Shown here: piece after piece, positions 1 to 64,000 of the stretch
How positions within the stretch are numbered: the stretch's first letter is position 1
How the letters are laid out: the number at the start of each line of letters is the position of its first letter
NCBI GenBank assembly: GCA_963805085.1
Contig: CAWDTA010000003.1
Location: 96,001-160,000 of the forward strand
DNA length: 64,000 bases
Source of the DNA: an uncultured Veillonellaceae bacterium
GTDB taxonomy: Bacteria; Bacillota; Negativicutes; JARBTT01
Reading direction: 5' to 3'
Translations under genes and position numbers: made by a program
The notes under the pieces: model-generated
Database searches by the model: none
What the model saw: only the letters and a program-made list of their open reading frames with translations
What the model was told of the DNA's origin: nothing

Positions 1-1021
1 CTTGTAATCCGACTACATGAGATACACGTGCTGCGATAGGTACGGAGGCAATTCCAGCGGAGCCAATTAATGGGTTGATTTTACCACCGCTTAATTTATT
101 CATGATTTTTGCGCCAATGATACCAGAAGCGGTACCAAAAACGAAAGCAACTAGACCTAAGATGATAATGAGCAGTGTTTTAAAGTTCAAAAATAAATCC
201 GCATTCATTGTTGAGCCGATGGCTACAGTTAAGATTAGTGTTACGATATTCAGTAATGTATTGGCAGCTGTTTCGGCTAAGCGATCTACTAATAAACATT
301 CTTTTAGTAAATTACCGAGCATTAGCATGGTAATTAAAGGGGCTACTGGTGGTAAGAAAAGATTAACGATGACCGAAATAACGATTGGGAAGACGATTTT
401 TTCGAGCCTGGAAACATATCTTGGTTGTTCCATAATAATGTTTCGTTCTGCTTTTGTAGTTAATAATCTCATAATTGGTGGTTGAATGAGTGGCATAAGC
501 GCCATATAAGAATAAGCAGCCACTGATATCTGAGGTAATAAATGTGGCGCTAACTTCATGGTTACGTAAATTGCCATCGGTCCATCTGCACCGCCGATGA
601 TGCCGATCGCACTTGATTCTGCTAAGGTAAATCCTAATAGTTTTGCACCAATTAAGGCAACGAAAATGCCTAGATGGGCAGCCGCACCTAGAATAACTAA
701 ACTGGGATTGGCAATCATTGGTCCAAAATCCGTCATTGCACCGACCCCTAAAAAAATAAGCGGTGGAATAATGAGAAGTTCTACACCTTGATATGCATAA
801 TGAAATAATCCGCCTGGTTTTATCAGATCAGAACCTGGTACATTGGCGATGATACAGGCTAAGCCAATGCCAACTAATAGAAATGGCTCATATTTTTTGG
901 CAATCGCTAAGTAAAGTAAAATGCCACCAACGACAATCATAACAATGTTGCCCCACCAAAGCTCAGTTAAACCTGTTTGCAACATTAAATCATTCATCAA
1001 TGAAGCTATTTGTTCGTACAT
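1..1021 (-). CDS. Na+-translocating decarboxylase beta subunit (OadB/MmdB/GcdB family), 3' end runs off the window
   Basis: Not in the ORF track. Manual translation from ATG at 1021 gives MYEQIASLMNDLMLQTGLTELWWGNIVMIVVGGILLYLAIAKKYEPFLL..., with IGIIGGADGP and NPLIGSAGIASVPIAARV motifs typical of the family. Confidence 0.9.
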   Translation of the reverse strand, partial: MYEQIASLMNDLMLQTGLTELWWGNIVMIVVGGILLYLAIAKKYEPFLLVGIGLACIIANVPGSDLIKPGGLFHYAYQGVELLIIPPLIFLGVGAMTDFGPMIANPSLVILGAAAHLGIFVALIGAKLLGFTLAESSAIGIIGGADGPMAIYVTMKLAPHLLPQISVAAYSYMALMPLIQPPIMRLLTTKAERNIIMEQPRYVSRLEKIVFPIVISVIVNLFLPPVAPLITMLMLGNLLKECLLVDRLAETAANTLLNIVTLILTVAIGSTMNADLFLNFKTLLIIILGLVAFVFGTASGIIGAKIMNKLSGGKINPLIGSAGIASVPIAARVSHVVGLQ

Positions 1022-1060
1022 ATAAATTCCCCCAATAAAATTTCTAATAAATAGAGTATG

Positions 1061-1210
1061 TTAAAATTCATCTTCTTTCACTTCACCTAATTTATTTAAC
1101 AAGGGAAATAGATATAAAATGACTCCGATACCAGCAATAAAAATAAAGCTTAAAAAAAAGTCGATGATACTTAGTAGAGCTGCTCCTTCGATGCTATCTG
1201 GTATTTTCAT
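1061..1210 (-). CDS. 49-aa single-TM small membrane protein, possible gamma/delta-like partner of the decarboxylase beta subunit
   Basis: Manual translation: MKIPDSIEGAALLSIIDFFLSFIFIAGIGVILYLFPLLNKLGEVKEDEF*. AGGTGG RBS upstream. Co-oriented between the thioesterase and the beta subunit. Confidence 0.7.
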   Translation of the reverse strand: MKIPDSIEGAALLSIIDFFLSFIFIAGIGVILYLFPLLNKLGEVKEDEF

Positions 1211-1226
1211 TTTTCGCCGCCACCTT

Positions 1227-1652
1227 TTATATTTTTCTATTTGTTAAAAATCTTGTGCGTTGTTTAGCTTTTTTTAATAAAGCCTCATGGTTAACGACCA
1301 TTCTTTTGTGGATTCCATGACCAACTTCGCCTTGGTCATCCCAAGCTTCAATTTGTAAAATGACTTCGTGATCGTTTATCTCAATGATAGAAGCTTTGAC
1401 TGTGATTGTCATGCCCAAACTAGTGCTGGCTGTATGAGTAAACTCTGTGGAATAACCGATGCTAATGAAGCCATCCGGTAAATACTGATCTACGGTTTCA
1501 ATCGAAGCCTTGATCGCCATACCTACGCAGGCAGGTGTTGCCAATAACTCATTTAATTCTTTAGAATAGTTACTCGCAGTATCTGACTTTTGAACAACTT
1601 GCCGAATCATTGCATTTTGCCCAATCGATAGGATATTTCTTAAATCAAACAT
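1227..1652 (-). CDS. FlK-like hotdog-fold thioesterase family protein
   Basis: LATPA, SIG...FTH and GxGxHxRxVV motifs; GGAGG RBS. Confidence 0.8.
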   Translation of the reverse strand: MFDLRNILSIGQNAMIRQVVQKSDTASNYSKELNELLATPACVGMAIKASIETVDQYLPDGFISIGYSTEFTHTASTSLGMTITVKASIIEINDHEVILQIEAWDDQGEVGHGIHKRMVVNHEALLKKAKQRTRFLTNRKI

Positions 1653-1849
1653 AATAGATACCTCCCAAAATATTTTGTAGTTATATATCGATATATAAAT
1701 AAATAATATTTGAATGTTCTGGAATTATTTCACATTCTCATTTTAACGCCAAATGACAAAAAAAGAAAATAATAAATTGGAATGTTTTGATGCCTTTAAG
1801 ATATCGTTTTTAGGTACTTCTCAAGAATTTTCATCATAAACTATAAAAA

Positions 1850-1864
1850 TGTGATTTAATCACA
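1850..1864 (+). promoter_or_regulatory. Crp/Fnr-type palindrome TGTGA-N5-TCACA upstream of trxA
   Basis: tgtgatttaatcaca lies 20 nt before TATAAT (1885-1890); a Crp/Fnr gene is adjacent. Confidence 0.55.
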
Positions 1865-1931
1865 GAAAAATTTTTGAATTTGGATATAATAAAACTATAA
1901 TATAATTTAAACTGTAAAGGGGTTTTAAATA

Positions 1932-2246
1932 ATGAGTGTATTAACAATTACAAAAGAAAATTTTGAAGATGAAGTCTTAAAATCTGATAAACCGATATTA
2001 ATTGATTTTTGGGCAGAGTGGTGTGGACCTTGTAAAATGTTATCACCGATTGTAGATCAAATTGCCGGCGAAGTTACCCAAACAGCGAAGGTTGGTAAGG
2101 TAAATGTTGACGAGCAGCCAGAACTTGCCTCACAGTTTAAGGTGATGAGTATTCCGACGCTTGTTATGATCAAAGATGGTAAGCCTGTGGCTACATCTGT
2201 TGGGGTAAAACCGAAGGACGATATTTTGGCAATGCTAAACCAATAA
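1932..2246 (+). CDS. trxA: thioredoxin
   Basis: WCGPC motif, 104 aa. Confidence 0.97.
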   Translation: MSVLTITKENFEDEVLKSDKPILIDFWAEWCGPCKMLSPIVDQIAGEVTQTAKVGKVNVDEQPELASQFKVMSIPTLVMIKDGKPVATSVGVKPKDDILAMLNQ

Positions 2247-2909
2247 TTTTTCTAGCTTAGTTTTATCAAGCAATGTTACTTCACCGCGAGCAAGCTTGAC
2301 GATCCCTTCATTGGCAAAGTATTTGAGCATACGGGAAACAACTTCTCTCGCACTGCTGATGTATTTGGCAATTTGCTCGTGACTAAGGTGAAGCGTGGTG
2401 GAGTTTGTATTCGTCGATTCCTTTAATAAAAAAATTGCTAGCCTTTTGTCAAAACTCATGAATAGAATTTGTTGCATTGCCCACATAACATCAGAAAACC
2501 GATCAATGGTATCTTTATAAGCGAAGTTTTCAACGTATATATTTTGATGATATAATTGCTCAAAGATAGCGGTACTAATTAAAAAAGCTTCGCTGTCGAC
2601 TTCAGCATCAATATGAACGGCAAACGTTATATTTTCTAAGATACAAGAGGCCGAAAGTATGCATATGTCGCCAGCACTAAGACGATAGAGGGTAATATCT
2701 CTACCGTCTTCTGATAAGATATAGGTTCTGATTCCGCCACTTCTGATAATTAAGACGCCGATGCAATCTGTTCCGCTACTGTGGATATGTTCTCCTGATT
2801 GATAGTTTACAGAAGTTATATTGTTTAATATTAAGTTTTTTTCAATTTCATTTAAGTTATCCCAAAAAGTTAACGTGTTTGTTATTAAATTACGATCTAC
2901 TGTATTCAT
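2235..2909 (-). CDS. Crp/Fnr family transcriptional regulator
   Basis: cNMP-like N-terminal domain and C-terminal HTH (SHEQIA...SAREVVSRMLK). Confidence 0.93.
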   Translation of the reverse strand: MNTVDRNLITNTLTFWDNLNEIEKNLILNNITSVNYQSGEHIHSSGTDCIGVLIIRSGGIRTYILSEDGRDITLYRLSAGDICILSASCILENITFAVHIDAEVDSEAFLISTAIFEQLYHQNIYVENFAYKDTIDRFSDVMWAMQQILFMSFDKRLAIFLLKESTNTNSTTLHLSHEQIAKYISSAREVVSRMLKYFANEGIVKLARGEVTLLDKTKLEKLLV

Positions 2910-3152
2910 GACATTCGCTCCAATCGCAAATTGATTATTTTAAGTAAGAATATAAATAGAAAAATAGTAGTACATTTATTTCAAAATAGGTGATGAGAAA
3001 TATTACAGTGGATGTTGCCAAGAAAGCATTGAAGCTTAAAAAATCATACCATAATTTTACTACAGTTATCGTTGCTTATAAAGAAATAATAAAAATATAA
3101 CCTATCGACAACAATCTATGTCTAGATCGTGTCTATAGGCTATATTTTTTAT

Positions 3153-4010
3153 TTAATGTTTTTTAATATATTTGATCGCTTCTCTACCAGCCATTGCTCC
3201 CTCGTAAACAGCTTTGGCTATTTGTAACATACCGCCAGTACAATCGCCAGCAGCATATAGTCCTGGCAAATTGGTTTCCATTCGTTCGTTGATAACAATT
3301 TTTGTTCCGCTTGTTTGTGCTCCCAATTTTCTAGCTAAATCATCACTACCAGCAACACCAACTGCGATGAATACACCACTGAGGGTTTGCGTCGTATCAT
3401 CTTGGAATTTAACAGAATCGAGGACATCAGTACCATGAAAGGCAAGCAATTTTTTTTCATTCACGTTAATGGTCTCAGGAATTGTTACTTTAGGATTCGC
3501 ACCATTGGTCAGTAAGGTGACCGATTTTGCTAGTGGTAAAAGTGCCTGCGCTTCATGCAAGGCATAATGTCCATCACCTAAGACTGCAACATCTTTACCA
3601 CGATAGAAAAAGGCATCACATTCTGCACAATAACTGATACCACGTCCTTCAAAATTCGTTAGTCCATGGATTACAGGTGCTGAACGAGTGGAGCCAGTAG
3701 CGAGTATGACACTGGTGGCAGAATATCGTTCGTCGTTGGTTTTGATCAGGTAGTTATTTTCATATGAAATTCCAACGACTTCACTTGTGATGAGCGTCGC
3801 ACCTAGCCGCTTTGCTTGCTTGATACCTGTTTGTATTAATTCTTCTCCACCAATTGGTTGTTCAAAGCCGTAATAATTTTCTATTTTATCAGCTTTGCTT
3901 AAGGAGCCAAAGTCACGACCAATGACTAAGGTCTTTAATCCACCTCGACAGGCATATAAAGCAGCAGAAATACCAGCAGGACCATTGCCAACAATGATTA
4001 CGTCAAACAT
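3153..4010 (-). CDS. trxB: thioredoxin reductase-like FAD oxidoreductase
   Basis: GNGPAG FAD motif, CAEC active site, GLYAAGD. Start moved to ATG 4010 after a GAGGTG RBS. Confidence 0.85.
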   Translation of the reverse strand: MFDVIIVGNGPAGISAALYACRGGLKTLVIGRDFGSLSKADKIENYYGFEQPIGGEELIQTGIKQAKRLGATLITSEVVGISYENNYLIKTNDERYSATSVILATGSTRSAPVIHGLTNFEGRGISYCAECDAFFYRGKDVAVLGDGHYALHEAQALLPLAKSVTLLTNGANPKVTIPETINVNEKKLLAFHGTDVLDSVKFQDDTTQTLSGVFIAVGVAGSDDLARKLGAQTSGTKIVINERMETNLPGLYAAGDCTGGMLQIAKAVYEGAMAGREAIKYIKKH

Positions 4011-4070
4011 AGTAAACACCTCATGATTTTCAATATATTTTTTATTATAATAGATACTCTGCATAAAATC

Positions 4071-4085
4071 TGTAATTTGGTCACC
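4071..4085 (-). promoter_or_regulatory. second Crp/Fnr-type box (GGTGA-N5-TTACA) upstream of trxB
   Basis: 21 nt upstream of a minus-strand TATAAT (4049-4044); same geometry as the trxA box. Confidence 0.5.
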
Positions 4086-4204
4086 AAAGAGTGTAGGAAT
4101 CTAACAAAGTTAGAAACGAAAAAAGTCCAGAATCCTGAAAGATTTGGACAGAGGACTTTTCTTGAATGGTAGTGATGTTATTGTTGAAAGTAAATTTTGC
4201 AAAG

Positions 4205-4561
4205 TCAAAAAATTTCGGATTTAATATAATTTTTAATAATGTAATAGTTAATGATTATATGTTGTATCTTGGTGAAATCTTTATAAGAATAGCGATACAA
4301 TAAGGTAGTATCAGTTTTAAATCTTTTCAAGAAATTTTCAAAACGTTTATCTGTCATTTTGGGCAAAGAACGAATAAATTTTTTTACTTTTCGCTCTTGA
4401 TTGAAGGTTAAAAGGTGTTGAATCACAAGCTCAGAATATTGATTTTCTAGGTCTTTATAGCTATATATAAATTTTGTTTGAGTATATGGAGCTTTAAATT
4501 TTTCGAACCATGTTTGAAAGCGTTCATTACTCATTCGATATGAACTTTTACGATTACGCAT
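4205..4561 (-). CDS. hypothetical basic protein with internal duplication (MSNERFQ.../MTDKRFE..., YSYKD twice)
   Basis: 118-aa ORF with GAGG RBS. Confidence 0.6.
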   Translation of the reverse strand: MRNRKSSYRMSNERFQTWFEKFKAPYTQTKFIYSYKDLENQYSELVIQHLLTFNQERKVKKFIRSLPKMTDKRFENFLKRFKTDTTLLYRYSYKDFTKIQHIIINYYIIKNYIKSEIF

Positions 4562-4844
4562 TTAGTTACCTCTTATCAATTTAATTTATTTTCAAAATTT
4601 CTTGAATTATAAAAATAAAAATACTACAGCATTTATAGAAAACTTATGTATTAAATGGATATTCATATTATTGCTTGCGACGAAGCATTGTATACCTAGT
4701 GAAAGTTATAGATGAGAGATTTTCGCGAAAAATTAAAAATAAAAGTACAGTTTGTTCTTTGCGGGAAAATCGCTTCTAGTGTATATTTAAATTTATAAAG
4801 GTAAAAATTGTGCTTTTAAGATAATTTAAGAAAAGGGGAAAATA

Positions 4845-5066
4845 ATGCTTCAAAATGATCTAGGTAAGACTTTAATTTATATTGGATTAATAATTGTGGT
4901 GATTGGTCTAATTCTGCATTTTGGTGGTAAACTTATTCAATTTGGCAAATTACCAGGTGATTTTAAATGGGAAAGTGGTAACTTTGGTTTTTATTTCCCT
5001 TTAGCTAGTTCAATTATTATTAGTATCATATTAACAATACTAGTAAATTTATTTTTGCACAGGTGA
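4845..5066 (+). CDS. DUF2905-type small membrane protein
   Basis: GKLPGD...FYFPLASSIIIS motif. Confidence 0.85.
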   Translation: MLQNDLGKTLIYIGLIIVVIGLILHFGGKLIQFGKLPGDFKWESGNFGFYFPLASSIIISIILTILVNLFLHR

Positions 5067-5086
5067 GATAAAGTTTAAATAGCTAG

Positions 5087-5141
5087 AAAAGCAATGGCAG
5101 ATATACTCAAATATTTTTTTGAGTATATCTGCCATTGTTTT
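5087..5141 (+). terminator. intrinsic terminator-like inverted repeat
   Basis: caatggcagatatactcaaa / tttgagtatatctgccattg, followed by Ts. Confidence 0.7.
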
Positions 5142-5193
5142 GGAGAAAATTTATTTATGTAAGTTTTTTTGATCTATTTAGATTTAAGAGAGG

Positions 5194-6150
5194 ATGATTG
5201 TGATGCTTCCCCGTGGAGCCAATTTACAACGAATAAAAAATGGTAAGAAAACCTACGCCATTACGCCTCATCTGCCTGGGGGTTTTGTTACACCAGAACG
5301 ACTCGAAAAATATGCGAATGTCGCCCGTAAATATCATGGTGCGTTAAAATTGACCTCAGCGCAGCGAATTATGATCACAAATTTGCAAGCTGAAGACGTC
5401 GAAGCAATTTGGCAGGAACTTGGGATAGAGCCAGCAATCGGTTTTGCAAACTGTGTGCGTAGTGTTAAAATTTGTCCTGGTACTACTTTTTGTAAACGAG
5501 CCAAAAAAGATAGTGTAAAGATTGGTCTCGAATTGGATAAAAGATATATAAAGAAGGAAATGCCATCACGTATGAAAATAGGTGTTTCTGGTTGTCCTAA
5601 TTCTTGTTCTGAATCAGTAGTGAAAGATATCGGTCTTATTGGTACCGAGCAAGGCTGGGACGTTTATGTTGGTGGCTCAGCTGGCTCTCACCCACGTTTA
5701 GCTGAAAAATTAATCGGTGACCTATCTGATGATGAGGTATTGGTTGTTGTTGAGTATATTATGAACTATTATCAAGCAAATGCCGATATTGAACGCCTTG
5801 GTAAATTTATTGATCGTATTAGTTTTGCAAAATTTCAAGAGGAGGTCTTGGAGAAGTATACGAATAAAAGTAAAATCGAGACTGGTAAAGTGCGTGTAAA
5901 AAACAATGAGTTTGCTCCCCTGCCGGGTGGTTTGACAGAAGGAACTTTAGCTATAGGTGATGATATTACGGCTGATAGTATTGTAGCTGATATTATTCGA
6001 ATTTATCCCAATACGATTCCGGCGTTACGATCCTTGGGCCTTGGTTGTTTAGGGTGTCCATCAGCTTCCGGTGAGCCAATTCGTCAAGCTGCTGAAATAC
6101 ATGGAATTGAGCTTGATCAGTTAATCAAAACATTAAATGAAAAACGTTGA
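5194..6150 (+). CDS. nitrite/sulfite reductase siroheme-[4Fe-4S] domain protein with C-terminal DUF1858-like domain
   Basis: CPGTTFC and GCPNSC cluster motifs; C-terminal GLGCLGCPSA...AAEIHG. Confidence 0.85.
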   Translation: MIVMLPRGANLQRIKNGKKTYAITPHLPGGFVTPERLEKYANVARKYHGALKLTSAQRIMITNLQAEDVEAIWQELGIEPAIGFANCVRSVKICPGTTFCKRAKKDSVKIGLELDKRYIKKEMPSRMKIGVSGCPNSCSESVVKDIGLIGTEQGWDVYVGGSAGSHPRLAEKLIGDLSDDEVLVVVEYIMNYYQANADIERLGKFIDRISFAKFQEEVLEKYTNKSKIETGKVRVKNNEFAPLPGGLTEGTLAIGDDITADSIVADIIRIYPNTIPALRSLGLGCLGCPSASGEPIRQAAEIHGIELDQLIKTLNEKR

Positions 6151-6159
6151 GGTGATCAT

Positions 6160-6813
6160 ATGAGTGAGTCTTTAGCACAAATACATCATTGGTTATTTAA
6201 TAAAATTAAAATTGTAAGCAATCGCGAAAATTTACTAATGAAAAAGTTCCAAGATCATGCCGATATTGTTGAAAGCGTCAGGGAAATGGCCAACCAAAGT
6301 GTTGGAATCAGCTCTTTTAATCAGGAACTTGAGCAAATGATTGACCATAATAATATTCATCAATGGCTACAGCGGCAAATAAATCTTGTCGAGGCAAGAG
6401 AGGCATATATTATTAAAGAATTGATCAATATGATTGGTAATGACATTCGTGTTACGATGGAAGAAACTTTTAAAAAAGATGGCTTTAGTTACGGAAAAGA
6501 AGCAGTTACGTTTAGTAAAGGAGTAAGTACAGCTCCAGAGCTTTATCAAACATTAAATGATTATTATTTAAATGGTATGCCTTGTGATAAATGTGATTTA
6601 GTGAAACAAATATCACCTAATATCATGATTTGGGAAAATGAGCAGTGGCAGCAACAGGTAAATTGGCAACGGGTAGGCGCTGATCATAGTAAGATGGAAG
6701 AACTTTATCTTATCTGGCTAAAATCATTCATAACGGGAGCTAATTGTAGTTTCAGTTTAGAATTTAATAAGAAAAATTCAATAAATATTTTCACCTTGAA
6801 AAAATCAGATTAA
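6160..6813 (+). CDS. conserved hypothetical protein
   Basis: IHHWLFNKI, IHQWLQ and LNGMPCD motifs; GAGGTG RBS; co-transcribed with the reductase. Confidence 0.8.
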   Translation: MSESLAQIHHWLFNKIKIVSNRENLLMKKFQDHADIVESVREMANQSVGISSFNQELEQMIDHNNIHQWLQRQINLVEAREAYIIKELINMIGNDIRVTMEETFKKDGFSYGKEAVTFSKGVSTAPELYQTLNDYYLNGMPCDKCDLVKQISPNIMIWENEQWQQQVNWQRVGADHSKMEELYLIWLKSFITGANCSFSLEFNKKNSINIFTLKKSD

Positions 6814-6888
6814 ACATAATTGTGAAAGAAAGCTTGGATAAACGATAAATTACCAGTAGCGTTTATCTATCTGAAAAAATATTAATGC

Positions 6889-6931
6889 AAAAAATCCCGT
6901 ATTGTAGAATGAACTACAATACGGGATTTTT
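6889..6931. terminator. bidirectional terminator
   Basis: aaaaatcccgtattgtag / ctacaatacgggattttt between convergent genes. Confidence 0.75.
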
Positions 6932-6948
6932 ATCATAGACTATTGAAT

Positions 6949-8367
6949 TTACCAATAACCGAGAACTTTCCACCATACACCACCGACACCGACCCAGATA
7001 ATGATGTGCATGATTGAGACACCAAAACCAATTTTCCACCAATCTGCTTGCGTAACATAACCAGAACCAAAATAAACTGGAGCTGGGCCTGTACCAAAAT
7101 GCGTTAAACAACCGCAGATATTAGAAGCAAGTGCTACAACAAAAGCGGAAATAAATGGTGGAGCACCTGAAGCTACGCCTAAGGTGATTAGAGCAGCATA
7201 CATTGCCGTTACGTGAGCTGACATACTAGCAAAGAAGTAATGACTATACAAGTAAATTACGAAGGATAATACTACCGCGGTAAGCATGCCTACACCAACC
7301 ATTTGGTTTTCTAATATCTTAGCAAACCAACCGATAAAACCAGTTTTATTGAGGTAATCAGACATTAAGATAACACTACCAACCCAAATTAAAGTATCCC
7401 AGGCTCTCGTTTCTTTTATTACATCTTTCCAAGTTAAAACTTTAGTCGCGAGTAAGATACATAATCCCAGAAAGGCAATTAAAGTGCCGTCTAGCTTCGT
7501 CATCGAAGCTGTAGCCCAAAGTATTAATAGCATAATAAATACAAAGAACATAATTTTTTCATTCTTGGACATTGGTCCCATTTCTTTTAAGACATTAGCG
7601 GCCATTGTTTTTGCTTCAGGCGTGTTTTTGATTTCAGGAGGATAAAATTTGTAAATTGCGTAAGGAATACCAATTAACGCAACAGTACCAGGAACCACAG
7701 CAGCGATAAACCAACCCATCCAAGTGATATCCACATCTAAAACTTTTTTCGCCATTGCAGCAGCAATTGGATTACCAACCATTGCTGTCATAAACATTGC
7801 AGATACAACGAGGTCAATATGAAAGACCGAAGTTACTAGAAAAGCACCGATTTTTCTAGCAGATTCACCTGGTTTTGAATCAAAGGCTTCAGCTAAACTT
7901 TGTACAATTGGGAAAACAAGACCACCAGCCCGCGCTGAGTTAGATGGAATTGCAGGCCCGATAATTAAATCACTTAAAGCTAAAGAATATACAAGTTTCA
8001 GACTGCTATCACCAAAGGATCGCATTGCCATGTAAGCGATCCTTCTGCCTAGACCAGTAATGATAAAGGCTCTAGCTAAAATGAAGGCGGAAACGATCAA
8101 CCATACAGTACCGCCACTGAAAGCGGTTAATACTTCACTGAATTTTAACGTATAAGTTAATGAACATGTGACAATTGCAATTAAAGCTACGGAACCAGCT
8201 TCTATTGGTTGTAAGATAAAACCAACTACTGTACCCATAAAGATTGCGAATAAGTGCCAAGCTTGAGGTTTTAACCCTTCTGGCACTGGGTAAAACCATA
8301 AAATAAGTACAATTCCGACTGTTAATATGGCAGCAGGTATTTTGCTTTCGCCAAAAAGTTTTTTCAT
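6949..8367 (-). CDS. DASS family anion (di/tricarboxylate) permease, CitT/TtdT/YflS-like
   Basis: PSNSARAGG, SAMFMTAMVGNP and THFGTGPAPVYFGSGYV motifs. Start at ATG 8367 after AGGAG. Confidence 0.92.
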   Translation of the reverse strand: MKKLFGESKIPAAILTVGIVLILWFYPVPEGLKPQAWHLFAIFMGTVVGFILQPIEAGSVALIAIVTCSLTYTLKFSEVLTAFSGGTVWLIVSAFILARAFIITGLGRRIAYMAMRSFGDSSLKLVYSLALSDLIIGPAIPSNSARAGGLVFPIVQSLAEAFDSKPGESARKIGAFLVTSVFHIDLVVSAMFMTAMVGNPIAAAMAKKVLDVDITWMGWFIAAVVPGTVALIGIPYAIYKFYPPEIKNTPEAKTMAANVLKEMGPMSKNEKIMFFVFIMLLILWATASMTKLDGTLIAFLGLCILLATKVLTWKDVIKETRAWDTLIWVGSVILMSDYLNKTGFIGWFAKILENQMVGVGMLTAVVLSFVIYLYSHYFFASMSAHVTAMYAALITLGVASGAPPFISAFVVALASNICGCLTHFGTGPAPVYFGSGYVTQADWWKIGFGVSIMHIIIWVGVGGVWWKVLGYW

Positions 8368-8386
8368 ATGCACTACTCCTCGTATA

Positions 8387-8430
8387 ATAAGTTTTGTAAA
8401 CAATAATCCGCCATTGTTTACAAAACTTAT
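8387..8430 (+). repeat. perfect 18-bp inverted repeat at the start of the IS110 left end (5' hairpin of the predicted ncRNA)
   Basis: ataagttttgtaaacaat-aatccgcc-attgtttacaaaacttat. Confidence 0.9.
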
Positions 8431-8675
8431 TTTTTATTTTTTAATGCTTAAAGGAATCCCTTGATGCTAAAATATTTCTAAGAGATTTTAGCAAAGGTAA
8501 CGTCTTATCCTCCTTGCGAAACCTTTTGGTTATTGCTTTTAAAGCTTGACGCCTGCCTTATTCATCAAATACCGCTTACACAGATGTTGCGTCTCTTGGC
8601 GAAAGCTTTCCAGCAAATTTACTTTCACAGATGAATGCTTATTATGCGAGGCTGCGGTCAGTGAATAAGATCAGG
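8394..8675 (+). ncRNA. predicted IS110 bridge RNA (5' hairpin, target-binding loop about 8496-8557, donor-binding loop about 8557-8669); ends approximate
   Basis: Downstream of the circle-junction promoter. Stems: cgtc/gacg, aacc/ggtt, cttattca/tgaataag, accgc/gcggt. 8638-8650 is complementary to donor 8379-8391 at 12/13 positions. Confidence 0.75.
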
Positions 8676-8727
8676 GTATTCCTTTTCTATCTTTCTTATT
8701 CTCAGCCAGAAAGGTGGTGACATTTCT

Positions 8728-10008
8728 ATGAAGAAGGCGGATCTTCTTTCTACTTTGTTTGTGGGAATTGACATAAGTTCCCGCGAAAATGTCGTTTGCG
8801 CTATTGATTTTGAAGAGCAAAAACTGTTGCGATTTACTGTGCCCAATAATCAACCAGGTGCAGTTGAAATGGCTAAAAAGTTTCATGATTTTTTTTCTGA
8901 AAATCATGATCTTAATAAGCTGGTTGTTGCCTTAGAATCTACATCTTTCTATGGTATTCACATAGCTAACTACTTATCTTCCTGTGAATTATTGATGCCA
9001 TTTGACACTCATGTTTACTGTATAAATCCCAAGATGGTTGCCAATTACAAAAAGTCTTATATCGGTCTAGGCAAAACTGATGCAATTGATTCTTTTATTA
9101 TCGCTGATTTTGCTAGAGTTGGCAGAATTACCTCTGCTCCTTGGCGCGGCAGTCAATTTTTAGCTTTGCAGCGTCTAACTCGCCATCGATTACATATAGC
9201 TCGTTCTCTTACTCGTGAGAAAACCTATATGCTTTCAAACATCTTTCTTAAATTTAGTGAGTTTTCTATTCTCGACGATGATAAGCAGCCCTTTTCTAAT
9301 AACTATGGCGCTGCCGCTTCTTCGGTTTTAACTGATTTTCTTTCTACCGAAGATATCGCTAACATGCCGATGGCAGCACTAATTGAACACATTTGTAAAA
9401 AAGGCAAAAATCGTTTTGCAAATCCTGAACACACAGCTTCTTTACTACAGCAAGCCGCTCGCAATTCCTACCGATTGGATAAATGTTTATACGAGCCTTT
9501 AACTATCTCTATCGCCTCATCATTTAACCTTATTTCAGCCTATGAATCTGAAATGAAGGCTATCAATAAGGCTATTGAGAAAACGCTTCGGGGACTTGAT
9601 CCTAACGCTTACCAAAGCCTTTTATCCATTCCTGGAATTGGTCCGGTTTATGCTGCTGGCATTATTGCTGAGATTGGTTCTATTGAGGCCTTTAAGTCTC
9701 AGGAAGCTCTTGCTAAATATGCTGGTCTTGTCTGGCGTGAAAACCAATCTGGCAATTTCAGAGCCGATGATACCATCCTTTCAAAAGCTGGCAATACTTA
9801 TCTCAGATACTATTTAATTGAAGCTGCAAGCCATGTAAAGAATCATTTAGCTGAATATGCAGCTTTTTACCAGAAAAAGTATGATGAAGTTAAAACTCAT
9901 CAGCACAAACGCGCACTCGCACTTACTGCTCGTAAATTCATCCGGCTGATTTTTGGATTGCTGGCCAACCATCAGCTTTACTCTCCAAGTAGAGTAAGCC
10001 AAATTTAA
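8728..10008 (+). CDS. IS110 family transposase/recombinase
   Basis: GIDIS, ALEST and KTDAID (DEDD RuvC-like); SIPGIG and QSG catalytic Ser domain; GNTYLR. Confidence 0.96.
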   Translation: MKKADLLSTLFVGIDISSRENVVCAIDFEEQKLLRFTVPNNQPGAVEMAKKFHDFFSENHDLNKLVVALESTSFYGIHIANYLSSCELLMPFDTHVYCINPKMVANYKKSYIGLGKTDAIDSFIIADFARVGRITSAPWRGSQFLALQRLTRHRLHIARSLTREKTYMLSNIFLKFSEFSILDDDKQPFSNNYGAAASSVLTDFLSTEDIANMPMAALIEHICKKGKNRFANPEHTASLLQQAARNSYRLDKCLYEPLTISIASSFNLISAYESEMKAINKAIEKTLRGLDPNAYQSLLSIPGIGPVYAAGIIAEIGSIEAFKSQEALAKYAGLVWRENQSGNFRADDTILSKAGNTYLRYYLIEAASHVKNHLAEYAAFYQKKYDEVKTHQHKRALALTARKFIRLIFGLLANHQLYSPSRVSQI

Positions 10009-10433
10009 TAGTTCCATTATTTTACTTTTTCTTTGTTTTGAAGAAGAAGCTTGTTTAGTGCACCCATTTTTTACGGATTGCTTACAAAATTTATTTTTTA
10101 TGGGCTTGACATATTACCAGATTGCTTGTTATAAATTTTAAAAAATTTATGAAAATACATTGATAAATTTTATTAATTAAATCATATAAAAATAAACAAG
10201 CAATGTAAAATCTAAAAAAATTATTGTTGATTATCATATAATTGAATGATTATTTAGATAATTTCTAAATTTAACAGTTTTTTATTTATATAATTCGTAT
10301 AAAATGAAAATTGCTAAACAGCAAAAAGTGAGTACTTGAAATAAAAAAGATATTTAAAATATGCTAAATATTTTAAATATCTTTAATAAAATTGTTTTGG
10401 CGATGGATGTTTTAATGATCATTATAATGCTAA

Positions 10434-11294
10434 TTAGAATGGTAGGTTTTTCACAAAATTAACAAACAATTTGACGATAGGAAGTTCAAGGGTGTCATTG
10501 TTATAAATCATCCAGGTCTTTCTTATAATATAGTTACCGGTGGCATCTTTTAAATTTAATTTGTGGATATTTGGAATGTTATCAACAATGCGTGATGGCA
10601 AAATGGCATAACCCAAACCGTTTTTGACCATTTCTTTACAAGTTGCTAATTTATCAACATGCATATTGATGGTTGGTGGTTTCAAGAAGTTTTCACGCCA
10701 CCATTTATCAATCTGTGATTTTAATAAATAGTCACTTTGATATTCGATACGGGGCAAATTTGGCAATTCATTAAAAATAAATGGTTGTGTAGAAGCAATA
10801 CATACAGGTTCTTCATACAATAGATCCATATTTTTGCAACCGCCATAATCAACGCTGACGAATCCGACATGGGTCTTTTTATTATAAATAAGACTAAAAA
10901 TATTTTTTGTCCAATCCGTGGTCATATTAAAATCAGCATTTGGATAATTTTTCTTGAATAGTTTTAATACATACGGTAATGTGTACGTAGTGAAATAATG
11001 AGAAGCACCAATTTCTAATGTTCCAGAGTCGATCTTAGATAAGTTGCGTACTTCATTTTTGATGTTGCTTAAACGTGAAACCATTTCAGAAGATGCTTTT
11101 ACGAGAAATTCACCTTCGGGAGTGATCTGGATTCCCTTGGTACTTCTATGAACAATTTGTACACCGAATTCTCTTTCAATATGTTGTAGCCGTGATGTTA
11201 AAGCAGGCTGTGACATATATAATAGTTGGGCGGCTTTGGTTATATTTTTTTCTGAATTCAGTGCTTGAATGATAAGCCAATCACGATCTTCCAT
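10434..11294 (-). CDS. LysR family transcriptional regulator
   Basis: NITKAAQLLYMSQPALT HTH. Confidence 0.95.
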   Translation of the reverse strand: MEDRDWLIIQALNSEKNITKAAQLLYMSQPALTSRLQHIEREFGVQIVHRSTKGIQITPEGEFLVKASSEMVSRLSNIKNEVRNLSKIDSGTLEIGASHYFTTYTLPYVLKLFKKNYPNADFNMTTDWTKNIFSLIYNKKTHVGFVSVDYGGCKNMDLLYEEPVCIASTQPFIFNELPNLPRIEYQSDYLLKSQIDKWWRENFLKPPTINMHVDKLATCKEMVKNGLGYAILPSRIVDNIPNIHKLNLKDATGNYIIRKTWMIYNNDTLELPIVKLFVNFVKNLPF

Positions 11295-11872
11295 AGAAAA
11301 ATCCTCCTCTTTGATAAATAAGCATCAGATTGTCATCAATACTTTGTAATATTAATCATAATATTTTTTACGATAAACCTGGGTTAGCGAATCTTTTGTT
11401 TATCGTAGAAGAGTTACAATGAATAAAAGTTAAGTAGCATTATCGTTGCCTAACTTTATTTTTTTAATACAGCTCTGTTGATTTCTATAAAATAGTGTAT
11501 GACTAAATTTTATTAAAATTAATTGTTGTAAAAATGAATGTGCAATAATTATTTATAAAAAAACATATTGTATACTTATTATTATAGCATAGTGCCAATA
11601 ATGAATTGTTGGAATTTTTTAAATGCCGTACATTATTTTGTTTTTCACTATGAATATGTGAATTTTTGGTTGAAAAATACTAAAAAACTCTAAAAAGTGG
11701 TGCGCTGATTAAAAATGTATAAAGTATTTATTTAAAATAAAATTGTTTTCCGATAGGAACTTTTACTGTTTATATAGAAATAAGATAAAACAATAATAGT
11801 TTAAACTTTGTATTGCTGATGTGTTTTGTCTTTAGCATATTATCATCGATATACGATAGGGGTGGTTTTTTT

Positions 11873-12646
11873 ATGAGAATGCCAGCATTGTTTATTGGAC
11901 ATGGTTCACCAATGAATATTATTGAGGAAAATAATTATACCCGTAGTCTAATGAATTTAGGAAATAATCTTCCTAGGCCAGCTGCAATTTTGGTGGTAAG
12001 TGCACATTGGCAGACCATAGGTACTTATATTACGTCCGCTGAGCTCCCACAAACGATTTATGATTTTTATGGATTTCCAGAAGAGGTATACCAAGAAAGT
12101 TATCCTTGTCCAGGTTCATTAAAAATAGCAGGACGAGTCCAAGAACTTATGCCGGATGAGGTTAGTGGCGATTCTATTAGAGGAATTGACCACGCTGGTT
12201 GGGCTGTATTAAAGCATATGTATCCACAGGCTGACATCCCCACTTTGCAGTTAAGCCTGGATGTCAGAAGATCACCACAAGAACATTATGAACTAGGTAA
12301 AAATTTTGCTCGTTTGAGAGAAGAAGGGGTTCTAATCATCGGTAGTGGAAATATCGTCCATAATCTTTCGCAATTAGATTTTTCCAGTATGTATGGTACT
12401 GAAGTTTATCCATGGGCAGCAGCGTTTGACAAAACTGTAGCAGAGTTGTTAGTAAACCATGATCATGCAAGTCTCATTTCGTATGAAAATTTGCCTTATG
12501 CCAATATCTCTTTGCCTACCAATGAGCATTATCTGCCAATGCTTTATATAATCGCTATGCAAGCAGAGCATGAAAAGTTACAATTTATTTGTACAGATAT
12601 ACAAAATGGATCGATTGCAATGCGTAGTTTTATGATTTCTGATTGA
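11873..12646 (+). CDS. ygiD: 4,5-DOPA extradiol dioxygenase family (YgiD/LigB-like)
   Basis: GHGSPM, SAHW, DHAGW, GSGNIVHNL and EHYLP motifs. Confidence 0.88.
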   Translation: MRMPALFIGHGSPMNIIEENNYTRSLMNLGNNLPRPAAILVVSAHWQTIGTYITSAELPQTIYDFYGFPEEVYQESYPCPGSLKIAGRVQELMPDEVSGDSIRGIDHAGWAVLKHMYPQADIPTLQLSLDVRRSPQEHYELGKNFARLREEGVLIIGSGNIVHNLSQLDFSSMYGTEVYPWAAAFDKTVAELLVNHDHASLISYENLPYANISLPTNEHYLPMLYIIAMQAEHEKLQFICTDIQNGSIAMRSFMISD

Positions 12647-12778
12647 TCGGTCATGGAATCAAGTCTATTTTTTATTTATACTAATAATTGATTTATCATA
12701 ACGTGTTTATTTTGCAAAGATATGATAAAATGTATATGTAGAATTTATGGATCACAATGATTTAAGGGAGGTTAGAAT

Positions 12779-13969
12779 ATGAGTTTTAAAATTACTGAAA
12801 ATGTTACTTGGGTAGGTAAGATAGACTGGGATTTAACAAAGTTCCATGGAGAAGAATATTCTACGCATAAGGGGTCTACCTATAATGCATATCTTGTTCG
12901 CGATGAGAAAAACGTCTTAATTGATACAGTGTGGTTGCCTTATACAGAAGAATTTGTCGACAATCTACAAAAAGAAATCGCATTAGCGGAGATTGATTAT
13001 ATTATTATCAATCATGGTGAAGTTGATCATAGTGGTGCATTGACGAAATTGATGGAACTGATTCCTGATACTCCAATTTATTGTACAGCAAATGCAGTAA
13101 AATCATTAAAAGGACAATATCATAAAGACTGGAATTTTCACGTGGTGAAAACAGGGGACAAGCTTAACATAGGTTCCAAAGAATTTATTTTTGTTGAAGC
13201 GCCGATGATGCATTGGCCAGATACGATGATGTGTTATCTCACAGGTGAAAATATTTTATTTAGTAATGATGCTTTTGGCCAACACTATGCATCCGAATAT
13301 ATGTTCAATGATTTGGTTGACCAAGCGGAATTATATAGAGAAACGTTAAAATACTATGCCAATATTCTTACGCCATTTAACCGTCAGGTTGAGCGTAAAT
13401 TAAAGGAACTCGCAGAGCTTAATTTAACGATTGATATTATTTGTCCAAGTCATGGTGTGGTTTGGCGTGACAATCCAATGCAAATTGTGAATAAATACAG
13501 CGAATGGGTGAAGGATCATCAAGAAAACCAAATCACCATTATTTATGATACAATGTGGGATGGGACACGTAAACTCGCTGAGGCTATTGCCGAAGGTATC
13601 AAACAGGCCGATGCGACTGTTAATATCAAACTTTATAATACAGGTCGCAAGGATAAAAATGATATTTTAACGGAGATCTTCCAATCTAAAGCAATTTTGG
13701 TTGGTTCACCAACCGTAAATAATGGCGTGTTATCATCAATTGCTGGTATCATGGAAGAAATCAGAGGTTTACAGTTTAAAAATAAAAAAGCTGCTGCTTT
13801 TGGTACCTATGGTTGGAGTGAAAAATCAGTAAAAATGATTGGTCAACTTTTAAACGAAGCGGGATTTGAAGTGGTCAATGATGGATATAAGGTTTCGTGG
13901 AATCCAGATGAAGCAACACTTGATGGGGCAGTGGAGTTTGGCAAGAGTTTTGTGAAAGCACTGGGATAG
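12779..13969 (+). CDS. fprA: flavodiiron protein (FprA/NorV-type O2/NO reductase)
   Basis: HGEVDH, HWPD, SNDAFG, PSHG motifs and a flavodoxin domain. Confidence 0.92.
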   Translation: MSFKITENVTWVGKIDWDLTKFHGEEYSTHKGSTYNAYLVRDEKNVLIDTVWLPYTEEFVDNLQKEIALAEIDYIIINHGEVDHSGALTKLMELIPDTPIYCTANAVKSLKGQYHKDWNFHVVKTGDKLNIGSKEFIFVEAPMMHWPDTMMCYLTGENILFSNDAFGQHYASEYMFNDLVDQAELYRETLKYYANILTPFNRQVERKLKELAELNLTIDIICPSHGVVWRDNPMQIVNKYSEWVKDHQENQITIIYDTMWDGTRKLAEAIAEGIKQADATVNIKLYNTGRKDKNDILTEIFQSKAILVGSPTVNNGVLSSIAGIMEEIRGLQFKNKKAAAFGTYGWSEKSVKMIGQLLNEAGFEVVNDGYKVSWNPDEATLDGAVEFGKSFVKALG

Positions 13970-14342
13970 GCTCTAATTGCAGATGAATTGCAACGAAAAA
14001 CAACAAGTCGGCAAGAGACGAATCTAAGGGCTAGTGCTAGGTATAAGAACGCAATGAAGGCTAAGCTCCCTGCGGTCAAACAAAAAGCCTTCAAAGCTAC
14101 GTACTAGTATGATCCGTCTATGTTGCCTTGGTTAAATGTTTTTCTTATGTAACACATCTGATTTCGATATAAAATTATTTTAATTGATAAACTGAAATGG
14201 ACAGGTTACTGTCCATTTTTTTTAGTTTATGGTAGAATTTTAAAATAAAAATTTTTTATAGGGTTTTTATTTATTATATTGAAATATAAAGAGATATTAG
14301 ATTTCGTATAAAATTTTATTGATTAATAGGATGGTGTAAATT

Positions 14343-15305
14343 TTGAATGTTTCAGTTTTAGGTTGCGGGCGTTGGGGGACTTTTTTGGCTTGGTATGCAA
14401 ATCGAGTTGGGCATACTGTTATGTTATGGGGGAGAGAAGGTTCGCGAAAATTTGCCGAGTTAGAAGATGTGCGAAAAAATGATTATTTAACCTTGCCAGC
14501 GGAAGTTCAGTTAAGCAATGAGTTAGAAAAGGTAATTTCCTTTGGTGAGACTATTATTATTTCGATTAGTGCGCAAGAATTACGTTCCTTTGGTGAACGA
14601 ATTAGTCAGTTCGCTCGTATAGAAGATAAAATATTCGTTTTATGCATGAAGGGGATTGAAGCGAGTAGTGGTAAACGTTTATCGCAGGTGTTTCAAGAAC
14701 AAATTGGCCAAGATAAAAAAATAGGCGTTTGGGTAGGCCCTGGGCATGTCCAGGATTTTGTTAGAGAGATTCCTAACTGTATGGTCATTGGTTCTAACAA
14801 TCTTACGGTAACGAAGACAATTGTCGATACATTTAATAGTAACTTAATTCGTTTTTATTATGGTAAAGATTTACTTGGTATCGAAATCGGTGCTGCGGCG
14901 AAAAATGTTATGGGAATTGCAGCAGGGATGTTAGATGGAATGAATTATAGTAGCTTAAAAGGCGCTTTAATGGCGAGGGGAACGCGCGAGTTATCCTTGT
15001 TGGTAGAAGCAATGGGTGGCGATGCTACAACGATCTATGGACTGAGCCATCTAGGTGATTATGAAGCTACTTTATTTTCTTTACATAGCCATAATCGGAA
15101 ATATGGCGAAGGTTTGGTTAAGGGAGAGAAATTTGATAAATTAGCCGAAGGTGTTTCCACGGTGGTGGCATTAAAAAAATTAGCAGAGGAATATAAAATA
15201 GAGTTACCAATCTGTAATGCTGTGTATGAAATCGTTATTGAACGTAAAGAGCCGAAAGAAAAGTTATTAGATTTATTTTTACGTCCAGTGAAGTTTGAGT
15301 TTTAG
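14343..15305 (+). CDS. gpsA: NAD(P)H-dependent glycerol-3-phosphate dehydrogenase
   Basis: GCGRWG, AAKNV, LGD...T...SHNR and AEG motifs; TTG start. Confidence 0.88.
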   Translation: MNVSVLGCGRWGTFLAWYANRVGHTVMLWGREGSRKFAELEDVRKNDYLTLPAEVQLSNELEKVISFGETIIISISAQELRSFGERISQFARIEDKIFVLCMKGIEASSGKRLSQVFQEQIGQDKKIGVWVGPGHVQDFVREIPNCMVIGSNNLTVTKTIVDTFNSNLIRFYYGKDLLGIEIGAAAKNVMGIAAGMLDGMNYSSLKGALMARGTRELSLLVEAMGGDATTIYGLSHLGDYEATLFSLHSHNRKYGEGLVKGEKFDKLAEGVSTVVALKKLAEEYKIELPICNAVYEIVIERKEPKEKLLDLFLRPVKFEF

Positions 15306-15382
15306 ACATGATGACTAGTATTAAGGGCTAAAAACTTGTACAATGCTACTATTAAAATAGTAAAATTATGTGGAGGTAACTT

Positions 15383-16726
15383 GTGAATTTTCAAAATGAA
15401 TATCAAAAGAAATTGGTTTCAGGACAAACAGCAGTAAAGGTAGTAAAATCGGGAGATTGGATCGACTATAGCTTTGGTTTAGGCCAACCAGTGGCTTTAG
15501 ATAAAGCATTGGCGGTGCGTAAAGGTGAGCTTAGTGATGTAAAGGTTAGGGGCGCGCTTAGGTTTTCGCCGCTGGCGATTACTGAAGTTGATCCAGAAAG
15601 GGAGTATTTTTGCTATAATAGTTGGCATTTTAGTGGGCTTGAACGTAAACTTAGCGATCAGGGGCTTTGTAATTATCTGCCGATGATTTATCGTAATTTG
15701 CCACTTTACTATCGTAAAAGTTTAGAAGTCGATGTTGCGATGTTGGCAGTTTCGCCGATGGACCAGCAAGGGTATTTTAATTTTTCTTTGACGAATTCAG
15801 CATCAAGAGCAGTTATAGAGCGAGCAAAAATTGTTATTTTAGAAATAAATGATAAGTTGCCACGGGTAAGTGGCGGCAAAGAAAATGCCGTGCATATTAG
15901 TGAAGTTGACTTTATTGTTGAGGGAGATCATCCTGGGGTGCCAGTGATTAATCCTAGTGAAATTTCTGCGGAAGAAATGAAAATAGCGGCGTTTATCACG
16001 AAAGAAATTCCCGATGGAGCAACGATTCAACTAGGAATTGGTGGCCTGCCAAATGCAGTGGGAACGATGATTGCTGATTCAGATTTGAAAAATCTCGGTA
16101 TGCATACAGAAATGTTAGTGGATGCGTATATGGTGATTGATCAAGCAGGTAAGTTAACGAATACAGAAAAAGCGATGAACCCTGGGAAAGGCGTATTCTC
16201 CATCTGTGCTGGTAGTAATAGCTTGTATGAATGGGTGAAGAATAACCCTGCATTGGAATCTTATCCGGTGAATTATGTAAATGATCCTGCTGTAATCGCG
16301 CAAATCGATAATTTTATCAGCATAAATAATTGTATTGAAGTTGATCTTTATGGGCAGGTGACAGCAGAGTGTGCAGGAAAACGTCATATTAGTGGGACAG
16401 GTGGACAGCTTGATTTTGTAACAGGGGGATACTTATCGAATGGTGGTAAAAGTTTTGTTGCTTTAACCTCTACCTATACGGACAGAAAGACTGGCTTGCT
16501 AAAATCACGTTTAGTACCAACATTAGTTTCTAATACAGCGATTACCAATCCACGTTCACAAGTACATTATTTAGTAACAGAGTGGGGCATTGCTGATTTA
16601 GCAGGACGCTCGACTTGGGAACGTGCGGAACGGATCATTGCGATCGCGCACCCAGACTTCCACGAAACATTGATAAAAGAAGCAGAAAGTTTAGGAATTT
16701 GGAGGACAACAAATAAGCGGATATGA
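15383..16726 (+). CDS. acetyl-CoA hydrolase/transferase family (butyryl-CoA:acetate CoA-transferase-like)
   Basis: QLGIGGLPN, GMHTE, ISGTGGQLDF and VTEWG motifs. Confidence 0.9.
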   Translation: MNFQNEYQKKLVSGQTAVKVVKSGDWIDYSFGLGQPVALDKALAVRKGELSDVKVRGALRFSPLAITEVDPEREYFCYNSWHFSGLERKLSDQGLCNYLPMIYRNLPLYYRKSLEVDVAMLAVSPMDQQGYFNFSLTNSASRAVIERAKIVILEINDKLPRVSGGKENAVHISEVDFIVEGDHPGVPVINPSEISAEEMKIAAFITKEIPDGATIQLGIGGLPNAVGTMIADSDLKNLGMHTEMLVDAYMVIDQAGKLTNTEKAMNPGKGVFSICAGSNSLYEWVKNNPALESYPVNYVNDPAVIAQIDNFISINNCIEVDLYGQVTAECAGKRHISGTGGQLDFVTGGYLSNGGKSFVALTSTYTDRKTGLLKSRLVPTLVSNTAITNPRSQVHYLVTEWGIADLAGRSTWERAERIIAIAHPDFHETLIKEAESLGIWRTTNKRI

Positions 16727-16892
16727 AATAAAAATTTCGCAGCATACTTGCGAATTTTGTAGTGAATAGAATGATGAAATAAGGAAAAATCCTATTAACT
16801 TAGATGAATGTAAATTCATAAGGGAATTGGAAGATTATTCTTGTATTTTGTTTTTTTATGAGATATAATGTAATATAATATGTATATGTTTT

Positions 16893-16975
16893 ATATATAG
16901 CAAACCTATTGAAAAGTAGGGACGCAAAGCCGTGGGTCTAAAGATGATACGAGTCTATGACTGCCTGGTTGCATC
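16893..16975 (+). ncRNA. c-di-GMP-I (GEMM-I) riboswitch aptamer
   Basis: GCAAACC-GAAA-GGGACGCAAAGCC-GGGTCTAA-TATGAC-GCC-GGTTGC matches the GEMM consensus. Confidence 0.93.
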
Positions 16976-17004
16976 AATTCATGATGTAACTAGGCAGTTT
17001 TTTT
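16960..17004 (+). terminator. riboswitch expression-platform terminator overlapping the aptamer 3' end
   Basis: actgcctggttgcatc / gatgtaactaggcagt plus a T7 tract. Confidence 0.85.
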
Positions 17005-17072
17005 GTTAACCTTTTTACTATGATATTTACAGAGAATATTTGATTTGATCAAAGTTATAGGAAAGGAAAAAC

Positions 17073-17969
17073 ATGAATTTAGAAAAACAAATTGTTCTTA
17101 TTGTTGATGATATATACTTTAATGCTAAATTTATTGAGGATATTTTGAAAGATGATTATCTGGTAGTCATCGTAACATCGGGAAAAGAATGTCTTGATTA
17201 TGTTGAGCATAAAAAAGTCGATATTATTTTATTAGATATTGTTATGCCTGAAATAGATGGATATGAGGTATGTCAAAGGCTAAAAGCAAACTCGGCAACA
17301 AAAAAAATTCCAGTTGTTTTTTTATCGGTAAAGGGAGAAATTGAAGATGAAACAAAGGGCTTGGAGCTTGGGGCAATCGATTATATTATAAAGCCTGCTA
17401 GTATCTCCATTATAAAGGCACGAATTAAAAATCATTTAGCAGTAAAAAAATATAATGATGTCTTGGAGAAACTTTCTTTTGTTGACGAATTAACGGGGCT
17501 ATTTAATCGTCGTTATTTAGATAAGGTATTAAAGAAAGAATGGCAATGTGCTTTGCGTACTGGTGAGATCTTATCGGTTCTTTTAATTGACATTGACTTT
17601 TTTAAAGGCTTCAATGATTGTTATGGCCATTTAAAGGGAGATAAGTGTCTGCAAAAAGTGGCGACTGTTTTAAAAAATTCGGTATTGCGTTCGAGTGATA
17701 TTGTTACAAGGTATGGTGGCGAGGAATTTATTATTATTTTGCCGTCAACATCTCAAAATGGAGCAATAAAAGTAGCAAAAAGATTACAGGAGCAATTAGC
17801 TTTATTAAAGATAATCCACCAAGGGTCAGATATCAGTGAGTATGTTACGGTGAGTATTGGTATGGCTTCTGTTATTTCAAAAGACTTTATCGATGAAAAA
17901 GGGATCCTTGAAATGGCTGATTTCGCATTATATCAAGCCAAAAGGCAAGGGCGAAATAGAATTGTATAA
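17073..17969 (+). CDS. REC-GGDEF diguanylate cyclase
   Basis: REC domain (DD, DIVMP, KP); GGEEF A-site; RSSD I-site; NDxxGHxxGD. Confidence 0.95.
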   Translation: MNLEKQIVLIVDDIYFNAKFIEDILKDDYLVVIVTSGKECLDYVEHKKVDIILLDIVMPEIDGYEVCQRLKANSATKKIPVVFLSVKGEIEDETKGLELGAIDYIIKPASISIIKARIKNHLAVKKYNDVLEKLSFVDELTGLFNRRYLDKVLKKEWQCALRTGEILSVLLIDIDFFKGFNDCYGHLKGDKCLQKVATVLKNSVLRSSDIVTRYGGEEFIIILPSTSQNGAIKVAKRLQEQLALLKIIHQGSDISEYVTVSIGMASVISKDFIDEKGILEMADFALYQAKRQGRNRIV

Positions 17970-18066
17970 GCTGGTCCGATAAGGTAATGCACCTGTAATT
18001 TAATTATCATTCGTGAGCATAATTGCTATCATAATTAAAAATTTCAAATAGTAGAGTTTCTATATG

Positions 18067-18128
18067 CAACCAATAAAAGCTTACTTAAATCCTATTTTAT
18101 ATGGATTTAAGTAAGCTTTTATTGGTTG
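18067..18128. terminator. perfect 26-bp inverted repeat, likely terminator
   Basis: caaccaataaaagcttacttaaatcc-N10-ggatttaagtaagcttttattggttg. Confidence 0.75.
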
Positions 18129-18233
18129 TAGAAAAATGTGATCTTTTTTAGGTAAAATTCTATGTAGTCATATATTTCACTGATCTATATTGTGTGGTTG
18201 CAAGAAATCAATGATAGGCAGATGAAAAGAAGA

Positions 18234-18261
18234 ACATAAAAAAAAGTTGATGCATAATATA
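18234..18261 (+). promoter_or_regulatory. SigK-like promoter (ACA-N16-CATAATATA)
   Basis: Matches the B. subtilis SigK consensus AC-N16/17-CATA---TA. Confidence 0.55.
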
Positions 18262-18305
18262 AGTTAGGTAAATTGCAAATGAAAAAGAATATAGGAGGGA
18301 AAAGT

Positions 18306-18620
18306 ATGAGCTTTCTCAACTGCTTTGCCAATAGTATAGGATCCATAACAATACTAACGGATGATGGTTTTATATTTCAAGGACAAATCGTGAAGTTCCG
18401 TGAAGAAGACCGACATAAGGAAGAGGATTTTATTTTATTAGAATTGATTTGTAACGCTTCAAGGGTTACTGAAGATGGAGAAATTAGAAATATACATCCA
18501 GCACTTTATCGGGATAATGATATTATTAGAATTAATATATGCAGTATCATTGCAGTAGGTCCTAGTAACGGTTGCCCGAGCAACCATGACCATCATAAGA
18601 GCGAAATTTGTTCACAGTAA
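18306..18620 (+). CDS. hypothetical protein, possible spore-coat protein
   Basis: GGAGGG RBS before ATG 18306; Cys/His-containing tail; SigK-like promoter. Confidence 0.65.
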   Translation: MSFLNCFANSIGSITILTDDGFIFQGQIVKFREEDRHKEEDFILLELICNASRVTEDGEIRNIHPALYRDNDIIRINICSIIAVGPSNGCPSNHDHHKSEICSQ

Positions 18621-18792
18621 TTTAAACCCTGCTTATTGGATTAATTATGGCAGTTACTGAAGCTGGCACCTTTGTTATAGGGTGTCAGCTTCAGTATGGT
18701 ATTTAAAATATACAAAAACCCGCAGATTTGCGGGCTTTTGTATGCTTACTGATTTATATTTGAACCACATCAATACTGCATCGGAAAATCTT

Positions 18793-19317
18793 TTACCAAG
18801 TAGTTCCACTAACGATTGCTCCAAGTGTTGCGTTGTTAATAGTAAGAGTGCCAGCCACAGTACTAATACTAGGAGTTACAACTAGGGTATAGGTGGCGCC
18901 GTCTTGATTTGCCTCAAGATCATAAACGAAGAATGAAAAAGTATCCGTAGTAGCTAAAGATACAGTTTGAGGAGGTGTTATGCCAACCGCAAGTTGTCTG
19001 GAGAAAACCCATTGTGGTCCAACAGCAACGAGTAACAGTTGGTTAAAATCCTGCCTGAATATCTGAAAGTTTAAAGTTGCATCAAATTGAGTAGCTGGGA
19101 ATACTATATTACCAGCAAATTCAAGTTTTATAATTTGCTGAGAAAAGCGAGAAGTATTGATAGGAAGTGTAGAAATCGTTGTTCCTGTCGGTGTGCCAAC
19201 TGTTGGTATTGCTATTGTTGCTGTCGTAGGTGTTCCAGGTTTTATAAGAGTTAAAGTTGATTCTGGTTGACAAAGATCATTACATTGATCTTCACAATTA
19301 TTTTTTTTAAAATCCAT
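18793..19317 (-). CDS. DUF4489-like protein
   Basis: KLEFAGNI, LNFQIFR, VGPQWVF, TFSFFVYD and INNATL pattern recalled from clostridial DUF4489 proteins. Confidence 0.75.
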   Translation of the reverse strand: MDFKKNNCEDQCNDLCQPESTLTLIKPGTPTTATIAIPTVGTPTGTTISTLPINTSRFSQQIIKLEFAGNIVFPATQFDATLNFQIFRQDFNQLLLVAVGPQWVFSRQLAVGITPPQTVSLATTDTFSFFVYDLEANQDGATYTLVVTPSISTVAGTLTINNATLGAIVSGTTW

Positions 19318-19382
19318 GTGTTAATTCCCCCTTAAATTTTAGAATAGAGATTTGATACAAATTCACTACCGTTCATACACTT

Positions 19383-19410
19383 CATTATATGAGTCAAATG
19401 AATAAATGTT
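19383..19410 (-). promoter_or_regulatory. SigK-like promoter (AACA-N15-CATATAATG)
   Basis: Minus strand, upstream of the DUF4489-like gene. Confidence 0.45.
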
Positions 19411-19581
19411 CCTATTTTATTTATTTTTATGGGGAAATAAATAATAATTTACAAATTCGATAAGTTATAGATAAAGAATAATTACGTAAACTTAAAATAG
19501 TAATTGGGAATTAGAGTGAAAAGCGACAACTAGGTAGAAAAATGTACTTAATTGCCGCTTTATTGTTTTATTCGATTAATT

Positions 19582-19926
19582 TTAGAATATCCAATGACAC
19601 TTAAAGCACTCATGTTGATCTTTAAAATGATGCCCACATTTTAAGCACATATGACAATCCCATTCACATCTACAACCACACTTCGGACAAATGCGGTCAC
19701 ATTCAAAATGGCATTTTGGACAACAATGTTTTTTATGATCATGGTTGCAGCAATCTTCTTTATGATCATGGTTGCAACAATCTTCTTTATGATTATGGTC
19801 GCAGCAATCTTCTTTATGATTATGGTCGCAGCAATCTTCTTTATGATCATGGTTGCAGCAATCTTCTTTATGATCATGGTTGCAGCAACCTTTTTTAGGG
19901 TTATGATCGCAATAAAAATCTGACAT
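19582..19926 (-). CDS. Cys/His-rich repeat protein (6x CC[ND]H[DN]HKED) with C-terminal CxxC motifs
   Basis: AGGAGG RBS; 114 aa; SigK-like promoter. Confidence 0.8.
   Translation of the reverse strand: MSDFYCDHNPKKGCCNHDHKEDCCNHDHKEDCCDHNHKEDCCDHNHKEDCCNHDHKEDCCNHDHKKHCCPKCHFECDRICPKCGCRCEWDCHMCLKCGHHFKDQHECFKCHWIF
19732..19888. repeat. 27-bp coding tandem repeat, about 5.8 copies
   Basis: Unit tttatgatcatggttgcagcaatcttc with minor variants. Confidence 0.95.
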
Positions 19927-19961
19927 TTAAGATCCTCCTAAGATTTATTTACTTACATTCT

Positions 19962-19990
19962 TAGGTTATGTTTCTTAGCCAATTATTGTG
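19962..19990 (-). promoter_or_regulatory. SigK-like promoter (CACA-N16-CATAACCTA)
   Basis: Near-perfect SigK consensus upstream of the Cys/His repeat gene. Confidence 0.65.
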
Positions 19991-20060
19991 CTTGAATTAT
20001 TGAAAATAGCAGGTAGGAGAATGTAAGGAGAGTTCTTTATATCATATTTATATTACAAAG

Positions 20061-20282
20061 TTATGTAAAGTTTCTTTCTAGTATCATTATTTTATTTTCA
20101 TTTTTATAAAATGTTAATATTCCATTTATAATTTTCTTAGCTTGCTCAGGACTCTTACAACGGTATTTATATGAATTCCTAGAGCTTGATGCTGCTTTAA
20201 AATATATCGCGGAACCATGTACATAAAATGTTTTAAAGTGATCTAAATTGATTACTTTACCGTTAGGAAATTTAATAAGCAT
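20061..20282 (-). CDS. hypothetical small basic protein
   Basis: 73-aa ORF with AGGAGG RBS. Confidence 0.65.
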   Translation of the reverse strand: MLIKFPNGKVINLDHFKTFYVHGSAIYFKAASSSRNSYKYRCKSPEQAKKIINGILTFYKNENKIMILERNFT

Positions 20283-20340
20283 GGAAAATTAACCTCCTTA
20301 CGGAATGGAATCTCCGAATATTTTACATTGTAATTATATT

Positions 20341-20369
20341 AACATAAATGACATAAAGTTCATATAATT
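20341..20369 (+). promoter_or_regulatory. SigK-like promoter (AACA-N16-CATATAATT)
   Basis: Upstream of the Cys-rich coat-like gene. Confidence 0.5.
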
Positions 20370-20426
20370 ATAATGTGGATACTAGATAGTATCTATATTA
20401 TTAAATATAGTTGAGGTGTTATTATT

Positions 20427-21107
20427 ATGACTGAAGGTGAATGTGCTAAAGAAAATTGTTTTATTATATGTAAGGATAAATCTGTAACAAACGAATGTAT
20501 AAGAGTCAATAAAATTTATGACTGGGTTATGCTAAATACTGATGAAATAAAACAAGTGGCTATTCCTACAGCAGATCTTGCAACCTTACAGGCACTTGTT
20601 GATGCAGGTCATCTTTTGGAAGTTGTAGGTACGATAACTGTCGCCGATATAACCACAAGAATTGTAAGCGTGGTTAGAAAAAATATTATTATTCATTGTA
20701 AAAAAACTGAAATTGGTTGTGCACAAATTCTTAAGACAGTCCCTCTTACAATAGAAGTTTACGATCTGACCACGGGTTCTACAACTCCTGTTGTCATTTT
20801 TTCAGTAACTTTTCAAGTATTAGAAAGAGTAGGACTATGTTTCCCCGAGGAATTCACTGTTGATAATATTACAATTCATGTTCGTAGTGCAGACGCCATT
20901 TCATTGAGCAATACTCCGGTTAATGGAAATTTTATTTTTGAAATTTCTATTTGTCAAGACGTACAAGTAGAAACAGAAGTAAAATTAGAAGTGCAAGGCA
21001 AATTCTGTGAGCCTAGAAAGAATAATCTTGATTGCGGAATTAATGGGTGTATTTGTCAAAAACCTACATTTCCAAAACAATGTCCTGATATTTTCCCTGT
21101 TGAGTAA
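20427..21107 (+). CDS. Cys-rich spore coat/exosporium morphogenetic-like protein
   Basis: ECIRVNKIYDWV and CQDVQVETEVKLEVQGKFCEPR resemble, from memory, the Bacillus BMQ_0737-type coat proteins. Confidence 0.65.
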   Translation: MTEGECAKENCFIICKDKSVTNECIRVNKIYDWVMLNTDEIKQVAIPTADLATLQALVDAGHLLEVVGTITVADITTRIVSVVRKNIIIHCKKTEIGCAQILKTVPLTIEVYDLTTGSTTPVVIFSVTFQVLERVGLCFPEEFTVDNITIHVRSADAISLSNTPVNGNFIFEISICQDVQVETEVKLEVQGKFCEPRKNNLDCGINGCICQKPTFPKQCPDIFPVE

Positions 21108-21199
21108 AAAAGTGGAGAGTATAAGAAGCTCTCCACTTTCTTTATTATAGAGAAAATATGGTTGTTATATATCCATACAAAAGGCAAGGGGGCAATTGA

Positions 21200-21673
21200 A
21201 TGATTATATTACTAGTATTTGCACTTGCATCAGTTTTTGTATATGTTTTTATAAAAGAAGGCCTAAATCATAAAATATATGATTGGAACGTTAAAAATAT
21301 GTTAATGCTACTTTCTATTGCTTGTATTATAAGTACAATATGGACCTTTCTACCTGAAATTCAATTGGGCATCATTATCTTAGCTTCATCTGGCTTAAGT
21401 TATCTGATCATCTGTCATATGATGAATAGAAAAAGTAATGCAGAAAACCCGCAACGGATATATGTAAATCAAGAACAAGGAAATTCACAAATAATGGATT
21501 CTAAAGAAGGTAGCATAGGAAAGCAGCAGCTAGAAAAACATTGTCAGATCATACGTCAAAATAAAAATTATACAAAAGAAGAATTTGTACGTGAAGTAAA
21601 TAATCAAAATATTGCCATCAGTACATCTTTGTTAGAAAGGTTGAATGATAAAGATAGCAACAGTAGCATTTAA
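21200..21673 (+). CDS. hypothetical membrane protein
   Basis: Three hydrophobic N-terminal segments; GGGGG RBS. Confidence 0.65.
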   Translation: MIILLVFALASVFVYVFIKEGLNHKIYDWNVKNMLMLLSIACIISTIWTFLPEIQLGIIILASSGLSYLIICHMMNRKSNAENPQRIYVNQEQGNSQIMDSKEGSIGKQQLEKHCQIIRQNKNYTKEEFVREVNNQNIAISTSLLERLNDKDSNSSI

Positions 21674-21759
21674 TAAAGTGTGTCCACGATGATGATATTG
21701 CTTTAAAGCGATTAGTTATTTAAATAATAGGACTTATATCTATGGGATTACCGCCATTA

Positions 21760-21810
21760 AAACCAAATGACTGCAAGATATGAATTAAGATATCTTGCAG
21801 TCATTTGGTT
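21760..21810 (+). terminator. inverted repeat, likely terminator
   Basis: aaccaaatgactgcaagatat / atatcttgcagtcatttggtt. Confidence 0.65.
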
Positions 21811-22043
21811 ACTAATATTACCTCACTACATTTCTATTATAAGAGATGGCAATAGAAATGAAATGATCTATCAGATCAAAAAGGAAAAAACAGTTTTATT
21901 TCTGTAGCAATTTAGCAGGGGTTTTGTCACTTTACGGAGAATTTAGAAATTAATTTACAAATTTTATAAGTCAACTGTATCTGTAGATCGTGAGGATTTG
22001 ATTGCTTAAAATAATAAAAAGCATCTTTGGAGGTTAATAATGA

Positions 22044-22817
22044 ATGAGTAAATTTGTAGTGCCATCTTATAAAAGTGATAATTTTCATTGCCCAATTTGT
22101 GGGGTTTATTCGCATCAGAACTGGCGAGAGTTATACGTTGGCTCGGGGTATGCTGATGATAATTTGCCTTTTCAATGGCGAACGAATCTCAGCTATCGAC
22201 CTTATCCATTAACTGTTTCTTACTGTGAGCATTGTAAATGTTTTTCGCTTTGGGCTGGGGATAAATTGATCATTCCGTCGGCATCTACGTTGCCTCATCC
22301 ACATGTAGAGACACCAACTAAAGTATCAAAAACCTACTTGGAAGCGATGAATGTATATCCTTCTTCAGTGAGAGCTGCTGAGGCATTAATTCGGATTGCA
22401 TTACAAGAATTGGTTACTGAATTGGGTGACCAAGGTAATAACATTACGGAAGATGTTGCTCGATTTGTCGAAGATGGATTACCGGCACAACTTCAGCAGG
22501 CGTTAGAATATCTTGGTGTAATAGGTGATTGTCCCGTGGAGCCGGAGGTTATTCATACGGAAGATAACCGGGATGAAACAATCGCGTTATTTGAAATTTT
22601 TAATTTAATAGTGGAATACATGATTACCAAGAAAAAACAGATGAAAACCTTATATAACAAGTTACCAAAAAAAGAATTGCTGAGTAAGGAACTGCCAGAA
22701 CAAGATCTTTTTCAAGCGGAAGAGTTAGGCGATGAAGAATTAACAATTGCTGTAAGCAACGAAAAAATAGAAATTGAGAGCAATAAACAAGTTGGAACAG
22801 TTGATCAGTTAGTATAA
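22044..22817 (+). CDS. DUF4145 domain protein with N-terminal Zn-ribbon-like CxxC pairs
   Basis: CPIC...CEHC; S.RAA.ALIRIALQ.L helix pattern. Confidence 0.75.
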   Translation: MSKFVVPSYKSDNFHCPICGVYSHQNWRELYVGSGYADDNLPFQWRTNLSYRPYPLTVSYCEHCKCFSLWAGDKLIIPSASTLPHPHVETPTKVSKTYLEAMNVYPSSVRAAEALIRIALQELVTELGDQGNNITEDVARFVEDGLPAQLQQALEYLGVIGDCPVEPEVIHTEDNRDETIALFEIFNLIVEYMITKKKQMKTLYNKLPKKELLSKELPEQDLFQAEELGDEELTIAVSNEKIEIESNKQVGTVDQLV

Positions 22818-22895
22818 TAATTGATTTTCTAGAATATACAATAAATAAGCCTATTATTTTGAAAACTTAGTAGTTCAAAATAATAGGCTTATTGT

Positions 22896-23294
22896 TTACG
22901 ATTTCAGCTTTGCTTGTGCTTTTTGAAGAAACTTATCGGCAGAAACGATAAATCGTTCATGTGTACCTTCGCCAATTTTTTCTTTTTCGTCAAAAGCAGT
23001 AACGTTAAAAAGCAGCTTATTTCCATTAATTTCAATCAATTCACTGACAGCGCGTACTTTCATCCCAAGCGGTGTTGCTGCTAAATGTTGAATGGCTAAG
23101 CTGATACCAACGGTGCTCATACCTTCTGCTAATTCATTCTCAACGCTTGCTGCGGCAGCTCCTTCCATCAAAGCTACCATTGCGGGTGTTGCATATACAG
23201 GCAAGTTGCCACTGCCATAGTGAATAGCGGTATTTGTTTCAATGACGAATTCCATTTTTTCATTCTTGATACCAATTTTAAAAGTTGAATCCAA
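22896..23294 (-). CDS. fluoroacetyl-CoA thioesterase (FlK) family protein
   Basis: GSG..PVYATPAMVALME, IQHLAATP and GTHERF motifs. TTG start 6 nt after GAGGTG. Confidence 0.88.
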   Translation of the reverse strand: MDSTFKIGIKNEKMEFVIETNTAIHYGSGNLPVYATPAMVALMEGAAAASVENELAEGMSTVGISLAIQHLAATPLGMKVRAVSELIEINGNKLLFNVTAFDEKEKIGEGTHERFIVSADKFLQKAQAKLKS

Positions 23295-23565
23295 TCGTAT
23301 CACCTCAAATAAATTTGTTTTTCTTGCTTTAGTATTTATATAAAATTTTTTATTGTATACTTATTGTAGACTATTTTGTGGTATTTACCAAGGAGTATCA
23401 TTCTGAACGGCTAAAATTCAAAAGTGTAGTAACTTAGTTCCGCTATTGGTTTATATTCCTAAATTTAAATTGCTAGAAAAGTAAAACACGACTATAATAG
23501 TTATGTTAAGTTTTGTTTATGAAACCCTAGCTAATCACAAACATGATGAAGGAGAGGTTTTTTAA

Positions 23566-24441
23566 TTGTATACTTTAGAAAATGAAACAATAAAAATTAC
23601 AGTTAGTGAGCATGGGGCGGAGCTTCACTCTATTACGGGGAAAAAAGAAGGTACAGAGTATCTATGGAATGGTGATGAAAAGTACTGGAAATATCATTCC
23701 CCCGTTTTATTCCCGATTGTTGGGAAACTTGTTGATTCAACCTATAGTGTTGATCAGAAAACTTATCAATTGCCAGCACATGGATTTGGTAGAATCTCTG
23801 AATTTCAAATGATTAATAAAGTGGAAGAGTCTATTACCTTAGAATTAGCATATTCAGAGGAAACTTTAAAGGTATATCCTTATCGCTTTTCTTTACAAAT
23901 TACATATGTGCTTGCAGAGAATTCGGTAAAGGTCATTTGGAAAGTCATTAATTTAGACGACAAAACAATTTTCTTTTCAATTGGAGCACATCCAGCGCTA
24001 ATGTGTCCAATTGATCAAAAAGATCGTTTAGAAGATTGCTATTTAGAATTCGATCAGCTAGAAACTGCTGAAATTATGAAGATTACGCCAGAATGTTACT
24101 TGAAGCGTCAGAAAAAATCATGTCTAGAACATACGAAAACATTGCCACTTTCGCAGGATACTTTTAAAAATGGTGTACTTATTTTTGATGAACTGAAATC
24201 GGATATGATTACGATAAAATCAAAAAATAATGCGAAAACCATCAGTGTCAAAGCGGAAGGCTTTCCTTATTGGGGAATCTGGGCACCAGAAGCTGGCGCA
24301 CCATTTTTATGTTTAGAACCTTGGTTCGGACATGCAGATTATGCTGACTTTAAGGGAGAATTTTCAGAAAAAGCTGGTAATAATTCATTGAAAATTGGTG
24401 ATAAGTTCAGTTGCTGTTATGAAATTAAAATTGGACAATAA
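23566..24441 (+). CDS. aldose 1-epimerase family protein (LacX-like)
   Basis: SPVLFPIVG, HGFGR, GAHP and CLEPW motifs. Confidence 0.9.
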   Translation: MYTLENETIKITVSEHGAELHSITGKKEGTEYLWNGDEKYWKYHSPVLFPIVGKLVDSTYSVDQKTYQLPAHGFGRISEFQMINKVEESITLELAYSEETLKVYPYRFSLQITYVLAENSVKVIWKVINLDDKTIFFSIGAHPALMCPIDQKDRLEDCYLEFDQLETAEIMKITPECYLKRQKKSCLEHTKTLPLSQDTFKNGVLIFDELKSDMITIKSKNNAKTISVKAEGFPYWGIWAPEAGAPFLCLEPWFGHADYADFKGEFSEKAGNNSLKIGDKFSCCYEIKIGQ

Positions 24442-24482
24442 ACAAAGAGCTGATTGCAAATTTGCAATCAGCTCTTTGTTTA
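24439..24482. terminator. 44-bp perfect palindrome, bidirectional terminator
   Basis: taaacaaagagctgattgcaaa|tttgcaatcagctctttgttta between convergent genes. Confidence 0.8.
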
Positions 24483-24513
24483 GTAGTGATCCTTACCGTT
24501 CTTACGTATGAGA

Positions 24514-25464
24514 TTAGAGCTTATCAAGCATACTTTCTAACAGCAGTAGTTCTTCCATATCATTTAAGAATTGATATAAAATGCTTCTGTTTTCAAATTC
24601 TGCTCGATCTTGAGGAAGTGGCATCGTTGTAAAGCTTGTTCTTAAATTTCTAAGTTCAGTTAATTGGTTGTTAGTCATTGTATAGTCTGAAATAGAATGA
24701 GCTACTTTTGTGGAAAAATTAGCAATAATAATGGTTTGTTTATATGTAATTGATAAACGTTCAAAAATTTTTTTCATACTTAACAAACAGTTTAATTGTT
24801 GCTGGCGAATCTCCATATATTGTCTATGATTATTATTCGCTGTGAAAATTTTATTGTTATAGTTGATATGGGCGATATCGGAACCTTCTTTTAAGGTTAA
24901 TTTAAGTTGATTAAATAAGTTGTTTTCTTCAATCGAGCATGATTGATCACGCAGTGACTCAGACATGATTAAAAGTATAGAGCTGATCAAATTTTCAATG
25001 AACTGTTGTTTTTCTTTGAATTTATGTTCCAGATTAGGCATAAATAAATTTAGGATTAATGCAATTGTAACACCAATTGCTACTAAATACAGTTGATTTA
25101 GTAAAAATGAGAATTGAGTGTTTTGTTCAACTAATAAATGGGTAATCAATACAGCGCTATTAACAATACCCTCCTGCAATTTCAAACGTACTGTTAAAGG
25201 AATAAAAATCAATAGAAATAAACCAAAAATAAATGGAGTATAGCCAAGGAGTCTAAATAATATTACTGAAATAAATAGAGCTAATAAAAAAGCACCTATT
25301 ATTTTTATAGCAAGTTGAATGGACTGCTTTCGCGTGTTTTGTAAGCTAAGAATTGTGATAATGCCCGCCGATGTAGCATCATTTAGCTCAAGCGTGATTG
25401 CAATATACATTGCGACCGCAACACCAAATGCCGTTTTTAAAGTTCTATAGCCAATAAAGTTCAT
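24514..25464 (-). CDS. aromatic acid exporter (ArAE/YqjA) family protein
   Basis: GYRTLKTA, SAGIITILS and LPQDRAEFENR motifs. Confidence 0.88.
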   Translation of the reverse strand: MNFIGYRTLKTAFGVAVAMYIAITLELNDATSAGIITILSLQNTRKQSIQLAIKIIGAFLLALFISVILFRLLGYTPFIFGLFLLIFIPLTVRLKLQEGIVNSAVLITHLLVEQNTQFSFLLNQLYLVAIGVTIALILNLFMPNLEHKFKEKQQFIENLISSILLIMSESLRDQSCSIEENNLFNQLKLTLKEGSDIAHINYNNKIFTANNNHRQYMEIRQQQLNCLLSMKKIFERLSITYKQTIIIANFSTKVAHSISDYTMTNNQLTELRNLRTSFTTMPLPQDRAEFENRSILYQFLNDMEELLLLESMLDKL

Positions 25465-25818
25465 AATTTCCCTCCAATTATTGTATGAAATAAGTATAAG
25501 AGTTATTGTTATTATAAGATTAAATGTTCGAAATAGTCTAGTAAATAGTAAAGTAAAAAGCGTTTACAAGATAGATCAAATATGTTTTATAGCTGTTAAA
25601 TTTGACAGTGAAAAGCAAATAGAGTATTATTATTATGTAGTAAAGGCGTTCAAAGTAATTTGGGGGTCTTTTTGTTTTTTTAATTATTTTGTGTATATAA
25701 TATTCATCAAACAACTTTGAATAGTTGCATTAAAGTGGCTGGATGCTTGATATAATGAGAAATTCTTCAGATGAGCAGGTAAAAAAATGTGAAAGATTTG
25801 ATGAAAGAGGTTAGATAA

Positions 25819-27228
25819 ATGGATTTTTTTGGTTTAGCGCTTGGCTTTTGTAATGATATTTTATGGTCTTATGTTTTAATTATTATGTTAATTAGTGTGG
25901 GCGTGTATTTTTCTTTTCGGACCAAATTCGTGCAAATTCGTTTCATCCGTGAAATGTTCCGTTTGTTAGGCGAAGGTGTTGGTGTGAAAGCTAGCGAGAA
26001 TAAGGTTTCGTCCTTTCAAGCCTTTTGTATTAGCACGGCATCGCGTGTTGGTGTTGGTAATATTGCTGGCATTGCAATTGCAATTGTGACGGGAGGACCA
26101 GGTGCTATTTTATGGATGTGGATTCTTGCAATTTTAGGTTCTGCTACTGGTTTTGTTGAAAGTACATTAGCGCAGATTTATAAAATTCAAGATGCCAATG
26201 GTGGGTATCGCGGCGGACCTGCGTACTATATTAAAAATGCCTTGGGAAAACCGGGGATAGCGGCATTCTTTGCGATTTTAATTAGTATTACATTCGGTCT
26301 TATTTTTAATTCGGTGCAAGCTAATACGATCACCATCGCGTTGCAATCAGCATTCGGCCTCGAACGTATGACCACGGGAATCTTGATTACCATATTAACA
26401 GCGATGACTATTTTTGGTGGGGTAAAGAGAATCGCAACCGTGTCAGAATGGTTAGTGCCGATTATGGCAGGTGTATATATATTGGTAGCACTTTATATAA
26501 CCATTAGCAATATTGGTCTATTACCTAGCGCTTTTAAAAGTATCATTGCTAATGCATTTAGTCCCGATGCCGCAGTGGGAGGCGGACTTGGCGCCGCGAT
26601 GATGGCTGGTATCAAACGTGGACTATTCTCGAATGAAGCTGGTATGGGGTCCGTACCAAATGCGGCTGCAGCTGCTGAGGCTTCTCATCCAGTGAAACAA
26701 GGACTAATTCAAGCACTTGGCGTGTTTGTTGACACCTTAATGGTTTGTACATCTTCGGCATTTATTGTTCTATTGACAACGGATTATGCAGCGACAAATT
26801 TAACGGGAATCGAATTGGTACAAGCAGCGCTTACTACGCATTTAGGAGCAAGTGCACCAGCATTATTAGCAATTTTTGTGCTTATGTTTGCCTTTAGTTC
26901 TATCATAGGAAATTACTATTATGGTGAAAGTAATATTGGTTTCTTACATTCTAGTAAAACCTGGCTTACCATTTTCCGTATTACTGTTATTGCTATGGTG
27001 TTGTTTGGTTCAGTAGCAAAAGTATCTATCGTATGGGATATGGCCGATTTATTTATGGCATTGATGGCAATTACAAATTTAATTGCGATTGTGTTCCTAG
27101 CCAAATATGCATTAATTGCACTCAATGATTATGCTGACCAAAAACGTAGAGGGATTAAAGAACCTACTTTTGATCCAAGTATTTTACCAAGTCAACAAGG
27201 TATCCAAGTTTGGCAAAAAAGTAAATAA
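25819..27228 (+). CDS. alanine/glycine:cation symporter (AGCS, AlsT-like)
   Basis: RVGVGNIAG, GGPGA and RGLFSNEAGMGS motifs. Confidence 0.95.
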   Translation: MDFFGLALGFCNDILWSYVLIIMLISVGVYFSFRTKFVQIRFIREMFRLLGEGVGVKASENKVSSFQAFCISTASRVGVGNIAGIAIAIVTGGPGAILWMWILAILGSATGFVESTLAQIYKIQDANGGYRGGPAYYIKNALGKPGIAAFFAILISITFGLIFNSVQANTITIALQSAFGLERMTTGILITILTAMTIFGGVKRIATVSEWLVPIMAGVYILVALYITISNIGLLPSAFKSIIANAFSPDAAVGGGLGAAMMAGIKRGLFSNEAGMGSVPNAAAAAEASHPVKQGLIQALGVFVDTLMVCTSSAFIVLLTTDYAATNLTGIELVQAALTTHLGASAPALLAIFVLMFAFSSIIGNYYYGESNIGFLHSSKTWLTIFRITVIAMVLFGSVAKVSIVWDMADLFMALMAITNLIAIVFLAKYALIALNDYADQKRRGIKEPTFDPSILPSQQGIQVWQKSK

Positions 27229-27258
27229 CATAAAAACAGCAAAACAGCTGTTTCAGTT

Positions 27259-27308
27259 CAAATAAAAAGGGTGTGAATAGAAATTTCTATTCACACCCTT
27301 TTTATTTG
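27259..27308. terminator. 50-bp perfect palindrome, bidirectional terminator
   Basis: caaataaaaagggtgtgaatagaaa|tttctattcacaccctttttatttg. Confidence 0.8.
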
Positions 27309-28294
27309 TGTAGTAACTTAAAACTTTCGCGTTCAATAATTCTTGGCGAAATGATTGTTTTTTGTGGTACTTCCTTGCCAGCTAGGATATCAATTAACTT
27401 ATTTACAGCCGTAGGACAAAGAATATCCAATCTATTATCCACACTGGTTAATTCTGGCGTAGTACACTTGGCTAAAATTGAATTATTAAAGCCGATTACC
27501 GGGATATTGAGCCCAGCTTTGATCGTGGCTTTTTGGATACCAACGGCTAGTAAATCTTCTGCCGCAATCGCTGCGGAAAACTCTATCCTACTTTGTAGCA
27601 GTTCCGTCGTTTTTTGCATCGCCGCTTCAGTGGTTTTGGAAATTCTGTGAAAAAGCTGACTGTCCTCGGGGAGTTTGTATTTTTTTAGCCCTTGTTTATA
27701 GCCTAAGAGCTTTTGTTGTCCACCAAACGTCAAGGCATCATAGAGGTATAAAATTTTATCGTAGCCTTGTTTGTGTAATAGTTCTACATTTTTCATAATC
27801 GCTTTTTTCTCATCACATAAGACACAATAAATATTTTGGTGATCCATTAAGCCATTGATGATGATGATAGGAATTTGTTTGGCGGTTTCTTCAATGTAAG
27901 TATGGTCTTCAAGTTCACTAAAAGGAGAACCAATTAAAATAATTGCATCTACGCGTTTCTCAAGGAGCAGTTGTAGATATTTTTTCTTATCTTCTAGTTC
28001 ATTACCAGTACAGGCTAATAAAACATCGAAGCCACGTGTTCTAAGATCACGTTCTACAAGTGAGACTGCTTTGGCGAAAAATGTATCAGAGACATCTGTA
28101 CATAAAATGCCAATCATTTTCATCGAATTTAGACCGAGCCCACGGGCAAATGCATTTGGTGTGTAATTTTGTTCGCGCATCATAGCAAGAACTTTATCTC
28201 TGGTTTTGTTACTTACTTTAGAACTGCCGTTTAATACTCTAGAAACAGTAGCAATAGAAACATTACAGCAGCGTGCAATATCGTAGATCGTCAT
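27302..28294 (-). CDS. LacI family regulator (ExuR/UxaR-like)
   Basis: TIYDIA...VSIATVSRVLN HTH; divergent from uxaB. Confidence 0.93.
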   Translation of the reverse strand: MTIYDIARCCNVSIATVSRVLNGSSKVSNKTRDKVLAMMREQNYTPNAFARGLGLNSMKMIGILCTDVSDTFFAKAVSLVERDLRTRGFDVLLACTGNELEDKKKYLQLLLEKRVDAIILIGSPFSELEDHTYIEETAKQIPIIIINGLMDHQNIYCVLCDEKKAIMKNVELLHKQGYDKILYLYDALTFGGQQKLLGYKQGLKKYKLPEDSQLFHRISKTTEAAMQKTTELLQSRIEFSAAIAAEDLLAVGIQKATIKAGLNIPVIGFNNSILAKCTTPELTSVDNRLDILCPTAVNKLIDILAGKEVPQKTIISPRIIERESFKLLHK

Positions 28295-28508
28295 TCATTT
28301 CACCTCGTGGTATAGTACCGTACGTCACCTAAAAGCATGGATAAACTTGTGGGATTTTATTTAATGTTTTAAATGATGTACGGTACTAATTTATATCATA
28401 AGTATAACGGAATTTTTCCTAAAATCAATAAATTTTAAAGAAAATTTATTGATAATTATTAAAATTGTCGCTAAATTGTAAATATTTCATAAATTCGTAA
28501 TGTTTATA

Positions 28509-28558
28509 TTGACATACATTAAATTAATGATAAAATAAAAAATGTAAGCACTTACATT
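28509..28558 (+). promoter_or_regulatory. sigma-A promoter (TTGACA 28509, TAAAAT 28531) with LacI-type operator AATGTAAG-CA-CTTACATT (28541-28558)
   Basis: Palindrome over the start site of the uxa operon. Confidence 0.75.
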
Positions 28559-28604
28559 GTAAAAAACATACTATACTTTTCGGGCAAAGGAGAGTTTTGA
28601 TTAG

Positions 28605-30074
28605 ATGAAAAAAATTAATGAAATCTATAGTAGATCTGAAAAACCAATTAAAATCATTCAGTTTGGTGAAGGAAATTTTTTAAGAGGGTTCATAGACTAT
28701 GCAGTTGATGTTGCCAATGAAAAAGGTACTTTCCATGGTGATGTCGCAATTGTAAAACCTAGGCAGGGAAATTTAGAAAAGTTTCATTGCCAAGATAATC
28801 TCTATACTGTTTCCTTACGCGGCATAAAAGATGGTAGCATTTATGAAGAAAATCGCGTGATAACTTGTCTGCAAAAAGCTTTAGCAGCATATGAACAGTA
28901 TGACGAATTTATAGCATTAGCCCGTCTGCCAGAGTTAGAATTTGTTGTTTCTAATACGACAGAGGCGGGGATTGTCTATGATGAAACAGATGTACTTACT
29001 TTACAACCGCCCAACACTTATCCTGGTAAATTGACGAAGTTTTTATATGAAAGATTTGTAGCGTTTCAAGGCGCTCCGACTAAAGGATTGACGATGTTAC
29101 CAATAGAACTCATCGAAGCAAATGGCGAAAAGTTACAACAGTGTATATTGAACTATAGTTCCTTGTGGAAACTTGACGATGCTTTTAAAGCTTGGATTTT
29201 AGAGCATAATATTTTTTGCAATTCATTGGTAGACCGGATTGTTACTGGCTATCCAAAAGGCGAGGCAAAAGATTTGGAAGAAAAACTGGGATATCAAGAT
29301 GATTTGCTAACCGCTGGTGAGCCTTTTGGTTTATGGGTCATTGAATCAAAAGTGGATATTTCAAAACGGTTACCACTTTCCACAGATACACTTTCAGTTG
29401 TATTTACACAGGATTTGAAACCTTATCGTGATCGTAAGGTTCGCATATTAAATGGTGCGCATACTTCTATGGTATTGGCAGCTTATTTAGCAGGAAAAGA
29501 CTATGTACTGGAATGTATGAAAGATCCAGTCATTAGAAAATATATGGAACAAATCGTACTCAATGAAATTGTACCAACAGTGAAACTTCCGCATGAAGAA
29601 GCTGTCGCTTTTGCGAAATCTGTATTTGAACGGTTTGAAAATCCATTTGTGAAACATGCGCTACTTTCTATTTCCTTAAATTCAGTATCTAAGTGGAAGG
29701 CAAGGGTTTTGCCGATCTTACGAGATAGTTATCACAATGAAAAAGTAATCCCAAAATTAATCGCATTTTCTTTTGCCGCACTGATCAGTTTCTATTCGGC
29801 GAAGGAATATAAAGCGGGCAGTTTAACTGGATATCGTAATGTGGAGCCATATCAAATTTCCGATGACGAAAAAGTTTTGCAATTTTTTGCAAAACATAGT
29901 GATAAATCAGCAGCTGAATTAAGCCTTCTGGTTGCAGCAAATAGTGATTTCTGGGGTGAGGATTTGACGAGCTATGTTGGATTCGTCGATATGATAGAAC
30001 TACACTTAGAAAATATTAAAAAAATTGGTATGTATCAAACCATACAAGAACTTATTGGGATAGAAAAGGTGTAA
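28605..30074 (+). CDS. uxaB: tagaturonate (altronate) reductase
   Basis: QFGEGNFLR, SNTTEAGI, VDRIV and RILNGAHT motifs. Confidence 0.95.
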   Translation: MKKINEIYSRSEKPIKIIQFGEGNFLRGFIDYAVDVANEKGTFHGDVAIVKPRQGNLEKFHCQDNLYTVSLRGIKDGSIYEENRVITCLQKALAAYEQYDEFIALARLPELEFVVSNTTEAGIVYDETDVLTLQPPNTYPGKLTKFLYERFVAFQGAPTKGLTMLPIELIEANGEKLQQCILNYSSLWKLDDAFKAWILEHNIFCNSLVDRIVTGYPKGEAKDLEEKLGYQDDLLTAGEPFGLWVIESKVDISKRLPLSTDTLSVVFTQDLKPYRDRKVRILNGAHTSMVLAAYLAGKDYVLECMKDPVIRKYMEQIVLNEIVPTVKLPHEEAVAFAKSVFERFENPFVKHALLSISLNSVSKWKARVLPILRDSYHNEKVIPKLIAFSFAALISFYSAKEYKAGSLTGYRNVEPYQISDDEKVLQFFAKHSDKSAAELSLLVAANSDFWGEDLTSYVGFVDMIELHLENIKKIGMYQTIQELIGIEKV

Positions 30075-30076
30075 CT

Positions 30077-31561
30077 ATGCAGAAACTTATAAAAATTCAT
30101 CTAAAAGATAACGTTGCCGTTGCTGTCTGTTCACTAAAAAAAGGCGATGTAGTCGAAATAAATGAAAAGAAGATTACCATAGGTACAGATGTTGCTGCTG
30201 GTCAGAAAATTGCACTAAACGATATTCATAAAATGGAATGTGTTATGAAATATGGTTTTCCGATTGGTTTGGCAAGCGGTGATATTCACGCGGGCGAATG
30301 GGTGCATATCCACAATGTAAAATCACGGCTCGGCGATTTACTTGAGTATCAATATAAACCGGATTTCGAGACCGGTAAACAAGAAAAATCGCAAGAATTT
30401 TTAGGATACAAGCGTCCCAATGGAAAAGTTGGGATTCGTAATGAGGTTTGGATTATTCCGACAGTGGGCTGTGTAAACGCCATTGCTAAATCTATCGAAG
30501 ATCAATCTAAGCAGTTTTTATCACCACAGATTGATGGAATTTTTTCCTATAGTCATCCACATGGTTGTTCACAGCTTGGTGATGATCAACTCTTTACACA
30601 AAAAATTTTAGCCGGTTTGATTGATCATCCGAATGCTGGCGCAGTATTGGTCCTTGGTCTCGGATGTGAAAATAATCAAATTGAGGATTTAAAAAAAGTG
30701 TTAGGACCGTATGACGAGAAGCGGGTAAAGTTTTTAGTCTGTCAGGAACATGAAGATGAAGTCGCTGTGGCCTTAGATATCATGAAAGAACTTTGTGAAT
30801 ACTCTGCCCAATTTCATCGTGAATTATGTCCTGTAGATCGGCTGGTAGTCGGTTTAAAATGTGGGGGGTCAGATGGTTTTTCTGGGATAACGGCAAATCC
30901 GTTGGTTGGTGAATTGTCTAATATGTTGATTGCACAAGGCGGAACATCGATTTTAACAGAAGTTCCTGAAATGTTTGGGGCAGAAACGTTGTTAATGAAT
31001 CGTTGCATCGATGAAGAGACATTTACCAAAACAGTCGGCCTTATCAACGAGTTTAAACGATATTTTATGCGCTATGGACAGAAAGTCAATGAAAATCCAT
31101 CACCTGGCAATAAAGCTGGCGGGATTACGACCTTGGAAGATAAATCATTGGGTTGTGTGCAAAAAGGTGGTACAGCACCAGTTATTGACGTGCTTTCCTA
31201 TGGTGATCGCGTTAAAAAACGTGGCTTGAACCTTCTTACAGCACCAGGAAATGATCTCGTAGCGTCTACGGCACTCGCAGCGTCTGGCGCTAACTTGGTC
31301 CTATTTACGACTGGACGTGGAACTCCCTTTGGTTGTCCCGTACCAACCGTAAAAATAGCGAGTAATTCGCAGCTTGCAACGAGGAAGGCAAATTGGATTG
31401 ATTTTGATGCCGGTAAATTACTCAGCGGTATGGATATGAAATCAGTTTCCAATCAATTTTTTAAATTTATACTAGAGGTTTCTTCGGGAAGCCAAAAAGC
31501 GAAGTCTGAGTCGCTTGATAAACGTGACCTAGCAATATTTAAAGATGGCGTTACCTTATAA
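30077..31561 (+). CDS. uxaA: altronate dehydratase
   Basis: SAF domain; GLKCGGSD and NPSPGNKAGG motifs. Confidence 0.95.
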   Translation: MQKLIKIHLKDNVAVAVCSLKKGDVVEINEKKITIGTDVAAGQKIALNDIHKMECVMKYGFPIGLASGDIHAGEWVHIHNVKSRLGDLLEYQYKPDFETGKQEKSQEFLGYKRPNGKVGIRNEVWIIPTVGCVNAIAKSIEDQSKQFLSPQIDGIFSYSHPHGCSQLGDDQLFTQKILAGLIDHPNAGAVLVLGLGCENNQIEDLKKVLGPYDEKRVKFLVCQEHEDEVAVALDIMKELCEYSAQFHRELCPVDRLVVGLKCGGSDGFSGITANPLVGELSNMLIAQGGTSILTEVPEMFGAETLLMNRCIDEETFTKTVGLINEFKRYFMRYGQKVNENPSPGNKAGGITTLEDKSLGCVQKGGTAPVIDVLSYGDRVKKRGLNLLTAPGNDLVASTALAASGANLVLFTTGRGTPFGCPVPTVKIASNSQLATRKANWIDFDAGKLLSGMDMKSVSNQFFKFILEVSSGSQKAKSESLDKRDLAIFKDGVTL

Positions 31562-31612
31562 TTTTTTAATAAAATGCATGGTTTTTAACTTAAAAGCGAA
31601 AGGGTGTTACCA

Positions 31613-33025
31613 ATGAAAACATTTATGGATGAAGATTTCTTATTATCGAATGAAACAGCAAAAACTCTGTTTCATAAGTATGCAAAGCAAATGCCGATTA
31701 TTGACTATCATTGTCATATTAATCCAGAACAGATTGCCAAAAATCATAAATTTGCTAGCATTACCGAAGCGTGGCTTGGTGGCGATCATTATAAATGGCG
31801 GATGATTCGTTCCAATGGCGTAGCAGAAAAATATATTACAGGCGAAGAAAGCTCCGATCGGGAGAAATTCCAGAAGTTTGCGGAAACAATGCCAAAGGCG
31901 ATTGGCAATCCACTTTATCATTGGACGCATTTAGAATTGAAACGTTATTTTGATTGTAATTTGACTCTTTCAGAAGATACAGCAGAAGAAATTTGGCAAC
32001 TATGTAATAAAAAATTAGCCGAAAGTGAGCTATCGGTATGTGGGATCATTAATAATTCCAATGTAGACGTCATTGGGACAACAGATGATCCAGCGGATGA
32101 TTTAAAGTGGCACAAGAAAATTAAAGCCGAAAGTTCTTGCAAGGCGAAAGTAATTCCATCTTTCCGTCCAGACAAAGCAATGCGAATTGAAAAAAAGGAA
32201 TTTAAAGAGTATATCAGTAAACTTGCTGCTGTAAGTGGCGTGAAGATTACTTCAGTAGATACTTTATTTCAAGCATTAGCAAGTCGGATTGATTACTTTA
32301 ATGAACTTGGTTGCCGCGCTTCTGATCATGCATTAGAATATGTATTTTACCGTGATAGTAGTAAAGAAGAACTTGAACAAATTTTCCAAGATGCATTAAA
32401 GGATAAGGTACTTTCTAGCGAAGCTGTGGAAGCTTATAAAACGGCATTGCTTGTATTTGTAGGAAAACAATACAAAAAATACAATTGGGTAATGCAACTT
32501 CACTATAGTGCATTACGTGATGGTAATACGAATGAATATCTTGCACAGGGCCCAGATACTGGGTTTGACAGTATCGCATCGTATAACTGTGGTGAAGGAA
32601 TCGTACGCTTTTTGGACGCACTCAACAAAACTGGCGAATTACCTAAGACCGTGCTTTATTCTTTGAATCCTAATGATAATGCAATGCTAGGTAGTATTTT
32701 AGGGGATTTCCAAGGACCAGAAGTTACTGGGAAAATCCAACATGGTAGTGCTTGGTGGTTTAATGACACCAAAAAAGGGATGGAAGAGCAACTTACGAGT
32801 CTAGCAAATCTGTCAGTATTAGGAAATTTTATTGGCATGTTGACAGATTCACGGAGTTTTCTTTCTTATACACGTCATGAATATTTCAGAAGAATTTTAT
32901 GTAATTTGATTGGTACTTGGGTAGAGAATGGTGAGTATCCAAATGATATCGAACAACTAGGAAAGATAGTACAAGATATTTCCTACTATAATGCTTTGAA
33001 ATATTTTAATCTTGACGAACAATAA
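31613..33025 (+). CDS. uxaC: uronate (glucuronate/galacturonate) isomerase
   Basis: DYHCH, DHYKWR, WWFND and DSRSFLSYTRHEYFRR motifs. Confidence 0.96.
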   Translation: MKTFMDEDFLLSNETAKTLFHKYAKQMPIIDYHCHINPEQIAKNHKFASITEAWLGGDHYKWRMIRSNGVAEKYITGEESSDREKFQKFAETMPKAIGNPLYHWTHLELKRYFDCNLTLSEDTAEEIWQLCNKKLAESELSVCGIINNSNVDVIGTTDDPADDLKWHKKIKAESSCKAKVIPSFRPDKAMRIEKKEFKEYISKLAAVSGVKITSVDTLFQALASRIDYFNELGCRASDHALEYVFYRDSSKEELEQIFQDALKDKVLSSEAVEAYKTALLVFVGKQYKKYNWVMQLHYSALRDGNTNEYLAQGPDTGFDSIASYNCGEGIVRFLDALNKTGELPKTVLYSLNPNDNAMLGSILGDFQGPEVTGKIQHGSAWWFNDTKKGMEEQLTSLANLSVLGNFIGMLTDSRSFLSYTRHEYFRRILCNLIGTWVENGEYPNDIEQLGKIVQDISYYNALKYFNLDEQ

Positions 33026-33073
33026 ACGTAAAGCAATTTCTAAACTATTTTAAGAATAGTGAGGTAAATAAAC

Positions 33074-34390
33074 ATGGTTTTTGAACAACGAGTTAGCCAA
33101 ATTTTAGATCGTATTGTTTCCCTTACATTTCCAAATCACCAGTTTTTATTAACGGATTATGGTGCCATAGGTGATGGGCTAACAGATTGTACAGCCGCCT
33201 TTAGGAAAGCGATGGATATGGCCAATCGATTTGGCGGTGGCCGTATCCTCGTTCCGGAGGGAACCTATTTGACAGGCCCAATTCATTTTAAAAGCAATAT
33301 CAATTTGCACATCGACAAGAATGCTATTATTAAGTTCAGTCAAGACTTGACGAAATATTTGCCAATGGTACTCAATCGTTTTGAGGGGGTGGAGCTGTAT
33401 AACTATTCTCCACTGATTTATTCTTATAATGAGGTGAATCTTGCGATTACTGGAGAAGGAACATTAGACGGCAACGGTGATAACCAACATTGGTGGCCTT
33501 GGAAAGGTAAAACAGAATTTGGTTGGCAAGCAGGTGAGCCCGAGCAAGCCTCTGATCGTGAACTGCTATTTGCGATGGCTGAAGAAAATATACCAGTGGC
33601 TGATAGAAAGTTTGGAACAGGGCATTATCTTCGCCCGAGTCTTATCCAGTTTTATCAAAGTAAGAATATTTTGATCGAAGGGATAACGGTGAAAAATTCG
33701 CCAATGTGGCAAATTGCCCCTGTACTTTGTGAAAATATTAAAATTGATCATGTAACGATCATCGGTCATGGTCCCAATACTGATGGCTTTGATCCTGATT
33801 CTTGTAACAATGTATTAATTGAACATTGTTATTTTGATAATGGGGATGATTGTATTGCGATTAAATCCGGCAGAAATGCTGATGGCAGGCGTATTAATAC
33901 ACCCTGTAAAAATATTGTCATTCGTAATAATTATATGAAAGATGGTCATGGTGGGATTACGATTGGCAGCGAAATTTCGGGTAGTGTTTATAATGTTTTC
34001 GCGGATCATAATGTGATGGACAGTCCAAATTTAGATCGGGCTCTACGATTTAAAACCAACTCAGTACGTGGTGGCGTCGTTGAAAATATTTTCTTTAGAA
34101 ATACGATTGTAAAGAGTATTGGAAAAGAAATCTTGATTATCGATATGGATTATGAAGAAGGTGATACTGGTGATTTTACACCGGTTGTTCGCAATATTGT
34201 TGTAGAAAATCTTGAAAGTTATGGTGGCGAAACAGGCTTTTTATTAAGTGCTTATGATCGTACGCCAATTACAAATATAAAATTGATTAATTGCACATTA
34301 CATGATGTTGAAACGCCGTGTATCTTAAAAAATGTAGAAAATTTGGTTTGCGAAAATGTCAATATTAATGGAAAAACATTTACTGCATAG
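33074..34390 (+). CDS. GH28 polygalacturonase, no signal peptide
   Basis: NTDG, GDDCIAIKSG, GHGG and GSE motifs. Confidence 0.93.
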   Translation: MVFEQRVSQILDRIVSLTFPNHQFLLTDYGAIGDGLTDCTAAFRKAMDMANRFGGGRILVPEGTYLTGPIHFKSNINLHIDKNAIIKFSQDLTKYLPMVLNRFEGVELYNYSPLIYSYNEVNLAITGEGTLDGNGDNQHWWPWKGKTEFGWQAGEPEQASDRELLFAMAEENIPVADRKFGTGHYLRPSLIQFYQSKNILIEGITVKNSPMWQIAPVLCENIKIDHVTIIGHGPNTDGFDPDSCNNVLIEHCYFDNGDDCIAIKSGRNADGRRINTPCKNIVIRNNYMKDGHGGITIGSEISGSVYNVFADHNVMDSPNLDRALRFKTNSVRGGVVENIFFRNTIVKSIGKEILIIDMDYEEGDTGDFTPVVRNIVVENLESYGGETGFLLSAYDRTPITNIKLINCTLHDVETPCILKNVENLVCENVNINGKTFTA

Positions 34391-34487
34391 GTAAACTATA
34401 AATTTCCTTTAAATAATTTAAATATTCTAAAAAGACAAAATACTTAAATTGTTGACCAGACAAAAAAATGTAAAGCAGGTAATACAT

Positions 34488-35129
34488 ATGAATGAGTTCC
34501 AAGAGTGGAAGAATGTATGCAAAGCGAAGCAAATTGTTGAAGTTTTAAACCAAAGACATTTTAAAGCAAGCTATGTGGCTACGAGGAAAGAGGCTAAAGA
34601 AAAGCTGATTGGAATGCTAGAAGAGGGGGCAAGTGTTGCGATCGGTGGATCAACTACGTTAAGTGATATGGGGATGGTCGAGGTTTTACGCAATGGAAAT
34701 TACAAGTTTTTTGATCGCTATCAGAGGCTTCCGTTTGATCCTGATATCGTAGACATTCATCGTCAATCGCTTACAGCGGATTACTTGATCACCGGAACTA
34801 ACGCGATTACGAAACAGGGTGAATTGGTCAATACCGATTGCACAGGAAACCGTGTGGCGCCGATGATTTTTGGTCCGAAAAATGTCATCATTGTCGCAGG
34901 GGTGAACAAGATTGTCGATACCTTGGATGATGCGTTTAAACGAATTAGAGAAATCGCACCGATGAATTCAAAGCGCATCAAACATGAAACGCCTTGCGTG
35001 GAAACTGGATTTTGTGTCGACTGTGATTGTAAAAAACGAATTTGTAATTTTACAACGATTATTCATAATGGTATCAAATTTGAAGGAAGAATCAAAATTA
35101 TTATTGTAGCTGAAGAGCTAGGATATTGA
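34488..35129 (+). CDS. LUD-domain (lactate utilization-like) protein
   Basis: GGSTTL, NAIT..GELVN.D.TGNRV and C-terminal PC..TG.C.DC.....RIC motifs. Confidence 0.85.
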   Translation: MNEFQEWKNVCKAKQIVEVLNQRHFKASYVATRKEAKEKLIGMLEEGASVAIGGSTTLSDMGMVEVLRNGNYKFFDRYQRLPFDPDIVDIHRQSLTADYLITGTNAITKQGELVNTDCTGNRVAPMIFGPKNVIIVAGVNKIVDTLDDAFKRIREIAPMNSKRIKHETPCVETGFCVDCDCKKRICNFTTIIHNGIKFEGRIKIIIVAEELGY

Positions 35130-35154
35130 TTAAATTTTAAATAAGAGGTGGATT

Positions 35155-36236
35155 ATGACTAGTTATGCTAAATGGATGACGGATTCGGTCATCGACAGAA
35201 AAACAAATTTAACAGATCACTGGGGCTATGAGTATGGTTTAACTTTAGATGGAATTGCGAAAGTTTGGCAGCAAACAGGTGCGAAAGAGTATTTTGAGTA
35301 TGTTGTAAAAACAATGGATAATTTTATCGGTGAAGATGGTAGTATCAAAGGCTATGCACTCGAAGAATACAATATTGATCATCTCAATAACGGTAAAATA
35401 TTGCTGACTTTATACAAAGCAACAGGCAGAGAAAAGTATAAAAAAGCGCTAGATCATCTGCGTAAACAAATTGAATCGCATCCACGTACAAGTGAAGGGG
35501 TTTTTTGGCATAAAGATATTTATCCAAATCAAATTTGGCTTGATGGCCTGTATATGGGCGCAACTTTTTATGCGCAATATGTAAAAGAATTTGGTGATGC
35601 AGTAGAATTTGATGATATCGCTAGACAATTTGTGATTTGCGAAAAACATCTCAAAGATGCTGCAACAGGTCTTTTATATCATGCTTGGGATGAAAAGAAA
35701 GAGCAAAATTGGGCAGATAAAGCAACCGGTTTATCACCACATTTTTGGGGTAGATCTATGGGATGGTATGTAATGGCACTTGTTGATACCTTGGAAGTTT
35801 TCCCAGAAGATAATGCGCATCACCATGCATTGGTGGAAATCTTAAATCGTACAATAGCAGCTTTACTTAAAGTACAAGATACAGAAAGTCATGTATGGTA
35901 TCAAATACTAGATCAAGGGACGAGAAAAGGTAATTATTTAGAATCATCAGGGTCATCCATGATTGTATATGCTTTATTAAAAGGTGTCAGAAAAGGATAT
36001 CTACCAGACACTTTAAAAGAAACAGCTAAAGAGGCGTATCAAGGGTTGGTGGCAGAATTTATTTTAGAAACAAAAGAGCATCTTATCAATTTAAACAAAG
36101 TTTGTTATGTAGCAGGATTGGGGGGGAAGATAACCGCGATGGAACATTCGCTTATTATATCAGTGAACCAATTGTTAGTAACGAACCAAAAGGTTTGGGA
36201 CCATTCATCCTCGCGTCTGTAGAAAATGAATTTTGA
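35155..36236 (+). pseudogene. GH105 unsaturated rhamnogalacturonyl hydrolase (YteR-like), frameshifted at a G7 run near the C-terminus
   Basis: WLDGLYM and WGRSMGW motifs. The conserved tail DNRDGTFAYYISEPIVSNEPKGLGPFILA lies in another frame from 36129 to TGA 36236. Confidence 0.85.
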
Positions 36237-36265
36237 TCATTAAAAATTATGAGGAGGCCTCTATT

Positions 36266-37780
36266 GTGGCTAGAAAAGTAACGCTTAAAAATATTATTGG
36301 TTATGCTTCCGTAAACTTTTTAGGGCAGGGTTCTCAACTTTTGATATCTGCTTGGCTCATGTATTTCTATACGACAATGTGTAATTTAAATGCAATTGAG
36401 GCAAGTTTGATTTTTACAATGGCGCGGCTTCTAGATGCGATTGGTAATCCAGTGATGGGTTTTATTACTGATAACTTCTTAAAGACACGACTTGGCAGAA
36501 GATTCGGTAGAAGGAAATTCTTTATATTGATTGGGATTCCAACGATTACGATTGTCTTTCCATTGCTTTGGGTTTCAGGACAATCCTTCACCTATTATTT
36601 CATTATGAATTTATTATATGAAGCAATTTTCACCATGGTTATTGTCTCTAGTTCAACATTACCTGCTGAAATGACGCAAGATGCTGGTGATAAAGCGAAA
36701 TTAACTGGGGCAAAGCAATATTGCGGTACGATTGCTAGCACAATTGCTGCTTTTATTCCAGGTCGTTTATTTATGATGTATGGAAAAGATTCTCCCGATG
36801 CATTTCTTTATACAGGTGCTATTTACGCAGTCATGATGGGGATTTCTTTAGTAGTTGTTTACGTATTCACCTTCGAACGGGATCAAAAAGACGTTCATTA
36901 TGAAAGTGAGATCAAGAGTGTTTGGCATATTCTACCTAGAATTTGTGCAGATGTTGTTTCTAGTATGCGTGTTCGCACGTTTAGACTTCATTGTGTACTG
37001 ATGTGTATCGGTGGTATTTTTAAAAATTTAACAACCGGTGTATTTACGTACTTTGTTATCTTTGTTTTATTGCAAGATCCAATCGTTACTTCGAATATTT
37101 CTGGTATTACAACATTCGCTTCTTCTATTGCATTGATGTTATTCATCATGTCTTGCTATAAATATGGCGGGCCTACCACCTATAAAATTTCTACAGTTAT
37201 TGTATTTATTTCTCTTTTTGGTTACTATGCATTGACAGTGAATCAGCCGGTCAATATGGTTGTCATTTTGACGATATGTGCAGTTGCTAATATGGTCGGT
37301 AGAGCTGGTATTGACTATGTACCAGTATTTCAATTGGCCTTTATGGCCGATGTTGATGAAGCAATCACTGGGCAAAGAAGAGAAGGGTTATTCACCGGGG
37401 TTAATTCGCTATTATCAAAAGTGGCAACGGCTATTGAAGCAGCAGTACTTGGTGCAGGGTTGCAAATGTTTGCCTTCCAGCCAGGTGTGACAGTACAACC
37501 AGAATCGGCAATTTTCGGGATTACTTTGATTACCGTTGGTGCTCCATTTATCCTACTTAGTATTACTTGGATTGCTTGTACTAGACTAAAATTAACAAAA
37601 GAAAGACATAAAATCTTGGTAGATGAAGTAAACCGTTTGAGAGCTGGCGGTTCGATGGAGGATGCTACTCAAGAAGCAAAAGTAGTATTTAAAGAATTGA
37701 CCGGCTGGGAATATAAAGAATGCTGGGGAAAAAGTAAAAAAATTTGTCATGAAGTAGATGAAGTTAGAATTGCTCATTAA
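36266..37780 (+). CDS. GPH/MFS sugar transporter (oligogalacturonide TogT-like)
   Basis: RFGRRK and ADVDEAITGQRREG motifs; GTG start after GAGGAGG. Confidence 0.88.
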   Translation: MARKVTLKNIIGYASVNFLGQGSQLLISAWLMYFYTTMCNLNAIEASLIFTMARLLDAIGNPVMGFITDNFLKTRLGRRFGRRKFFILIGIPTITIVFPLLWVSGQSFTYYFIMNLLYEAIFTMVIVSSSTLPAEMTQDAGDKAKLTGAKQYCGTIASTIAAFIPGRLFMMYGKDSPDAFLYTGAIYAVMMGISLVVVYVFTFERDQKDVHYESEIKSVWHILPRICADVVSSMRVRTFRLHCVLMCIGGIFKNLTTGVFTYFVIFVLLQDPIVTSNISGITTFASSIALMLFIMSCYKYGGPTTYKISTVIVFISLFGYYALTVNQPVNMVVILTICAVANMVGRAGIDYVPVFQLAFMADVDEAITGQRREGLFTGVNSLLSKVATAIEAAVLGAGLQMFAFQPGVTVQPESAIFGITLITVGAPFILLSITWIACTRLKLTKERHKILVDEVNRLRAGGSMEDATQEAKVVFKELTGWEYKECWGKSKKICHEVDEVRIAH

Positions 37781-37795
37781 TAAACAGTTCAATAA

Positions 37796-37824
37796 TTGCA
37801 ATTCATTAAGAAAAGTTATATAAT
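37796..37824 (+). promoter_or_regulatory. sigma-A promoter TTGCAA-N17-TATAAT
   Basis: Directly upstream of the small ORF at 37855. Confidence 0.7.
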
Positions 37825-37854
37825 ATGGACAATAGCATCCAGGGGGGTGAGTCC

Positions 37855-37980
37855 ATGGGGAAAATTTCTCCAAAGAGTAGTTATAAAAATATGATTAAGG
37901 CAAATAAGACGGATACTTTCTTTGCAAATCGTCAAGCGAATAAAGTTATCAAGTCAGCAAATAAGCCAAAGGTAAAATAA
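37855..37980 (+). CDS. unannotated 41-aa Lys-rich small protein
   Basis: MGKISPKSSYKNMIKANKTDTFFANRQANKVIKSANKPKVK*; GGGGGTGA RBS; own promoter and terminator. Confidence 0.7.
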   Translation: MGKISPKSSYKNMIKANKTDTFFANRQANKVIKSANKPKVK

Positions 37981-38017
37981 AAAAAATAATCATAAATATC
38001 AGTTCGGTATTAGCAAG

Positions 38018-38070
38018 AAAGCTGCCTATGACTAAAAAAGTGAAACTTTTTTAGTCATAGGCAGCTTTTG
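38018..38070. terminator. bidirectional terminator
   Basis: aaagctgcctatgactaaaaaag / cttttttagtcataggcagcttt. Confidence 0.8.
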
Positions 38071-38135
38071 TTTATAGTAACATAAGTATGTTTTGATTCG
38101 ATCTGCCTGTGCAAAAACTTAGGCAGATCGTTAGT

Positions 38136-40106
38136 TTAAACCTTAAATTTACTAGCCGCAATTTGTAATTCTTGGGCAAGTTTTGCTAAGGATTGGCTAG
38201 AGGTGGATAATTCGTGCATAGAAGCAGATTGTTCTTCTGTTGCAGCCGATACCGTTTCCGTTTCAGCTGTAGTCAATTTGCTTACTTTATCGATTTCTTC
38301 GACAGCAGTCACGATATCTTTGTTACTCACATTGATATATTCAATTGCTTTGTAAGCAGCAGTAAATTGCTGATTTACTTCGGAGATCATCGTGTTGATT
38401 TCCTCAAATACTTTACCAGCTTCATTCACGACTTCTGCTCCTAATTTAACTTCTGAGGTACCATTATGCATGGATTCCACGGCTTTGGCAGTTTCCACAC
38501 GGATTTTTGAAATCAAATCTGAAATATGTTTCGCTGCGATTTGTGATTGTTCAGCGAGCTTTCTTACTTCTTCCGCAACTACCGCAAAGCCACGTCCTTG
38601 TTCACCGGCACGGGCTGCTTCAATTGCTGCATTGAGTGCTAATAAATTGGTTTGTCCAGCTATGGCAGAAATCGTATCCACGATTTGTCCAATTTCATTG
38701 GAACGTGCGCCCAAATCTTCGACGACTTTGGCTGATGAGCCAACGGTTTCTTCTACACTATTCATTTGGTGAATCGCTCTTTGAATGATTTTATTGCCAT
38801 CACTCGCTTTTTGTGCAGAAGTGTTTGCTTTTTCTGTACCACGATTGGTTGTATCAATTAAGTGCGCAATATTACTAGACATTTTATTTACCGATGCAGT
38901 TGTTTGGTCGATTGAGTTTAATTGCTGGTTAGAACCATTGGCTACTTCGGTAATGGAAACGGCAATTTGGTGGGAAGCTTGGGCAGATTGCTCAGCACTG
39001 GCTGTAAATTGCTGACTTGCTGCAGCCAATTGCTCAGCAGAGATACTGACCTGTTTGATTAATTCGCGTAAATTACTGCGCATATCATATAAGGATTTTG
39101 CTAATTGTCCAATTTCATCATTGCCGTTAATAGCTTTTGGCTTATCAGTGAAATCACCAGAAGATAACTCTTCGGAAAGTGATTTCATTTTATTTAGTGA
39201 GGTCGTGATATTTAAGGTTAACCAAACAATAATACCGCCTAAGATTAAGATAACCAAAATGCCAATAAGCAGGGAAACCAAGCGCATATTGCTGATACCT
39301 TCATAAAGTTCAGCAGAAGGCGTAACAGAACACATTGACCAACCTGTTGTGCCGATTGGGGTAGCGTTATAAATCATATCTTTTCCATCGCTAGAAATTA
39401 CCATAGCAGTTTCTTTATCAGCTTTTACTTTTTCAAAGAAAAGAGCAAGGCTGCCATTTTTTATCTTAGCAAGGTTCTCATCTGGTTTAAATTCAGGATG
39501 TTTAATCAAAGCACCATTCGCATCAACGATGAAACTAAAACCAGTTTTAGCCGTTGTCATTTTATCAACCGCATTGAAAAGTTTTGTCAAATCTAATTCA
39601 ATGGCGATAACGCCGACTTTTTGACCATTCGTAGAAACGGCATGTCCCATATTTACCATGAGTCCACCGGAATTTGCATCTACATAGATATCCGAGTAAA
39701 CAAGATCGTTTGCAGCGCTGCCTTTTAGATACCAAGCTCTCGTTCTAGCATCATAATCAGGTTTAGGGATCCAATTGTCTGTATCCATATAACGTTTATC
39801 ATTAAACGCTACCATAATATTTTTAATCTCAGGATTCGATTGTTTGGCTGCTTGAATGCGAGCGCGGATTTCTGGCTCTGTCATACTAATAGATAAACTA
39901 GAAGCCAATTCATTGGCAACCCCTTCTTGACGAACCAATGTTTGATTTATTTTTGCACTATAAACGTTTAAAGTAGACTTATTGGCGCTTTCAATTTGGT
40001 TTTCTAAGGCTGATTTTGCTGTAAAATAAGAATAAAAACTCAAGGCACCGATTAAAAAGATAACAGGTATTAGTAAAAAAGTTAACATTTTTGTGCGTAG
40101 TCTCAT
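38136..40106 (-). CDS. methyl-accepting chemotaxis protein (dCache-HAMP-MA)
   Basis: YDARTRAWY Cache motif; [27 protein letters not shown]. Confidence 0.96.
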
Positions 40107-40286
40107 GGAATCACTTCCTCATATGTAATATTTAAGTTCAAATTCTATTTTACAATTTTTTCAGTCAAAAAACATAAAAAAACAAACGAATCCAAAAAGT
40201 ATATTGTATATTGTTGAATTTTGTTGCACATGATACAATCAATAGATGAGAGATAACGAATAAAAACCAGCTGGGAAGGACACAAT

Positions 40287-40790
40287 ATGACGAAACAAAG
40301 ACAAATTGAGGAAATGCCAGATATCACTTTATTAGGACAAAAAGGTGTTGCCTATCAGTATGAATATCAACCGCAGGTATTGGAAACTTTCGATAATCAA
40401 CACCAAGGAAACGACTATTGGGTAAAATTTAACTGTCCAGAGTTTACGAGTCTTTGTCCGATGACAGGACAACCAGATTTTGCAACAATTTTTATTAGCT
40501 ACATTCCAACGATAAAAATGGTAGAAAGTAAATCCCTTAAATTATATTTAGTAAGTTTTAGAAATCATGGCGATTTCCATGAAGATGTTGTCAATATTAT
40601 CATGAAAGATTTAATTAAGTTGATGGATCCTAAGTATATTGAAGTCTTAGGAAAGTTTTTGCCACGTGGTGGTATTTCTATTGATCCATATTGTAACTAT
40701 GGTAAAGTCGGTACAAAATATGAGCAATTGGCTTGGGAGCGTTTAAAGCAACACGATTTATTTGGTATGGATAAGGTTGACAATCGTTAG
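40287..40790 (+). CDS. queF: NADPH-dependent preQ0 reductase (type I)
   Basis: [22 protein letters not shown] and FHE motifs. Confidence 0.96.
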
Positions 40791-40859
40791 AAAATAGTCG
40801 ACATTTATTGTGTTGCTATTAGAATATAATTTGGGAAAAAATTAACTTTATTTCGGATA

Positions 40860-40896
40860 TTGACAGTGATGATAAAGAGTAGTATGCTACATACAG
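40860..40896 (+). promoter_or_regulatory. gntR promoter TTGACA-N17-TATGCT with overlapping operator TAGTATGCTACATACAG
   Basis: The motif is repeated at 41661 and 41769. Confidence 0.7.
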
Positions 40897-40936
40897 AAAT
40901 AAAAATAAACGCAAAAATATCGAGGTTGAAGAAAAT

Positions 40937-41608
40937 ATGGTGGAAACCATTTTACAGAGAGTATCTTTAAAAGATCAAGTTTATCAGTATTTGAAAAAAG
41001 CGATCATTAATGGTGAGCTGAAAACTGGTGAAATATATTCTGAACAAATGTTTGCCACACAATTAAACATTTCAAGAACACCTGTAAGAGAGGCTGTACT
41101 TCAATTACGACATGAAAATATGCTGGAGATTTACAATAATCGCGGCATTATGGTAAAACCATTGCTGTTTGAAGATGTCAAAAAAATTATTGAGGCAAGG
41201 GTGGCCATTGAAGGATATAGTGTCAGACATTTGACTAAGAATATTCATACGCCAGAAGCACAAGAAGTGGTAATCTTATTAAGCACTTGTTTGAAGTTAG
41301 CGACTGAAGCGGTAAATGATCAGGATTGCTATTATGATTTTATGCAAGCAGATATTGATTTTCATGGATTAATCGTTGATTTTACGAAAAATGATTATTT
41401 TATCAATACCATTCATATGCTAAGATCAAGAATTGAAAAGGCAACCGTTGGTTCCTTGAAACAAGGTGAACGAATGAAGATTGCAATAAAAGAACATGAA
41501 GAGCTATTTGAGATTATAAAAAGTGGCGATGACTATGGTGCATATTTATCATTTGAGAAACATATGCAAAATACCATAGAAGTGATGAAACATTGTAATT
41601 TAGACTAA
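40937..41608 (+). CDS. GntR (FadR/FCD) family regulator
   Basis: ISRTPVREA HTH; FCD DIDFH...EH. Confidence 0.94.
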   Translation: MVETILQRVSLKDQVYQYLKKAIINGELKTGEIYSEQMFATQLNISRTPVREAVLQLRHENMLEIYNNRGIMVKPLLFEDVKKIIEARVAIEGYSVRHLTKNIHTPEAQEVVILLSTCLKLATEAVNDQDCYYDFMQADIDFHGLIVDFTKNDYFINTIHMLRSRIEKATVGSLKQGERMKIAIKEHEELFEIIKSGDDYGAYLSFEKHMQNTIEVMKHCNLD

Positions 41609-41660
41609 AAAATAAAATTTTGTAGTTTATCTAAAGGTGTTTCATTTTTTTAGGATACAG

Positions 41661-41795
41661 TAGTGTGCTACATGCAGGTAATCATAACCTATAGGATTAG
41701 ATAGTAAAATAATAAATAATTTTCAATCGAGTAAATGCTAGGCGATAAGCTTTATTTTTTAAATTAACTAGTGTGCTACACACGGTATGCTAACA
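41661..41795 (+). promoter_or_regulatory. two further copies of the putative GntR operator TAGTGTGCTACA (41661, 41769) plus a partial copy at 41784
   Basis: Consensus TAGTRTGCTACAYRCRG over three sites. Confidence 0.7.
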
Positions 41796-41930
41796 GATCA
41801 GCTTATTGCTTTCATGAATGTATAATAAAACAGTGGACAGGATATTATCTGAATATTTATAAAATACGAGGTATTCTGTTTACATGTTTGTTATATACAA
41901 TATTTTATAATTTATGAGGGGGTTTTTACA

Positions 41931-42830
41931 TTGTTAAAAGTTGGTTTTGTTGGATTAGGAATTATGGGTAGACCTATGGCATTAAATTTGCTAAAAGCTG
42001 GTATTGATACAACTGTGTATGATATCAATGCAAAAGCAGTTGAAGTATTGGTAGAGGCTGGTGCAAAAGCAGCAAGCTCGCCAAAAGAACTTGCTGCTGG
42101 TAGCGATGTTGTTATTACAATTGTACCAAATTCTGCAATTGTTAAATCTTTGTTAGAAGCTGAAGATGGCATTTTAGCTGGCGTAAAGCCTGGTACAATC
42201 ATTGTTGATATGAGTTCTGTGTCACCTGTAGCTTCTAAAGAGTTTGCAACAGCTGCTGCAAAACATGAGTGTCCATTCCTTGATTCACCTGTAAGTGGTG
42301 GAGAACCTGGTGCAATCAATGCAACACTTGCGTATATGATTGGTGGCGACGAAGCTGTTGTTGAAAAAATGAAAGACGTTTTCTTGGCAATGGGTAAATC
42401 AATCACTGTTGTAGGTGGCAATGGTAGCGGTTCAGTTGCAAAATTAGCGAACCAAATTATCGTTAACTTAAACATTGCAGCAGTATCAGAAGCACTTGTT
42501 CTTGCAGCAAAAGCTGGTGCTGATCCAGAAAAAGTTTACCAAGCAATCCGCGGTGGTCTTGCTGGTAGCGTTGTACTAGATGCAAAAGCACCAATGATGG
42601 TAGCGCGTAACTTTAAAGCAGGTGGAACGCTTGCAATTAACTTAAAAGATATAACAAATGTTATGGATACTGCTCAAAGTCTAGATGTTCCATTGATTCT
42701 TACTAGCCAATTAAAACAAATCATGCACAGCTTAAAAGCGGATGGTCATATCATGGACGACCATGGCGGAATTGTTCAATTCTACGAAAAATTAGCTGGC
42801 GTAGAAGTAAGAGCTGGCGGCATTAAATAA
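41931..42830 (+). CDS. beta-hydroxyacid dehydrogenase (GarR/tartronate semialdehyde reductase-like)
   Basis: GLGIMG, DSPVSGG and KLANQ motifs. Confidence 0.9.
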   Translation: MLKVGFVGLGIMGRPMALNLLKAGIDTTVYDINAKAVEVLVEAGAKAASSPKELAAGSDVVITIVPNSAIVKSLLEAEDGILAGVKPGTIIVDMSSVSPVASKEFATAAAKHECPFLDSPVSGGEPGAINATLAYMIGGDEAVVEKMKDVFLAMGKSITVVGGNGSGSVAKLANQIIVNLNIAAVSEALVLAAKAGADPEKVYQAIRGGLAGSVVLDAKAPMMVARNFKAGGTLAINLKDITNVMDTAQSLDVPLILTSQLKQIMHSLKADGHIMDDHGGIVQFYEKLAGVEVRAGGIK

Positions 42831-42984
42831 TTTTTGAGATATAGATTACGCATAAAAATATGGATTACCCCAAACGCAAAGATATTTATTACTAACTTGA
42901 AAGAAGTAGAAGATTTTTAAGCCTTATTTTCTACTTCTTTCAAAAAAATTATAAAATGCAATATGAGCAGAGGAGTAAAAGAGA

Positions 42985-44409
42985 ATGGCAAAAGTATTAA
43001 AGACAAAAGCATTTGAAATGATTCAAGATATCGCTGAAAAAATGGTGGATGAAAAATTAGCTGAGGCGTTAAAAACTTTTAACAAAAAGATTGTTGTCCT
43101 AGACGATGATCCAACAGGGGTACAAACGGTACATGATATCTCCGTATATACAGATTGGTCAGAAGAAAGTATTGCAGCAGGATTTGCTGAATCTAACGCA
43201 ATGTTTTTTATACTAACAAATTCCAGAGCTTTCTCAGCCGAAGAAACAAAACAAGCACATATAGAAATGGCAAATCGTATTGCTATAGAAGCAAAAAAAA
43301 CAGGCAAAGAATTTATGATTATTAGCCGTAGTGATTCTACTCTTCGTGGACACTTTCCATTAGAAACACAAACATTAAAAGTAGCAGTGGAAGCAAATTC
43401 TGGAACGAAAATTGATGGCGAAGTATTGATGCCAATTTTTAAAGAAGGCGGACGTTTCACAATTGGTAACGTTCATTATGTACAAGAGGGTGAGTTTTTA
43501 ACACCAGCTGGTGAAACAGAATTTGCCAATGATAAAACCTTTAGGTACAAGTCATCGAACTTAACTGAATATGTGGAAGAAAAAACAAAAGGTGAGTATA
43601 AAGCAGCTGATACGACTTGTATTTCATTAGAAAGTATTAGAAGTTTTGATATAGATGGTATTACAAAGCAATTATTACAAGTGAAGGAGTTCAATAAAGT
43701 AGTAGTCAATGCCGTTGATTATGTAGACGTTAAAGTATTTTCAATTGCACTTATTGAATCGATGGCGCAAGGTAAAAACTTCATGTTTAGAACAGCAGCC
43801 GCTTTTACAAAAGTAATTGGTGGCGTGAGCAATAAAGGCTTACTGCAAAAATCAGAACTTGTTGCAAAAGATAATAAAAATGGTGGTCTTGTGATTGTCG
43901 GTTCTCACGTAAAGAAAACGACAGAGCAATTAGCAGAACTACAAAAATGTGATTATGTAAAATTCATCGAATTCAATCACATGTTGGTACTTGAACCACA
44001 AAAATTGTCAGAAGAATTAAATCTTATTATAAGTACAACGGAAGAATGTATCAAAAATGGTCAAACTGTAACCGTATTTACTGGTCGTGAAAGATTAGAT
44101 GTTGGTAACCAAGAAGAATCTTTGAAAGTATCCGTTAAAATTTCTGAAGCAATTACGAGTATAGTATCAAGACTTGGCGTTAAACCAAGCTTCTTAATCG
44201 CAAAAGGCGGTATTACTTCTAGTGATGTTGGTACAAAAGGTCTTGCTGTTAAAAAAGCCAATGTTATGGGACAAGTAAAACCTGGTATTCCAGTATGGCA
44301 AACAGGTGCAGAAAGTAAATTCCCTAATTTACCATACATTATTTTCCCGGGAAATGTTGGCACTGTAACTACACTTCGTGAAGTTGTTGATATGTTAAAC
44401 GACAAATAA
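42985..44409 (+). CDS. four-carbon acid-sugar kinase family (DUF1537)
   Basis: DDDPTG, SRSDSTLRGH, AKGGITSS and FPGNVG motifs. Confidence 0.92.
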   Translation: MAKVLKTKAFEMIQDIAEKMVDEKLAEALKTFNKKIVVLDDDPTGVQTVHDISVYTDWSEESIAAGFAESNAMFFILTNSRAFSAEETKQAHIEMANRIAIEAKKTGKEFMIISRSDSTLRGHFPLETQTLKVAVEANSGTKIDGEVLMPIFKEGGRFTIGNVHYVQEGEFLTPAGETEFANDKTFRYKSSNLTEYVEEKTKGEYKAADTTCISLESIRSFDIDGITKQLLQVKEFNKVVVNAVDYVDVKVFSIALIESMAQGKNFMFRTAAAFTKVIGGVSNKGLLQKSELVAKDNKNGGLVIVGSHVKKTTEQLAELQKCDYVKFIEFNHMLVLEPQKLSEELNLIISTTEECIKNGQTVTVFTGRERLDVGNQEESLKVSVKISEAITSIVSRLGVKPSFLIAKGGITSSDVGTKGLAVKKANVMGQVKPGIPVWQTGAESKFPNLPYIIFPGNVGTVTTLREVVDMLNDK

Positions 44410-44426
44410 GAAAGCAGGAAGAAACG

Positions 44427-45275
44427 ATGCTTGTTAATCTTAAAACAATTTTAAAATACACAGAAGAGCAAGAGCGTGCAATTGGGGCATTTAATGTTTA
44501 TAATTTAGAATCTATACTTGCTGTTGCCCAGGCATCACAAGAATTGAATCAACCGGTGATTCTTTCATTTGGGGAAGGCTATTTAAGCCATGCTCCAATC
44601 GAAGTCATCGCAACGATTGTACGAAAAATTTGTGCTGCTAGTGATATTCCAGTTGTACTTCATCTAGACCATGCCAAAGAGTTTTCTACAGTTATGCGCG
44701 CAATTCGTTGTGGTTTTACTTCGGTTATGTATGATGGTTCATATCTTCCATTAGAGCAAAATATTGCGAATACAAAGAAAATTATTGAAATCGCACAAGT
44801 AGTAGGGGTAAGTGTCGAAGGTGAACTTGGCTACATGAACAATGAAGATGGTAGTTGTGAACCGGGCTTTGAAATGGAAAAAGGTTATACGAGTGTAAGT
44901 GCGGCGGTGCAATATGCTAGCGGTACAGGGATTGATGCACTCGCAGTTGCCATTGGTAATGCCCATGGCATTTATAAAGGAATTCCTGAACTCGATTTTG
45001 ATCGACTAGGAGAAATTAGTGCAGCAATCAGTGTACCAGTGGTACTACATGGTTGCTCCGGTATTCCTGATGCGGCGATCAAAAAGGCAGTTTCTTTAGG
45101 CGTTCGTAAAATTAATGTAAATACAGAAATCTCAACAGGAGCGATTCGGGCAGCAAGAGAATTCTTAGAAAATCATACGGAAAAGAATACACGCTTTGAA
45201 ACAATGCTAAAAGCGAGCCGTCAGACAATGTGTGAAACAGTAAAAAATTATATTAATATGCTTGGTGAAAAGTAG
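44427..45275 (+). CDS. class II fructose-bisphosphate aldolase family protein
   Basis: HLDH, SVMYDGS, VEGELG, GNAHG and LHGCSG motifs. Confidence 0.92.
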   Translation: MLVNLKTILKYTEEQERAIGAFNVYNLESILAVAQASQELNQPVILSFGEGYLSHAPIEVIATIVRKICAASDIPVVLHLDHAKEFSTVMRAIRCGFTSVMYDGSYLPLEQNIANTKKIIEIAQVVGVSVEGELGYMNNEDGSCEPGFEMEKGYTSVSAAVQYASGTGIDALAVAIGNAHGIYKGIPELDFDRLGEISAAISVPVVLHGCSGIPDAAIKKAVSLGVRKINVNTEISTGAIRAAREFLENHTEKNTRFETMLKASRQTMCETVKNYINMLGEK

Positions 45276-45314
45276 CGAGAAGAGAATTTAGACAATATAA
45301 GGGGGAGAAGTTAA

Positions 45315-46655
45315 GTGGACACTACTACATTTTTAGTAATGACGTTATTCTTAGCAATCGCATTAGTCGTTTTCCTTATCATGAAAGTTCGGTTACATGC
45401 ATTTATTAGTTTGATTATCGCGTGTATGTTTGTTGGAATTATGACAGGTATGCCTCTAGTTAAAATTTGTGCTTCCATTGAAGCTGGTATGGGGGGGACG
45501 CTGGGGTTCCTAGCGACTGTTCTCGGTCTAGGTAGTATCTTAGGCAAAATGCTTGAAACTTCAGGAGGCGCTGAACGCCTTGCAAGAACACTCATCAATG
45601 CACTTGGTAAAGAACGTGCAAGTTGGGCAATGATGGTTGTAGGTTTTATTACTGGGATTCCAGTATTTTTCCAAGTTGGTTTCGTACTATTAATTCCACT
45701 TGTTATCAGTGTTGCTAGAGCGACGGGGATGTCTATCGTAGCAATTGGTATTCCAATGGGGGTATCGCTTCAAATCGTTCACTGTATGTTACCACCACAT
45801 CCAGCGGCTATGGCAATTGCACAGTCTTTAAATGCTGACATTGGTAAAGTAATTATGCTTGGTATGCTTGTTTGTATCCCAGCAGCAGTTATTGGTGGTC
45901 CTATTTGGTCGAAATTTATCAAAGGTAATATCGAAGTAAATTTACCTGCACTTAATAAACCAGAAGAAGAACGTGTCTCCGATGATAAGTTACCTGGTTT
46001 CCTGATCACGTTATTTACGGTATTATTACCAATGATTATCATGGTTGCAAAAACCATCTTTGATTTAAGTGCTTTAAAAACTTCAGGTATGGCACCATTG
46101 GTAAATTTTATCGGTAATCCGATTACTGCACTTCTTATTTCTGCTTTCTTTGCGTATTGGTCACTTGGTCTTGCTCGTGGCATTGATATGAAACAAATCT
46201 TAAAATTTACGGATGAATCCTTTGGTCCAGTTGCTGGTATCTTACTTGTTATCGGTGCAGGTGGTGCATTTAACCGTGTATTACTTGATAGTGGACTTGG
46301 TGTAGAGCTTGGTAAAGTTCTTGCAAGCCTTCCTTTAAGCCCGCTTGTACTTGCTTGGCTTGTTGCTGCAATTATGCGTTTTGCTGTTGGTTCAGCAACC
46401 GTTGCAATGATGACAGCAGTTGGTATTGTAACCCCAGTTTTGGCGCAACATCCTGGTCTTGATCCAGCAATCGTTGCAATTGCTGTTGGTTCTGGCGCAA
46501 TCTGCTTCTCCCATGTTACAGATTCTGGATTCTGGATTGTTAAAGAATATTTCGGCTTGACTGTTGTTGGCGCATTGAAATCTTATACGCTAGCAACTTG
46601 TGTAGCATCTGTTGTAGCAATTAGCATGACTTTGTTGATATCAACAGTTTTATAA
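45315..46655 (+). CDS. GntP family permease (DsdX/GntT-like)
   Basis: LPPHP, GSATVAM and SHVTDSGFW motifs. Confidence 0.93.
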   Translation: MDTTTFLVMTLFLAIALVVFLIMKVRLHAFISLIIACMFVGIMTGMPLVKICASIEAGMGGTLGFLATVLGLGSILGKMLETSGGAERLARTLINALGKERASWAMMVVGFITGIPVFFQVGFVLLIPLVISVARATGMSIVAIGIPMGVSLQIVHCMLPPHPAAMAIAQSLNADIGKVIMLGMLVCIPAAVIGGPIWSKFIKGNIEVNLPALNKPEEERVSDDKLPGFLITLFTVLLPMIIMVAKTIFDLSALKTSGMAPLVNFIGNPITALLISAFFAYWSLGLARGIDMKQILKFTDESFGPVAGILLVIGAGGAFNRVLLDSGLGVELGKVLASLPLSPLVLAWLVAAIMRFAVGSATVAMMTAVGIVTPVLAQHPGLDPAIVAIAVGSGAICFSHVTDSGFWIVKEYFGLTVVGALKSYTLATCVASVVAISMTLLISTVL

Positions 46656-46679
46656 ACAATCGTGTTGATAAGTTGACAC

Positions 46680-46720
46680 AAAAACACCCGCATCCATATA
46701 TCGGATAGCGGGTGTTTTTG
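46680..46720 (+). terminator. intrinsic terminator
   Basis: aaaaacacccgc...gcgggtgttttt. Confidence 0.75.
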
Positions 46721-46879
46721 TATTGATTATTATCTTATTAATCGTTATCTTTAGCAAATATTTTGTTTTTTGTCTCAAATGATGCAAAGAAAGCTCTAAG
46801 ATAAAAAATAAAAGTTTTTTTATTTTTCATCTTAGAGTATAATATAGGTATTATATTGGACTGGGAACGGAGCGTATGT

Positions 46880-47440
46880 ATGAACGAATTATTAAGAAAT
46901 GGTTTAATGAGGCGCAATTCACGTAATTTTGATACGAAACAAATTAGCGATAGTGAATTAACTGATATTATTGAAGCTGGTAAGTTTGTATCGAATATGA
47001 TTAATAATCAAGAATGGAACTTTACTATAATTCAAAATGTAGAAATTTTAAATAAAATTAACGAACTTTGCAGTAAATTGTTTTTCCAAAATGGCAAAGA
47101 AAAGTTGGAACTATTATATAATGAAGAAAATTTAAATTTCTTGTTTAATGCGCCGACGTTAATTATTATTTCAGGTAAAACTGATGATGAAGAAACACAA
47201 AATGCAGCACATGCAACTTTTGGTAATATGATGCTTGTAGCAGATAAAATGGGAATTGGTGCTTGTTGGAACTATTCTTTAAAATGTATGTTTGATACAG
47301 AAGAAGGTAAGATGCTAGCAGCGGAACTCGGTATTAAAAATGGCTATGTACCAATGAGTGTTGGCGTATTTGGCTATAAGACAACTCGTTCGGCGATTCA
47401 TTCCTTAGCAAAAGAAAATCTTGTACAAATCATAAAATAA
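46880..47440 (+). CDS. nitroreductase family protein (divergent)
   Basis: RRNSRNF, NNQEW.F, NMMLVA..MGIGACW and FGY motifs. Confidence 0.8.
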   Translation: MNELLRNGLMRRNSRNFDTKQISDSELTDIIEAGKFVSNMINNQEWNFTIIQNVEILNKINELCSKLFFQNGKEKLELLYNEENLNFLFNAPTLIIISGKTDDEETQNAAHATFGNMMLVADKMGIGACWNYSLKCMFDTEEGKMLAAELGIKNGYVPMSVGVFGYKTTRSAIHSLAKENLVQIIK

Positions 47441-47508
47441 ATGAAAATTAATAAAACCTCACGTAACTAGATATAGTTCGTGAGGTTTTATTGCTTTATG
47501 TTAGATAT

Positions 47509-48153
47509 CTATTTACCGGTTGCTTTTCTATACTCAATGATATCGTTGATACTAACAAGTGTCATATCATGTTCTTTTGCATACGCAACAAGACCTGGAA
47601 GCCTAGTCATGGTTCCATCAGGATTTGTGATTTCACAAAGAACACCATAAGGTTTTAGTCCTGCCATACGGGCAATGTCAACACTTGCTTCTGTATGACC
47701 ATCGCGAACCAGTACGCCGCCATCTTTCGCGCGAAGTGGGAAAACATGGCCTGGTCGATTTAAATCACTTGGTTTTGCACCGTCAGCAATGGCTGCTTTA
47801 ATTGTAGTTGTACGATCGGCGGCGGATACGCCTGTGGTAACCCCAACTGCGGCTTCAATAGTTACCGTAAAGCCGGTGCCATAAGCACTGGTGTTATTTT
47901 CCACCATCATAGGAAGACCAAGTTCTTCTAATTTACGTTCTGGCAGGCAAAGACAAACGATTCCGCTACAATCGCGGATTAGCTGTGCGGTCTGTTCCAC
48001 GGTTAAATGCTGCGCTGCAAAGATAATATCGCCTTCGTTTTCACGATTTTCATCGTCGACAACAATAACTCCTTTGCCGACTTTGAAAGCTTCGATTGCT
48101 TGTTCTACACGCTTGATTGGGGTGCCAAATTGAGTTAATAAACTTTGATTCAT
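47509..48153 (-). CDS. ribB: 3,4-dihydroxy-2-butanone-4-phosphate synthase
   Basis: [27 protein letters not shown] and GHTEA motifs. Confidence 0.97.
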
Positions 48154-48237
48154 GGTAGAATTCCTCCAAAAATTTAATTGAACTTACCAGAATCAGGACG
48201 CGAAAAACAGACGAGCCAAAATATTTGGTTACTGCTT

Positions 48238-48376
48238 TACTCTCTTTCATCCAGACTATCACTGTCGGTACTGGCATTGCACCAGTTCTGCTGACTTTCT
48301 TAAAAAAGAAACGCTTGCGGACTCTCTATTACTAGAATACCGCCGGTAGGGAATCACACCCCGCCCTGAGAATAAG
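48238..48376 (-). ncRNA. FMN riboswitch (RFN element)
   Basis: Minus strand reads TCAGGGCGGGGTG..ATTCCCTACCGGCGGT...CCGACAGT..AGTCTGGATGAAAGAG, upstream of ribB. Confidence 0.95.
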
Positions 48377-48587
48377 TTGCTAATTCATATGATACTACTA
48401 GAATGAATATTGTCAAGCAAGCAAGGAAATATGTAGAAAAAATAGTTGCTAAATACGAAGCAAGTTATTTATAATTAGGATTGTATTTGTTATGGGGAAT
48501 TTTCTATGCAAGGATGATTTTGCCTAGGCGTAAAAGGGGATTGATGATCTATAGCGAATTTAGTAATTAATTTAGAGGAGGTAGATT

Positions 48588-49487
48588 ATGAAAGTTATGA
48601 AAAAGATCATGTCGGTTGTGTTATTTGTAGTCTCAATCAGTATAGCAGCTTTTTCAAGTACTGTATCTGCAGCTGCAAGCGTAACGGAGGTTGATGCAAC
48701 ACAAAACATGAAAGCTGTATATGAAAAAATGTTAGCACTAGAAAATTATCATGCTGATATTGCAATTAATATTCAAACTTCATTAATGAATGTTACAGTA
48801 AATAATAGCAGTGATATTGAAGTCAATCCGATGCGGTATAAAAATGATTTGCAATTTGCGATGATGGACACGGCACATCGTTCGGTAAAAAGTAATATGA
48901 CACAGTATTTGGAGCAAGTCGATAATCAACTAATCAGTTATACAGAAACGGATGGCAAATGGGTCAAACAAACTTTGCCGTACATAAATAAAAAAAATGT
49001 TCCTGCTGACGATGTGGCGACCTGTATGAAGTTAATAAAAAAAGCAGTAGTTTCTGGCGAAACTGATACGGAGAAAGTAATGACGGTGACAATGGATAAT
49101 AAGGTTTTAAAAGAAATGACCATGGATATTTTAAAACAAAGTGGTAAAGAATATAAAGATTATATAGCTTTTACCGAAACCCTCTTTAATTCATTGGGTG
49201 AGATCAACTATATCATCAATGTTGATAAAACCACAAACATGGTAACGCATTTAAAAGCTGATTTATCTGATGCAACGCAAAAAAGTGTTTTAGCAATACT
49301 TAATCAATCAGCAATTCCTGAGAAAGAAAAAGCGCAGTTAAAAAGCTTATTTAGTAATGCGAAAGTCACGATGGATTGTGATTATTCAAACTTTAATCAA
49401 GTGAGTCCTATTGAAATTCCTCAAGAAGTGAAAGAAAATGCGGTAGAGCAAACGGAGAATCAACCGATTGTTCCGAGCACTATATAA
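48588..49487 (+). CDS. exported protein (DUF6612-like)
   Basis: Signal peptide ending VSA; DGKWVK and YSNFNQV.PIEIPQEV tail. Confidence 0.75.
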   Translation: MKVMKKIMSVVLFVVSISIAAFSSTVSAAASVTEVDATQNMKAVYEKMLALENYHADIAINIQTSLMNVTVNNSSDIEVNPMRYKNDLQFAMMDTAHRSVKSNMTQYLEQVDNQLISYTETDGKWVKQTLPYINKKNVPADDVATCMKLIKKAVVSGETDTEKVMTVTMDNKVLKEMTMDILKQSGKEYKDYIAFTETLFNSLGEINYIINVDKTTNMVTHLKADLSDATQKSVLAILNQSAIPEKEKAQLKSLFSNAKVTMDCDYSNFNQVSPIEIPQEVKENAVEQTENQPIVPSTI

Positions 49488-49652
49488 ATCTAGAGGGGCG
49501 GGAGTTTCTCTCCCAGCTCTATTTTTTCGAGTAGCTTTGTACTAAAAATGTACAGGGGCTTGCATTTTGGGGCTATAAATGCTATATTTATTCTAATAAA
49601 TGTTACAATTAAATGTAATTTTATAAAAAAGTGAACTGATTTTGTTCACATG

Positions 49653-49718
49653 AGCGAAGAGGCTTATCTAAGTAGTATTATAATTCAATACTGTTTAGAT
49701 GAGCTTCTTATTTTATTT
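49653..49718 (+). promoter_or_regulatory. leader attenuator of the P-II gene: terminator hairpin with an overlapping ANTAR-like AGC-GAAGAG-GCT element
   Basis: Promoter TTGCAT-N17-TATATT at 49560-49588; 21-bp stem 49659-49707 followed by a T-rich tail. Confidence 0.45.
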
Positions 49719-49799
49719 ATGGCAGAATAGGGTAACCTTTGCCTAATATAGAGGCTAAGATGTCAATGAAAAGATCAATCATTTAGGAGGAGTTTTCTT

Positions 49800-50159
49800 A
49801 TGTGCAAAATTACTAAAGTGGATATTGTAACTCGCCCAGAAAAACTAGAAGATTTAAAAGAAGCAATGAATGTAATTGGCGTTACTGGTATGACAGTAAG
49901 TCATGTGTATGGCTGTGGCTTGTCGAAAGGTCATAAAGAGGTTTATCGTGGCAAAGCGGTAGAAGTGACTCTTAACCCGAAAATAAAAGTGGAAATTGTT
50001 ATTTGTGAGGTTCCAGTAGAAGTAGTATTGGAAGCAGCAAAAAAAGCCTGCTGCACTGGCAATATTGGCGATGGTAAAATTTTTGTTTACGATGTAGAAA
50101 ATGCGGTGAAAATCCGTACTGGTGAACAAGGCAAAGCAGCAATCGTTGATAATCACTAA
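49800..50159 (+). CDS. glnB: P-II family nitrogen regulator
   Basis: GMTV..V.G.G...G..EVYRG and TGNIGDGKIFV...IRTGE motifs. Confidence 0.9.
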   Translation: MCKITKVDIVTRPEKLEDLKEAMNVIGVTGMTVSHVYGCGLSKGHKEVYRGKAVEVTLNPKIKVEIVICEVPVEVVLEAAKKACCTGNIGDGKIFVYDVENAVKIRTGEQGKAAIVDNH

Positions 50160-50192
50160 AAGAGTTCCCGTATAAAGTTGAATAGACGAGAC

Positions 50193-50238
50193 AAAAGGCT
50201 CATTTCTATGATTGTTTATCGTAGAAATGAGCCTTTAC
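50193..50238. terminator. bidirectional terminator
   Basis: aaaggctcatttctatgat / atcgtagaaatgagccttt. Confidence 0.75.
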
Positions 50239-50255
50239 TTGCATTTGTGCTTGTA

Positions 50256-52370
50256 TTATTTTGTAAAATGTTTGGCAATCACTGCCTTGATGGTATCATA
50301 ACCGATTTCCTCTGGGAGTGCTTCTTTGATCGGTCGCAGCAAAGACGTGCCAAGCTCATGGATGACAGCGATAATTTGTTCTTCTTGCTCGGCGGGAATC
50401 AGACGATTCCAATCCACGGTATGCCCTTCTTCGCCAGCTTTAACGAGATGATTTTGAATCGTTAATGGTTTTAAATCTCGTGTTTTGGCAATTTCGTCTA
50501 AGGAGAAACCATCGTTAAACATTTGTAATGTTATTAAGTGTGTCGGTGTTTTATCTGATTTTTTTATGGGGACATCTACAGGGGGTGTCAAAGAACTTGG
50601 TGAGGCTGGGGCATAGTCTTTTAAGGCAGCTAAAAATTTCTCGCCATATTTATCTAGTTTGACTTCACCAACCCCTTTTATTTGGCGCATTTGCGATATT
50701 GTGGTTGGTAGATGTACGGACATGTCGCGTAGTGTACTGTCGGCAAAGATCAGATAAGGTGGAATACCTTCTTGTTCAGCCAGACTTTTGCGTAGTTTGC
50801 GTAAAGCACTAAAGACGTCATCGTCAGCTTCAGCCTTATGGGTTTTGACTATTTTTTGCCATACAGTTGCTTCGTTTTTTAGTACCGCAAAAGCGGTTTC
50901 GGTTAATTGAACCACAGGATATTCACTTTCTGTTAGTGTTAAATACTGCGTGGCGGTAAGTCTTTGGATCAGTGCTTTAATATCATTAACACTACGATTC
51001 GAAAATAGACCATAAGTTGGCAATTGATCAAATTCAAATTGTAATACTTTTTTATTTTTAGAACCTTTGAGAACATCGGCAATCATTGTTACACCAAAGC
51101 GTTCGTGCAAGCGATAGACACAGGAAAAAACTTTTTGGGCATCAATTGTGATATCGACGAGTTCGCTATCATCTTTACAGTTGATACAGTTCGCGCAATT
51201 TTCAGGCGTGGTGGTTTCACCAAAATATTGAATGATATATTGACGGAGACAGTTTGGGGTATGGCAGTAATCGACGATCGATTGCAATTTGCCGAGTTCA
51301 TGCTGTTTGCGCTCTGGATTTTCTACCGATTTGTCAATTAAGAATTTTTGTAGCATGATATCTTGGGAACTAAATAGTAAGATACATTCACCAGGTTCGC
51401 CATCACGACCACTACGACCAGCTTCTTGATAATATGCTTCCATATTCCTTGGCATGTTATAATGAATCACATAGCGGACGTTTGATTTATCGATTCCCAT
51501 ACCAAAAGCATTGGTAGCGACCATGACTTGAATGTTATCATACAGAAAACGTTCTTGTTCATTTGACCGTTCATCATCGCGAAGTCCTGCGTGATAATGG
51601 CCTGCTTGATAGCCTTTGTTTACGAGTGTTTCATATAAGGAGTCTACTTCTTTACGGGTAGAAGCATAGATAATACCCGCTTGATCTGCGTGATCTTTGA
51701 TATAATTTAAGACGAATTTCTGCTTGTTTTCACCACGAAGAATGCTAAAATATAAATTTGGACGGTCAAAGCCAGTAACATAACTATTGGGATGGTAAAG
51801 ACCGAGTAAGGTGATGATATCGCTTTTTACCTCTGGTGTTGCTGTAGCGGTAAAAACGCCAATCAGTGGCCGCTTTGGCAGTGAATTGATAAAGGGATAG
51901 ATTGCTTGGTAGCTTGGTCTAAAATCATGGCCCCATTGAGACAAGCAATGCGCTTCATCAATTGCAACCATGCTAACCGTCGTTTTTGCTAAAATAGCTT
52001 GAAACGTGTCCGTAGATAAACGTTCTGGTGCAACATAGATGAGCTTATAACGATTGTCACCGATATCGTAAAGGCGGCGACTTAATTCCGCGGCCGTGAG
52101 AGAACTATTGATATACGTGGAGGGAATGCCCTGATTGACTAAGGCATCTACTTGGTCTTTCATTAAAGAAATGAGTGGTGAAATAACGAGTGTAATGCCA
52201 GGAAAGAGCAGGGCAGGAATTTGAAAACAAACCGATTTTCCGGCACCTGTTGGCATAATGGCAACGGTGTCATTGCCTTCGAGTAAGCTGGAGATGATTT
52301 CTTTTTGTCCCGGGCGAAATTCATCGTAGCCGTAGAAACGTTTTAAGAGCTGGAGTGCTTTATCTAACAT
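50256..52370 (-). CDS. recQ: DNA helicase RecQ
   Basis: PTGAGKS, DEAHC.SQWGHDFRP, RQC, HRDC and C-terminal HTH. Confidence 0.97.
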   Translation of the reverse strand: MLDKALQLLKRFYGYDEFRPGQKEIISSLLEGNDTVAIMPTGAGKSVCFQIPALLFPGITLVISPLISLMKDQVDALVNQGIPSTYINSSLTAAELSRRLYDIGDNRYKLIYVAPERLSTDTFQAILAKTTVSMVAIDEAHCLSQWGHDFRPSYQAIYPFINSLPKRPLIGVFTATATPEVKSDIITLLGLYHPNSYVTGFDRPNLYFSILRGENKQKFVLNYIKDHADQAGIIYASTRKEVDSLYETLVNKGYQAGHYHAGLRDDERSNEQERFLYDNIQVMVATNAFGMGIDKSNVRYVIHYNMPRNMEAYYQEAGRSGRDGEPGECILLFSSQDIMLQKFLIDKSVENPERKQHELGKLQSIVDYCHTPNCLRQYIIQYFGETTTPENCANCINCKDDSELVDITIDAQKVFSCVYRLHERFGVTMIADVLKGSKNKKVLQFEFDQLPTYGLFSNRSVNDIKALIQRLTATQYLTLTESEYPVVQLTETAFAVLKNEATVWQKIVKTHKAEADDDVFSALRKLRKSLAEQEGIPPYLIFADSTLRDMSVHLPTTISQMRQIKGVGEVKLDKYGEKFLAALKDYAPASPSSLTPPVDVPIKKSDKTPTHLITLQMFNDGFSLDEIAKTRDLKPLTIQNHLVKAGEEGHTVDWNRLIPAEQEEQIIAVIHELGTSLLRPIKEALPEEIGYDTIKAVIAKHFTK

Positions 52371-52664
52371 TGTTTTTATAAACCTACCTTTATTTTGAAT
52401 CGCGCATATTTATTATATTACTTTTTACGTTTGATTTACTTATTTCAACAAAAATAGGGTAGATACCTTTATATTTTTAGTTTTCTATTTGGTAGTTACA
52501 GTGTAAAATAAGTACTGTTAGCAATCCTTGTAAAATAAATTACTGAATTGAGGGCTTTGGGTGTTACCAGATAAAACCTTATATAAACAAAGTGTTTTCA
52601 AAGAAATCAACTTTACAATGAAGTAGTCAATCTATTGTAGAAAGAACAAAGGAGTGTGCGCTAG

Positions 52665-53936
52665 ATGAAAAAGGAATGCTTAATTAAAATGATGGCAATC
52701 ATGACAGGTTGTTTATTATTTAATGCGACGGTTGGGTATTGTGCAGATTTATCGCTAGATCAAGCGGTTGATATGGCGCTTAGCAATAATTACGATATCA
52801 AAATTGCCCAGAAAGATAAAGAAACAGCGGATGCGGAATTAGAAGAAGCAAAGGGAGCAAACCGCCTCTCTCTAACCGCAAGCAGCAGCTTAGGAATCTC
52901 AGATACAAACAATCTGGGGACTTCTCGTTCCAACAGCAATGAAATATCTATGAGTATGCCACTTTATACTGGTGGCAAAAACGAGCTCAAAATCGATAGG
53001 GCGAAAGATGAAATTACGGCAAAAGAATTGAATTTTGCACGCACCAAGGAAACTACGGTGTTATCGACCATCTCAGATTATTATGATATTCTCGAAGCGC
53101 AAAAAGTGGTTGCTGTTGATAAGGAAACAGTGGACAATTATCAAGATCATTTAAACAATGTACATCAATTATATGCGGCAGGAAGCATTGCGAAATCTGA
53201 TGTACTCAGCACGGAAGTGCAGCTGGTGGATGCGCAGCAAACATTGGTAAAAGATCAAAATACGTATGATGTTGCGGTAAGTACCTTGAAAAATATAATC
53301 AAACTTAAAGATGAAGCGCCTTTAAATTTAGTGGATGATGCACAATATCAAACATTTGATGAGGCTTTACTTGATTGTATTAAGTATGCAAAAGAAAATC
53401 GTAAAGATTTGAGGCAATATCAAGTCCTTATCGCGCAGGCGGAAAAAGATGTTGGAATTGCTAAAAGTGGCAAGAAACCAACAGTCAATTTATCTGTTAG
53501 TAACAGTTGGGATAAGCAGGTATTGCCAAGTGATGACAATCATTCATTAACTGCGGGCGTTTCGGCAAGCTGGAATCTATTTGATAGCAATGTAACGAAT
53601 TCTAGTATAAAACAAGCTGAAATTGCAGTGGAACAAGCGAAATTGAATTTTGATAAAGAAGCGGACTCGATTGAATTAGATGTTCGTACAAATTATTTAG
53701 GCATGCGAGAAGCAGAAAAACGTTTTAATAGTACACAAGTAGCAATCAATAAAGCCGAAGAAGATTATTTCATTGCTAAAGAAAAATATAGAGCAGGCGA
53801 AGGGCTTATGCTTGACATTATTGATGCCCAACTAGCCTTAACGACTGCAAAAACAAATTATATTAAAGCACAATATGATTATGCAACTTATAAGGCCAAA
53901 TTAGAAAATGTAATGGGCATAAGTAAAGGAGAATAA
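52665..53936 (+). CDS. TolC family outer membrane efflux protein
   Basis: Signal peptide; duplicated OEP repeats (PLYTGG, WNLFD, YxAG). Confidence 0.92.
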   Translation: MKKECLIKMMAIMTGCLLFNATVGYCADLSLDQAVDMALSNNYDIKIAQKDKETADAELEEAKGANRLSLTASSSLGISDTNNLGTSRSNSNEISMSMPLYTGGKNELKIDRAKDEITAKELNFARTKETTVLSTISDYYDILEAQKVVAVDKETVDNYQDHLNNVHQLYAAGSIAKSDVLSTEVQLVDAQQTLVKDQNTYDVAVSTLKNIIKLKDEAPLNLVDDAQYQTFDEALLDCIKYAKENRKDLRQYQVLIAQAEKDVGIAKSGKKPTVNLSVSNSWDKQVLPSDDNHSLTAGVSASWNLFDSNVTNSSIKQAEIAVEQAKLNFDKEADSIELDVRTNYLGMREAEKRFNSTQVAINKAEEDYFIAKEKYRAGEGLMLDIIDAQLALTTAKTNYIKAQYDYATYKAKLENVMGISKGE

Positions 53937-53938
53937 GT

Positions 53939-55036
53939 ATGCAAGCAAAAAAAATAAAATGGATCATCGTTTTTGTAGTAATTGCGGCATGTATTGGTGG
54001 CGGTGGTTATTACTACTATAATACTAAAAAAGTAGCATCCACTGCGGTTACGCAGACTGCGATAGTTGAACGTGGTAAAATTACCTCATCGGTATCAGCA
54101 AGTGGTACGATTAAACCAGTGAATTCAGTAGAAATCAGTTCTAAAGTTACTGCTCGTTTAAAACAAGTAATGTTCAAACAAAATGACATAGTAAAAGCAG
54201 GACAAACGGTAGCGACTTTAGATAGTACGACTCTGCAGACAACCCTTGATCAATCAAAATATAAAGTAACAAATACAGAAGCAAAATATAAAAGGCTTCA
54301 ATATTTAAATTCTATTGGTGCCAAATCTGACTCTGATTTAGAAGATGCATTACTAAACTATCAAACGGCAATTTCCACTTGTGAAGGGGATCAAGCTAAT
54401 GTAAATGATACGATTATTGTTTCACCAATGGATGGTGTTGTTATCGGTGAGCCTAAAACAGTTGGAACCATGGTTACTGCTGGTGTAACTTCACCAACGG
54501 TTATCATGACGGTTGCTGATATGTCGAACAAACAAATTAATGCTAAAGTCGATGAAACTGATATTGGTAAAGTAAAAGTTGGTCAAAAAGCAACTTTTAC
54601 AGTTGATGCATATTCAGGTAAAACTTTTACAGCAACAGTATCTAACATTTCACAAACAGACGTAGGCAGTACTTGGTCGGACAGCACATCTACTACAACG
54701 GTTATTTATTATAGTGTAACCCTTGATATTGATGATCCGGAAAACCTGCTAAAACCAGCGATGACGGCTCGGGTAAATATCAATATTGCCGAAAAAAATG
54801 ACGCTCTTATGGTTCCTCTTTCGGCTTTGAAAACGAATAATGGCGGTCAATATGTTGTAGTTGTAAATCCAGACGGTAAAACTGAAAATAGAAATGTGAC
54901 AGTTGGCTTGTCTAGTGATGATAAGGTAGAAATTATCGATGGTCTTTCTGAAGGCGATAAATTGTCTATTTCTTATACAAAGTCAACTTCTAGTAGTTTA
55001 TCATCAAAACAACAGGGTGGTCCACCACCAATGTAG
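53939..55036 (+). CDS. efflux periplasmic adaptor (MacA-like)
   Basis: N-terminal TM; SPMDGVV, VDETDI and LKPAMTA motifs. Confidence 0.92.
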
Positions 55037-55052
55037 AAAGGAGAATATAGTA

Positions 55053-55760
55053 ATGACAATTCGTCTTTCTAATATTAAAAAGATCTATCACATCGGCGAT
55101 TCAACCGTAGCGGCATTGGATGGTTTGGATTTGCATATTAAAAAAGGGCAGTTTGCTGCCATTATGGGGCCGTCTGGCTCGGGTAAATCAACCTTGATGA
55201 ATATCTTAGGGTGTTTGGATCGACCAACCATTGGTTCCTATATCCTCGATGGCGAAGAAGTTGCACAGCTAAGTGATGATAATCTAGCGATTACACGCAA
55301 TAAAAAAATTGGCTTCGTATTTCAAAACTTTAACTTATTATCGAGAATTACGGCCTTAGAAAATGTAGCGTTACCACTGACCTATGCGGGAGTAAATAAA
55401 AAGACAAGAATAGAAAGAGCGACGGCACTACTCTCGGCTGTAGGGCTAGAGAGTAGAAAGGATCATTTGCCGAACGAACTATCAGGTGGTCAACGGCAGA
55501 GAGTTGCCATTGCTCGTGCACTGGTGAATGATCCAAGAATTATTATGGCCGATGAACCGACCGGTAATCTTGATACGAAATCAAGCATTGAGATTATGGG
55601 GTTATTTCAACAATTGCATAAAGAAGGAAAGACAATTATTCTTGTAACCCATGAACCAGATATCGCAGTGTATGCCGAGCGTCAATTGATGGTACGCGAC
55701 GGAAAGTTAGTACGCGATACGATGGGTGGCGAGCCAGAGGAGGTCGTAGAAAATGTTTAG
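55053..55760 (+). CDS. ABC transporter ATP-binding protein (MacB/LolD-like)
   Basis: [16 protein letters not shown] and DEPTGNLD motifs; ATG 55053 after AGGAG. Confidence 0.94.
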
Positions 55761-56970
55761 AGAGAGTGTTAATATCGCTTTATCGGCATTGGTCTCCAAT
55801 AAAATGAGGTCTATTTTGACGATGCTTGGTATTATCATTGGCGTTGGAGCAGTAATTGCTATGGTTTCAATTGGAATGGGTGTACGTGATCAAGTACAGA
55901 CTTCCATTTCAAGTCTTGGTAGCAATATGCTGATTGTGTCACCTAGTTCTGCTTCTACTAAAGGAGGGCTGCGCTCCAAGGCTGGTACTAATATTACGCT
56001 GAAGTTAAGTGATGCAGAGGCAATTAAAGAAGATATCAAAAATATTGATTATGTATCACCAACAGTAAATAGTCAATATCAAGTAGTTTTTGGCAATCAA
56101 AACTGGAATACGGGTGTTTATGGTGTAACACCGGAATATATGGCGATTCGTACATTAAGTGTTGGCAGTGGTGTTTTTATTACGACCCAGGATATGAATT
56201 CTCGTAATCGTGTGGCCGTTATTGGATCTACTGTTGCGGTAAATTTATTTAACGAAGCCAATCCAATCGGAAAAAATATTCGTATTAATAACACGCCTTA
56301 TCAAGTTATCGGTGTACTTGATAGTAAAGGTCAATCTACCATGGGGCAAGATCAGGATGACGTGGTGATTATTCCTTTAACAACGGCGCAGGAAAGATTA
56401 ATTGGTGTTACCTATGTGCAATCAATTAATGTGCAGGTATCAACTGCTGAGGCAATGGATCAGGTTCAAGATGAAATTACAACGCTATTGCGTCAGCGTC
56501 ATAAAATTACTGGTACTAAAGAAGATGATTTTAATGTGCGTAATTTAACGAGTGTCATGGAAATGATGACACAAACAACGACGATGATTACTTTGTTACT
56601 TGGTAGTATTGCGGCGATTTCCCTATTGGTTGGCGGTATCGGTATTATGAATATTATGATGGTATCGGTTACCGAACGTACCCGTGAAATTGGCATTCGC
56701 AAAGCCTTAGGTGCGACCTATAATAACATTATGATGCAATTTTTAATTGAGTCCATTGTTATTGGGGTTATTGGTGGTTTCATTGGGATTATACTTGGTT
56801 GTGTTGCTGCAATTCTTATCGCTAAATTTGGTGGGTTCAATACGGTAATAACTGCCGCGCCAATTATAGTATCATTCGGTTTCTCTGTAGGGATTGGTTT
56901 GTTCTTTGGTATCTATCCTGCAAGAAAAGCAGCACTGTTAGATCCTATCGATGCATTACGGTATGAATAA
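55753..56970 (+). CDS. ABC transporter permease (MacB-like)
   Basis: [30 protein letters not shown] and PIDALRYE motifs. Confidence 0.94.
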
Positions 56971-57005
56971 ATTTAGATAAAATAAGGGGCTGTCGCATTA
57001 AGAGT

Positions 57006-57032
57006 TGAACTGCAGCCTGTCAAGTAGACAAA
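57006..57032. mobile_element. orphan IS3-family-like terminal inverted repeat remnant
   Basis: tgaactgcagcctgtcaagtagaca resembles TGAACTGCACCC...TAGACA ends of IS3/IS150-type elements. No transposase follows. Confidence 0.4.
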
Positions 57033-57264
57033 ATAATAAAAAGTTTTTGGAAAGGTCAAGAAAAAATAGACATAAAGGGTAGCCCATATAATTTTGTGTA
57101 AATTGATTTTCCAAACAAATAAGATTTATAAGATAATGTATAGTCTGTAACTAAAAAACATAGCTCTAAAATACCGAGGCCACTGAAAAACTTACGTTTT
57201 TCGGCAAGCGTAGATTTAAACCGTGTACTTTTTTGAAAAAATCAAATAAATTGCTAAAAAGACG

Positions 57265-57856
57265 GGCTCTTTGTCAATAGTTGTGGTTTCAACTTTTCGG
57301 TAGGATTTATCCTACCGAAATTTTATGTACAAATCTCTGTATTAAATCGCTTAGTCCTGCGTTGACATCTCTGTGGATTATTTAATAAATAAATGATTCT
57401 TCTTTTGGAATTATCTAAGTTTCTAAAACTATAACAAATTCGCTTTAAATTCTTTATCGTTGTATTACATCCCTCAGTAAGTCCATTGCTATAACCCGTT
57501 GCAATACTATGGATTATTTCCTTTTTCCAAGTAATAGTCGTCTTTAAAACTCGTTTAAATGATGGCAGGTTTTGTTTTTCTACCGTTAGTTGAACTAGTT
57601 TTAATAGTTTTATAAATTCGTTACTGTCCTTGCTATCCATTAAGTTAAAATAGGCTTCTTTCATTGCGTATGCTGCTGTAAGGTCATCTGAATAATTCAG
57701 CATAATTTGCAATGCTTCTCTGTCATCATCTTTTTTTAGATTGTTTTCTCTGCATAATAACAGATATCTAGAATGTTTAAAATACTTTCGTTGCTCTGGT
57801 GGCAGTTTTGTCTGCAACTGTTTGCGAACGTCATCTAGAGCGTCGTTTGCCAAACG
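57265..57856 (-). mobile_element. truncated ISL3-family element (right end plus transposase C-terminus)
   Basis: GGCTCTTTGTCAA terminal IR at 57265; no matching left end seen. Confidence 0.8.
57323..57853 (-). pseudogene. ISL3 transposase C-terminal fragment
   Basis: ALDDVRK, AYAMKE and SNGLTEGCNTTIK.LKR..Y.FRN motifs; N-terminal half is missing. Confidence 0.85.
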
Positions 57857-58241
57857 TGCCTATTTAGCCCCTTAACCAAGTTGGAGTCCTGTCGTCAAAG
57901 ACCCGCGTACCCGAGTAACCCAATGATTACATTTTTTTCAATAATTAATATAAAAAGGTGTATAAATTTTTTTATTTCATTTACAATTTATAAATCATAT
58001 GTTATTATATGACATATAATGATAATTTATTCCTGACGATGCAATTTATGTATTTTGGGGAATAAAAAAGTTTGGTTTGTTACAATTAGGATATTTTTTG
58101 AATTATAAAAGATTTTTATGTTCTTTGTAACAAATGAAAATCTTTGGGGGATAGAAGAAAATCTCTCTTAAGCAAGACTACTTATGCTAGTATAAAAGAT
58201 AGAATATGAAATTTTGAAAAATATAATAGTATAGGTGAATT

Positions 58242-58913
58242 ATGAATAACTACCAAATGTATCAATTATATCTAAAATCAGGATTTTTCAAAAATTATTG
58301 TTATATAATTTTTGATACAGCAACCAATCAAGCAGTTGTTATTGACCCTGCGTGGGATTTGAAATCTATTGAGTCAGTGTTAAGAAAAGTAAATGCAGAT
58401 TTAACTGCAATTCTATTGACTCATTCTCATTTCGATCATGTTAATCTTGTAAATCCGTTAGTGGAAAGATATAATCCCCAAGTAATAATGTCAGTGAGGG
58501 AAATAAATTATTATAAATTCAGATGCAATAATTTAACTTCTGTGGAAAATGGGGATATTTTTAGTGTAGGTAAGACTGATATAAAGTGTCTTTTAACTCC
58601 GGGGCACACGGCAGGAGGTACATGTTTTCTTTTAAAAAATCATCTATTTACTGGAGATACAATATTTACTGAAGGATGTGGAATCTGTACTTCATATGGT
58701 GGAAGTCCAGTAGACATGTTTAATAGTATTCAAATGATAAAGAATACTATATCTTCTGAGATTCTTGTTTATCCGGCGCACTCGTTTGGTATAGAGCCAG
58801 GGCATACTATAGATTATCTTTTCAAACAAAACATTTATTTCCAAATTAATAATCTGGAAAATTTCATAGCATTTAGAATGCGTAAAAATCAAAAAATGTT
58901 TAATTTTAATTAA
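58242..58913 (+). CDS. metallo-beta-lactamase fold hydrolase, PksB/BaeB-like
   Basis: THSHFDH, TPGHT, FTGDT and YPAH motifs; upstream of the PKS. Confidence 0.85.
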   Translation: MNNYQMYQLYLKSGFFKNYCYIIFDTATNQAVVIDPAWDLKSIESVLRKVNADLTAILLTHSHFDHVNLVNPLVERYNPQVIMSVREINYYKFRCNNLTSVENGDIFSVGKTDIKCLLTPGHTAGGTCFLLKNHLFTGDTIFTEGCGICTSYGGSPVDMFNSIQMIKNTISSEILVYPAHSFGIEPGHTIDYLFKQNIYFQINNLENFIAFRMRKNQKMFNFN

Positions 58914-59062
58914 TAGATTTTGATTTATAGGTATTAACTTACGAAATAATTTGAATAAAACACTTAGAACAAACTTACCTATTGGTAAGTTTAAGATATT
59001 AATAAGAAAAAACTCCTTAAAAATATTAATTTCGGAGGCGTATTAATATTAAGGGGAGTGCA

Positions 59063-59120
59063 ATAACGAGGTGATCTGGAGATTCTTTTGAGTCTTCTGA
59101 TTGCCTCGTTATGCTTTTTT
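59063..59120 (+). terminator. intrinsic terminator inside the PKS cluster
   Basis: ataacgaggtgatc...gattgcctcgttat followed by gctttttt. Confidence 0.6.
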
Positions 59121-59476
59121 ATGGTTTTATTTTTGAAGAGAGTATATCAAGATATAGATTTATATTACAGAAATTAATGGGCTAGAAAAGGAGGAAGTGT
59201 GTTGGAGATGATAATAAGCAGAGATTATAGTTGATTTAATAAATATAAGTAGGCAGTAATATTAAATTTGAGTTTAAATAATCATTGTATGAATTTATGT
59301 AAAATGATTATTTAATAACTTTTTTCATTAGAAGGAGTGCTTGAATTTCTGCCATTACGAGTTCAATGCAATGGAGTGAGATGACCTTAAATAGTAGGCT
59401 GGTGTCAAACATATTTTTCTTGTTGATCCTATTGATTGGATAGTTCCAAATTTTAATTAGGTTAGGTTGGTGTATA

Positions 59477-60256
59477 GTGATAAATTATTTACCGCAAATA
59501 ATTGTCGATGACTTACTTTTCAAAGAAAAAGAAAATACTTTTAAGGGAGGTATATGCATATGTAATTTTAGCAATTGGTCGCATTACCATGAGGTGATAA
59601 ATTATTTACATCCAAAGGAAAAAGAGTATTATGATCGATTGAATATTGATAATAGAAAGAAAAGCTACCTCATAGGTAGGTATGCAGCAAAGAGAGCTAT
59701 TTCATTTTTTACTGGTGAGAATAATTATGAAAGTATATTAATACAATGGGGAATATTTAATCAACCGGTTGTAATAAATAAAAATTTACATAATACTCAG
59801 ACAAGTATAACTCATTCTGGAAATTATGGAGCAGCAGTTGTATTTCCAGAGAGTTTACCTATTGGGATAGACATAGAGAAAATTGATCCTAGAAAAAATT
59901 TTTTACTTGAAAAACAAATTACTTCAAATGAAGGAGAGTTAATAAATAGTTTTTTATATCCTCATGATACAAAACTTACAATATTATGGACTGTCAAAGA
60001 AGCATTGTCTAAAGTGATTAAAAGTGGTCTAACAGCAACGCTTGATATATTTGAAGTAAACAAAATAGAATTGAAACAAAATTATGTAGTCAATTATTTT
60101 ACGCACTTTTATCAGTATTGTGCAATTTCATTTGAATTAGACGATCGTTATATCTGTTCTATTACATATCCTAAAAATGTAGAATTGTTTATAAACATTG
60201 CAAGTTTGCAAGAACATTTTTGCCGGCTACTCCGTTCAGAAGAAATTAACTTGTAG
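59477..60256 (+). CDS. 4'-phosphopantetheinyl transferase (Sfp-type)
   Basis: SITHS, IGIDIE and WTVKEALSK motifs. Confidence 0.9.
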   Translation: MINYLPQIIVDDLLFKEKENTFKGGICICNFSNWSHYHEVINYLHPKEKEYYDRLNIDNRKKSYLIGRYAAKRAISFFTGENNYESILIQWGIFNQPVVINKNLHNTQTSITHSGNYGAAVVFPESLPIGIDIEKIDPRKNFLLEKQITSNEGELINSFLYPHDTKLTILWTVKEALSKVIKSGLTATLDIFEVNKIELKQNYVVNYFTHFYQYCAISFELDDRYICSITYPKNVELFINIASLQEHFCRLLRSEEINL

Positions 60257-60390
60257 TTTAGATGCTTTAAATAGTACTGAATTTTCAAGTTTATTTTTTT
60301 GCACAGGGTAGTCAAATTATTATCATCTTAAGTTGAAAAATGAGTTGATTATTTCTAGGCCTTGAATAGATCGAAAGGAATGATTTTACC

Positions 60391-60628
60391 ATGGACAAAA
60401 AAATAGTCTTTATGTTTTCAGGACAAGGTTCGCAGTTTTACAATATGGGAAAAAGTCTCTATATTCATGACCAAAAATTTCGGGATACAATTCGCAATTT
60501 AAATGATATTATATATAAATTTATAGGTGTCTCGGTATTAGATGAGCTATATGGTGAAGATAAAAAAAGTAGTGGAAAATGTAAAGAAAGTAAAAGCATT
60601 ATTTTCAAAATATCAAGGAAGAGGCTAA
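60391..60628 (+). pseudogene. internally deleted stand-alone acyltransferase/acyl hydrolase (PksD/BaeD-like)
   Basis: IVFMFSGQGSQ N-terminus of only about 60 aa, with no GHSxG. An out-of-frame tail VENVKKVKALFSKYQGRG* runs 60572-60628. Confidence 0.7.
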
Positions 60629-60787
60629 TGTTAAATTGGCAGCATGCTTTATCGACAGGGACATAGAAAATCCAACCTTATAGTGAAGCGTACTTTTTTC
60701 AAAGTGTCCTAAAGCTCATAATTGCAATGAAGTGGATTTTTCTCATTACCTCTTAATTTAATATATGGAAAGTGGAGGAAAAAGTTT

Positions 60788-63700
60788 ATGGCTAAAGATA
60801 TAATTAATAAACAATTAAATATTTCTAAAGATTCTGAATTAAATAAAAAATCAAAAGAACAAATAATGGCCTCTACGATTGACAACAAAGAATACGATAA
60901 AAAGGAAGTTGGTGGAATCAATAGTGAAAAGGAAATGCATCAAATAAATAATGAATGCATAAAAAATAAAGATATTGCCATTATCGGGATAGCATGTCGT
61001 TTTCCCGGAGCTGAAAATTATGGACAATTTTGGGAAAATATTAAACGAGGACTATCGAATATTCAGGAAATTCCCCAAAATCGTTGGGACTGGCAAGCGT
61101 TATGGGGAGATCCCCAAATTGAAATAAATAAGAGTAACAGTAAATGGGGTGGATTCATTAAGAATGTTGATACCTTTGATGCGAGCTTTTTCGGATTTTC
61201 TCCTCGAGAATCAGAAGTGATGGATCCGCAGCAAAGGATCATGCTGGAACTAGCTTGGTCTTGCTTGGAGGATGGGGGGGTTCGTCCTTCTGATGTATCA
61301 GGAAAAAAAGTCGGTGTTTATTTAGGTGTTTTTTCTTCTGACTATAAAGAATTGCAAGAAAGAGAATTTCGCGCAATTGAAATGTATCATTCTATAGGAA
61401 CTGCTACTGCAGTAGTCGCCAATCGCATTTCTCATTATTTCAATTTTAAAGGCCCGAGCATTCCTATTGATACGGCTTGTTCCAGTGCTCTTAGTGCTAT
61501 TCATGCAGCTATTAACTCTTTACGCTCGGGAGAATGCAGCATGGCGTTAGTGGGAGGTATTAATCTATTATTGACGCCAACTCGCTATATTTCATACTCA
61601 AAAACCGGTATGTTGTCGCCTACGGGATCATGTAAAACCTTCGATGAAAGTGCCGATGGCTATGTACGAGGTGAAGGTGCAGGGCTCATCTTGGTTAAGC
61701 CTTTAGAACAAGCGATTAAGGATGGAGATTCTATCTATGGAATTCTGAAGGGAAGTGCTATTAACCATAACGGGAAAACTCATACTTTAACTTATCCCAA
61801 TCCCGAAGCCCAAGCGGATGTGATTATTGAAGCGTGTAAGCAGGCAAGGGTTACTCCTGAAAGTATCAGCTATATTGAGACTCACGGAACAGGGACTCCC
61901 AAAGGGGATCCCCTTGAGTTTCAGGGACTATTAAAGGCATTTGAAAGCCTTTCTTCACAAGGAAAGCAAAGTTTGAAAAGAAACTATTGCGGTTTGGGGG
62001 CTGTAAAAACCAATATAGGTCATCTTGAATCTGCGGCCGGAATTGCCGGGGTAATCAAAGTGTTATTATCCATGAAGTATAAACAGTTACCTGGGCTTCA
62101 GAATTTCAAACGGTTAAATCATCGCATTGCTGTGGAAAATAGTCCGTTTTATTTTATTGATCGGTTACAAGCATGGAAACCATTAAAAGATGTAAACAAT
62201 AAAGCTTATCCTAGACGAGCTGGAGTAAGTTCTTTTGGATTTGGGGGTACGAATGCCCATGTGATTCTTGAAGAAGCGCCGGTTATCGCAAAGCATTCCA
62301 ACATAAAAGTCCCCTATTACTTAATTTGTTTATCCGCTAAAACTAAAGAAGCATTGCGGCGTAAGGAAGAAGACCTGCTATATTGGTTAGAAGAGGAAGG
62401 AATAAAACATAAACTTATTGAGATTAGTGCGACGTTATTGATGGGGAGAGAGCATTTTGCAATAAGATCTGCTTTTGTCGTAAGAGATGTGCAAGAACTC
62501 CAAAAGAGATTAAAGCAAGTTCTCGAAAAAGGAGAAGCTGAAGGATATTATATAGAAGGTAATATAAAAAAAGGAGAACAAATGAGTCCTCTCTTGGTAG
62601 AGCTAGGTAAGACGATTGTCAAAGAGTTACAGGCAAATAAATTGAAGGACGAGCAGGAATATGGTCAAAAACTCATGGCGTTGGCGGAACTGTATACAAG
62701 TGGGCATAATCTGGATTGGCAGATGATTTTACCTAAAGGAAAGATAAGCCGCATCAGTTTGCCGACCTATCCTTTTGCCAGAGAGCGTTATTGGATATCT
62801 GATAGCGATGAAGAAAGTTACAGCAAAATAATAAGCTCTGGTAAGCTTACTTCCATTCATCCGCTATTGCATCAAAACACCTCAGATCTTTTCGAACAGA
62901 GGTTCAGTTCTAGTTTTACTGGAGAAGAGTCTTTCCTTGCAGATTATGTCGTGAAAGGGCAACGAATATTACCTAGAGTAGCTTACTTGGAAATGGCTCG
63001 GGCGGCAATTGGAAAGGCAGCAGGATCTTTAGAAGAAAATCAAATAGGGTTGCGATTCAAAAACGTGGTTTGGGCCAGACCTATTGCCATAGGAAAGCAG
63101 TCAATGCAAGTACATATTGGAATCTATCCCGAAGAGAATGGAGAAATAGCCTATGAAATATATAGCGAGCCACAAAAAGACAATGCAGAGCCTGTAATAC
63201 ACAGCCAAGGCAGTGTGGCGCTATGTGCTGTTACAGAAAGTTCAACCTTGGATTTGCATTCCTTGCGGGTGCAGTGCAGCCAAGGCATTTTTTCATCCAG
63301 TCAATGCTATGAAGTTTTTAGGACGGTGGGGCTTGACTATGGTCCTGGATATCAGGGGATTGAACAGGTATATGTAGGACAGGAACAGGTACTGGCTAAG
63401 CTGACTTTACCTGCGACTGTCTCCGATACGAAAGACCAATTTATTCTGCATCCAAGTCTAATGGATGCGGCCTTACAAGCATCTTTAATGATAAGTGCCA
63501 GTGACGTTAAACTAGCTCTGCCATTTGCATTGCAAGAACTTAAAATATTCGAAAAATGTACTTCCACCATGTGGGCGCTGATTCGCTACAGTGAAGGCAG
63601 TAAAGCTAAAGACAAGATGAAGAAAATTGATATTGATCTATGTGACGAGCAAGGGCGCGTTTGTGTACGGATGAAAGGTCTTTCCTCCAGAGTGTTGGAA

Positions 63701-64000
63701 GGAAAAGTGGATTCAGTAACAGATACAGAAGCGATTGGAACGCTGATGCTTCAACCTAGTTGGCAAGAAAAAATTGTTGATTCGGAAGCAACAATGCCAG
63801 AGTATGACCGACATCTAGTGATGTTATGTGAGTCACATGACATTTCTCAAGAAGACATTGAAAATCAAATAAATGGAGTACGCTGTCTCACCTTACATGC
63901 AGAACAGGAAGGCATAGAATCACGATTTAACAACTATGCCGTTCAAGCCTTTGAGCAAATCAAAAATATTCTTAAAGATAAGCATATGGGCAAAGTGTTG
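60788..64000 (+). CDS. trans-AT type I polyketide synthase (KS - docking region - DH-like ...), runs off the window
   Basis: Not in the ORF track because it has no stop. GGAGG RBS; DIAIIG, MDPQQR, DTACSS, HGTGT, KTNIGH, SSFGFGGTNAH and LPTYPF motifs; no AT domain before the DH (HPLL...HPSLMDAALQ). Confidence 0.93.
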   Translation, partial: MAKDIINKQLNISKDSELNKKSKEQIMASTIDNKEYDKKEVGGINSEKEMHQINNECIKNKDIAIIGIACRFPGAENYGQFWENIKRGLSNIQEIPQNRWDWQALWGDPQIEINKSNSKWGGFIKNVDTFDASFFGFSPRESEVMDPQQRIMLELAWSCLEDGGVRPSDVSGKKVGVYLGVFSSDYKELQEREFRAIEMYHSIGTATAVVANRISHYFNFKGPSIPIDTACSSALSAIHAAINSLRSGECSMALVGGINLLLTPTRYISYSKTGMLSPTGSCKTFDESADGYVRGEGAGLILVKPLEQAIKDGDSIYGILKGSAINHNGKTHTLTYPNPEAQADVIIEACKQARVTPESISYIETHGTGTPKGDPLEFQGLLKAFESLSSQGKQSLKRNYCGLGAVKTNIGHLESAAGIAGVIKVLLSMKYKQLPGLQNFKRLNHRIAVENSPFYFIDRLQAWKPLKDVNNKAYPRRAGVSSFGFGGTNAHVILEEAPVIAKHSNIKVPYYLICLSAKTKEALRRKEEDLLYWLEEEGIKHKLIEISATLLMGREHFAIRSAFVVRDVQELQKRLKQVLEKGEAEGYYIEGNIKKGEQMSPLLVELGKTIVKELQANKLKDEQEYGQKLMALAELYTSGHNLDWQMILPKGKISRISLPTYPFARERYWISDSDEESYSKIISSGKLTSIHPLLHQNTSDLFEQRFSSSFTGEESFLADYVVKGQRILPRVAYLEMARAAIGKAAGSLEENQIGLRFKNVVWARPIAIGKQSMQVHIGIYPEENGEIAYEIYSEPQKDNAEPVIHSQGSVALCAVTESSTLDLHSLRVQCSQGIFSSSQCYEVFRTVGLDYGPGYQGIEQVYVGQEQVLAKLTLPATVSDTKDQFILHPSLMDAALQASLMISASDVKLALPFALQELKIFEKCTSTMWALIRYSEGSKAKDKMKKIDIDLCDEQGRVCVRMKGLSSRVLEGKVDSVTDTEAIGTLMLQPSWQEKIVDSEATMPEYDRHLVMLCESHDISQEDIENQINGVRCLTLHAEQEGIESRFNNYAVQAFEQIKNILKDKHMGKVL

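What the first reader, a model, noticed from the sequence alone, without database searches (positions are those of the whole stretch)
8379..10126. IS110 ends reconstitute a perfect sigma-70 promoter across a CT core on circularisation
Seen: the right end ends TTGACA-tattaccagattg-CT (10106-10126) and the left end starts CT-cg-TATAAT (8379-8388). Joining at CT gives TTGACA-N17-TATAAT firing into the roughly 340-nt non-coding left end. The donor junction is ccagattgCTcgtat. Known: this is the IS621/IS110 arrangement in which the circle junction drives bridge-RNA expression. It fixes the element boundaries to the base.
Basis: partly seen in the sequence, partly recalled or inferred. Interest (0 to 1): 0.75.

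Follow-up and report, generated by a model that had tools for sequence, protein, structure and literature searches.

The report
IS110 element with circle-junction promoter
This is an intact bridge-RNA-guided IS110-family insertion sequence sitting in a gene's ribosome-binding site, and its two ends would form a perfect promoter if it excised as a circle; this arrangement is already known from IS621.

Summary
CT-cg-TATAAT lies at 8379-8388 and TTGACA-N13-CT at 10106-10126. Joining them at CT gives TTGACA-N17-TATAAT.

The boundaries are fixed by three 100%-identical copies plus a fourth, broken one. They are also fixed by an empty site in a same-genus genome that reads ...ACTC-CT-TGTTAT....

The ORF at 8728-10008 is an IS110-family RNA-guided transposase. 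The left end folds into a covarying two-loop RNA. Its loop sequences match, and covary with, the natural target flanks and the element's own ends.

All 16 loci in which I located both ends give -35/N17/-10 across the core, down to 37% protein identity, while the spacer sequence changes.

No circle junction or transcript start could be observed; only assembled contigs were available. Promoter activity is therefore inferred.

This is the published IS621/IS110 arrangement, so it is a new member of a known kind.

Extras:
- The clade inserts into Shine-Dalgarno sequences (19 of 20 sites).
- A terminator-like hairpin overlaps the predicted transcript start.
- The same genome holds a 232-bp derivative that carries only the target-binding loop.

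The parts
8379..8380 (+). Left copy of the CT core dinucleotide.
   Evidence: the empty site in G001 holds a single CT.
8381..8727 (+). Non-coding left end (LE), 347 nt.
   Evidence: Folds at -92 kcal/mol, z = -4.62 against shuffles.
8383..8388 (+). TATAAT, the -10 half of the junction promoter. It also lies inside the right-donor sequence that the RDG pairs with.
   Evidence: In the 16 loci with both ends: TATAAT in 14, TATTAT in 1, TATGAT in 1. LE 8378-8391 is complementary to 8638-8651 (pair I5).
8386..8443 (+). 19-bp perfect hairpin (8386-8404 / 8413-8431) followed directly by a T-run. It looks like an intrinsic terminator when transcribed from outside the element. Its inner 10 bp is the likely 5' stem-loop of the junction-initiated RNA. 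The 5' arm is also a subterminal inverted repeat with the right end.
   Evidence: Flagged as terminator-like. Folds at -19.7 kcal/mol in full and -8.8 when started at the predicted transcript start. Repeat pairs I1 and I2.
8459..8676 (+). Bridge-RNA core, closed by helix 8459-8465 / 8670-8676. [quoted passage not shown]
   Evidence: Consensus fold of 10 left ends: 53 pairs, 22 compensatory. My 45-pair structure is 91.1% paired against 31-38% in the slid controls. Coordinates.
8506..8514 (+). Left target guide (LTG), TATCCTC+CT, on the 5' side of the target-binding loop (loop 8505-8516).
   Evidence: Same sense as the left flank plus core. It covaries with the left flanks across orthologues (permutation p about 1e-4).
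8538..8544 (+). Right target guide (RTG), TTTAAAG, the reverse complement of CT+TTAAA, on the 3' side of the target-binding loop (loop 8536-8547).
   Evidence: permutation p about 0.0015.
8580..8588 (+). Left donor guide (LDG), ACAGATG+TT, on the 5' side of the donor-binding loop (loop 8575-8588).
   Evidence: It resembles the RE end CAGATTG+CT with one extra DNA base. It changes together with the RE end in distant orthologues: CCGCTGG-TT with CCGCTG(T/G)G-CT, and CCGTATT-CT with CCGTATTA-CT.
8641..8650 (+). Right donor guide (RDG), ATTATGCGAG, on the 3' side of the donor-binding loop (loop 8639-8654).
   Evidence: It is the reverse complement of the LE start CTCGTATAAT with one G-T wobble. 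Inverted repeat I5 is 14 nt and 93% complementary.
8687..8717 (+). Predicted hairpin that pairs the transposase ribosome-binding site (AGAAAGGTGG) with CTATCTTTCT.
   Evidence: Minimum-energy fold. Similar pairing is visible by eye in several orthologues; I did not test it.
8728..10008 (+). IS110-family RNA-guided transposase, 426 aa.
10009..10124 (+). Non-coding right end (RE).
10077..10101 (+). Subterminal repeat in the RE. It is a direct copy (92%) of LE 8413-8437 and an inverted partner (89%) of LE 8386-8404. It forms a T-rich tract just upstream of the -35 box.
   Evidence: D1, I2.
10106..10111 (+). TTGACA, the -35 half of the junction promoter, 13 nt from the core.
   Evidence: Present at the same offset in all 20 loci whose RE end was placed by blastn, and in 16 of 19 loci searched by motif.
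10125..10126 (+). Right copy of the CT core dinucleotide.
8367..8378 (-). Target context: the remaining GGAG of the split Shine-Dalgarno AAGGAG, and the ATG of the divergent DASS-type transporter gene (6949-8367).

Best explanation
The interval 8379-10126 is an intact IS110-group insertion sequence, guided by a bridge RNA and inserted at a CT core in the middle of the Shine-Dalgarno sequence AAGGAG of a divergently oriented transporter gene.

In the chromosome its promoter is split. The -10 box (TATAAT) sits 4 nt inside the left end, and the -35 box (TTGACA) sits 13 nt inside the right end, 1.7 kb away. Excision as a circle (inferred, not seen) would abut RE-CT-LE and create TTGACA-N17-TATAAT.

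Transcription from about 8394-8396 (inferred) would then run through a short 5' stem-loop into the bridge-RNA core at 8459-8676, and probably on into the transposase gene. That would give a burst of guide RNA and enzyme only from the excised form. The target-binding loop (LTG UAUCCUC-CU, RTG UUUAAAG) directs re-insertion into CTC-CT-T sites. The donor-binding loop (LDG around 8580-8588, RDG 8641-8650) holds the junction itself. Integration splits the promoter again and puts unrelated flank DNA at the -35 position.

Shown from sequence: the boundaries, the protein family, the RNA structure, the guide matches and the conservation of the split promoter. Inferred: the circle, promoter activity, the transcript start, and co-transcription of the transposase.
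For: - Sequence and boundaries.
- Protein family: NF033542 at 229.5 bits; PF01548 at E 1.9e-29 plus PF02371 at E 1.5e-22; IS621 transposase 8wt6 at E 4e-9, with the KTDxxD and SKAG motifs aligned.
- Promoter conservation: in all 16 loci where I located both ends (window plus 15 loci; transposase identity 37-100%) the junction would read TTGACA-N17-(TATAAT x14, TATTAT x1, TATGAT x1). Meanwhile the 13 nt next to the core change (tattaccagattg, tatcaccgctggg, ttgcaccgctggg, tttcaccgtatta, tattactaggtcg).
- The -35 box lies outside the roughly 8 nt of the RE that the LDG mirrors, so guide pairing does not explain its invariance.
- In the distant group the RDG pairs only with CTCGT plus a few bases, yet TATAAT is kept.
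- RNA structure: 22 of 45 pairs have compensatory changes; 91.1% of cells are paired against 31-38% in the slid controls; 0 of 500 shuffles reach the observed covariation score.
- Guide-to-target covariation: LTG against its own left flank scores 88 matches against a permuted mean of 70.9 (fraction at least as high 5e-5). With one site per element it is 64 against 50.1 (1e-4). RTG scores 47 against 37.9 (0.0018).
- Integrated state: the best flank hexamer at the -35 position averages 2.75 of 6 matches over 20 sites, so the perfect promoter exists only at the junction.
- Published precedent, passages read: the junction promoter and the 177-nt RNA of IS621 (PMC11208160); junction promoters in the IS1111 and IS110 families (PMC11187229); the junction promoter boosting expression after a rare excision (PMC13626964).
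Against: - No circle junction, tandem junction or junction transcript was seen. The 4 runs laid were assembled contigs of relatives and showed no go-back joint. There were no RE-LE junctions in the 5 contigs of the genome or in 62 loci.
- A terminator-like hairpin plus T-run (8386-8443) lies between the -10 box and the bridge-RNA core. If transcription starts further upstream than predicted, junction transcripts could terminate there.
- The -10 box overlaps the sequence read by the RDG, and the bases after TTGACA (TAT-ACC) are also conserved. Part of the conservation could therefore reflect recombination signals rather than promoter function.
- In the script that made the 16-locus table, RE ends were found by searching for TTGACA-N13-CT, which is circular for the -35 box. 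The independent placement by blastn covers only the closer relatives: 20 loci, transposase identity 58-98%.
- In four distant orthologues the LE is 677-923 nt long, which puts the bridge RNA far from the junction promoter.
- Rfam holds no matching family.
Confidence: 0.8

Rival explanations
1. The conserved TTGACA and TATAAT are recombination signals: sites contacted by the recombinase, or paired by the bridge RNA. On this view their likeness to a promoter is incidental or secondary.
For: - TATAAT lies within the 10-14 nt complementary to the RDG (pair I5).
- The conserved block in the RE runs beyond the hexamer (TTGACAT-T-ACC).
- A 19-nt subterminal inverted repeat flanks the junction (pair I2).
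Against: - Both hexamers are the exact sigma-70 consensus at the optimal 17-nt spacing in 14 of 16 loci, and one mismatch away in the other 2.
- The LDG mirrors only about 8 nt next to the core and never reaches TTGACA.
- Distant RDGs do not pair with the whole of TATAAT, yet it is kept.
- Junction promoters have been shown active in relatives (passages in PMC11208160, and PMC11187229).
Confidence: 0.07
2. Junction-initiated transcripts end at the hairpin and T-run (8386-8443). The bridge RNA and transposase would then be made from another start, such as an internal promoter or read-through, and the junction promoter would yield only a short RNA or be irrelevant to guide expression.
For: - The terminator scan flags 8386-8431 with the tail TTTTATTTTT.
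- L019 and L033 carry an internal TATAAT near the second hairpin.
- IS621 bridge RNA can come from read-through transcription (PMC13626964).
Against: - With a start 7 nt after the -10 box only a 10-bp A/U-rich stem remains (-8.8 against -19.7 kcal/mol). The U-run is then 9 nt from the stem rather than adjacent to it.
- No promoter-like site scoring 9 of 12 or better lies on the + strand between 8389 and 8617.
- Read-through from the left would have to run antisense to the divergent flanking gene, and it would meet the full terminator.
- The Selenomonas and Megasphaera orthologues keep the hairpin but have no T-run.
Confidence: 0.09
3. The resident TATAAT works in the chromosome together with a -35-like hexamer supplied by the flank. 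In the window copy that is TTTTCA-16-TATAAT, the reverse complement of an ATG-AAA-AAA gene start. Expression would then be constitutive and would not depend on a circle.
For: One search lists 8361-8388 as a 10-of-12 promoter-like site. In one search, 5 of 20 insertion sites have a flank hexamer matching 4 of 6 or better.
Against: 5 of 20 (25%) is no more than the 36% found at 1010 unoccupied CAT-N7-10-CTCCT sites in the same genome, and only modestly above the 14% found for random flanks. The mean is 2.75 of 6. So there is no sign of selection for this, and most copies lack it.
Confidence: 0.04

Closest known systems
IS621 of E. coli (IS110 family; Durrant et al. 2024, PMC11208160; passages read)
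   Same: - DEDD/RuvC-like plus Tnp-domain recombinase.
- CT core.
- Bridge RNA encoded in the LE, with a 5' stem-loop, a target-binding loop and a donor-binding loop.
- LTG in the sense of left target plus core, and RTG as the reverse complement of core plus right target.
- A sigma-70 promoter reconstituted across the core of the RE-LE circle.
   Different: - The protein is 426 aa against 328 aa and only distantly alike (E 4e-9, mostly in the C-terminal domain).
- About 280 nt lie between the predicted start and the end of the RNA core, against 177 nt, with an extra hairpin.
- The LDG needs a one-base bulge in the DNA.
- The target is a Shine-Dalgarno sequence, not a REP element.
- A terminator-like 19-bp hairpin overlaps the -10 box and transcript start.
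ISEc11 Pjunc (IS1111 family) and ISEc21 (IS110 family), as described in Siddiquee et al. 2024 (PMC11187229; passages read)
   Same: The circular intermediate abuts the ends and creates a promoter. A non-coding region is needed for circle formation and targeting.
   Different: ISEc11 carries its guide RNA downstream of the transposase gene; here the guide region is upstream. The sequences are unrelated.
CazIS110-1 of Caloranaerobacter azorensis (bioRxiv 10.1101/2025.10.25.684509; passages read)
   Same: An IS110 element with a bridge RNA from a Gram-positive anaerobe. That paper reports RNA species holding only the target-binding loop, which recalls the 232-bp derivative with only that loop found in this genome.
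   Different: I made no sequence comparison, so relatedness is unknown. That work used synthetic promoters in the passages I read.
IS900 / IS901 / IS902 group of mycobacteria (IS110 family). Their reported target next to a ribosome-binding site and start codon is recalled from memory. Searches returned no passage stating it.
   Same: Oriented insertion beside the ribosome-binding site and start codon of a host gene.
   Different: The host phylum differs. Here the crossover lies inside the AAGGAG motif itself, and the flank keeps GGAG. I made no sequence comparison.

Membership tests
IS110 family, IS110 group (bridge-RNA-guided insertion sequences) | Recombinase with an N-terminal DEDD/RuvC-like domain and a C-terminal Tnp domain. 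| tested here: met
   PF01548 at E 1.9e-29 (residues 12-169) and PF02371 at E 1.5e-22 (residues 296-382). NF033542 'IS110 family RNA-guided transposase' at 229.5 bits against a cut-off of 140. IS621 transposase 8wt6 at E 4e-9.
IS110 family, IS110 group (bridge-RNA-guided insertion sequences) | No terminal inverted repeats. A short core dinucleotide is shared by target and donor and stands at both junctions. | tested here: met
   CT stands at both junctions in 3 of 3 complete copies, and the empty site holds a single CT. The two ends are not inverted repeats of each other. A subterminal 19-nt inverted repeat does exist (pair I2).
IS110 family, IS110 group (bridge-RNA-guided insertion sequences) | The long non-coding end lies upstream of the recombinase gene (in the LE). 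| tested here: met
   The LE is 347 nt and the RE 116 nt.
IS110 family, IS110 group (bridge-RNA-guided insertion sequences) | [quoted passage not shown] | tested here: met
   8 helices, 22 of 45 pairs with changes on both sides, 91.1% paired against 31-38% in the slid controls, and 0 of 500 shuffles reaching the observed score. The 10 sequences are related, so the shuffle control overstates the case; the slid control is the fairer one.
IS110 family, IS110 group (bridge-RNA-guided insertion sequences) | The first internal loop carries guides matching the left target plus core (sense) and the core plus right target (antisense). | tested here: met
   Window LTG TATCCTC-CT against flanks ACTACTC, ATTCCTC, AACTCTC and ATTCCTC. 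Covariation across orthologues has permutation p about 1e-4 for the LTG and 0.0014-0.0018 for the RTG. Matches are imperfect: 4-5 of 7 for the window's own four sites.
IS110 family, IS110 group (bridge-RNA-guided insertion sequences) | The second internal loop carries guides matching the element's own ends (donor). | tested here: met
   RDG 8641-8650 is the reverse complement of CTCGTATAAT with one G-T wobble (pair I5). The LDG mirrors the RE end and changes with it in distant orthologues, but needs a one-base bulge. I ran no statistical test on the donor guides.
IS110 family, IS110 group (bridge-RNA-guided insertion sequences) | A sigma-70-type promoter reconstituted across the core of the RE-LE junction. 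| tested here: met
   At sequence level only: (all 16 loci with both ends). Promoter activity could not be tested.
IS110 family, IS110 group (bridge-RNA-guided insertion sequences) | A circular intermediate with abutted ends, and a junction-initiated non-coding RNA. | not testable with these tools
   Only assembled contigs of relatives were on offer.
IS1111 group (seekRNA downstream of the transposase gene) | The guide RNA is encoded in the non-coding region downstream of the transposase gene. | tested here: not met
   The RE is only 116 nt and carries no two-loop structure. The guide loops lie in the LE.
Rfam RNA families | A match to a curated covariance model. | tested here: not met
   Over 7800-10700 at E up to 1, the only match was a chance hit (Ysr209, 22.7 bits against a gathering score of 59).

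The most novel reading that the evidence does not exclude
The left end couples two switches, so that guide RNA is made only from the excised circle.

First, the promoter is split by integration. Second, the first 50 nt form a complete intrinsic terminator (19-bp stem with the U-run adjacent) in any transcript that enters from outside. The junction promoter, however, starts inside the 5' arm. Its own transcripts keep only a 10-bp stem that is separated from the U-run, and so they read on.

IS621 needs read-through transcription to excise, and a terminator placed upstream of its LE abolishes excision (PMC13626964; passages read). A natural element with a built-in entry terminator, always inserted head-to-head with its target gene, would therefore need another route to its first excision, or would be very tightly silenced.

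A related point rests on recalled knowledge, not on any call. The LTG (UAUCCUCCU; UCACCUCCU in the Selenomonas copies) has nearly the sequence of the 16S rRNA anti-Shine-Dalgarno tail. The bridge RNA would then read ribosome-binding sites in DNA much as the ribosome reads them in mRNA, and it could also pair with them in mRNA.
Probability: 0.25. Interest if true: 0.55.

Novelty: new member of a known kind. Interest (0 to 1): 0.3.

Why it matters
It gives a cleanly delimited, apparently active bridge-RNA element: three identical copies, an empty site, and all four guide segments assignable. It comes from a low-GC anaerobe and lies far from IS621 in sequence.

Its clade keeps a perfect split promoter and an almost invariant donor sequence (CT-CGTATAAT) from Negativicutes to Paenibacillus and a Chloroflexia genome, while retargeting among variants of the Shine-Dalgarno motif. 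That makes it a useful natural series for studying how target guides evolve while donor guides stay fixed.

It also offers a natural test case for how excision starts when read-through is blocked. For genome annotation it explains why several genes in this genome are cut off from their promoters exactly at their ribosome-binding sites.

The junction promoter itself adds nothing new to the published IS110 model.

Tried and rejected
- **Public reads.** No run held more than 0.18 of the sampled words, and all were kept as contigs. Laying X1, X10, X17 and X19 gave no go-back joint and no start or end information. This says nothing either way about circles or transcripts.
- **Junction in local data.** A search for TTGACA-N13-CTCGTAT[ATG]AT found 0 matches in the 5 genome contigs and 62 loci.
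- **Junction motif in metagenome contigs.** By blastn and tblastn, 0 of 121 were related to this element. They are ordinary consensus promoters, including a recurrent set of 17.
- **Flank-supplied -35 box.** The idea was that target choice supplies a useful -35 hexamer in the chromosome. 5 of 20 sites reach 4 of 6 or better, against 36% of unoccupied Shine-Dalgarno-like sites. Rejected.
- **Consensus fold of all 17 left ends.** It failed, giving only 6 pairs, because close and distant groups misalign in the donor-loop region. I then folded the 10 closer sequences only. The 7 distant ones (L025, L026, L027, L028, L030, L035, L036) were left out of the structure counts.
- **Guide extraction by regular expression.** It picked the wrong segment for L014, L016-L018 (RTG), L022-L024 and L033. 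I replaced these by reading the alignments before the permutation test. That step involved my own judgement.
- **Rfam.** No family matched.
- **Literature on Shine-Dalgarno targeting by IS110 elements.** No passage was found, so the IS900 precedent is recalled only.
- **Extra sequence in the long left ends.** ORF lists for L026 and L036 showed no convincing gene in it.
Full report
**1. Observation**

One search shows C8379 T8380 c g TATAAT (8383-8388) at the left. At the right it shows TTGACA (10106-10111), the 13 nt tattaccagattg, and C10125 T10126. Joined at one CT, the spacer is 17 nt between two perfect sigma-70 hexamers.

By base composition such a site has probability 3.2e-7 per position. 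The 4.2-Mb genome holds 41 of them with N17, against about 2.7 expected, plus 5 with N16 and 13 with N18. One formed exactly by the two ends of a mobile element is not a chance event.

**2. Boundaries**

The genome, G000, holds three copies at 100% identity: the window copy, C3:47176-48937 and C1:355266-357031. A fourth (C2:1949416-1950453, 99%) breaks off after about 1017 nt of the element.
- All four share the left junction ...CTC|CT|CGTATAAT.
- The three with a right end share ...CAGATTG|CT|T..., followed by unrelated sequence.
- A same-genus genome, G001, has the flanks at 97% identity with nothing between them: CATATGCACGACTC-CT-TGTTATAAATTTTG.

So the element is 1746 bp plus one CT, and CT stands on both sides as in IS110-family insertions.

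**3. What it encodes**

ORF 8728-10008 (426 aa) matches three lines of evidence:
- PF01548 (DEDD_Tnp_IS110, E 1.9e-29) and PF02371 (E 1.5e-22).
- NCBIfam NF033542, 'IS110 family RNA-guided transposase', at 229.5 bits against a cut-off of 140.
- Distantly, the solved IS621 and ISCro4 transposases (E 4e-9 and 1.3e-8). The KTDxxD and SKAG stretches align. That these are the catalytic motifs is recalled, not tested.

The 347-nt left end folds far better than shuffles (-92 kcal/mol, z = -4.62).

**4. Relatives**

The search for related loci returned 38 loci. They run from Pelosinus propionicus (97% over C-terminal fragments at contig ends) through Selenomonas and Megasphaera (71-78%), Eubacteriaceae and Mobilitalea (68-69%) and Lachnospiraceae (58-59%). 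The most distant are Paenibacillus, Cohnella and Brevibacillus (39-48%) and a Chloroflexia genome (37%).

**5. Bridge RNA structure**

A consensus fold of the 10 closer left ends gives these features:
- a closing helix (8459-8465 with 8670-8676);
- a small hairpin (8466-8492);
- a stem-loop with an 11-12-nt internal loop on each side, the target-binding loop (8495-8554);
- a second stem-loop with large internal loops, the donor-binding loop (8559-8667).

I removed the pairs that RNAalifold drew between the two donor-guide strands. The remaining 45-pair structure is 91.1% paired, against 31-38% when partners are slid by 1-3 columns. 22 pairs change on both sides. The covariation score is 0.453 against 0.07-0.10.

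A fold of all 17 sequences failed through misalignment, so the seven distant ones are not in these counts.

**6. Guides**

I followed the geometry in Durrant et al. 2024 (PMC11208160; passages read). The LTG has the sense of left target plus core, and the RTG is the reverse complement of core plus right target.

For the window element:
- The 5' loop reads TATCCTC-CT (8506-8514). The four left flanks read ACTACTC, ATTCCTC, AACTCTC and ATTCCTC.
- The 3' loop reads TTTAAAG (8538-8544), the reverse complement of CT-TTAAA. The right flanks read TGTTA, TTTTT and TTAAG.

Across orthologues the loops change together with the flanks, for example:

| Locus | LTG | Left flank |
|---|---|---|
| L017 | TTTTCTC | TTTTCTC |
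| L020 | TTTCCCC | ATTCCCC |
| L036 | TATCATC | GATCATC |
| L033 | TCAACTC | TTAACTC |
| L019 | ATCACTC | CACACTC |

| Locus | RTG (reverse complement) | Right flank |
|---|---|---|
| L019 | TTCTT | TTCTT |
| L036 | TTGAA | TTGAT |

A permutation test of own against swapped targets gives:
- LTG: 88 against 70.9 matches (fraction at least as high 5e-5). With one site per element, 64 against 50.1 (1e-4).
- RTG: 47 against 37.9 (0.0018).

Some guides were read off alignments by eye after a regular expression failed.

For the donor:
- RDG 8641-8650 (ATTATGCGAG) is the reverse complement of the LE start CTCGTATAAT with one G-T wobble. The repeat finder reports 14 nt at 93% complementarity (pair I5).
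- The LDG region ACAGATG-TT (8580-8588) mirrors the RE end CAGATTG-CT with one extra DNA base.
- The LDG changes with the RE end in the distant group: CCGCTGG-TT with CCGCTG(T/G)G-CT, and CCGTATT-CT with CCGTATTA-CT in L035.

**7. The split promoter across relatives**

I located both ends in 16 loci: the window, L014, L016-L019, L021-L027, L033, L035 and L036.
- Every one gives TTGACA-13 nt-CT joined to CT-CG-(TATAAT x14, TATTAT in L019, TATGAT in L035). That is N17 in every case.
- The 13 nt between the -35 box and the core differ between groups, following the LDG, while TTGACA does not change.
- In L035 the G of TATGAT is matched by a C in its RDG (read by eye).

One caveat applies. In some searches the right ends were found by searching for TTGACA, which is circular for the -35 box.
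- In one search, 17 of 19 loci had a TTGACA within 500 nt after the ORF, and 16 of those were followed by N13-CT. L046 and L050 had none, and the site in L028 does not fit.
- The non-circular evidence is the blastn placement of 20 right ends, reaching RE position 118. All 20 show TTGACA at the same offset. These are the closer relatives, with 58-98% protein identity.
- L020's right end is cut by another insertion. L013's left end and L028's right end are also incomplete.

**8. Integrated state**

At 20 occupied sites, the best hexamer at 16-18 nt upstream of the resident TATAAT matches TTGACA at 2.75 of 6 on average. Five sites reach 4 of 6. One is the window copy, TTTTCA-16-TATAAT, listed as a 10-of-12 site.

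Unoccupied CAT-N7-10-CTCCT sites in the same genome reach 4 of 6 in 36% of 1010 cases, and random flanks in 14%. So the perfect promoter is specific to the junction, and there is no sign that targets are chosen to supply a -35 box.

**9. The hairpin after the -10 box**

8386-8404 and 8413-8431 form a perfect 19-bp stem with an 8-nt loop, followed at once by TTTTATTTTTT. The terminator scan flags it.

A start 7 nt after the -10 box (about 8395) falls inside the 5' arm. The RNA then keeps only a 10-bp stem (-8.8 against -19.7 kcal/mol), with the U-run 9 nt away.

A hairpin at this place recurs in most orthologues, with different sequence. For example, GTAAACAAT/ATTGTTTAC becomes GTAAGCAAG/CTTGCTTAC in Selenomonas. 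This fits the 5' stem-loop of published bridge RNAs. By eye, the extension of the stem into the -10 box plus a T-run is seen in the window, L014, L015, L016-L018 and L019, but not in L020, L021, L033 or the distant group.

My reading is an inference. The full structure would stop transcripts entering from outside, while junction-initiated RNA escapes. It matters because IS621 excision depends on read-through, and a terminator placed upstream of its LE abolishes excision (PMC13626964; passages read).

The same 5' arm is also an inverted repeat (89%) of RE 10077-10095 (pair I2). In the circle, therefore, the promoter sits between subterminal inverted repeats. A role in protein binding cannot be excluded.

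**10. Target biology**

The empty site reads, on the other strand, AAGGAG followed 8 nt later by the ATG of the DASS-type transporter gene (Na_sulph_symp, E 1.2e-147).

Of 25 left junctions examined, 5 had flanks too short to judge. Of the other 20, 19 have a start codon opening an ORF of at least 40 codons within 4-24 nt of the core on the opposite strand; the miss is L035.

The element is therefore always divergent from the gene it lands on. It cuts that gene off from its promoter while leaving (G)AGGAG in place.

Oriented insertion beside ribosome-binding sites is something I recall for IS900-type members of the family. Four literature searches gave no passage stating it, nor any describing it for bridge-RNA elements. 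Supplements were not consulted.

**11. What could not be shown**

No circle, no junction transcript and no transcript start were observed.
- The best public runs held at most 0.18 of the element's words and exist only as contigs. Four of them laid on the window gave no go-back joint.
- No junction occurs in the genome or in 62 loci.

**12. Verdict**

The arrangement is the one published for IS621 and noted earlier for other IS110 and IS1111 members (PMC11208160, PMC11187229). This is therefore a new member of a known kind.

The points that go beyond the textbook case are secondary and partly speculative:
- targeting of Shine-Dalgarno sequences;
- the deep conservation of the donor sequence and promoter;
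- the terminator-like entry hairpin;
- the miniature derivative carrying only the target-binding loop.

Noticed in passing
window 8367-8380 and 10125-10132; also loci L002-L004, L015, L019-L028, L033, L036: The whole clade inserts inside Shine-Dalgarno motifs (target CTC-CT-T, the reverse complement of AAGGAG). It is always divergent from the gene. 19 of 20 usable left flanks have a start codon and ORF within 4-24 nt. The flank keeps GGAG, so the gene loses its promoter but not its ribosome-binding site.
   Followed up: partly
G000 C2:1165299-1165532, minus strand (loci L005 and L008); outside the window: A derivative of about 232 bp, resembling a miniature non-autonomous element. It has the LE start with both 5' hairpins and a target-binding loop (LTG TTCGCCTC-CT), then runs directly into an RE ending TTGGCA-tattaccagattg-CT. 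It has no donor-binding loop and no transposase gene, and it lies at another Shine-Dalgarno/ATG site. Its ends equal the full element's donor sequence, so it could be mobilised in trans.
   Followed up: partly
G000 C2:1166400-1166538 (minus strand), C2:625629-625680 (plus strand), C2:1949416-1950453 (minus strand); outside the window: Three decayed relics. One is an LE remnant with a stub of a related transposase gene. One is a solo LE start of about 50 nt. One is a fourth copy of the element, broken after about 1017 nt by unrelated sequence. All lie at Shine-Dalgarno/start-codon sites.
   Followed up: partly
window 8386-8404, 8413-8437 and 10077-10101: One motif of about 19-25 nt occurs three times: the LE hairpin 5' arm, the LE 3' arm with its T-run, and a 92% direct copy in the RE just upstream of the -35 box. 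In the circle, the RE copy and the LE 5' arm would form subterminal inverted repeats around the promoter (D1, I1, I2).
   Followed up: partly
window 8687-8717: A predicted hairpin pairs the transposase ribosome-binding site (AGAAAGGTGG) with CTATCTTTCT. Comparable pairing is visible by eye in several orthologues. It may damp translation.
   Followed up: no
L025, L026, L027, L036 (left ends of 677, 923, 699 and 730 nt): In the Desulfotomaculum, Oscillospiraceae, Cohnella and Paenibacillus orthologues, several hundred extra non-coding bases sit between the LE start and the target-binding loop. L028 lacks them, with an LE of 276 nt. No convincing ORF was found in L026 or L036.
   Followed up: partly
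window 9742-9756 and 10113-10127: A 15-nt stretch inside the transposase ORF is 87% complementary to the last 15 nt of the right end including the core (pair I8). It may be chance.
   Followed up: no
window 8618-8645: A promoter-like site, TTTACT-16-TATTAT (9 of 12), lies inside the donor-binding loop. Its -10 box is part of the RDG, because the reverse complement of TATAAT is itself -10-like. It could serve the transposase gene.
   Followed up: no
metagenome loci L064, L067, L069, L080, L083, L084, L092, L098, L102, L104, L113, L118, L132, L137, L143, L149, L157: 17 of the 121 metagenome matches share one conserved perfect promoter, of the form TTGACA-TTTTCTGCGCTGG-CTCGTATAAT with variants, and the same flanks. 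Many come from gut assemblies. They are unrelated to this element by blastn and tblastn. I did not identify them.
   Followed up: no
L020, about 2870 onward: The right end of one Selenomonas copy is cut by another inserted sequence just before the -35 box.
   Followed up: no

Follow-up and report, generated by a model that had tools for sequence, protein, structure and literature searches.

A probable donor-binding loop in the left end of an IS110-family element, and the limits of its right donor guide

Positions 8557-8669 of the window, by which we mean the entire stretch of 64,000 nucleotides analysed here, very probably form the donor-binding loop (DBL) of an IS110 bridge RNA. The loop would read both sides of the joined ends of its element, while the long extension of its right guide would be an accessory contact at most. 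A first-pass annotation had likewise taken this region for a donor-binding loop whose 3' strand pairs with the CT core and the right donor (RD), and that identification is supported by the comparison with relatives. The explanation draws on the ends of the element, on the stems of the loop, on covariation of the left guide with the left donor and of the target loop with the target, and on the invariance of the right core. Coordinates of the features are collected in Table 1.

Table 1. Features of the element and of its putative bridge RNA (positions of the window).
Feature	Position	Strand	Remarks
CT core dinucleotide, left copy	8379-8380		target-derived at left junction
Right donor (RD), first bases of left end	8381-8391	+	same start in four copies; includes TATAAT 8383-8388
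Left-end hairpin and T-run (predicted)	8386-8442	+	19 bp, 8386-8404 with 8413-8431; terminator scan and folds
Target-binding loop (TBL), putative	8500-8552	+	stem 8501-8504 with 8548-8551; inner stem-loop 8516-8536
Left target guide AUCCUCCU	8507-8514	+	TBL 5' strand; matches left flanks of own copies
Right target guide AAAG	8541-8544	+	in TBL
Handshake C	8545	+	in TBL
Donor-binding loop (DBL), probable	8557-8669	+	covariation in 66 distinct homologs
Left donor guide, covarying block CAGAU	8581-8585	+	inside 5' loop strand 8576-8588
Right donor guide	8639-8650	+	core GCGAG 8646-8650 with CTCGT 8379-8383; extension 8639-8645 with 8384-8390
Handshake guide G	8651	+	directly 3' of right donor guide
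IS110-family RNA-guided recombinase, 426 aa	8728-10008	+	NF033542, PF01548, PF02371, IS621 match
Right-end tip	10106-10126	+	-35 TTGACA 10106-10111, left donor 10114-10124, right CT core 10125-10126; common to three full copies

Judged by its sequence, the region 8381-10126 is an IS110-family element of 1746 bp. These limits follow from four copies in the same genome and from an empty site in a genome of the same genus. Three of the copies are full length with 100% identity and one is a cut-off copy of 99% identity (L004), which lacks a right end, so that four left but only three right junctions are available. The flanks of the copies diverge exactly at …ctcCT/CGTATAATAAG on the left and at …CCAGATTGCT/t… on the right (slashes mark the point of divergence), and CT is the sole sequence common to both junctions. 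The uninterrupted locus of the same-genus genome (G001) has one CT only. The neighbours of the element are a LysR-type regulator gene and the ribosome-binding site of an opposite-strand gene of the Na/sulfate-symporter family. Wherever a left end was found in a homolog, it starts with CGTAT(A/T/G)(A/T)T, and the right ends of homologs carry TTGAC(A/T), 13 nt and then CT.

Two related sequences were also noted. In the isolate run X1, a relative of 93% identity is represented by a 1721-nt contig (8406-10126) ending exactly at 10126; relative to the flank bin its word depth is about 60-fold, which suggests many copies, although depth does not equal copy number. A miniature relative of about 250 bp (L005; G000:C2, about 1165299-1165550, minus strand) has a left end that comprises the hairpin, a stem-loop and a target-binding loop with a different left guide and is fused directly to a right-end tip with the -35 box; it possesses neither donor loop nor recombinase gene. 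A truncated second left end lies about 1 kb from it. The miniature and the full element have the same donor arms, so that mobilisation of the former in trans is conceivable.

The recombinase gene sits just 3' of the donor loop. Its product matches the NCBIfam model NF033542 ("IS110 family RNA-guided transposase") with 229.5 bits (cut-off 140), contains the Pfam domains PF01548 and PF02371, and resembles IS621 chain 8wt6_A (E 4e-9), the similarity being detected mainly in the C-terminal domain. Residues E70, D118/D121 and S341 align with E60, D102/D105 and S241 of IS621 as numbered by Hiraizumi et al. 2024 (PMC11208158), and D15, E70, D118, D121 and S341 are invariant in nine relatives.

Relatives were collected by scans of genome contigs, which gave 38 loci, and of metagenome contigs, from which the best 80 of 330 loci were taken. 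A locus was kept if it had an N-terminal protein match and no less than 150 nt of upstream sequence; once identical loop sequences had been collapsed, 75 distinct loops were left. Nine of these were dropped, namely seven distant ones of 37-47% protein identity (L025-L028, L030 and L036 of group B, plus L035) and two with a cut or misaligned loop (L064 and L116). The remaining 66 distinct loops form the alignment A3; some 60 relatives derive from gut, sediment and wastewater assemblies.

Three stems make up the loop. An outer stem (cttattca 8557-8564 with tgaataag 8662-8669) and a closing stem (accgc 8571-8575 with gcggt 8654-8658) enclose a large internal loop, from which an inner stem (8589-8599 with 8626-8638) is set off. 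The letters and coordinates that the first-pass annotation had given for the two enclosing stems are exact, and both stems covary in the 66 distinct loops. RNAalifold recovered the two together with the inner stem and left both loop strands open. Double changes occur at all eight pairs of the outer stem (87.8% of cells paired), at four of the five pairs of the closing stem (82.1%) and at eight of the 11 pairs of the inner stem (86.4%), i.e., at 20 of 24 pairs with 85.9% of cells paired in all three. The covariation score of the DBL is 0.597 compared to 0.226 in shuffles, none of 500 of which was as high, and to a maximum of 0.140 with slid partners. The outermost pairs are poorly kept, with C8557:G8669 paired in 32 and A8571:U8658 in 21 of the 66 loops. 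Support for the stems comes from this covariation, because the fold energy of the DBL alone is not unusual (-25.2 kcal/mol, z -1.07, 28 of 200 shuffles as good); the left end as a whole is unusually stable (z -3.37, none of 100 shuffles as good). Rfam covariance models, searched over 8000-10400 with E up to 10, yielded four weak matches at chance level, all far below gathering. The two loops of the RNA likewise resemble each other at their ends, as had been noted before: both start with UUA (8505 and 8576) and finish with AG plus three nucleotides (AAAG-CUU 8541-8547, CGAG-GCU 8647-8653).

Two additional helices were observed in the alignment and in the folds. UUGC 8587-8590 can pair with GCAA 8613-8616, is 97.3% paired over the 66 homologs, contains one covarying pair (U:A 33, C:G 29) and crosses the inner stem; it may be a pseudoknot or an alternative state, or may reflect one event in a single clade. 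The other, a long-range helix, is predicted between about 8450-8467 and 8670-8690; it would close the entire two-loop domain and shows, by eye, matching changes on both sides in homologs. In the portions of the literature examined, such a closing helix is not described for the IS621 RNA.

The 5' strand of the internal loop carries the link to the left donor. Its block CAGAU is identical to CAGAT at 10118-10122 in the right end of the element. In 58 of the 66 loops a right end could be identified, and in 56 of these 58 distinct homologs the RNA block equals the donor DNA, the two exceptions being off by one base. The block occurs in five forms (CAAAT in 31, CAGAT in 15, CAGAA in five, CAGGT in four and CAAGT in one), and none of 10000 permutations matched RNA and donor as well. 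Group B maintains the relation between left guide and donor with a different block, ACCGCUG. The first-pass annotation had described the resemblance to the left donor as only loose; in register, CAGAU itself is exact and covaries. The UUAC upstream of CAGAU is donor-like without covariation and is probably a loop-start motif common to the target loop. A left guide running contiguously up to the core C was not found, as CAGAU is followed by GUUGC in the RNA and by TGCT in the donor. Either two RNA bases would bulge and UGC would pair with TG and the core C, or one donor base would be skipped and GUU would pair with G, C (as U:G) and T. Inspected by eye, both registers, RNA bulge and DNA skip, have exceptions in the table of homologs.

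On the 3' strand, cttattatgcgag (8638-8650) and ctcgtataataag (8379-8391) are reverse complements of each other, with G8646 opposite T8383 as the sole deviation. The count of the first-pass annotation, complementarity at 12 of 13 positions with one G:T, is exact (12 Watson-Crick pairs and one G:T). Within the 64-kb window, a search for the complement with at most one mismatch returned only the donor itself and 8638-8650, while shuffles gave a mean of 0.08 chance matches to a 13-mer and one of 100 reached two. The first of these nucleotides, C8638, forms the closing pair of the inner stem with G8589 (G:C in 62 of 66 homologs); it most likely belongs to that stem, and therefore the free guide would comprise 8639-8650. 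Within the core, every one of the 32 distinct guide/donor pairs shows Watson-Crick pairing at positions 8-11 and G:T at position 12; in the more distant group B, position 12 is A:T in contrast to the G:T of group A. As GCGAG and CTCGT do not vary, the core is supported by conservation and not by covariation. IS621 has the same non-canonical pair, G161:dT12 (PMC11208158). Because of this parallel and of its invariance in the 32 pairs, we interpret G8646:T8383 as a conserved feature and not as a blemish.

The extension beyond the core gives a different picture. Its eight positions are fully paired in three of the 62 loci with a known left end, five pairs being the most frequent state (33 loci), and the mean number of pairs is 7.75 at a protein identity of at least 84% (n=4), 5.59 at 66-83% (n=17) and 5.15 below 66% (n=41). 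At donor positions 13-20, 170 of 256 cells are Watson-Crick in cognate pairs against 171.7 in permuted ones, with 7948 of 10000 permutations at least as good. Where the donor departs from consensus, at 32 positions, the RNA partner is mismatched in 25 cases, G:U in five and Watson-Crick in two; in both of the latter the RNA base is the one that the clade also carries opposite the unchanged donor, so that a compensating RNA change was found at none of the 32. Covariation of 8638-8650 with the donor in homologs had been named in the first-pass annotation as a point on which its proposal depended, and in the extension this covariation is lacking. As far as the aligned loci go, the RNA does not follow the donor where the latter varies. 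This comparison is of limited power because the donor side of the extension is the -10 hexamer, which hardly varies. Across the family the in-register complementarity at positions 13-20 is 0.69 versus 0.18-0.46 in slid registers, and pairing beyond position 12 may therefore matter. Taken together, the alignments indicate that the extension is not maintained by selection as a guide and would be at most an accessory contact, not the main determinant of specificity.

These data weigh on the first reading of the loop, according to which the 13-nt right guide would be the main donor determinant and the left guide vestigial, and the ribonucleoprotein would shut off the junction promoter via its -10 box. 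The complementarity over 13 nt, which is far beyond chance, the complete coverage of TATAAT by the resulting duplex and the in-register excess at positions 13-20 all suit this reading. Nevertheless we regard it as improbable, given that the left block covaries with its donor in nearly all homologs, that the extension does not covary and is mostly mismatched where the donor has changed, and that it is complete in very few loci and shrinks with decreasing protein identity. In particular, the proposed bias of donor recognition towards the right is contradicted by the contrast between the covarying left block and the right extension.

It is possible, if rather doubtful, that 8639-8645 do not pair with DNA at all and are kept for RNA structure or protein contacts, the complementarity being incidental to an RNA motif rich in A/U that lies opposite an A/T-rich -10 box. 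Opposite donor positions 14, 16, 17, 19 and 20 the RNA hardly varies, while opposite 13, 15 and 18 it changes freely, a pattern that would not give a stable helix in most homologs, and the donor would be fixed by other constraints, namely its roles as promoter hexamer and as 5' arm of the left-end hairpin. Set against this are an in-register complementarity about twice that of slid registers, the perfect extension in the clade of the window, and the case of IS621, in which pairing likewise continues past position 12, at 13-14, once two bases have been flipped out (PMC11208158). The accessory contact is our preferred reading of the extension.

The donor side of the extension overlaps a promoter that would be formed on the excised circle, where TTGACA and TATAAT come to stand 17 nt apart; at the sequence level the same geometry is found in homologs. 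Promoters rebuilt across the core are established for IS110 elements, and in this family the junction promoter intrinsically overlaps the donor site (Durrant et al. 2024, PMC11208160). The first-pass annotation had placed the right guide over the -10 box of the junction promoter, and TATAAT indeed lies inside the paired stretch. In the element and its closest relatives the right guide can run seven to eight more pairs over the whole -10 hexamer, and complete coverage by a contiguous duplex is, in our alignment, particular to the clade of the window. For the suggestion that the complex represses its own promoter, we found no statement in the portions of the literature examined, including those of PMC13626964.

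With a 5' arm that originates within the -10 box and the RD, the left-end hairpin resembles a terminator acting on incoming transcription. It is kept with compensating changes in homologs; of 61 distinct homologs, 42 have at least five of the six donor positions 15-20 paired in the predicted hairpin, and 46 have a T-rich tail after it. According to the folds, the full stem would be present in transcripts that enter from the flank, whereas a start about 7 nt after TATAAT would leave 9 bp, separated from the T-run. At the 32 changed RD positions the hairpin has 10 Watson-Crick pairs, three G:U, 19 unpaired positions and no mismatch, and so tracks the changes better than the right guide does; this claim is limited by the whole variant RDs, over which the right guide pairs 4.09 of the six positions 15-20 and the predicted hairpin 2.82. 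A built-in terminator would be of interest because a terminator upstream of the IS621 left end abolished excision (PMC13626964). Pairing of RD and right guide within a read-through RNA, as a kind of "anti-guide", was considered and rejected, the minimum-energy fold of 8372-8700 preferring the local 19-bp hairpin.

In the integrated copy, flank and element together form a promoter-like site at 8361-8388 (TTTTCA, 16 nt, TATAAT; 10 of 12 matches). As the -10 box lies at the very tip of the element, a fair -35 in the flank could drive the bridge RNA without excision. In RNA runs, at most 0.17 of the sampled words were found in any run, and a single metatranscriptome contig, 151 nt long and from a relative of 93% identity, spans 8455-8601. 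The contigs carry no information on start, end or strand, and we do not take them as evidence of expression.

The first of the two loops, the TBL, shows a corresponding relation to the target. Over 70 distinct homolog pairs, its 5' strand matches the left target with a mean suffix of 5.23 compared to 4.21 in permuted pairs (none of 2000 as high). The base that directly follows the right donor guide, G8651, can pair with C at target position -1, where 67 of 71 homolog targets have C, but cannot pair with the G present at donor position -1 in all 58 cases; C8545 of the TBL is, by eye, the converse and faces donor G and target C. That handshake bases pair with the non-cognate DNA is the rule for IS621 (PMC11208158). 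In IS621 the target loop comes first and the donor loop second, the 5' strands pair with the bottom strand and the 3' strands with the top strand, core included (PMC11208160), and both the order of the loops and the strand rule are the same here.

The insertion site of the family, …CTC-CT, is the antisense of an AGGAG ribosome-binding site; at target positions -3, -2 and -1 the bases C, T and C are found in 63, 58 and 67 of 71 loci, respectively. In the left flanks of the own genome an opposite-strand start codon lies 7-12 nt from the core, in the present case that of the Na/sulfate-symporter-family gene. An inserted element parts the ribosome-binding site of a gene from its upstream sequence. 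A limited search of the literature gave nothing on insertion of IS110 bridge-RNA elements at ribosome-binding sites. Upstream of both loops, the 13 nt at 8443-8455 agree without mismatch, by eye, with the reverse complement of 13 nt across the insertion point of copy L003 (two left-target bases, the core and nine right-target bases). This stretch partly overlaps the predicted long-range closing helix, and its complementarity may be due to chance or to an extra target contact.

The region lies directly upstream of the recombinase gene and a predicted long-range helix closes the entire domain, both of which would be expected of a structured 5' leader that controls translation of the recombinase mRNA and is no guide RNA. 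Such a leader, however, does not predict covariation with DNA outside the RNA, which we observe twice, once for the left donor at the far end of the element and once for flanking DNA, the left target, and the enzyme belongs to an RNA-guided family. We consider a mere leader extremely improbable.

Interpreted as a donor-binding loop, the region can be placed in a scheme for which we infer the transcription start, the ends of the RNA and the binding of the protein. By analogy with IS621, the ends of the excised element would join as …CCAGATTG-CT-CGTATAATAAG…, and this junction would rebuild the TTGACA-17-TATAAT promoter from which the bridge RNA would be transcribed. A recombinase dimer would hold the donor loop, which would read the junction from both sides, with G8651 as the handshake base for the incoming target strand, while the first loop would read a target that is the antisense of a ribosome-binding site. 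There is a small chance that the system limits itself further: the growth of the right guide to 12-13 contiguous nucleotides in this clade would put the complex on the whole -10 hexamer, and together with a terminator dependent on the start of transcription the two would form a joint circuit. If this were true, the hairpin would stop read-through from the flank, while transcripts from the junction promoter, lacking the 5' arm, would read on; guide RNA and enzyme would then be made essentially only from the excised circle and be shut off by their own product.

The element is another case of an already known system of RNA-guided recombination and leaves the known mechanism unchanged. It shares with IS621 a bridge RNA encoded in the left end, ahead of the gene for a DEDD/Ser IS110 recombinase (PMC11208160, PMC11208158), the donor loop as the second of two internal loops, the CT core and the promoter rebuilt across the core on the circle (PMC11208160), as well as the G:T at donor position 12 and the handshake base directly 3' of the right guide (PMC11208158). 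The two RNAs differ in size, the RNA domain measuring about 275-295 nt from its inferred start here and 177 nt in IS621, and the present one has an extra stem-loop, the long-range closing helix and an inner domain of about 50 nt, as far as the IS621 descriptions consulted allow comparison. The left guide is discontiguous here, with a covarying block of 5 nt located 3 nt from the core, whereas that of IS621 is contiguous over 8 nt up to the core C (PMC11208158); conversely, the right guide is discontiguous in IS621 but contiguous over 12-13 nt in the clade of the window. The recombinase is longer, with 426 aa instead of 326-328 aa. Elements of the IS1111 group carry their RNA downstream of the transposase gene, and the RNA described here, which is located upstream as in the IS110 group, differs from the IS1111-group seekRNA in this regard. 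The seekRNAs of IS1111/IS110 elements (Siddiquee et al. 2024, PMC11187229) are likewise target-selecting RNAs from the non-coding region of elements with a DEDD transposase. A two-loop bridge RNA with left and right guides for target (LTG/RTG) and donor (LDG/RDG) is likewise present in IS622 (bioRxiv 10.1101/2025.05.14.653916), CazIS110-1 (bioRxiv 10.1101/2025.10.25.684509) and ISCro4 (PDB 9t56), and the model for IS622 involves a 14-nt recognition of donor and target (bioRxiv 10.1101/2025.05.14.653916). In the parts of these sources consulted we found no description, for any of the three, of a right guide over the full -10 box, a discontiguous left guide or a target at a ribosome-binding site.

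The comparison adds a well-documented natural bridge-RNA system from an anaerobic genome of the Firmicute type. Its relatives reveal which positions of the donor loop are held by evolution, namely a short covarying left block and a right core of five bases with a conserved G:T. The long complementarity, striking in one element but not maintained among relatives, calls for caution with guide lengths read from single sequences. The discontiguous left guide, the long contiguous right guide and the ribosome-binding-site target likewise represent natural variation for the engineering of such systems.

Follow-up and report, generated by a model that had tools for sequence, protein, structure and literature searches.

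The window analysed here, a 64,000-nt stretch of DNA from an uncultured Veillonellaceae bacterium, contains an insertion sequence whose left end very probably specifies an IS110 bridge RNA with an anti-Shine-Dalgarno-like left guide, which places the element directly 5′ of the Shine-Dalgarno sequences (SDs) of genes. This reading draws on the boundaries of the element, an uninterrupted copy of its site in a genome of the same genus, the ribosome-binding-site (RBS) context of its junctions, and covariation both within the RNA structure and between guide and flank, all of which were observed directly.

We propose that the bridge RNA sits in the 347-nt left end, upstream of the gene for a DEDD/Tnp recombinase, with its first loop (8496–8557) reading the target and its second loop (8552–8675) reading the joined ends of the element. 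The 5′ strand of the first loop, UUAUCCUCCU, is identical in sequence to the anti-SD core of 16S rRNA and would therefore pair with the DNA strand that encodes SDs, akin to the pairing of the ribosome with mRNA. Recombination at a CT core would set the element directly 5′ of AGGAG, with the gene directed away from the transposase gene; it would keep the SD, spacer, and start codon and insert 1.75 kb between them and the promoter region.

The element, its boundaries, and its target gene

By its sequence, the element is an insertion sequence of the IS110 family, IS110 group. Its transposase (recombinase) gene, at 8728–10008 on the + strand and preceded by the SD GGTGGTG (8713–8719, +), encodes a protein of 426 aa that matches Pfam models PF01548 (DEDD_Tnp_IS110, E = 1.9e-29) and PF02371 (Transposase_20, E = 1.5e-22), as well as the NCBIfam model NF033542, “IS110 family RNA-guided transposase”, at 229.5 bits (cut-off 140). 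The nearest matches of solved structure are the IS621 and ISCro4 recombinases. In the alignment with IS621, LSKAGN corresponds to MSKAGH, which holds the catalytic serine, and KTDAIDS to KTDTVDA, which holds DEDD aspartates; the first D and the E of the DEDD motif fall outside this alignment and are based on the Pfam match.

The same genome holds, besides the window copy, two full copies of 100% identity and a truncated one. Alignment of the three full copies and the truncated one fixed the boundaries of the IS body at 8381–10124 (+), a length of 1,744 bp, or 1,746 bp with one copy of the core. A CT dinucleotide lies on either side, at 8379–8380 (left core copy) and 10125–10126 (right core copy), and is found at both junctions in all copies. 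The element is without terminal inverted repeats. Its left non-coding end (8381–8727, 347 nt) is longer than its right one (10009–10124, 116 nt), which is a trait of the IS110 group (PMC11208160). In the truncated copy (C2:1949416-1950435) the element stops after ~1,020 nt, with unrelated sequence beyond, and a TGA lies within the transposase frame.

A genome of the same genus, G001, carries the uninterrupted site, ...catatgcacgactcCTtgttataaa..., with a single CT. Its flanks are 97.8% identical to those of the window over 178 nt on the left and 95.4% identical over 303 nt on the right, with exactly c-t-t between them. Thus, insertion was precise and used a single CT core, which occurs once before insertion and at either junction afterwards, as in IS621 (PMC11208160). 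No copy of the element was found in the contigs of G001, an 84% complete genome. The empty site also bears out the insertion site tactcCTtg given in the initial annotation of this DNA, which had been made from the sequence alone.

The site lies at the start of a gene for a Na/sulfate-type (DASS) symporter on the − strand (6949–8367; PF00939, E = 1.4e-147). The start codon of this gene, ATG at 8365–8367 (−), opens an ORF of 472 codons and lies 8 nt after its SD, AGGAG (8376–8380, −), an assignment based on the sequence, the copies, and the empty site; on the + strand the SD reads CTCCT, its final CT being the left copy of the core. The insertion has shifted the promoter region (10128–10433) 1.75 kb from the symporter gene, and the SD, spacer, and ATG are intact. 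Directly upstream of the region cut off from the symporter gene, and on the same strand, is a LysR-family regulator gene (10434–11294, −). All effects on the target gene are predictions, and the rewired expression proposed in the initial annotation is an overstatement. As no terminator-like site was predicted on the − strand within 8300–10300, read-through across the element into the symporter gene may be possible. No outward promoter directed from the left end toward the target gene was detected by a consensus scan, and none was convincing by eye.

A predicted two-loop RNA in the left end

The target loop (8496–8557, +) had originally been folded by eye, and all of its coordinates proved exact: an outer stem of ggtaacgtc (8496–8504) and gacgcctgcc (8548–8557), a left guide ttatcctcCT (8505–8514), an inner hairpin (8516–8536), and a right guide ttttaaAG (8537–8544). 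Folded alone, the 62 nt adopt the shape then described, namely the outer stem, an 11 × 11-nt internal loop, and the inner hairpin, with an energy of −14.7 kcal/mol compared to −8.56 ± 2.42 kcal/mol for 200 shuffled sequences (z = −2.54), two of which were as stable. In the minimum-free-energy fold of a longer transcript, the inner hairpin and both 11-nt loop strands are retained together with the CGUC/GACG stem; at the outer end of the stem, GGUA/UGCC pairing is in competition with a helix, CCUG/CAGG, by which the second loop is closed. The entire 248-nt leader is of ordinary stability (z = −0.03).

We examined covariation on an alignment of 19 homologous left ends (A2), comprising the window element, members from Pelosinus, Selenomonas, Megasphaera, Eubacterium, Lachnospiraceae, and Paenibacillus and relatives, a Chloroflexia MAG, and ISBth166. 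The left boundary of the more remote relatives L040–L043 and L051 (Paenibacillus, Brevibacillus, and Cohnella) was not located within 420 nt upstream, and these members are included in A2 and stand outside the junction counts given below. On its own, RNAalifold recovered the inner hairpin alone from the 19-sequence alignment, and the structure was therefore set by hand from the single-sequence fold and then counted. Across six helices with 35 pairs, 77.6% of cells were paired (65.7% in shuffles), and 21 of the 35 pairs showed a compensatory change. The covariation score was 0.368 compared to 0.190 in shuffles, none of 500 reaching the observed value, and controls with slid partners scored 0.08–0.14, so that covariation among homologous left ends, named as a check when the loop was first described, upholds it. 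In the outer stem, 3 of 4 pairs show compensatory changes, as do 5 of 8 in the inner hairpin, and the loop strands are single-stranded in 19/19 sequences, with CUCCU conserved on the left and AAG on the right. A scan of 8000–10600 against Rfam at E-values up to 10 gave three chance-level matches and no bridge-RNA family.

The second loop spans 8552–8675 (+), with helices at 8552–8555/8672–8675, 8557–8565/8661–8669, and 8571–8575/8654–8658, and is supported by both fold and covariation, its main helix showing compensatory changes in 7 of 9 pairs in A2. The putative right donor guide, CUUAUUAUGCGAG, occupies 8638–8650 (+); this segment, cuuauuaugcgag, is reverse-complementary to the CT core and the 11 nt that open the left end (CTcgtataataag) at 12 of 13 positions, the one mismatch being a G opposite T. 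The 5′ strand of the loop, UUACACAGAUGUUGCG (8576–8591, +), is a candidate left donor guide, recognized by eye and partial: its likeness to the right-end sequence TTACCAGATTGCT is discontiguous, and a T-to-A change in the right ends of L036–38 is, by eye, mirrored in this strand. Because the second loop matches the ends of the element, as in the IS621 arrangement (PMC11208160), we assign the first loop to the target and the second to the donor. G8651 could pair with the C that precedes the target core after strand exchange, at the position that the handshake concept would give it (10.1101/2025.05.14.653916), and the base following each core-pairing AG would fit the same idea.

The RNA is presumably made from a promoter within the left end, for which TGcTAAAAT at 8465–8473 (+), identified by eye, is a candidate of the extended −10 kind; the block TG-n-TA(A/C)AAT is, by eye, conserved among close homologues. 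At the extreme left end, a predicted 19-pair hairpin followed by a T tract (8386–8447, + strand only) resembles a terminator and may act as an insulator. A second, putative promoter would arise on circularization: the right end carries an outward-facing −35 box, TTGACA (10106–10111, +), that is conserved in homologues, the left end carries a −10 box, TATAAT (8383–8388, +), and joining the two ends would form TTGACA-17 nt-TATAAT, the core lying within the spacer. IS621 has a natural promoter with its −35 box in the RE-LE junction region (PMC11208160).

In the window itself, positions 8361–8388 combine the flank (complement of ATGAAAAA) with the TATAAT of the element into a promoter-like TTTTCA-16-TATAAT directed into the element. 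Weak −35 boxes like TTTTCA could often be provided by lysine-rich N-termini.

Among public sequencing runs, the best match contained 0.17 of the sampled words. Among contigs assembled from such runs were those of a multi-copy relative, from one isolate run, and short metagenomic pieces; no circle-junction joint was seen in them. One 151-nt metatranscriptome contig of a relative spans 8455–8601 at ~93% likeness, which is no proof of transcription.

Guides, flanks, and Shine-Dalgarno sequences

The rule used in the initial annotation to derive a target from the two guides is the one published for IS621: up to and including the CT core, the left guide reads the same as the top strand of the target, and the right guide is the complement of the right target (PMC11208160). 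The left target guide, UUAUCCUCCU (8505–8514, +), with its core CU at 8513–8514, corresponds in sequence to the top strand of the left flank, an assignment that draws on both junction and covariation data. It is anti-SD-like, as had been suggested, sharing CCUCCUU with the 3′ tail of the host 16S rRNA (...gaucaCCUCCUUucua); the Selenomonas variant of the guide is CACCUCCU. At 35 junctions, CCUCCU of the left guide corresponds to (C)CTCCT in the flank.

Guide and flank also vary together. In a permutation test that pooled genomes differing in base composition, cognate left guide–flank pairs agreed at 140 of 208 non-core positions, compared to 125.2 ± 3.5 after flank shuffling (p ~1e-4, n = 26), and with one site per distinct left guide the count was 47 compared to 38.4 (p = 0.006, n = 10). 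Rare guide variants are mirrored in the flank in L029 (uuccccCU/ttccccCT), L034 (cacucCU/cactcCT), and L035 (caucCU/catcCT). In the copy on contig C1 (C1:355266-357016), where the left guide lacks one C (uuau-cuccu), the flank ctctcCT matches this shorter guide at one more base than it would the intact guide, a single anecdote.

CCUCCU also lies in the 5′ leader of the transposase mRNA, where it is complementary, with G-U pairs, to the GGUGGUG of the transposase SD (8713–8719). It might be kept there to mask that SD in cis, its likeness to the flanks being secondary. We regard this as highly improbable, since CCUCCU is single-stranded, within the internal loop, in minimum-free-energy folds, varies together with the flanks from lineage to lineage, and stands at the left-target-guide position of a two-loop RNA, for which guide function has been shown in the family (PMC11208160).

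The right target guide, UUUUAAAG (8537–8544, +), has support for AAAG (8541–8544), which pairs with CTTT, and for this part only. AAG is nearly invariant among homologues and pairs with CTT at most of 22 right junctions. The 4–5 nt located 5′ of it are variable, and five variable positions match the right flanks in 45 of 100 comparisons, compared to 40.4 in permutations (p = 0.08, n = 20). Of the full target that had been predicted, the left part is upheld by guide–flank covariation, and the right part has support for AAAG only; the 14-nt non-core target has no perfect copy in this genome, where the best site matches at 13 of 14 positions and high-scoring sites are not mainly RBSs. The window copy sits at a site that, by eye, agrees with the guides at about 6 of 14 non-core positions. 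Effective recognition appears to be short and tolerant, about (C)CTC-CT-T(T), and so short a motif would occur at hundreds of sites in any genome.

Pairing this short and mismatch-rich relative to that of IS621 (PMC11208160) leaves room for a different view, in which the protein, or DNA features of translation starts, choose the site and the likeness between loop and flank is coincidental. We consider this very unlikely: guide changes specific to a lineage recur in its flanks, the second loop corresponds to the ends of the element as a guide model requires, and the recombinase belongs to an RNA-guided family (NF033542; PMC11208160). Base pairing, rather than protein contacts, presumably picks the site.

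To survey insertion sites, we gathered left junctions of the element and its relatives, 35 of them distinct. Nine are in this genome, four of them belonging to the element itself, three to a left-end family related at 73–78% identity (including a roughly 250-bp mini-element), and two to ISBth166-like left-end remnants. Another 15 are in Pelosinus propionicus DSM 13327, which carries no fewer than 15 copies and whose transposase fragments are 97–98% identical to the window transposase, and four are in a Selenomonas MAG; Megasphaera, a Eubacterium MAG, L028, L035, L037, Paenibacillus eucommiae, and ISBth166 contribute one each. We scored a junction as RBS-adjacent if ATG, GTG, or TTG followed 4–10 nt past the AGGAG-equivalent and opened an ORF of at least 60 codons. 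The flank was too short to judge at three of the 35 junctions, which leaves 32.

By this definition, 29 of the 32 evaluable left junctions are at RBSs upstream of start codons, in agreement with the landing site proposed in the initial annotation, and for the element itself the count is 17 of 19 (four junctions in its own genome and 15 in Pelosinus propionicus). The gene at RBS-adjacent junctions is always directed away from the transposase gene, and the SD remains with the gene. The three misses (L030, L070, and L075) have no convincing gene and count against the reading, as does the poor match of the window site outside ACTC-CT-T. Outside the 32, L034 is at an RBS and L046 is without a convincing gene.

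The same definition applied to all motif occurrences in this genome was satisfied by 551 of 1,898 AAGGAG sites (29%) and 188 of 432 AAGGAGG sites (44%), which gives a binomial P of 5e-13 to 3e-8 for 29 of 32, with the background taken from one genome. The excess of RBSs over the motif background is real. Extended guide matches lift the RBS fraction of CTCCTT sites from 27% to 38–56%; because longer matches raise it so little, the 91% RBS context of occupied sites goes beyond what pairing alone would give. Loss of harmful intragenic insertions is the simplest account of the excess.

Taken further, this account would have the loop contribute just a 6–8-nt motif preference, with intragenic CTCCTT insertions being lost and those 5′ of an SD tolerated, and we give it a substantial, if somewhat less than even, chance of being right. 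In its favor, RBS-like sites make up only 29–44% of motif sites as opposed to 91% of occupied ones, longer guide matches add little, the window site agrees poorly with the guides past the short motif, and the lack of a predicted − strand terminator-like site within 8300–10300 makes read-through from a host promoter into the target gene conceivable. However, the 15 Pelosinus junctions resemble a recent burst and 13 of the 15 are nonetheless at RBSs, and an insertion that severs a gene from its promoter should often be harmful as well. Since the motif is the SD complement and covaries with the guide, selective survival refines guided placement 5′ of SDs rather than replacing it.

A bolder version of guided placement, which we consider rather unlikely, is that in one clade of bridge-RNA recombinases a copy of the anti-SD has become fixed as the guide, with an RBS excess beyond survivorship that reflects either a preference for active translation-start regions or built-in harmlessness. 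In the harmless design, the SD would be kept, no antisense terminator is predicted, and read-through might yield both expression of the target gene and an antisense RNA to the transposase. With the anti-SD tail of 16S rRNA copied in its guide, an element would find hundreds of landing pads in every host entered. The relatives examined come from Negativicutes, Clostridia, and Bacilli, and those farthest removed (Chloroflexia, L046) lack a convincing gene.

Several further loci in this genome bear traces of related elements. The roughly 250-bp mini-element (C2:1165300-1165545, −) is a non-autonomous derivative of the related element (73–78% identity) and is located at CATaagattaccttCCT. It has a left end with the hairpin, the promoter block, and a target loop (guide uuucgccuccu), fused straight to a right end, and has neither donor loop nor transposase. 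Isolated left-end fragments of the same 73–78% family, at C2:1166545 (−) and C2:625630 (+), abut CTCCT 8 nt from an ATG or GTG that opens a long ORF. Remnants of a third left-end type (CT|cgtataatatatttaagttcaa...) occur at C2:1965359 (−) and, ~6.3 kb ahead of the window start, at C3:89718 (−); both are at CAT-N7/8-...TCCT beside ORFs of 345 and 396 codons, and one has an ISBth166-like right end, TTGACATACTACCG, about 590 nt downstream. The 3′ ends of the eight 16S rRNA genes of this genome each contain cacctcCTtt, a good guide match in the correct orientation, and 0 of the 35 junctions are in rDNA.

Comparison with known systems

The window element resembles IS621 of E. coli in its DEDD and Tnp recombinase, in the two-loop bridge RNA of its long left end, in a donor loop that matches the joined ends, and in a putative promoter split between the right and left ends (Durrant et al. 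2024, PMC11208160). Protein similarity between the two recombinases is only distant (E = 4e-9) and lies mainly in the C-terminal domain. The targets differ, being the SD complement here and ATCAGGCCTAC for natural IS621, and so do the mismatches at natural sites, which are many in the window element compared to 0–2 for natural IS621-type targets; unlike in IS621, the right guide of the window element is informative for 3–4 nt only (PMC11208160). Its many sites and many mismatches make it a natural low-specificity guide set for the study of mismatch tolerance in bridge recombinases.

Elements of the IS1111 group, whose recombinases belong to the same superfamily, use seekRNAs to choose repeated, conserved sequences of the host or of mobile elements (Siddiquee et al. 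2024, PMC11187229), and differ in having the guide RNA in the right end and long subterminal repeats (PMC11208160). In the seekRNA study, “ribosome binding site” occurs in a cloning context only (PMC11187229). The window element would, by comparison, have a natural bridge-recombinase guide aimed at a signal that precedes most genes rather than at repeats like REP or attC.

Among named elements, ISBth166 of Bacillus thuringiensis plasmids is the closest relative, with 44–46% aa identity over 98% of the protein. It shares a left end beginning CT|cgtata, a loop strand uuauuccuccu, the junction CATgttttattcctccCT, and a right end with TTGACA, and is located at CAT-N8-CCTCCCT. It differs in belonging to another branch of the host phylum and in its longer, divergent leader, and the comparison covers one junction. 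In an Enterococcus faecium plasmid element, L105 (NZ_CP066647.1 26275-28048; 42% aa identity), the guide uuuccuccu matches 9 nt of the flank, and the element lies just 5′ of the SD of an ArdC-like gene whose annotated start is 7 nt away. In that one record, L105 lies within a − strand gene row mobP2-hyp-hyp-ardC. This 42%-identical element is widespread on E. faecium plasmids, with 419 Enterococcus plasmid records. An SD-directed guide suggests how such elements remain mobile after transfer between distant hosts.

For genome annotation, such elements are predicted to mark true start codons, and they may silence or re-route the adjacent gene. A literature search found no link between a bridge or seek RNA guide and the Shine-Dalgarno sequence; the supplementary tables of PMC11208160, which give target motifs guide by guide, may contain CCTCCT-type targets. 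The same search gave no link between the target motif of IS900 and a bridge-RNA guide. Eight Mycobacterium plasmid records are among the weak protein matches of the window recombinase.

IS900, an IS110-family element of Mycobacterium avium subsp. paratuberculosis, is described as inserting between the SD/RBS and the start codon, and as having a full-length antisense ORF, hed, that borrows host signals. Its published target motif, CATGNNNNNNTCTCCTT, is the complement of an SD plus start codon (PMC8141618), which overturns the suggestion in the initial annotation that no described IS110 element follows this targeting logic. The window element shares with IS900 a target that holds the complement of SD and start codon, a location at translation starts, and a single orientation (PMC8141618). 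It differs in landing 5′ of the SD, in a variable spacing (4–10 nt) between SD and start codon, and in having no hed-like antisense ORF that spans the element, the longest − strand ORF within 8381–10124 being 78 aa. Translation-start targeting by an IS110-family element was therefore already known, and the window element is a real and well-supported further case, in which the decades-old observation of IS900-like insertion at translation starts would be explained through a guide RNA.
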